From positions 1 through 20,447 of the forward strand of contig JAYPJE010000066.1 in NCBI GenBank assembly GCA_038128265.1: a DNA stretch of 20,447 nucleotides, in the 5' to 3' direction. Made by a program: the position numbers and the translations under genes. Position 1 is the stretch's first letter. Each line of letters opens with the position of its first letter. This DNA comes from Gemmatimonadota bacterium (GTDB taxonomy: Bacteria > Latescibacterota > UBA2968 > UBA8231). The notes under the pieces are model-generated. The model saw only the letters and a list, made by a program, of their open reading frames with translations, had not been told where the DNA came from and did no database searches. Below are positions 1 through 20,447 of this stretch, one piece after another.

Positions 1-918
1 CAGCGACATCCCCATCACCAGAAACTTGGACATGGTCGTCACCATATCCAACATGCCCATATTCATGCACAGCACGTGCAAATCCGTCGAGATCGAGTCG
101 GGGTAGAAGCCCTGAGCAATGGCCGGCACGGCGTTGCGAAAGCAAAACGAGCCGCCGCCGTGCCCCACGTCGAGTATAATGCCGCGCGCACGCGCTTCGT
201 GTAGGTAGGGCAGCACCTTGCCATCCGCGTCGAACCACGGCGTGGGACCGCGAAACACGTGTGTGCTAATATCGCCGGGACGCAGCTTTTCTCCTAGCAG
301 CTGGTAGTAGGGCCGCTCGCGTTTAAAAAAGCCAAAGTCGATCATAACGCGCGTGTCGGCTGCAACGGCCGCCTCTAAGCAGCGATCAACCGAAATCCAC
401 TCGGGCCCGTAGTAGTGGGCCGTCTTAATGCCGACGACCACGTCTTCATGCGCGCGCGCGCAGGCAGCCGTTCGCTCGACATCCATGTCATAGGGGTTTT
501 GCTCGTGATCGGTGTCCGTCATGCCGACGCCGCAGATGTTGACCAGCGCAAAGAGGCGCGTCTGCACGCGGTCAATTACGCGGTAGCGGAAATCCTCAAA
601 GTTGCGCCAGCCGGCGCTGCCCGTATCGACCATTGTCGTCACGCCGGTGCGAAAGGAAAAGCCGTCTGGCAAGATGCTGTTGTCGCCAGCCCAGGCATCG
701 CGATGGCCGGGCGTGGCGTAGGCGTGCATGTGAATGTCGACCAGTCCCGGCACCACGTAGAGTCCGCTCACATCGATGCATTGCCCTGCGTCTTCGGTGG
801 GCAGATCCGCCGCCACGGCGGCCACATTACCGTCGCTCAGCGCGACGTCGAGCAGCGCGTCTATGCCGTTTTTCGGGTCGATCACGTGCCCACCCTTCAA
901 AACGATGTCAAATGCCAT
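1..918 (-). CDS. Amidohydrolase/deacetylase-family metallohydrolase (dihydroorotase-like), 3' end runs off the window
   Basis: Not in the ORF track because it has no stop inside the window. Manual translation from ATG at 918 (RBS AGGAGGGAG upstream) gives MAFDIVLKGGHVIDPKNGIDALLDVA...PGLVDIHMH...GVTTMVDTGSAG...GIKTAH...STHVF...DVGHGGGSF...STDLH. This shows the amidohydrolase N-terminus, HxH, Lys, His and Asp metal ligands. Confidence 0.9.
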   Translation of the reverse strand, partial: MAFDIVLKGGHVIDPKNGIDALLDVALSDGNVAAVAADLPTEDAGQCIDVSGLYVVPGLVDIHMHAYATPGHRDAWAGDNSILPDGFSFRTGVTTMVDTGSAGWRNFEDFRYRVIDRVQTRLFALVNICGVGMTDTDHEQNPYDMDVERTAACARAHEDVVVGIKTAHYYGPEWISVDRCLEAAVAADTRVMIDFGFFKRERPYYQLLGEKLRPGDISTHVFRGPTPWFDADGKVLPYLHEARARGIILDVGHGGGSFCFRNAVPAIAQGFYPDSISTDLHVLCMNMGMLDMVTTMSKFLVMGMSL

Positions 919-951
919 AACTCCCTCCTAGCCTCTTCGCGAGTAGCTATT

Positions 952-1242
952 TCACGCATCTATTTTCAGCGCACGCCGCAGCGAGCCCTCTTTTTCCAAG
1001 GCCTGCAGCGTCTCTTCGTCGCCCAAATGCACGCCGTCGACAAAGATCTGGGGCACGGTTCGGCAGCCGCCGGAACGCGCAACCATCTCGCGGTAGGCGC
1101 GCGTCGGCAGCTTCCAGCCCAGTACCATCGGCACGCCTTTGATCTGGTAGGAAACGCCCAGCTCGTCGAGTATTCTGCGCGCCTGCCAGCAGTATATGCA
1201 GAGGCGACTGAGGTATATTTCCACGCGTGCCACCGGCGACAT
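952..1242 (-). CDS. Glutaredoxin (GrxC/Grx3-like)
   Basis: 96 aa with a CxxC motif (CIYC), the TVPQIF cis-Pro motif and the C-terminal L.ALEKEG.L typical of Grx3. Packed between the flanking minus-strand genes. The start could be a GTG 3 codons later. Confidence 0.85.
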   Translation of the reverse strand: MSPVARVEIYLSRLCIYCWQARRILDELGVSYQIKGVPMVLGWKLPTRAYREMVARSGGCRTVPQIFVDGVHLGDEETLQALEKEGSLRRALKIDA

Positions 1243-1247
1243 GCGCG

Positions 1248-2834
1248 CTAGCTGGCCACGTCACCCTGGGTCCACGCCCCGTCAATCTGTCGCCAGATAG
1301 CCGACGGATTCTGGTCGCGCAGCTCGGGCGGCAGGCGGTGTTCGCGCACGTTGTCATAGCTTTCCAGCATGGCAAAGCGCACGATGGAAGCGGGCATACC
1401 CACGGCCGTAAAGCCGGGGTGTCCCGTCGAGGGGTAGGGACCGCCGTGGTTCATCGAGGGCACGACCGCTACGCCCGTCGGCATCTTGTCGTTGAGCAAT
1501 CGACCGACTTTTTTGCGCAGTATAGCCGCGACGCGCACGTAGAGCGATTCGTCGGCGCCCTCGCTATCGCTGTAGATGCAGCCGGTCAAATTGCCCTCAA
1601 AATGGCGCGCGATTTCCACGGCCTGGTCGTCGTCTTTGGCAATAACCAGCAGGCTCTCGTTGCCGAAGGCTTCCGTCTGCAGCGCTTCCGGATCGGCCAC
1701 AAAGGCATCACCGGACACCTTCAGCAGCGTGTTATTGAAGCTATAGCCGTTGCCGCCGCCGGGCTGTCCGCCGATGACGACCTCGGCACCGGCCTTCTGC
1801 AGCGTCGCAACGCTCTCAATCATATTGCGCTCGACGCTGCCCGTCAGCAGCGTGCCCACCGGCGCGCCGCCAAACTTCTCGCGGGCCTGTGCGACAAAGG
1901 CATCCGCTTCCGGACCATCGACCAGCACGACAATACCCGGATTGGTGCAGAACTGACCGGTGCCCATCAGGCACGAGGTGAGAAATTCATCGACGATGGC
2001 CTCGCCGCGCTCCTTGAGTGCACCCGGCAGCACGTAGACGGGATTAACGCTGCTCAGCTCCATATAGACCGGCTTGCCCGCCTTGTCGGCCGCTTCTTTA
2101 AGCACTAATCCGGCGCCGCGCGACCCCGTGTAGCCCGTCGCGGCTATCTTGGGATGCGAGACTAAGCGCTTACCCACGTCGTGGTTCGTTCGGTAGATCA
2201 GCTGCACGGTAGCATCGGGCATACCGGTATCTCTGGCTGCAGCCAGCGCCTCTTCTGCTAGTAGGCGCGTCGTGCCCGGATGCGAAGAATTGCCCTTGCC
2301 AACCACGGGGTTGCCCGCGGCAATGGCCGCGGCAAAGTCGCCGCCGGCCACGCTGTTAAACGCCAGCGGAAAGTTGTTGGGACCAAATACGGCTACGCCG
2401 CCACCCAGCGCGCCAAACTTGGAGCGGATGCCGCTGGCCGTGTCGATGACCGGCTGCGTCCACGAGCGCTCGCGCACGGCCTTGGCCGCCTGGCGCAGCT
2501 GCGACGTAGTGCGCGGCAGCTCGACGTCCTTGAGGCGGGGCGAAACGGGCAAACCGGATTCGGTAAAAGCCATCTGGCAAATTTCGTCACCGCGTGCCTC
2601 CATGCGCTCGGCAAAGCGCTCGAGGAACTGCGCGACGATCTCGTCGCCGATCTCGGCAATCTGTTCGGCCGCGGCGGCGGCCGCCTCAATAGCCGCTTCG
2701 ACGTCGTTGACGGTGCTGACAGGATAGACTTCACCCGTCTTCTCTTTGGTCGTAGGATTGTCTGGTTCAAACGTGCCTTCTGCGTCGGCGGCACGCCACG
2801 TTCCAGCGATGAGTACGGGTTGCACTTCAGCCAT
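1248..2834 (-). CDS. NADP-dependent aldehyde dehydrogenase, alpha-ketoglutaric semialdehyde dehydrogenase type
   Basis: ELPRTTSQLR, FGPNNFPLAF, GGDFAAAIAAGNP, YTGS..G, ELSSVNP (catalytic Glu), GQFCTNPG (catalytic Cys), EAFG and PTGVAV..SMNHGGPYP motifs of the KGSADH subfamily. RBS AAGGA before the ATG. Confidence 0.92.
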   Translation of the reverse strand: MAEVQPVLIAGTWRAADAEGTFEPDNPTTKEKTGEVYPVSTVNDVEAAIEAAAAAAEQIAEIGDEIVAQFLERFAERMEARGDEICQMAFTESGLPVSPRLKDVELPRTTSQLRQAAKAVRERSWTQPVIDTASGIRSKFGALGGGVAVFGPNNFPLAFNSVAGGDFAAAIAAGNPVVGKGNSSHPGTTRLLAEEALAAARDTGMPDATVQLIYRTNHDVGKRLVSHPKIAATGYTGSRGAGLVLKEAADKAGKPVYMELSSVNPVYVLPGALKERGEAIVDEFLTSCLMGTGQFCTNPGIVVLVDGPEADAFVAQAREKFGGAPVGTLLTGSVERNMIESVATLQKAGAEVVIGGQPGGGNGYSFNNTLLKVSGDAFVADPEALQTEAFGNESLLVIAKDDDQAVEIARHFEGNLTGCIYSDSEGADESLYVRVAAILRKKVGRLLNDKMPTGVAVVPSMNHGGPYPSTGHPGFTAVGMPASIVRFAMLESYDNVREHRLPPELRDQNPSAIWRQIDGAWTQGDVAS

Positions 2835-2943
2835 GTGTAGATCCTTTGCTACGCGGTTTCAAAAAAGCTTTTCGCCTTGTGGTTATAAGCTGTTAAGTAT
2901 AGTAAAGAGCGAGAACGGTGGCTACTTCGCATCCCCATAATAG

Positions 2944-2976
2944 AAAAGTCCCCGCCGACCGGAATCGGCGGGGACT
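2944..2976 (-). terminator. Rho-independent terminator downstream of the PhyH gene
   Basis: Perfect 12-bp inverted repeat AGTCCCCGCCGA-N6-TCGGCGGGGACT with a T-run on the minus strand, 20 nt after the stop at 2997. Confidence 0.85.
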
Positions 2977-2996
2977 GCGTGCTGCAAACAGTCTGC

Positions 2997-3794
2997 TCAG
3001 GCGGGACCGGCGTTGCTAAAAACGCCCTGCCCCTCGGCGGGCGTCCGATAGCCCGCCACCATCATGCCCGGGCGGCCCCGGCTCTGGCCGCCGGTCTGTA
3101 CGTTGTCCGGAGCGCGATAGCCCACGCGCACCAGGCGCCGCTCTCTGGTGGTCTGATTGATATGCGATCCATGCACTGTGTGGATGCAGAAGCACACCAC
3201 GTCGCCGCGCTTAGCCGGCACGGCTACGGTATCTGCCAGCATATACGCGTCGGTGGGAAGATGCGGTGTGCACGGCCCTTCCTCCGTCTGGGTAATGTGC
3301 TCGAGCGCTCCCTGCTTGTGGCTGCCGTCGAGAAAGCGAATTTCACCGTTCTCGTGGCAGGTGTCGTCGAGGTGAACCAATACGTCGACATAGCGCCCAT
3401 CGACGTGCTGGTAAAACGCCCAATCCTGGTGCATTGGAAAGGGATGGCCAGCCTCCGGCGGCTTGATGTGCATAGTCGAGTGGTGCAGCTCTACGTCCGG
3501 TCCAATAAGCTGGCTGACAGAAGCTGTAAGGCGTGGGTTGGTCACGGCGCGACACCATGCGTTTGAGTAAAAGTAGAGATCGTGCATCGCCGTCAGCTTA
3601 GAGGCCTTTTCCGTCTCTTCGTCCATGTACTGCTTGCGCCACGGACCCGTCCACCCTTTGTCGGTGGTCGACCAGTCCACCACCAGGCGATCTAGCTCTC
3701 GCTCTAGCTCGTCGGTTTCTTCCTGGGTGAACCCTTCGGGTATGTGCCAATAACCGTGTTCGTGATAAAATCGTACCTGATCGTCGCTAAGCAT
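2997..3794 (-). CDS. Phytanoyl-CoA dioxygenase (PhyH) family Fe(II)/2-oxoglutarate dioxygenase
   Basis: N-terminal LSDDQVRFYHEHGY, HQD facial-triad motif, HLDD...NG.IRF..GSH, distal His in VHGS..N and Arg in RERR. RBS GAAGGA. Confidence 0.92.
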   Translation of the reverse strand: MLSDDQVRFYHEHGYWHIPEGFTQEETDELERELDRLVVDWSTTDKGWTGPWRKQYMDEETEKASKLTAMHDLYFYSNAWCRAVTNPRLTASVSQLIGPDVELHHSTMHIKPPEAGHPFPMHQDWAFYQHVDGRYVDVLVHLDDTCHENGEIRFLDGSHKQGALEHITQTEEGPCTPHLPTDAYMLADTVAVPAKRGDVVCFCIHTVHGSHINQTTRERRLVRVGYRAPDNVQTGGQSRGRPGMMVAGYRTPAEGQGVFSNAGPA

Positions 3795-3898
3795 GTGTAT
3801 TCCTTCTTTCTAATGGCCTACGCAAGGCATATCGCATTTACTTAAGTTAAACAGAGCGGTGTCCATTCTCAACCGAGCAGCGCTCTTTTCAAACACCC

Positions 3899-5263
3899 AT
3901 GCCGACGCATTCAATCCGCTCGCTACAGCAGCGCCTCTTTGCCCCTATCGACGCGGCCTCGCTGGTCTGCTTCCGCATTGCCTTTGGTCTGGTTATGGCC
4001 TGGGACATGTACGGCTTCCTGAGCCATGGCAAAGTCGACTTCCACTTTGTAGAACCCGTTTTTTACTTCAAGTACCTCGGGTTTTCCTGGGTCGAACCGT
4101 GGCCGCAGCCGTGGATATACCTGCATTTTTACGCGCTTGGCGTGCTGGCCATCTGCATTGCCATCGGGCTGCTGTACCGGCTTGCCGCAGCGCTTTTCGC
4201 GCTAGGCTACACCTACATGTTTTTGCTCGATCAGGCGCAGTATCAAAACCACTACTACCTGATCTGTCTCGTGAGCATTCTGCTCGTGTGGATTCCGGCC
4301 CACCGCTCGTTCTCGCTCGACGCGCGTCTCTTCCCGACCGTGCGCTCGCCGTGCGTTCCCAGCTGGTCGCTGTGGATACTGCGCGCCCAAATCGGTCTGG
4401 TCTATTTCTACGGCGCCGTCGCCAAGCTCAACGTCGACTGGCTGCGGGGCTGGCCGATGCGCCAGTGGCTGCCGGACAGCCTCTACCTGCCGCCCTTTTC
4501 CGGCTTCCTCAACAGCGCGGTGGCGGCTTATGCCTTTAGCTACGCCGGGCTGCTAATCGACCTATGTGCCGTTCCGCTGCTGCTGTGGCAGCGAACACGC
4601 GCGGGCATGCTGGCAATCCTGCTGGCGTTTCACCTCGTCAACAGCCAGATTTTTTCCATTGGCTCCTTCCCTTACTTGGGCACGGCTCTGAGCCTGCTCT
4701 TCCTATCGCCCTCTTGGCCGCGTGCGCTGCTGCGCTGGCCGGTGCCACTGGCCCAACCGGCGCGGGAGATGACCGCGCCGCGTCCCCATCCACTTGTCAT
4801 CGCCCTGTTCATGCTCTACCTCGGGCTGCAGGTGCTGCTGCCGCTGCGCCACTGGCTCTACCCGGGCAATCCCAGTTGGAGCGAAGAAGGTCATCGCTTC
4901 GCTTGGCACATGAAGCTGCGCGATAAAATCTGTCACTCGTCTTTTCTGCTAGAAGAATCGGCCACCGGCCAGCGCTGGCGCGTTCACCCGCGCAAGTACC
5001 TGACCGAGCGCCAGAGCGAAAAAATGGGTGGGCGACCGCATATGCTCGTGCAGTTTGCGCGCTTTCTCTCCGAGGTAGAACGACGGCCAAACGACGCGTC
5101 GATAGCCGTATACGCGCACGTCGACTGCTCGCTCAACGGCCGCCCCCCTTTCCCGCTGGTTGACCCCACCCGCGATCTGGCCCAGGCCGACTACGGCTTG
5201 GGTAGCGCCGAGTGGATTTTGCCGCTACCGACCTCGCGCGCCGGAACGCACTACGCTCCCTAA
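3899..5263 (+). CDS. HTTM-domain membrane protein, vitamin K-dependent gamma-carboxylase-like
   Basis: IDAASLVCFRIAFG, FYFKYLGFSWV.P, YQNHYYL, SLD, LRAQIGLVYFYGAVAKLNVDWLRG (Lys equivalent to the GGCX KKLDADW catalytic Lys), FHLVN...FSIGSFP, EEGHRFAWHMKLRDK, SLNGRP...VDP..DL. Multiple hydrophobic TM segments. Confidence 0.9.
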   Translation: MPTHSIRSLQQRLFAPIDAASLVCFRIAFGLVMAWDMYGFLSHGKVDFHFVEPVFYFKYLGFSWVEPWPQPWIYLHFYALGVLAICIAIGLLYRLAAALFALGYTYMFLLDQAQYQNHYYLICLVSILLVWIPAHRSFSLDARLFPTVRSPCVPSWSLWILRAQIGLVYFYGAVAKLNVDWLRGWPMRQWLPDSLYLPPFSGFLNSAVAAYAFSYAGLLIDLCAVPLLLWQRTRAGMLAILLAFHLVNSQIFSIGSFPYLGTALSLLFLSPSWPRALLRWPVPLAQPAREMTAPRPHPLVIALFMLYLGLQVLLPLRHWLYPGNPSWSEEGHRFAWHMKLRDKICHSSFLLEESATGQRWRVHPRKYLTERQSEKMGGRPHMLVQFARFLSEVERRPNDASIAVYAHVDCSLNGRPPFPLVDPTRDLAQADYGLGSAEWILPLPTSRAGTHYAP

Positions 5264-5276
5264 GCGGCGCAGCCTC

Positions 5277-6848
5277 TCAGTATGTCTCGAGCGGGGGCAG
5301 CGCCTCGGGCTGCCAGCCGCTTTTGCCCATCTCTCTGTAATCGGGCCGGTAGATCGCCTGGCCGCGCAGCGCGCTATCGGCGCGCAGTGCGGGTCGATTG
5401 ACGCCGTCTTCGGGCCAGCGCAGAATCAGCAGTGGCTTGCGCGCGTGCGGCGCATTCTGAATGGGTCGGAACGGTTCGTAAACAAAGAACAGCGAAAAGT
5501 GCGTCATGCGCTGCGCGGGAGCGCGCCGGTGCCGATCGACCCACGCTATATAGCGGACATAGCTGTCCTGCGGATGGCCATCGGCCCGTGGCTCGACAAA
5601 CCAGTATACGCTACCCAAGCCGCGAAAGGGCTGTCTGCTGCGCAGCGGCACGCCGAAGTGCGGTTTTGCGCCGGTTATAGGATCGACCTCTTCCCCAGCA
5701 GCCGTATAGCCGACGCAAACCCACCAGCCTCCATAGCGCGGCGGAGTAGGCGCATACATCTGCCAATGCGTTTCCAATTCGAATATCTGACGAAGCTCGG
5801 CAACGGCCTCCGCACCCCGATAGGGCCAGTATTCGCCGTCCAAGCGCGTCAGCCGCCGCCCCTCTACATTGAGCAAAACAATTGCAGCGAGCAGTGCCCA
5901 CAGCAGTGCGCGATGCAGAAGCGGACGTGGCAACGGCGACGCCCTGTGCACGCCGACGCCCAAGCGCTCCCACGCGCGACCGGGCACTAGGGCGACCTGT
6001 AGAGCGAGCATAGTGGCGGGAAAGCTTTCCAGCGCCAGCATCAAGCCGAGACCCACCTGCAGCAGGGTCAACAGCACCCAACCAACAAAGCGCGTGCGCG
6101 GCAGCAGGAGGGCCAACCCACCTGCCAGTTCAGTGAACCACACGGCATAGGTCGCCGCCTGCAGCAGGGTCAGCGGCGCGTGTTCGACCACCCACAGCCC
6201 GACCGATCCCGACAGCGCAACGTCCCTGAGGGCATAGTAGACAGCCGTCCCTTCGGGAATCCACGCTGCCCCATCTTTTTCCCACACGGTAGACAGGTAT
6301 ATAAAGCCGGTGTTGATGACCAGGCCCAAGCCACCAAAGCGCGCAATCAAATCTGCGCCTTCAGCACCGCGACCAACGCGCCTGTCTAGCGACCAGCAGG
6401 CGCTCGTCTCGACAAATAGCGCGCAAAACAGCGCGTGAAACAGCACGTCGTCGTGGTAGTCTATAACCCCGGCCCACTGGCGATGCGCCGTCAGCGCAAG
6501 CCAAGCGCCCAGCGCGCACAGGCGCGCGTGCCATCCCAGCAACAGACCTAGGGCCAGCAGTGCGTAGACCCCCAAAGCCGCATAGAGAAAGGCGCTATCA
6601 TCCAAACCGACCGCGCGCGCCGCAGCCAACCCATCGAAATAGCCCATCATGGCCGGCCACGTGTCGATCACAGACCACGCCAGGCTTATGTCGTATAGGA
6701 GCACTGCGGCAATGCCCATGCGGAAGCACGCCAGCGAACGCACATCGAGCACTGCACTGTGCGCCAGCCCATTCGACACGCTGCGCAGCGCTGAGCGCAC
6801 GCCACTCGCTAACCACACGGTCTGTGAAATTCTTGTGTTATTACGCAC
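5277..6848 (-). CDS. Second HTTM-domain membrane protein (SdpB-like N-terminal region, C-terminal WxMYAPxP domain)
   Basis: DVRSLACFRMGIA, LLLGWHAR, WSLD, IYLSTVWEK.GAAW..EGTAVYYAL, HWQMYAPTP and many TM segments. The GTG start at 6848 is uncertain and could be up to about 20 codons downstream. Confidence 0.82.
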   Translation of the reverse strand: MRNNTRISQTVWLASGVRSALRSVSNGLAHSAVLDVRSLACFRMGIAAVLLYDISLAWSVIDTWPAMMGYFDGLAAARAVGLDDSAFLYAALGVYALLALGLLLGWHARLCALGAWLALTAHRQWAGVIDYHDDVLFHALFCALFVETSACWSLDRRVGRGAEGADLIARFGGLGLVINTGFIYLSTVWEKDGAAWIPEGTAVYYALRDVALSGSVGLWVVEHAPLTLLQAATYAVWFTELAGGLALLLPRTRFVGWVLLTLLQVGLGLMLALESFPATMLALQVALVPGRAWERLGVGVHRASPLPRPLLHRALLWALLAAIVLLNVEGRRLTRLDGEYWPYRGAEAVAELRQIFELETHWQMYAPTPPRYGGWWVCVGYTAAGEEVDPITGAKPHFGVPLRSRQPFRGLGSVYWFVEPRADGHPQDSYVRYIAWVDRHRRAPAQRMTHFSLFFVYEPFRPIQNAPHARKPLLILRWPEDGVNRPALRADSALRGQAIYRPDYREMGKSGWQPEALPPLETY

Positions 6849-6867
6849 CTTGGGACTATTTTATACG

Positions 6868-6873
6868 TATAAT
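6868..6873 (+). promoter_or_regulatory. Putative sigma70 -10 box for the small peptide gene
   Basis: Perfect TATAAT in an AT-rich divergent intergenic region, 19 nt upstream of ATG 6893. No convincing -35 element. Confidence 0.4.
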
Positions 6874-6892
6874 TCCAGCGGAAAAAGGCATC

Positions 6893-7114
6893 ATGGAAGA
6901 CAAAAACGACAGCACCTCGGAGGAAGCCGCCCAGAGCCGGCGCGCCTTTATCAAGAAGATGACCTATGTGGCACCTGCCATGGTCACGTACAAAGTGGGC
7001 GAAAGCTGGGGCGATGACGACGATGGGGGGGGAGGCAACGCCAACAAAAATCAGAAGGGCGTGTCGCCCAATCCCGGCCTAAAGAAGAAGTACCGCGTCG
7101 AGGACGATGATTGA
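6893..7114 (+). CDS. 73-aa Asp/Glu-rich peptide with twin-arginine-like leader; candidate RiPP-like precursor
   Basis: C-terminal part of track ORF 6560..7114. The more plausible start is ATG 6893 with AAAGG RBS, which removes the overlap with the HTTM gene. Sequence MEDKNDSTSEEAAQSRRAFIKKMTYVAPAMVTYKVGESWGDDDDGGGGNANKNQKGVSPNPGLKKKYRVEDDD. It has a TATAAT upstream and a terminator downstream. Confidence 0.75.
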   Translation: MEDKNDSTSEEAAQSRRAFIKKMTYVAPAMVTYKVGESWGDDDDGGGGNANKNQKGVSPNPGLKKKYRVEDDD

Positions 7115-7120
7115 GCCACG

Positions 7121-7161
7121 GAAAAAAGCCGAGCCATTCGGATGGCGCTCCGGCCTTTTTT
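7121..7161. terminator. Probable bidirectional intrinsic terminator between the peptide gene and cheB
   Basis: A6-GCCG-A-GCCAT-TCGG-ATGGC-GCTC-CGGC-C-T6: an imperfect hairpin flanked by A and T runs between convergent stops. Confidence 0.7.
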
Positions 7162-7173
7162 GTTCTACCCGAC

Positions 7174-8247
7174 TCACCGGCCGCTTACCAGTTGAGTAAC
7201 CCGCGATGCCATCTCGTCTAACGACACCTGCTCGTCGACCAACCCCGCTTTGACCGCTTCTCCCGGCATGCCAAACACAATGCTGCTGGCTTCGTTCTGA
7301 GCCAACACATACGAACCGCGCGCTTTCATCGCCGCAAGCCCCTTGCTGCCGTCCGACCCCATACCGGTCATAATAACGCCGAGCGCTTTCGAGCCATAGA
7401 CGTCGGCGACGGAGCGAAAAAGGTAGTCGACCGATGGCCGACAGTGATGTTCGGGCGGGTCGAGCGTCGTTTCCAACGCAACGTGTCCGGCATGGCGCTT
7501 AACGCGCATATGCAAACCACCCGGCGCAATGTACACCGTGCCACTTTCCACGCGCTCCCCATCGTGCGCTTCCACCACACGCAGCGCACATTTTCCATTG
7601 AGCACAGTCGCTAGCAGCGCCGTAAACGTATCCGGCATGTGCTGGACAATTAGCACCGGCACGCTCAGGTCACCGGGCAAATTCGGCACCATTTCTCCCA
7701 GGGCACCTGGACCACCCGTGGAAACGCCAATGGCCACCACCTCGATTGACGAGCGCGGCGCTTGGCGCGGCGACGCTCTGTGCACGGCGGAGGCGGCAGG
7801 CGTTTCTGGCTGATGCGCTTGGGAAAGCGCGCTCACGGATTGGCGCGTAACAAAGGCCTGGACCACGCGCTTCAGGTCGCCCTTCAGCTTATCCTGTTCA
7901 GTGGATTCGTCGCAGTTGGAGGGCTTGCTGACGAAGTCGAACGCACCGGCCTCTAGCGCCCTCATCGTCTTTTCCACCGCCGGCTGCATAGCCGGACACG
8001 CCATGACAACGCTGGTTTGAGGATGAGATCTTAGCACCTGATGCAGCGCCGTCATGCCGCCGTCGTCGGGCAGTTCTACGTCTAGCAACAGGATATCGGG
8101 CTTGAGTTGTGCGACCTTCTCCAAAGCGCTACTGCCGCTCGTAGCCGAGCCCACAACGCGCACGTTCGGCACGTCTTGCAGCACACGTGTCAGCATTGCC
8201 AGACACGAACTGTCCGCGTCTACAACCACTACCTGCAGCGCGCTCAC
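7174..8247 (-). CDS. cheB: Chemotaxis response regulator protein-glutamate methylesterase
   Basis: N-terminal receiver (LLDVELP, GAFDFVSKP) plus a methylesterase domain with GVSTGGP (Ser), VQHMP (His), MTGMGSDG (Asp), RPSVDYLF and FGMP. GTG start with AGGG RBS. Confidence 0.93.
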   Translation of the reverse strand: MSALQVVVVDADSSCLAMLTRVLQDVPNVRVVGSATSGSSALEKVAQLKPDILLLDVELPDDGGMTALHQVLRSHPQTSVVMACPAMQPAVEKTMRALEAGAFDFVSKPSNCDESTEQDKLKGDLKRVVQAFVTRQSVSALSQAHQPETPAASAVHRASPRQAPRSSIEVVAIGVSTGGPGALGEMVPNLPGDLSVPVLIVQHMPDTFTALLATVLNGKCALRVVEAHDGERVESGTVYIAPGGLHMRVKRHAGHVALETTLDPPEHHCRPSVDYLFRSVADVYGSKALGVIMTGMGSDGSKGLAAMKARGSYVLAQNEASSIVFGMPGEAVKAGLVDEQVSLDEMASRVTQLVSGR

Positions 8248-8289
8248 ATCCCCTCGCTATAGAGCAACCGAACCGGCACCGAGTTTCTG

Positions 8290-8327
8290 AAAAAAAAGGA
8301 GCCCGGCCCCTCGGCACCGAGCTCCTC
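8290..8327 (-). terminator. Rho-independent terminator after the 670-aa secreted protein gene
   Basis: On the minus strand AGGAGCTCGG-N10-CCGGGCTCCT (one G-U pair) followed by a T-run of about 7-8 nt, about 20 nt after the stop at 8347. Confidence 0.8.
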
Positions 8328-8346
8328 TTTATGCGCTGCGCTGCGT

Positions 8347-10359
8347 TTAGTAGGCAACGCCAACGGGCCGCAGGTGGCGAAAGGTCTTTAGCTCTGCACG
8401 CAGCGCAATTTCGAGCAGGTACATGCCCGGAGGCAGCAGCGAACCCTCTCCGTTGCTGCCATCCCATTCCACGCGCTGCGGACCGGCACTCTGCACGCCC
8501 AAGTCAACTCGCCCGACGCGACGACCCTGCAGGTCGTATACGTTGAGCTCAACGGGAATCGCCGATGGCATGCGGTACAGCGTATAGTCGATGCGCAACG
8601 CATCGTTGATGCCGTCGCCATTCGGCGTGACGGCGGCTGAGGCAAAGGACAGATTCTCAATGATTTCACTGTTCTGCTGGCCGGCTCCGAGCACGCGCAG
8701 TGTGTTGGTGCCAATAGCCTCAGTGGCGTCGCCCGCTTCAATCTGCTGCGGCAAATTGGCACTCTGGGTATCAAACACCTCGCCGGCAAAGGTGTTGGCA
8801 AAGACAAATACTTCGGCGCCGAATACGATGCGCAGCGGGTCGCTGCTTTGCCGCGTGACGCGCTGCGGCAGGTACACGACGAGCTGGTCTTCTTCCTCGA
8901 CGATTTCGGCCGCTTCTACCTCGACCAGCGGATCGCCCATTTCTAAGCGCTTAAAGCTCGGCCGGCTGCCGGTGCGAATGCGCAGCGCGTCGAATCCGCT
9001 CTGTCCCACATTGTCGAATTGGGCACGAATATCGTAGGTAAAATCCGTCGTCTCGCCCAGCGACACTTCCGTTAGGCCGCGCTCGGGGTCGGGGTCGTCG
9101 GAGCGCGCAATTTCGCCGACGACCTGCAGGGCCAGCGGCGCCGACGTTTCGACCCACAGCGAGTCTAGACGCAGAAAATCAAAGTAGGACTCACTCTCTA
9201 GCGTAATGCGCGCTTGGATGTGCGAGCCGCGTTCGAGCGGTGCCTGCACGCCCGGTTCTGCGATGGGAAACGACCAGAAGGTCCAGTTTTCCGTATCGTA
9301 GACCACGGAGGCACGCAGACCGGGCTTGCCCTCTTGGATGCCACCACCCGTCGCCTGATCGGGCTGCTTGAGCTCGTTTTCATAGCGACTGCGCGTCACG
9401 ACGCGCTCCGCACCCGTATCGGTAAATTCGTAGTAGACGTTGGGATCGGCATCGCGCCCCGAACGCACCTCGACCTTAACCGAAGCATTTGCATCGGTCA
9501 CTTCCTCCGCTACGCCGTTAACGTAGCGCATGGGCGTCGCGCTCCAGTAGATATTGCCGAAGTTGACGATGCGTCCCAAGTCGATGACCTGAGAAATGTA
9601 GATCACGCGACGCGGCACGCCGGCTCCCTTGAGCTCAAACTCGCCGATGGTGCCCTGCTGGACACCGCGCACGCCATCGTCGATCGAAGGTTTGCGCTGC
9701 AGGCGAATAAAGCGCACATACTGCTTGGGAAATTCGAGCTGCACATTCGCTTCGTAGTTGAGCGGGAAGTCTGCCACCAGGTGCTCCAACCGATGGTAGT
9801 CGCCGTCGCCGTTTTCCTGGTTGAGCACCGGGTCAAATTCTTCAGAAATCGATACTTCAAACGCCTTAAAAATATCGTCACTCAGCGGCGTGCCGTCTGC
9901 GCGAAATCCCGTGGGCGGCGTGTAGAAACCCACGACGTTGGCGGGCACGGGCACCCCCACGTCAAAAGTGTACCATTCCGACTCAATACCGCGTCGGACC
10001 GGTGGGCTATAGGACGAACTGTCCCCGTCGACCCACTCCGTTGTCAGCGTGCCGGCCGTGAACCAGTAGAACCCGTTGGCCGCGCGCCACACGCGGGGTA
10101 TCAGACCGTCTTCGTAGTCCAGTTCGGTGGGAAATTTGAAGGGCGACCAAAACGGCAGCTGGTCGAGGATGTTGTCTTCGCCGTTGAAATAGGCCGGTGC
10201 GATAGAGCCGGGAAAGGTACGGAAGTCAATAAAGACCGTGTTGCTATCGCTGCGACTCCAGGCGTTTCCATTGCCGCCGAATTTAAAGACGCCAATTTGG
10301 CCGTCGACATGGGTGGCCAGTATGAGCAGTATCGTGAAGACGGGAAGATGTCTACGCAC
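8347..10359 (-). CDS. Secreted protein with C-terminal FlgD Ig-like/CHU_C-like domain (paralog 1)
   Basis: Signal peptide MRRHLPVFTILLILATHVDG, RBS AAGGAG before GTG, discoidin-like DGD...DVG...EFEL segment, C-terminal TPNGDGIND...YDLQGRRV...WDG...G.LLPPGMY...VGVAY. Confidence 0.85.
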   Translation of the reverse strand: MRRHLPVFTILLILATHVDGQIGVFKFGGNGNAWSRSDSNTVFIDFRTFPGSIAPAYFNGEDNILDQLPFWSPFKFPTELDYEDGLIPRVWRAANGFYWFTAGTLTTEWVDGDSSSYSPPVRRGIESEWYTFDVGVPVPANVVGFYTPPTGFRADGTPLSDDIFKAFEVSISEEFDPVLNQENGDGDYHRLEHLVADFPLNYEANVQLEFPKQYVRFIRLQRKPSIDDGVRGVQQGTIGEFELKGAGVPRRVIYISQVIDLGRIVNFGNIYWSATPMRYVNGVAEEVTDANASVKVEVRSGRDADPNVYYEFTDTGAERVVTRSRYENELKQPDQATGGGIQEGKPGLRASVVYDTENWTFWSFPIAEPGVQAPLERGSHIQARITLESESYFDFLRLDSLWVETSAPLALQVVGEIARSDDPDPERGLTEVSLGETTDFTYDIRAQFDNVGQSGFDALRIRTGSRPSFKRLEMGDPLVEVEAAEIVEEEDQLVVYLPQRVTRQSSDPLRIVFGAEVFVFANTFAGEVFDTQSANLPQQIEAGDATEAIGTNTLRVLGAGQQNSEIIENLSFASAAVTPNGDGINDALRIDYTLYRMPSAIPVELNVYDLQGRRVGRVDLGVQSAGPQRVEWDGSNGEGSLLPPGMYLLEIALRAELKTFRHLRPVGVAY

Positions 10360-10569
10360 GTCAAACTCCTTGATGGGGGCGATGGGCCTAATCGCAAATG
10401 GACAAGGTCAAAATGTACGATGCTTAAATGATTAACTCAAGTCATTAAACGGACCCCTGTGGCCACCGGCAAGACGAGCCACGCCATGGGACAGATGCCG
10501 CGCAGTTGGCAAGTGCTACGCCGTTCATTACCTTTGCACTTCACACGACTAACTGCCTACAAAAAAACG

Positions 10570-11736
10570 ATGTTGCGTCTCTTTATACCATCGCTGGGCC
10601 TGCTACTAGCCCTGTTCGGCTGCGAAAACCCGACCCAGCTGGCCGGGCCGGAAGCACCCGTTCCCGCCGGCAAACTCGTCGATGGGGCGCCCGCCGTATT
10701 CACCGCCACCCATCAGGGCCGGGAAGTCTTTAATATCACGGCCACCAAGTGGCGAGACGGGCACCGCGCCGCCGTGTCGATCACCTACGACGCGCCGTGG
10801 GGCATCCACCCCGTTTTCTCGCTGGCCACGGATGCGGCCATTGCCCGCGGGCTGTCGATGGACGTAGAGATCGTCAGCGACAAGCTCTCCCACTTTAAGC
10901 GCATCGCCATCACGCAGCGCATGCGCACAGAGCTCATGCCGCGCGGCGTTGGTTTTTTTGGACACGGCCATTCGCACATAGACCACGATGCACTCGGCTA
11001 TCACGCCGCGTACCAATCGTTTCGCACCAACTTTTCTCTCATGCGCGCCTGGGGCTTGAATCCCAAGGTCTACGCCTACCCGCTCTTTGCCGGTCGCGAT
11101 GCGCAAACGCAGGCGGCCAATCGCCAAGCCGGGTTTATCGCCGCGCGCGGCGGCACGCGCGATCCAAGCGCCTACTACATCTGCGCCGATGGCGTGCGCG
11201 AGCCCGAGCAGTGGCACAACCTGCCCTCCGTCATCATGGGCAACGCCAGCACGCGCGACCCGAGCACGCACGACCAGCTGCAGCCCATTCTCATACAGAC
11301 GCTGCAACGGCGCGCGTGGACCATTATGACCTACCATGCCATAGGCCATCCGGAAGGATGGGGCTACTATCCCTACGTCGAATTCGTGCGCGACCTCGAC
11401 TTTATCAGGGCCAACGACTTTTGGAGCGGCAACTTGGCCTCCGTGGCTGCTTATATCCAAGAGCGCAATGCACTAGATATTCAGATAGCGCGCTTCTTTG
11501 GCAGCCAGATGCCCAATTCGTTTGAGCTCTTTATAGGTGATGGATTGGACAACGACGTATACGACGAACCGCTGACGCTCGACTTTCAGTTTAACCCCGA
11601 CCTGGGCGTGCGCGCTGCGCGCATTACGCCAACGCCGGTTGCAGGGCAAGAGCGTTTTATCGTCGAGGAAAACCACCTGCGCTTAAACATGGTCCCCGAC
11701 GAACGGCTCTACACGCTCTCACTAGAGCGCGAATAG
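10570..11736 (+). CDS. Lipoprotein with polysaccharide deacetylase (CE4/NodB)-like domain
   Basis: Better start at ATG 10570 gives lipoprotein signal MLRLFIPSLGLLLALFG-C. Motifs AAVSITYD, GHGHSH, YAYP, GFIAARGG, W.IMTYHAI. Confidence 0.75.
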   Translation: MLRLFIPSLGLLLALFGCENPTQLAGPEAPVPAGKLVDGAPAVFTATHQGREVFNITATKWRDGHRAAVSITYDAPWGIHPVFSLATDAAIARGLSMDVEIVSDKLSHFKRIAITQRMRTELMPRGVGFFGHGHSHIDHDALGYHAAYQSFRTNFSLMRAWGLNPKVYAYPLFAGRDAQTQAANRQAGFIAARGGTRDPSAYYICADGVREPEQWHNLPSVIMGNASTRDPSTHDQLQPILIQTLQRRAWTIMTYHAIGHPEGWGYYPYVEFVRDLDFIRANDFWSGNLASVAAYIQERNALDIQIARFFGSQMPNSFELFIGDGLDNDVYDEPLTLDFQFNPDLGVRAARITPTPVAGQERFIVEENHLRLNMVPDERLYTLSLERE

Positions 11737-11755
11737 GCGCCCCGAAAGCTAGTGG

Positions 11756-12565
11756 CTACGGAGTGCTCAGCTGGCGATCGATAATCTCCTTGAACGCCGA
11801 CGTAGGATAGGCGCCTTTTAGCGACACGCCGTTGATCAGAAAGCCGGGCGTGCCCGTAAAGCCAAACGAGGCGGCTTCCTCCATATCGGCCTCGACGCGC
11901 CTGCGCACAGCGTCCGACGCCGCGTCGGCCTGCAGGCGCGCCATATCGAGCCCGAGTCCGCGCGCCACTTCGTCCATCCACGCCGTGCCCCGCGCGCGCA
12001 GCTGTCCCTGGTTTTCGTAGAGCGCATCGTGAAACTGGCGTGCCGCACTGACCGACTGAAGCGCGATGGCCTCAAAGTACAGCGCGGCAGGCAGGGCGCC
12101 TTCGTGCATTTCCAGCGGCAGGTGCTTGTAAAGCAATCGCACACTGTCGCCGTACTCGGCCATCAGCTCTTTTACGGTGCGGTAGCCGCGCGCGCAGTAG
12201 GGACACTCAAAGTCCGAGTACTCGACGATAGTAATACGCGCTTGGGCTGGACCCCAATACACGCGACCAGCGGCCAGTTCGGGCTGCTTGGGATTCTCAA
12301 ATTCTGCCTCGCGCTGCTCCGTTTCACGGCGCTCTTCCTCGGCCTGCGCACGCACGCGCGCAACCTGAGCGGCTGCGTTGACCGCTGCCATAAACTGCTC
12401 TGGGTTCTTCTCAATAGCGGCAAATACCACCTGTGGATTTTCTTCTATAACCTCGGTGATGATCTCTGGATTCTCCGCCAAAAGATGCTTGATTTGCTCG
12501 GCGCTCGGCGCACAGCCGGCCACAAAAAAAGCGGCAAAAGCCGCGAAGGTTGCTAGCGTGGGCAT
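11756..12565 (-). CDS. DsbA-family thioredoxin-fold lipoprotein
   Basis: Start ATG 12565 with AAAGGA RBS gives lipobox VAG-C. N-terminal L.ENPE helical domain, IVEYSDFECPYC, KHLPL..H, GFTGTPGFLING. Confidence 0.9.
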   Translation of the reverse strand: MPTLATFAAFAAFFVAGCAPSAEQIKHLLAENPEIITEVIEENPQVVFAAIEKNPEQFMAAVNAAAQVARVRAQAEEERRETEQREAEFENPKQPELAAGRVYWGPAQARITIVEYSDFECPYCARGYRTVKELMAEYGDSVRLLYKHLPLEMHEGALPAALYFEAIALQSVSAARQFHDALYENQGQLRARGTAWMDEVARGLGLDMARLQADAASDAVRRRVEADMEEAASFGFTGTPGFLINGVSLKGAYPTSAFKEIIDRQLSTP

Positions 12566-12689
12566 GGCAATGTCCTTTCGTTTTTCATTCCCAATGAAAG
12601 TACAAAAGAAGGCCGTGCATGGCGAATAGATCGGCGCGCGCTCTTGGGCTTTTTGCCCCGCGAAGCCCACAGATAGTATATTGGTTCTT

Positions 12690-14267
12690 ATGTTCGCACT
12701 GATCGCACTCGCCGTCCTGCTTCCCGGTCTCGCCCTGGGTGCAGACTTCCGCATCGTTCCCTACATCCAAAATACGGCTACGGACGGCGCAACCATTATC
12801 TGGTTTTCCGACGCACAAACGCCGGGGAAGCTGACCTACCGCGCGCAGGATGCGGCGGCCGAGAACGCGCTGTACTCCACACCGCAGCGCGCCGATGCGC
12901 TGGCGTATACGACCTGGGAGGACACGACCTTCTTCGGCGGACAGGCCCCAGCTGCACCCTTTCGCCACCGCTTGCGTTTGGAAAACCTGCGTGCAGCCAC
13001 GGCTTATACCTATACCGTGGAGCAGGGTGCATCTCTCTTTAGCGCCGCCTTTACTACGGCACCGCTGACCAACCAGCCCATCCGCTTTATCGCCTTTAGC
13101 GACAGTGAGACCGAGCCTGAATCAACCGGCAAGCACGCCGATTGGGCCGATCCTAAGGGCGAAGAGAAACGGCTCTATCCGCTCGATCAAACGAGCGGCT
13201 ACGCGGCCAATCTGGCTGTCATGGCCGACCGCCAACCCAACTTTATCGCCATAGCTGGCGACCTAGTTGAATCGGGCGGCGAACAGCGCGACTGGGATGA
13301 GTTTTGGCGACACATCACCGCAGAAAACGGCGATAGCAGCCTAGCCAGTCGCGTGCCCCTGCTGGCCGTGCCGGGCAACCACGAATACTACGAAGGCCCC
13401 CAGCTCGACCGCTACAACCAGCCCGGTTCCGAGCGAGCCATTGGGCGCTTCTGCAGCTATTTTGAATTTCCCGCCAACGGCTCAAACAATCCGCGGCAGC
13501 AAAACCGCTACTTTCGCTTCGACTACGGTCCCATCGCCCTGATCGGACTAGACGTGGCCAACGGCAGCCCGCACCAATCGGCGGGCGACACCAACTTCTT
13601 TCTGCTGGGAGAGGGCGAAGAAGGCGGCGGCCACGCTCCCGCCTTTGGACCCGGATCACAGCAGTATGAGTGGCTTAAAGCACAGCTCGAAGACGCGCAG
13701 CGCACGCGCCATTTCACGTTTGTGATGTTTCATCACACGCCTTACTCGGTGGGGCCGCACGGCTGGCCGCCGGGTCAAGGCGAGGGTTTTGACACGCAGT
13801 CGGGCGTGCCCGTGCGCGTGCTAACACCCCTCTTTCTGCGCTATGGAGTCGATGCCGTATTGGCTGGACACGATGAGATGTGGGAACGCTCCGAAGTGGA
13901 CGGTGTAGAGGTAGCGCAAAGCGGCGAACGCGTGCCGCACACCGTGCACTTTTACGACATAGGCATTGGCGGCGATGGACTGCGCGGTCCACAGCAGGAC
14001 CTAGTCAACCCACAGCAGGCCTTTCTCGCGCACGCGCACGCTCCCGAGCGCTGGAGCGACAGCGGGCTCGTCGACGGTGGAAAGCACTACGGTCATTTGG
14101 AAGTAGATGTGCAGCCGCTTGCCGACGGTCGCTGGCAGGCCACGCTTAAGCCCGTATACGTCTTTCCGCTCTTTGCCGCAGACGGCACCTACCAGGGCAG
14201 CGAGCGGCGCCTCTACGACGACGTCGTCACGCTGACGACTAGTAGGCTACGCCCACAATCCGACTAA
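12690..14267 (+). CDS. Secreted purple-acid-phosphatase-like metallophosphoesterase with N-terminal FN3-like domain
   Basis: Signal peptide, PYIQN...I.W, H..RLENL..AT.YTY.V FN3-like region, and calcineurin-like motifs FSDSE, AGDLVE, PGNHE, FHH.PYS, GHDE. The start could be TTG 12681. Confidence 0.85.
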   Translation: MFALIALAVLLPGLALGADFRIVPYIQNTATDGATIIWFSDAQTPGKLTYRAQDAAAENALYSTPQRADALAYTTWEDTTFFGGQAPAAPFRHRLRLENLRAATAYTYTVEQGASLFSAAFTTAPLTNQPIRFIAFSDSETEPESTGKHADWADPKGEEKRLYPLDQTSGYAANLAVMADRQPNFIAIAGDLVESGGEQRDWDEFWRHITAENGDSSLASRVPLLAVPGNHEYYEGPQLDRYNQPGSERAIGRFCSYFEFPANGSNNPRQQNRYFRFDYGPIALIGLDVANGSPHQSAGDTNFFLLGEGEEGGGHAPAFGPGSQQYEWLKAQLEDAQRTRHFTFVMFHHTPYSVGPHGWPPGQGEGFDTQSGVPVRVLTPLFLRYGVDAVLAGHDEMWERSEVDGVEVAQSGERVPHTVHFYDIGIGGDGLRGPQQDLVNPQQAFLAHAHAPERWSDSGLVDGGKHYGHLEVDVQPLADGRWQATLKPVYVFPLFAADGTYQGSERRLYDDVVTLTTSRLRPQSD

Positions 14268-16890
14268 CACCGCTGCTGTTTTCACCGTCGCTGTCGACGC
14301 CGATGCGGGCCAGATACAGCCCGGGAGGCACCAACATACCTCCTTCGTCGCGGCCGTCCCAGCGCAGGCTATACTGGCCGTTGGCCAGCGCACGGCTCTC
14401 TTCTATCCGTCGTATCGCACGACCGCTGAGATCAAAGAGCGAGACGCTCACAGCGCGGGCGGCGTTGATCTTGAGCACGGCAAATTCAAAAACGGCTTCG
14501 TCGTTTATACCGTCGCCGTTTGGCGTTAGTGCACCTGGGCTGGCAATCATCCTAATGACGCGACGGTCCAAGGGCGTCAGCACTGTAAGCCCTTCGCCCA
14601 CGGCCAACTCATCGCCAACGCCTTCGCCCGGATCCACGCTTTGCCAGTTGTCCGGATCCTGCGAATTGCCCACCTCGACGGCAAAGGTCGAACCGCTCTG
14701 ATACACGGTCGATGAGAAGGAGAGGCGCAGCACTTCTGCTCCGCCGCGCTGCTGCACTCGAGGCAGTTCGATAAAGAGCGAGTCCGTGCCCTGACCGCTC
14801 ACCGTCAGGACTTCTCCCTCCGCATTGGCCAGTGCGCCGTCATCGCCACGAACGAAGCCATCCCCCACGGCCGCAGCCGCCAGTTCGCTCTCGCGCCCCA
14901 AATCCACGCGGGCCAGTAGCATGGCCGCGCGCGAGGGCGCTACGACGCGCACGCGGTCGAAACCCGAATCGCGCGCGGCAAACGACGGGCGCACAAAGAG
15001 CTCGAAATTGGCCGGCACCCCGATGGGCACTTCCTGCTTGGGCTCGATCTCACCGACAATGCTTTCGGCCAGCGGCCGAGTGAAGTGCACCTGGATAGAG
15101 CGGAGCGTCGCCGCGGCGTCTCCCGAATCGCTGGAGAGACGCGCCTGCACCATCATATAGCGGCGCGGACTGGGCGAAAGAACGCGTGCACCGGGCTCGT
15201 CGTAAGCCTGGCTCCAGCTGCTCCAACCTTGGCCCGGCTGCAACTCGACCTGTATTTCGCCCTGGAAAAACGTCGGCAGCTTGTTGTATTCTTCTTCGTT
15301 GGCTACCTGCGAACCGTCGGCCTTGAAGTAGCTTTTAACCTCGCGCAAGTCGTCTCCGCTGCGCGTGCGAATTTCCACCGTCGTGCCGGGCGGCAGATCG
15401 GCCTGCCAGTCTATCGTCGTCAGGTTTTTGGCCGCACCTAAATCGATGAGATCGGACTGCATTTCCAACCTCGGTAAATAGCCCTCGGCGTAGACTTCTA
15501 TTTCGGTGACTACGCTGGGAACGCGGTGCCCTAGGTGGGCCAACGTGCGGCGAGCAATATCCAAGTTGCGGAACTCCAAAAAGCGCAGGACGCGCGAATC
15601 AAAGCGATCTTCAAAAAGCCGGGTATTCTGGTTGAGCAGGCGATCTTCACTGCTCAAGTCTTCCCAGATAAAGCTGCCGTCCGGCGCGCGCGCGCCGTCC
15701 GAGCCGCGCAGCAAATAGCCGTAGAGCACGCGGCCGCCCCCGTCGAGCAGGCGCGTTACAAAGCGCACGGCATTGACGCGGAAGTGAGCGCCCAAATCCA
15801 CATTGAGCAAACCCCACTCGACCGTCTCACCGGTAATGTCGTACACCACGCCCGACCATTCGCTGCTCATATTGCCGTCAAAGGCCAGCTCCGGCGAGGC
15901 GTTGGGGTTGACGTCGTGCAGGCTGCCGCCGCGCCCTATGAGCCCCAATGAGATATTCTCGCCAACCGTCTGGACTTCTACCTCGGCCAAGCGCGGCAGT
16001 TCGCGGCGAAAGTAGCGAATGCCGCCCTGTTCGGCTGCGACCAGCTCTCCGTAGCGCTCTTCGCTGACCAGACGCTCTTCGTCGGCGATGCGCCAGATGT
16101 ATTCAACGGCACCGCGCGCGCTGACTGGCAGCGCTTGGTAGCCCTCTGCAGAAACTTCTTCGGCGCGATCGGCGCGCGTATCTGTGACCGCAATGCGCAG
16201 GTACTGCACCATGCGCCCCGTCCAACCGTCCGAATGAGGGCCGATGGGATCCAATTCAAACTCAAATAGCCGCTGGTCGCGGTTGGGCTGCGTCGTGCCG
16301 CCGACCAATACGTAGTCGAGCGCACCGCTGCGATCCGCCGTGCCAAAGGGATTCTGCCCACCGGCCGAGTGCACTCTGAACTGCAGGAAGGGATCGCCCT
16401 CTTCGGCGAAGCGCAATACGACCTTTGTCGCCGACACCAGGCGGCCCAAATCGATTTCTAACACCCAATCGCTCAGCGGATCGGCCGGATTGGGCTCCCA
16501 GAATGTCAATTCGTCTCCATCCATGACGCGCGGGGCTATGTTGGGATTCGAGGGGGCCTGCTTGATGCCACCGCGCGCGCGCAGCTCACCGTCCAGATCA
16601 AAGGCGTTGGCATACTGACTGCGCACGTTGCCGCCGATGATATGGCTAAACTGGCTCGCATCGGACAATGCGTTGTACGGACCGCGCACAAAGCGCGAGC
16701 GGATTGCACCATCCGCATCGACCTCTACCATATCGCCGGGAAAGCTCCACGCCCGCCAATGCGCGCTGCTGCTCGTCTCCACTCGATCGGCGCGCAGGCT
16801 GTAGCCGCGCGGCTGAGCCAGCAGAGGCGTCGCGAAAAAAAAGAGTACGAGGCCCATTACAGCTCTCGAAGTCCGCCGACTCGTCATCAT
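14239..16890 (-). CDS. Secreted protein with two discoidin-like segments and C-terminal FlgD Ig-like/CHU_C-like domain (paralog 2)
   Basis: Signal peptide ending PLLA-Q. DGDELTFW...IDLGR and FDGN...VDLGA...EIEVY repeats. TRSGD, WSSWS..Y, SPSPRRY, TPNGDGIND, WDGRDEGG.LVPPGLY, VGVAY end. The start overlaps the upstream stop (ATGA). Confidence 0.88.
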   Translation of the reverse strand: MMTSRRTSRAVMGLVLFFFATPLLAQPRGYSLRADRVETSSSAHWRAWSFPGDMVEVDADGAIRSRFVRGPYNALSDASQFSHIIGGNVRSQYANAFDLDGELRARGGIKQAPSNPNIAPRVMDGDELTFWEPNPADPLSDWVLEIDLGRLVSATKVVLRFAEEGDPFLQFRVHSAGGQNPFGTADRSGALDYVLVGGTTQPNRDQRLFEFELDPIGPHSDGWTGRMVQYLRIAVTDTRADRAEEVSAEGYQALPVSARGAVEYIWRIADEERLVSEERYGELVAAEQGGIRYFRRELPRLAEVEVQTVGENISLGLIGRGGSLHDVNPNASPELAFDGNMSSEWSGVVYDITGETVEWGLLNVDLGAHFRVNAVRFVTRLLDGGGRVLYGYLLRGSDGARAPDGSFIWEDLSSEDRLLNQNTRLFEDRFDSRVLRFLEFRNLDIARRTLAHLGHRVPSVVTEIEVYAEGYLPRLEMQSDLIDLGAAKNLTTIDWQADLPPGTTVEIRTRSGDDLREVKSYFKADGSQVANEEEYNKLPTFFQGEIQVELQPGQGWSSWSQAYDEPGARVLSPSPRRYMMVQARLSSDSGDAAATLRSIQVHFTRPLAESIVGEIEPKQEVPIGVPANFELFVRPSFAARDSGFDRVRVVAPSRAAMLLARVDLGRESELAAAAVGDGFVRGDDGALANAEGEVLTVSGQGTDSLFIELPRVQQRGGAEVLRLSFSSTVYQSGSTFAVEVGNSQDPDNWQSVDPGEGVGDELAVGEGLTVLTPLDRRVIRMIASPGALTPNGDGINDEAVFEFAVLKINAARAVSVSLFDLSGRAIRRIEESRALANGQYSLRWDGRDEGGMLVPPGLYLARIGVDSDGENSSGVSRIVGVAY

Positions 16891-18626
16891 TTATCGCTCC
16901 CATCGCCAACGGCTAAACGCGTCAAGAACGTATCGGGCAGTGCGCTAACCAACGCTTCCTCCGACACGACGATGCGCTCCGCGTACTTTTCCATCAGTTG
17001 GTCGATCCAATCTTCGAACTGCACTTCTTTCTTTTCGGCGCGCACCAGCGCACGCGCTTTGCGCTCGACCTCGTCAAACGGTTTCAGCTGCCCTGCCTGG
17101 CGATCCATGACTTTGAACAAGCTATAGCCGTCCCTGACCTTGATGGGGCCAACCACCTGATCCTTCTCAGCCTGTGTCACGGCTTTGTACAGGTCTGGCA
17201 TGGCCAAGCGCTCGTAGTCACCCATGTGCATGAGGCCGGCTTCCTCTTTCGCGTCAATGCGCTGCGTATATTGCTGAGCCAGAGAGGAAATCGTCTCGCC
17301 TTCATCTAGTTGCTGGCGCAGCGCACGCGCCGTTTCTTCTTCATCCACCAGCACTTCTACCAGAATATACTCGTCGGATTCCATAAACAGCTCTTCGTGA
17401 TCCTCGTAGTAATTTCGGGCCTCCTGGCGCGTTACCAGCAGCGGATCGACAATCTCGCGCTTGCGCAACTCCTCGATCAACAGCCGTCGCTGCGCGTTCT
17501 CAGCCCACTCCTTCTCGGCTGGCCGGTCGGCAATGCCCGCCCTTTTGGCTCCTTCAAAGAGCATGACCTGGGTCAGGACCAGCTCGCTGGCCACCTCGCG
17601 CACTTCCGCTTCGTCGTTGAGCCCCCAGCCCGATAGCGAGCGCATATCCCGACTCAGAATCTCCACGTAGTCGCCCAGCGTAATCTGGCCACCCTTGTAG
17701 GTGAACAGCGCTATCTGGTGCTCTTCATCGGAGAGCTGTTCGCTGCGCAAGCGCGTGTAGAGGTCGCCTTTTTCGAGCAGCAAAGCCAATCCCTGCGGCA
17801 CCATTTTCAGATCGAGCCTGCGCTCCAAGCGCTGGACTTCGCGCTGTTCTAACTCGCCGAACTTCTGCCCGTAGAGCAGCTCGTAAATGTCTGCGCGGCG
17901 CTCCTGGTAGGGCACCGGCTGTTCGGGGCCAAAGCGGATGAGCTGGAAGCGCCGACCCATCGGCAGAACGTCGGAAATTTTTCCGGCGGGCCAGTCGCGA
18001 AAGAGCGCGTCGGGCACCTGCAAGCGGCGCGCCTCGATCAGGTCAATAAAGCCCAGCACGCCATCCTGTTCGCGCGAGCGCTCGTCAATGCTGTGCTCGC
18101 GGGCCATGTCGCCAAAGTCGGCACCGGCAGCTAGCTCTTGGCCGATGCGCTGCGCTAGCGCCTCGTCTTCTACGAGTATTCCTGCCATCTGGCGGCGGCG
18201 ATTCAGACCGCTCTCGACAAAGTAAGCGCGGATTTCCCCGTCGCTGATTTCCACTTCGCCGGGTAATATTTGACGGCGATAGGCCTCTATCAGGCGCTGT
18301 CGCCACAGCCGGCGAAATTCCGTGCGCACCACTTCGTCTTCGTGCAGCCCGCGCGCGCGCGCCTCCAGTTCCAACAGATGCCGGGCCAGCACGCTGCGCA
18401 GGTAGTCCCGCCGCGCATCGTCACCCGTATTGCGCGAGCGCAGACCGGGCGCTATGCGCTCGACAAACGCACGCACGTAGTCGGCATCGATCCGCGTGCT
18501 ATCAATCTGCGCGACCGCACCGGCCGGCAGTTGAACCACGGTCTCTGAACACCCCGCGGCCAAGAGCGCGATGAGGAGCGCTCCAGCAGCCGAGCACACC
18601 GAATGTGTAAATCGACCCAACAACAC
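16887..18626 (-). CDS. PpiC/parvulin-type peptidyl-prolyl isomerase lipoprotein (SurA/PrsA-like, two PPIase domains)
   Basis: Likely GTG start at 18626 (AGGA RBS overlapping the upstream TAG) gives lipobox AAG-C. ILVEDE..A...L..GADFGDMAREHSID...DGVLG, and a second VLVDEEE.A...GETISSLAQQY...GPIKV..GYSLFKV...PFDEV repeat. Confidence 0.85.
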   Translation of the reverse strand: MLLGRFTHSVCSAAGALLIALLAAGCSETVVQLPAGAVAQIDSTRIDADYVRAFVERIAPGLRSRNTGDDARRDYLRSVLARHLLELEARARGLHEDEVVRTEFRRLWRQRLIEAYRRQILPGEVEISDGEIRAYFVESGLNRRRQMAGILVEDEALAQRIGQELAAGADFGDMAREHSIDERSREQDGVLGFIDLIEARRLQVPDALFRDWPAGKISDVLPMGRRFQLIRFGPEQPVPYQERRADIYELLYGQKFGELEQREVQRLERRLDLKMVPQGLALLLEKGDLYTRLRSEQLSDEEHQIALFTYKGGQITLGDYVEILSRDMRSLSGWGLNDEAEVREVASELVLTQVMLFEGAKRAGIADRPAEKEWAENAQRRLLIEELRKREIVDPLLVTRQEARNYYEDHEELFMESDEYILVEVLVDEEETARALRQQLDEGETISSLAQQYTQRIDAKEEAGLMHMGDYERLAMPDLYKAVTQAEKDQVVGPIKVRDGYSLFKVMDRQAGQLKPFDEVERKARALVRAEKKEVQFEDWIDQLMEKYAERIVVSEEALVSALPDTFLTRLAVGDGSDK

Positions 18627-18636
18627 CCATCCGTTC

Positions 18637-20445
18637 CTAGTAAGCCAGCGCAATATAGCCCAGTTTCTCCTCGCTGCCGCTGTCCGACTCGACGGCAATG
18701 CGCACAATGTATAAACCCGGTGCAGCCATCTGACCCCGATTGTCGCGTCCATCCCACGCCAGCTGATACAGCATGCCCGTTCCGCTGCTGCTGCTCAAAT
18801 CGCGCACTTTGCGCCCGGTTAAATCGCGAATTTCCACCGTCAGCGGCATCGCTTTGGTCAGGCGCAACAGCGCATAGCGAATTTGTACCTCATCGTTGAT
18901 GCCATCCCCGTTGGGCGTAAAGGGGTTGGGACCCATCGACACGTCATCGAGGAGGCGGCCCTCGAGCGCAGTGTGGACGACGATATCGTCGCTCAGCAGT
19001 GTCGCCACGGCATCACCCGGGGTCACTTCCTGGCCGACTTCATCCGTCTCGCTATCAACTACCGAGGCGCTGAAGACCGTTCCGTACACGAATACGCGCG
19101 CATCAAAGTCGATTTCCAGCAAGGTTTGGTCCTGGGCAATGCGGGGGAAGCGCACGGTGAACTGATGGGGATCATTGGGGTCGAATACTGCGCCATAATC
19201 AACTTCTTGGCGGTCGATGCGCACGGCTGCAATCTTTTCTACCCGCGCCGACGTGCGCAGTTCAAGCTGATCGAAGCCCGGCTGTCCCGCGTCCATTCGC
19301 GCGCGAACGGCATAGGTAAACTGGACCTGTTCGGCCGGGTTGACCGACGAAGGATGAATCTCGCCGATCACCGTGCCGACAATGGGTGGCTGCGAATACT
19401 CAAAGAACAGCGAGTCAAGCTGACCACCTTGCAAACCCTGCGACGAAAAGTCGATGCGCAGCTGCACAAATTGGCGCGGGCCCGGCGACAGTATGCGCGT
19501 GCCGTCCAGCCCGTCTTCGTATTCATAGGTATGCCAAACACTCCAATTTTCCAGGTCCTGCGTAATCCGACCGCGCACGTTTTGCGGCATGGAAAAGTAG
19601 TCGGCGCGCGACATCGGAGCCCCGCTGGCCAGCGTGGAAACCTCCTGGTCTCCAACGCCCGTTTTGCGCCAGTAGACTTCGGGCTGGTCGTCGCTGCCGC
19701 TGCGCGTCTGAATCAGAATTTTAGAGTTGGCATCGCGCTGGCCGCTCCACCAGATTCGCCCCAAGCTAGATAGCGCACCCAGATCAATGGGGTCGGAAAT
19801 GTACGATGCCTTGGGAACAAACCCCTGGCCGTAAACCTCAAACTCGGCGACTTCCCACGTATCGCCCACTTCCAGTGGGTGCAGGTAGAGGTGGCGCACG
19901 ATCTGAGGCTCGACACTCAGTTCCACGCGCGCATTGAGGTTGTCTTTCTCATCGTGCACGAGCGTCCACACGATGTTCCCTTTGTCGTCGCGACTTTCAG
20001 CACTGCCGTCGTTTAGATAGAAGCGAAACTGCCGTATTTTATTGCCCGGCTGATCGGGACGCGTCGAAAAGGCTACGCGCTCTATGGGAAAGGGTGCACC
20101 CAAGTCAAAAAACATGGGCGTGGTATAAAAGTAGCCCGGTCGAAAAAAATCGATGCGCGGCGGATGCACAAAGGCCGTCGCTGGATCTCCGTCAATGGCG
20201 AAACCGCGCGTATCGGACCAATTGGCTGGCAAGGTGTAAATGCTAACTAGGCTGGTGAGATCGCCGCCCCGGTTGCGCATCGTGCTGACGAGATTGTGGC
20301 TCAACTCGGTGCTCAGGGGGCGAATGCTGCCCGGTGCGAACGCCTCGTCGATATAGCTCGGCGTGCCCACAGCCGACCAGGAGACGCCCGTCGCTCCGCC
20401 TAATTGATAGTGTTCGCGTCCACTGGCCGATGCAGCCAGCAGGCA
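18637..20445 (-). CDS. Secreted protein with C-terminal FlgD Ig-like/CHU_C-like domain (paralog 3), 5' end beyond the window
   Basis: The frame stays open upstream of 20370 to the window edge (…CLLAASASGREHYQLGGATGVSWSAVG, the end of a signal peptide). IDGDPATAF, FDLGAPF, EFEVYGQGF, IDLG, TRSG, WSVW..Y, SPGPRQF, PNPFTPNGDGIND, WDGRDNRG..AAPGLY, IALAY end. Confidence 0.88.
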   Translation of the reverse strand, partial: CLLAASASGREHYQLGGATGVSWSAVGTPSYIDEAFAPGSIRPLSTELSHNLVSTMRNRGGDLTSLVSIYTLPANWSDTRGFAIDGDPATAFVHPPRIDFFRPGYFYTTPMFFDLGAPFPIERVAFSTRPDQPGNKIRQFRFYLNDGSAESRDDKGNIVWTLVHDEKDNLNARVELSVEPQIVRHLYLHPLEVGDTWEVAEFEVYGQGFVPKASYISDPIDLGALSSLGRIWWSGQRDANSKILIQTRSGSDDQPEVYWRKTGVGDQEVSTLASGAPMSRADYFSMPQNVRGRITQDLENWSVWHTYEYEDGLDGTRILSPGPRQFVQLRIDFSSQGLQGGQLDSLFFEYSQPPIVGTVIGEIHPSSVNPAEQVQFTYAVRARMDAGQPGFDQLELRTSARVEKIAAVRIDRQEVDYGAVFDPNDPHQFTVRFPRIAQDQTLLEIDFDARVFVYGTVFSASVVDSETDEVGQEVTPGDAVATLLSDDIVVHTALEGRLLDDVSMGPNPFTPNGDGINDEVQIRYALLRLTKAMPLTVEIRDLTGRKVRDLSSSSGTGMLYQLAWDGRDNRGQMAAPGLYIVRIAVESDSGSEEKLGYIALAY

Positions 20446-20447
20446 AA

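Follow-up and report, generated by a model that had tools for sequence, protein, structure and literature searches.

A 73-residue twin-arginine peptide encoded beside two HTTM genes as a probable precursor of a dispersed LPP-like modification system

Introduction

The closest described counterpart of the locus reported here is the linear polyphosphorylated peptide (LPP) system of the Bacillota, which has the same gene trio, a leader with YxxP at positions -16/-13, serine phosphorylation and a location in capsule loci (PMC13381572). Common to LPP and the present case are an RRE encoded as a discrete protein, a kinase resembling HprK, an NTP transferase that is uncharacterised and a link to polysaccharide loci, as well as a YxxP leader on a peptide with a conserved N-terminus and a variable C-terminus (PMC13381572). 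The two differ in that the peptide studied here has a twin-arginine leader and its genes are scattered in the host's family, and in that the LPP acceptor is S3 (core +3), whereas our peptide has an internal Ser-Pro at about +18. A SipW-like peptidase or MsbA-like pump, as in LPP, was not seen among the annotated neighbours of our loci.

Among NCBIfam-type models the kinase is matched best by HPr-rel-A, with its TIGR04352 kinase, TIGR04353 PqqD protein and PF14907 partner, and the RRE comes close to the cut-off of the same system. However, both scores fall below cut-off (93.5 bits against 200 for the kinase, 31 against 35 for the RRE), and no precursor is defined in the libraries searched. Literature searches for HPr-rel, TIGR04352 and TIGR04353, and for a twin-arginine leader combined with RRE, HprK and a precursor peptide, found no relevant paper. 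Phosphorylated and phosphoglycosylated lasso peptides (PadeK, PsmK/PsmN; PMC9266682, PMC11912497) are similar in their YxxP leader and in the use of a Ser kinase followed by nucleotidyltransferase-dependent glycosylation. The cyclase and B2 peptidase of paeninodin and pseudomycoidin were not seen at the studied loci, and the lasso serine is C-terminal.

The two membrane proteins of the locus have other relatives. Gene 1 matches animal GGCX (e.g. PDB 9bvk, 9l20) in fold, K218 and vitamin K pocket, and fold and lysine are also found in the second protein, HTTM2. Gene 1 differs from the animal enzyme in having Ala for K217 and His for Y395 and in ending at about GGCX position 505, and the Gla-domain-like substrate has no counterpart at the studied locus. 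The HTTM plus lumenal domain architecture is common to bacterial MloH (malonomycin) and SdpB/LinG-type HTTM proteins, but the studied locus holds no NRPS/PKS or linaridin genes and the SdpB model scores far below its cut-off.

Results

The window, i.e. the whole stretch of DNA analysed, comprises 20,447 nucleotides of contig JAYPJE010000066.1 (assembly GCA_038128265.1, Gemmatimonadota bacterium; GTDB Latescibacterota). Gene 1 (3899-5263, forward strand, 454 aa) and HTTM2 (5277-6848, reverse strand, 523 aa, GTG start) are separated by 13 nt, and a 44-nt divergent gap lies between HTTM2 and the gene of a 73-aa putative precursor peptide (6893-7114, forward strand). These three reading frames and both gaps, together with a TATAAT and a terminator, had been described from the sequence alone, and all were confirmed. 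The claim that the peptide has its own TATAAT holds insofar that the hexamer is present (6868-6873, within a 12-bp palindrome at 6861-6872, without assigned strand), but a sigma-70 scan gave no matching -35, and the hexamer, which occurs at 0.11 per kb genome-wide, is retained in one genome of the same genus (G001) and absent from the six other intergenic regions compared. The hairpin at 7121-7161 (-13.8 kcal/mol, no strand) is likewise real and resembles an intrinsic terminator, but it probably serves the convergent cheB as well, since an A run precedes and a T run follows it. Two contigs of one metatranscriptome run span 6887-7214, a weak hint that the peptide region is transcribed; no contig of that run covers either HTTM gene, which is uninformative at that depth.

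The peptide contains 14 Asp/Glu and 12 Lys/Arg among its 73 residues (net charge -2); Asp and Glu together make up 19% of it, compared with 12.7% for the remaining proteins of the window. The label "Asp/Glu-rich" fits the studied copy but not the family, where acidity is not conserved; the conserved core site is Ser-Pro rather than an acidic residue. That family is large and unnamed, and has a twin-arginine/YxxP leader (R16, R17; Y25-P28) and the Ser-Pro (Ser58-Pro59), which lies in a core of low complexity. A putative leader cleavage site near residue 40 would make Ser58 the sole core serine, at about +18. The twin-arginine motif is invariant in the family and the genome has a TatC gene; the leader gave no Tat model match, and its hydrophobicity is low, reaching a mean of 0.9 in the best 13-residue stretch. 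Pfam and NCBIfam gave no name above cut-off for the peptide or seven relatives, an atlas search returned unnamed clusters at 0.93, Tat-signal families below 0.9 and nothing else, and the source genome holds no second copy. The original prediction was right in that the reading frame is real, is conserved and probably encodes an exported RiPP-like precursor.

Both enzyme assignments proved sound as well. Gene 1 is GGCX-like, with clear HTTM (PF05090, 287 bits) and VKGC lumenal (PF22777, 137 bits) domains. Its residues 7-443 align with positions 49-505 of the 758 of human GGCX (E 3e-50), so that the propeptide-binding C-terminal domain of the animal enzyme is absent, and the alignment retains equivalents of K218 (the catalytic lysine), N159, H160, F286, N290, F294, F299 and M401. 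HTTM2 falls 0.5 bit under the Pfam HTTM cut-off (27.2 against 27.7), but its predicted structure (pLDDT 85) finds GGCX as the best Foldseek matches (E 2e-7, TM 0.43), profile comparison gives a GGCX-type match (probability 99.0), and the Lys218 equivalent and His/Phe/Trp-Met are kept, in agreement with a divergent HTTM protein of GGCX fold. A PDB sequence search with HTTM2 gave nothing useful, and a scan of genome contigs with it found one locus only. By synteny, its ancestral neighbours are DUF480, PhyH and aldehyde dehydrogenase genes.

The HTTM pair had been proposed as the maturation system of the peptide, and co-occurrence does not support this. We surveyed 76 genomes of the host's family (the source genome is G000, 84% complete); counts below include kin genomes and are not independent. 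The peptide is present in 20 of the 76, one copy each, the same 20 being found with two profiles. Eight of these carry a GGCX-type gene and 13 an HTTM2 orthologue, leaving 12 and seven, respectively, without. Those that follow its distribution instead encode the PF14907 nucleotidyltransferase, the RRE and the kinase. PF14907 exceeds its cut-off in 29 genomes, among them all 20 with the peptide; a PqqD/RRE orthologue occurs in 22, of which 19 are peptide-bearing (overlap 19/23); and the HprK-like kinase is detected at E<1e-8 in 24, 16 of them with the peptide, a further copy in G026 and a split one in G012 bringing the count to 18 of 20 (not found in G018 and G033). Within the host's own genus the same three of eight genomes hold all four genes. 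CheB, taken as an unrelated control, likewise shares 11 of 17 genomes with the peptide, at a Jaccard index of 0.42 where PF14907 reaches 0.69, and part of the co-occurrence therefore reflects shared lifestyle.

The RRE, HprK-like kinase and NTP transferase are all present in the source genome, as in LPP, but spread with the peptide over three contigs, so that the precursor does not cluster with them. The PqqD/RRE gene (C36:39339-39590) adjoins the PF14907 nucleotidyltransferase and a Wza-type polysaccharide exporter, and the HprK-related kinase lies at C1:124228-124809; a second PqqD match, on C4, adjoins unrelated membrane genes. Outside the host's family, the peptide gene is at most a few kb away from two or three members of the RRE, kinase and nucleotidyltransferase trio in seven of 11 peptide genomes, and in addition in G120, giving clustered cassettes in eight genomes of four other families. 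The 11 genomes remain from 12 outside matches after removal of that of G113, a 538-aa Tat protein. PF14907 was not found in G161. The predicted complex of RRE and peptide scored 0.45 against 0.02 for the best control, with at least 95% of contacts shared between runs and a partner pLDDT of at least 49. Of 157 solved pairs 116 attain the mark used, as do 2 of 215 mismatched ones, but those attaining it with scores at or below 0.60 comprise just 18 of the 157 and both mismatches; the score of our model may stem from its resemblance to RRE-leader complexes already solved.

Discussion

Our results favor the hypothesis, which we consider probable, that the 73-aa reading frame encodes a precursor standing alone, apart from the enzymes of its peptide modification system, which is dispersed and LPP-like (HPr-rel-type). 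The basis observed here consists of the gene family with its conserved motifs, the co-occurrence pattern and the cassette found intact in relatives. In such a pathway the PqqD/RRE protein would bind the YxxP leader, as the complex model weakly suggests, and the HprK-related kinase would phosphorylate Ser58 of Ser58-Pro59, by analogy with LPP and the lasso kinases. The phosphoserine could then receive a nucleotide or a sugar from the PF14907 enzyme, to judge by PsmN. The twin-arginine leader would direct Tat export, with a cut at about residue 40, and the end product would be a short, charged peptide of the surface or matrix that is associated with exopolysaccharide. As for the membrane proteins, the seven peptide-adjacent GGCX proteins form one clade (100/100; the tree was built without the 83-residue aligned GGCX fragment of L111), which indicates that the HTTM genes beside the peptide are one evolutionary event in two genera. 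Both genes would have come to lie beside the peptide a single time, in an ancestor common to these genera. Gene 1 and HTTM2 are probably active vitamin K (menaquinone)-dependent, periplasm-facing enzymes acting on other substrates, and at best optional extra modifiers of the peptide.

Alternatively, an exported Asp-rich core could be a periplasmic substrate of the GGCX-type protein, of HTTM2 or of both, which would carboxylate it with menaquinol, O2 and CO2 to yield a Ca2+- or mineral-binding peptide. This is improbable, and stays a minority reading because GGCX-type DNA recurs near such peptides three times: at the studied locus, at L111 (Asp-rich core) and in the G156 cassette (a 106-aa lumenal-domain remnant). 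Gene 1 retains the catalytic and vitamin-K-pocket residues, the genome has futalosine-pathway MqnA/D genes, all 10 genomes with a WHMKL-subtype GGCX carry the peptide, and an in-frame stop in the L096 GGCX accompanies an acid-free core. The peptide is also found in 13 of 15 HTTM2-orthologue genomes, a set that excludes five weaker matches (E 1e-41 to 1e-54) and still weaker ones; with all 30 matching genomes the count is 16. However, the cores richest in Asp (15-29 Asp) occur in genomes with neither GGCX nor intact HTTM2, and cores devoid of Asp and Glu adjoin intact HTTM2. Core Glu number one in the studied copy and none in G020, G031 and G074. Gene 1 has no propeptide-binding domain, the GGCX clade counts as one event, and G001, with a peptide 84% identical to ours, has lost HTTM2 by deletion. 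VKOR was not found in the 84%-complete genome, the MloH precedent is alpha-carboxylation of an NRPS-PKS intermediate and not of a ribosomal peptide, and a literature search for RiPPs and carboxylases found no carboxylated bacterial RiPP. It is similarly doubtful that the WHMKL-type GGCX acts in a second tailoring stage of the Tat-leader/RRE/kinase/nucleotidyltransferase pathway, in which the Asp runs of the exported peptide are carboxylated after its Ser-Pro has been phospho-glycosylated. If true, the product would be a matrix peptide that resembles Gla proteins and binds calcium or mineral, and a bacterial vitamin K-dependent carboxylase would have its first ribosomal substrate.

It is highly improbable that HTTM2 assists the peptide's maturation or export in the manner of SdpB/LinG, by chemistry other than carboxylation, and is transcribed with it from the 44-nt divergent gap. 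The two genes are head-to-head in six genomes and three further metagenome-type loci, linaridin clusters contain HTTM proteins, and HTTM2 matches SdpB weakly; but that score (TIGR04033) is 17.4 against a cut-off of 178, nine of the 15 orthologue loci have no peptide nearby and lie beside the DUF480/PhyH/aldehyde dehydrogenase genes, and in G021 HTTM2 and peptide are 580 kb apart. Ten peptide-bearing genomes from other families were checked and none had an orthologue, and G001 suggests normal processing and export without HTTM2. It is also unlikely that the cassette has decayed in this lineage, leaving an unmodified, small, charged peptide, exported or cytoplasmic, with co-occurrences produced by shared loss in reduced lineages. 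The distribution over three contigs and the co-occurrence of the CheB control would fit such decay, as would the near-closed genomes G015 and G028, which retain RRE, nucleotidyltransferase and kinase with no peptide detected by three profiles, and the copies of G012 and G033, truncated ahead of the Ser-Pro. Against it, YxxP spacing and Ser-Pro are preserved while the remaining core is randomised, and the RRE overlap is far tighter than that of CheB.

The LPP-like reading provides the widespread but uncharacterised RRE/kinase/nucleotidyltransferase trio with a concrete small candidate substrate, in which Ser58 would be the modified site. It also implies that such a pathway can survive the dispersal of its genes over the genome, and that neighbourhood-based RiPP mining would pair such a precursor with the wrong enzymes. 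The locus is in addition a cheap, low-odds test of what bacterial GGCX-like proteins act on. Neither the peptide profile nor gene 1 matched anything in viral scans, and a plasmid search with HTTM2 gave no records; five GGCX-type records were found on plasmids.

Results

The peptide gene proposed in the original prediction (6893-7114, +, 73 aa) is real and belongs to a conserved family, present as one copy in each of 20 of the 76 genomes of its own bacterial family and at 32 metagenome loci; a profile search returned 259 representatives at 50% identity (E<=0.001), and the libraries searched hold no family name for it. Twin Arg, a Phe, the YxxP motif, a Thr and a small-residue stretch like a signal peptidase site are conserved, and Ser-Pro is conserved in the clade of the window's own genome (G000). 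Among the 150 matches listed from a broad profile search, 137 fit the leader pattern, and in 53 of these 137 a Ser-Pro follows it. The remaining core is unconstrained (0 to 29 Asp). The peptide, described earlier as Asp/Glu-rich, has 14 acidic residues, but 12 basic ones as well. Arg-Gly repeats occur in many cores of the family, and in G027 a PRMT/PrmA-like methyltransferase gene (L075:10059-11012) lies head-to-head with the peptide gene. One family peptide (L115:5989-6177) is found on a virus-like metagenome contig amid SNF2 helicase, glycosyltransferase, NUDIX and methyltransferase genes; a peptide-profile scan of viral contigs gave no other viral-type occurrence.

The layout of the three open reading frames, with gaps of 13 nt and 44 nt, and the TATAAT (6868-6873) were confirmed in the sequence. 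The terminator assigned to the peptide gene is present as a hairpin (7121-7161), but looks bidirectional and common to cheB. Within the divergent gap, a perfect 12-bp palindrome (6861-6872) overlaps the -10-like hexamer; it is not retained in the relatives compared. Two metatranscriptome contigs span 6887-7214 at a depth of about 4, a weak hint that the peptide region is transcribed, since DNA may be present in a metatranscriptome.

Three genes track the peptide: a PF14907 nucleotidyltransferase (29/76 family genomes, including all 20 with the peptide), a PqqD/RRE protein (22/76, 19 with the peptide), encoded directly upstream of PF14907 and ahead of a Wza-type exporter, and an HprK-related kinase (24/76 at E<1e-8, a threshold chosen in the analysis; 16 with the peptide, and 18 peptide genomes after direct search). 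The G000 kinase, encoded between DUF2203 and smc, has the His, Walker A and Asp-Glu motifs. Jaccard overlap with the peptide was 0.83 for RRE (19/23), 0.69 for PF14907, 0.59 for HTTM2, 0.57 for the kinase, 0.42 for a CheB control and 0.29 for GGCX, in genomes that are related and hence not independent data points. Since the CheB control overlaps the peptide as well, part of the co-occurrence shows a lifestyle component. Against the association, the kinase was not found in the peptide genomes G018 and G033, nor PF14907 in G161, and no peptide was detectable in G015 and G028, which have all three enzymes. The predicted RRE-peptide complex scored 0.45 against 0.02 for a control, which we graded as weak support.

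Clustering in cis is stronger evidence than genome-wide co-occurrence. A peptide search of 92 genomes of other families gave 12 matches, one of them false, and in 7/11 (G155, G156, G157, G137, G129, G115, G118) at least two of the three genes for RRE, kinase and PF14907 lie no more than a few kb from the leader gene, as is also the case in G120, found by hand. In G155-G157 the cassette is followed by Wza/Wzc-type genes, and the peptides of G156, G157 and G137 carry IPT/TIG domains fused to the leader and a Ser/Pro stretch. Loci L259, L261, L265 and L264 have such fusions to IPT/TIG repeats (258-351 aa), in cassettes holding two unannotated multi-pass membrane proteins that presumably resemble GT-C enzymes. 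The 32 metagenome loci contain HTTM DNA in 8 cases, RRE, kinase or nucleotidyltransferase genes in 5, and neither in 19, many of them short; three of the 5 combine Cys-rich cores with a radical SAM-SPASM-RRE protein. In L095, L100 and L106 the same leader class precedes Cys-rich repeat cores, and genes for a radical SAM-SPASM-RRE protein, HprK-like kinase, methyltransferase, RRE and PF14907 follow the precursor; this is an unnamed RiPP cluster.

Discussion

By analogy with the linear polyphosphorylated peptides (LPP) of Bacillota (PMC13381572) and with PadeK/PsmK/PsmN (PMC9266682, PMC11912497), the RRE would bind the YxxP motif of the leader, named as a known RRE motif in PMC12710340; the kinase would then phosphorylate Ser58, the sole serine in the core, and the PF14907 enzyme may subsequently add a nucleotide or sugar. 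The leader would be removed during export, with a putative cut after residue 40 suggested by the spacing in LPP (Tyr at -16), and export by the Tat route is plausible, if putative. Both the trio itself and LPP, a close pathway, are already known, and the LPP supplements may list related precursors; our literature search, thin on subscription journals, turned up nothing published on the twin-arginine form. The new elements are a dispersed arrangement of the genes, a Ser-Pro site inside the core and GGCX as a recurrent neighbour.

The adjoining HTTM pair had been proposed as the maturation system of the peptide, and our results do not favor this. Gene 1 (3899-5263, +) matches human GGCX over residues 49-505 of the human protein (E 3e-50), and by that alignment the GGCX residues named in a cryo-EM preprint (10.1101/2025.02.09.637231), K218, N159/H160, M401 and F286/N290/F294/F299, correspond to K176, N117/H118, M338 and F244/N248/F252/F257. 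His replaces Y395 and Ala replaces K217, where K217A left catalysis of GGCX unaffected according to the same preprint; unlike human GGCX, gene 1 lacks the propeptide-binding C-terminal third. For gene 2 (HTTM2, 5277-6848, -) the predicted model has pLDDT 85, all 15 structure matches at E<=0.001 were GGCX (best E 2e-7, TM 0.43), and profile comparison with the GGCX type (probability 99.0) pairs K191 with K176 and H132 with H118, both invariant across 10 orthologues. G000 (84% complete) encodes menaquinone MqnA/D and TatC, and VKOR was not found in it. The kept catalytic residues, the GGCX-like model and the MqnA/D genes suggest that both are plausibly active GGCX-type enzymes. Genome-wide, a GGCX-type gene occurs in 8/20 and an HTTM2 orthologue in 13/20 peptide genomes, with the peptide beside an HTTM gene in 7/20, all within two genera. 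Among the other 13, nine have no HTTM gene near the peptide (12-18 kb read around it) and four were viewed over about 3 kb; there the peptide gene usually neighbours a creatininase-like gene and an SDR. HTTM2 usually lies in a DUF480-HTTM2-PhyH/aldehyde dehydrogenase context, with no peptide at 9/15 orthologue loci, and no orthologue of it turned up in any of the 10 tested peptide genomes from other families. Because the seven peptide-adjacent GGCX proteins in the tree form a single clade (100/100), adjacency is one event.

It is unlikely that the peptide, once exported, is carboxylated by a GGCX-type enzyme. In favour of carboxylation, all 10 genomes with the WHMKL GGCX subtype carry the peptide, L111 has GGCX DNA two genes from an Asp-rich peptide, a GGCX remnant lies inside the G156 cassette, and in L096 a stop in GGCX coincides with an acid-free core (one contig, possibly an error). 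The GGCX active site is lumenal; by extension the site here would face the periplasm, which would fit a substrate that is exported. Against carboxylation, the cores richest in acidic residues (G030, G035, G091) come from genomes with neither a GGCX-type gene nor HTTM2 intact, and acid-free cores adjoin intact HTTM2 in L088 and L096. In G001, HTTM2 is deleted: its two ends survive as a short remnant (L067:3056-3215) that separates the peptide gene from the GGCX gene, and the peptide is 84% identical despite this loss. As for known relatives, MloH is described as performing alpha-carboxylation of Asp on an NRPS-PKS intermediate (10.64898/2026.08.19.745780; PMC12186529), and HTTM proteins occur in linaridin clusters with an unclear role (PMC9927463).

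In G064 a different GGCX subtype is encoded immediately after the gene for a secreted FlgD-Ig protein (L314:8619-10809); with its Asp/Glu-Gly repeats and EF-hand-like matches, that protein is a better-looking Glu-rich candidate substrate for GGCX. The rest of the window encodes a glutaredoxin, aldehyde dehydrogenase, PhyH, CheB and FlgD-Ig secreted proteins, and no further RiPP enzyme was found within it. The window's cheB (7174-8247) lacks the cheA/cheW-like genes found ahead of cheB in G020 and G031, and has a FlgD-Ig gene upstream instead. Three large secreted proteins end in FlgD-Ig/CHU_C domains (8347-10359, 14239-16890, 18637-20370), and a PPIase gene sits between two of their genes.
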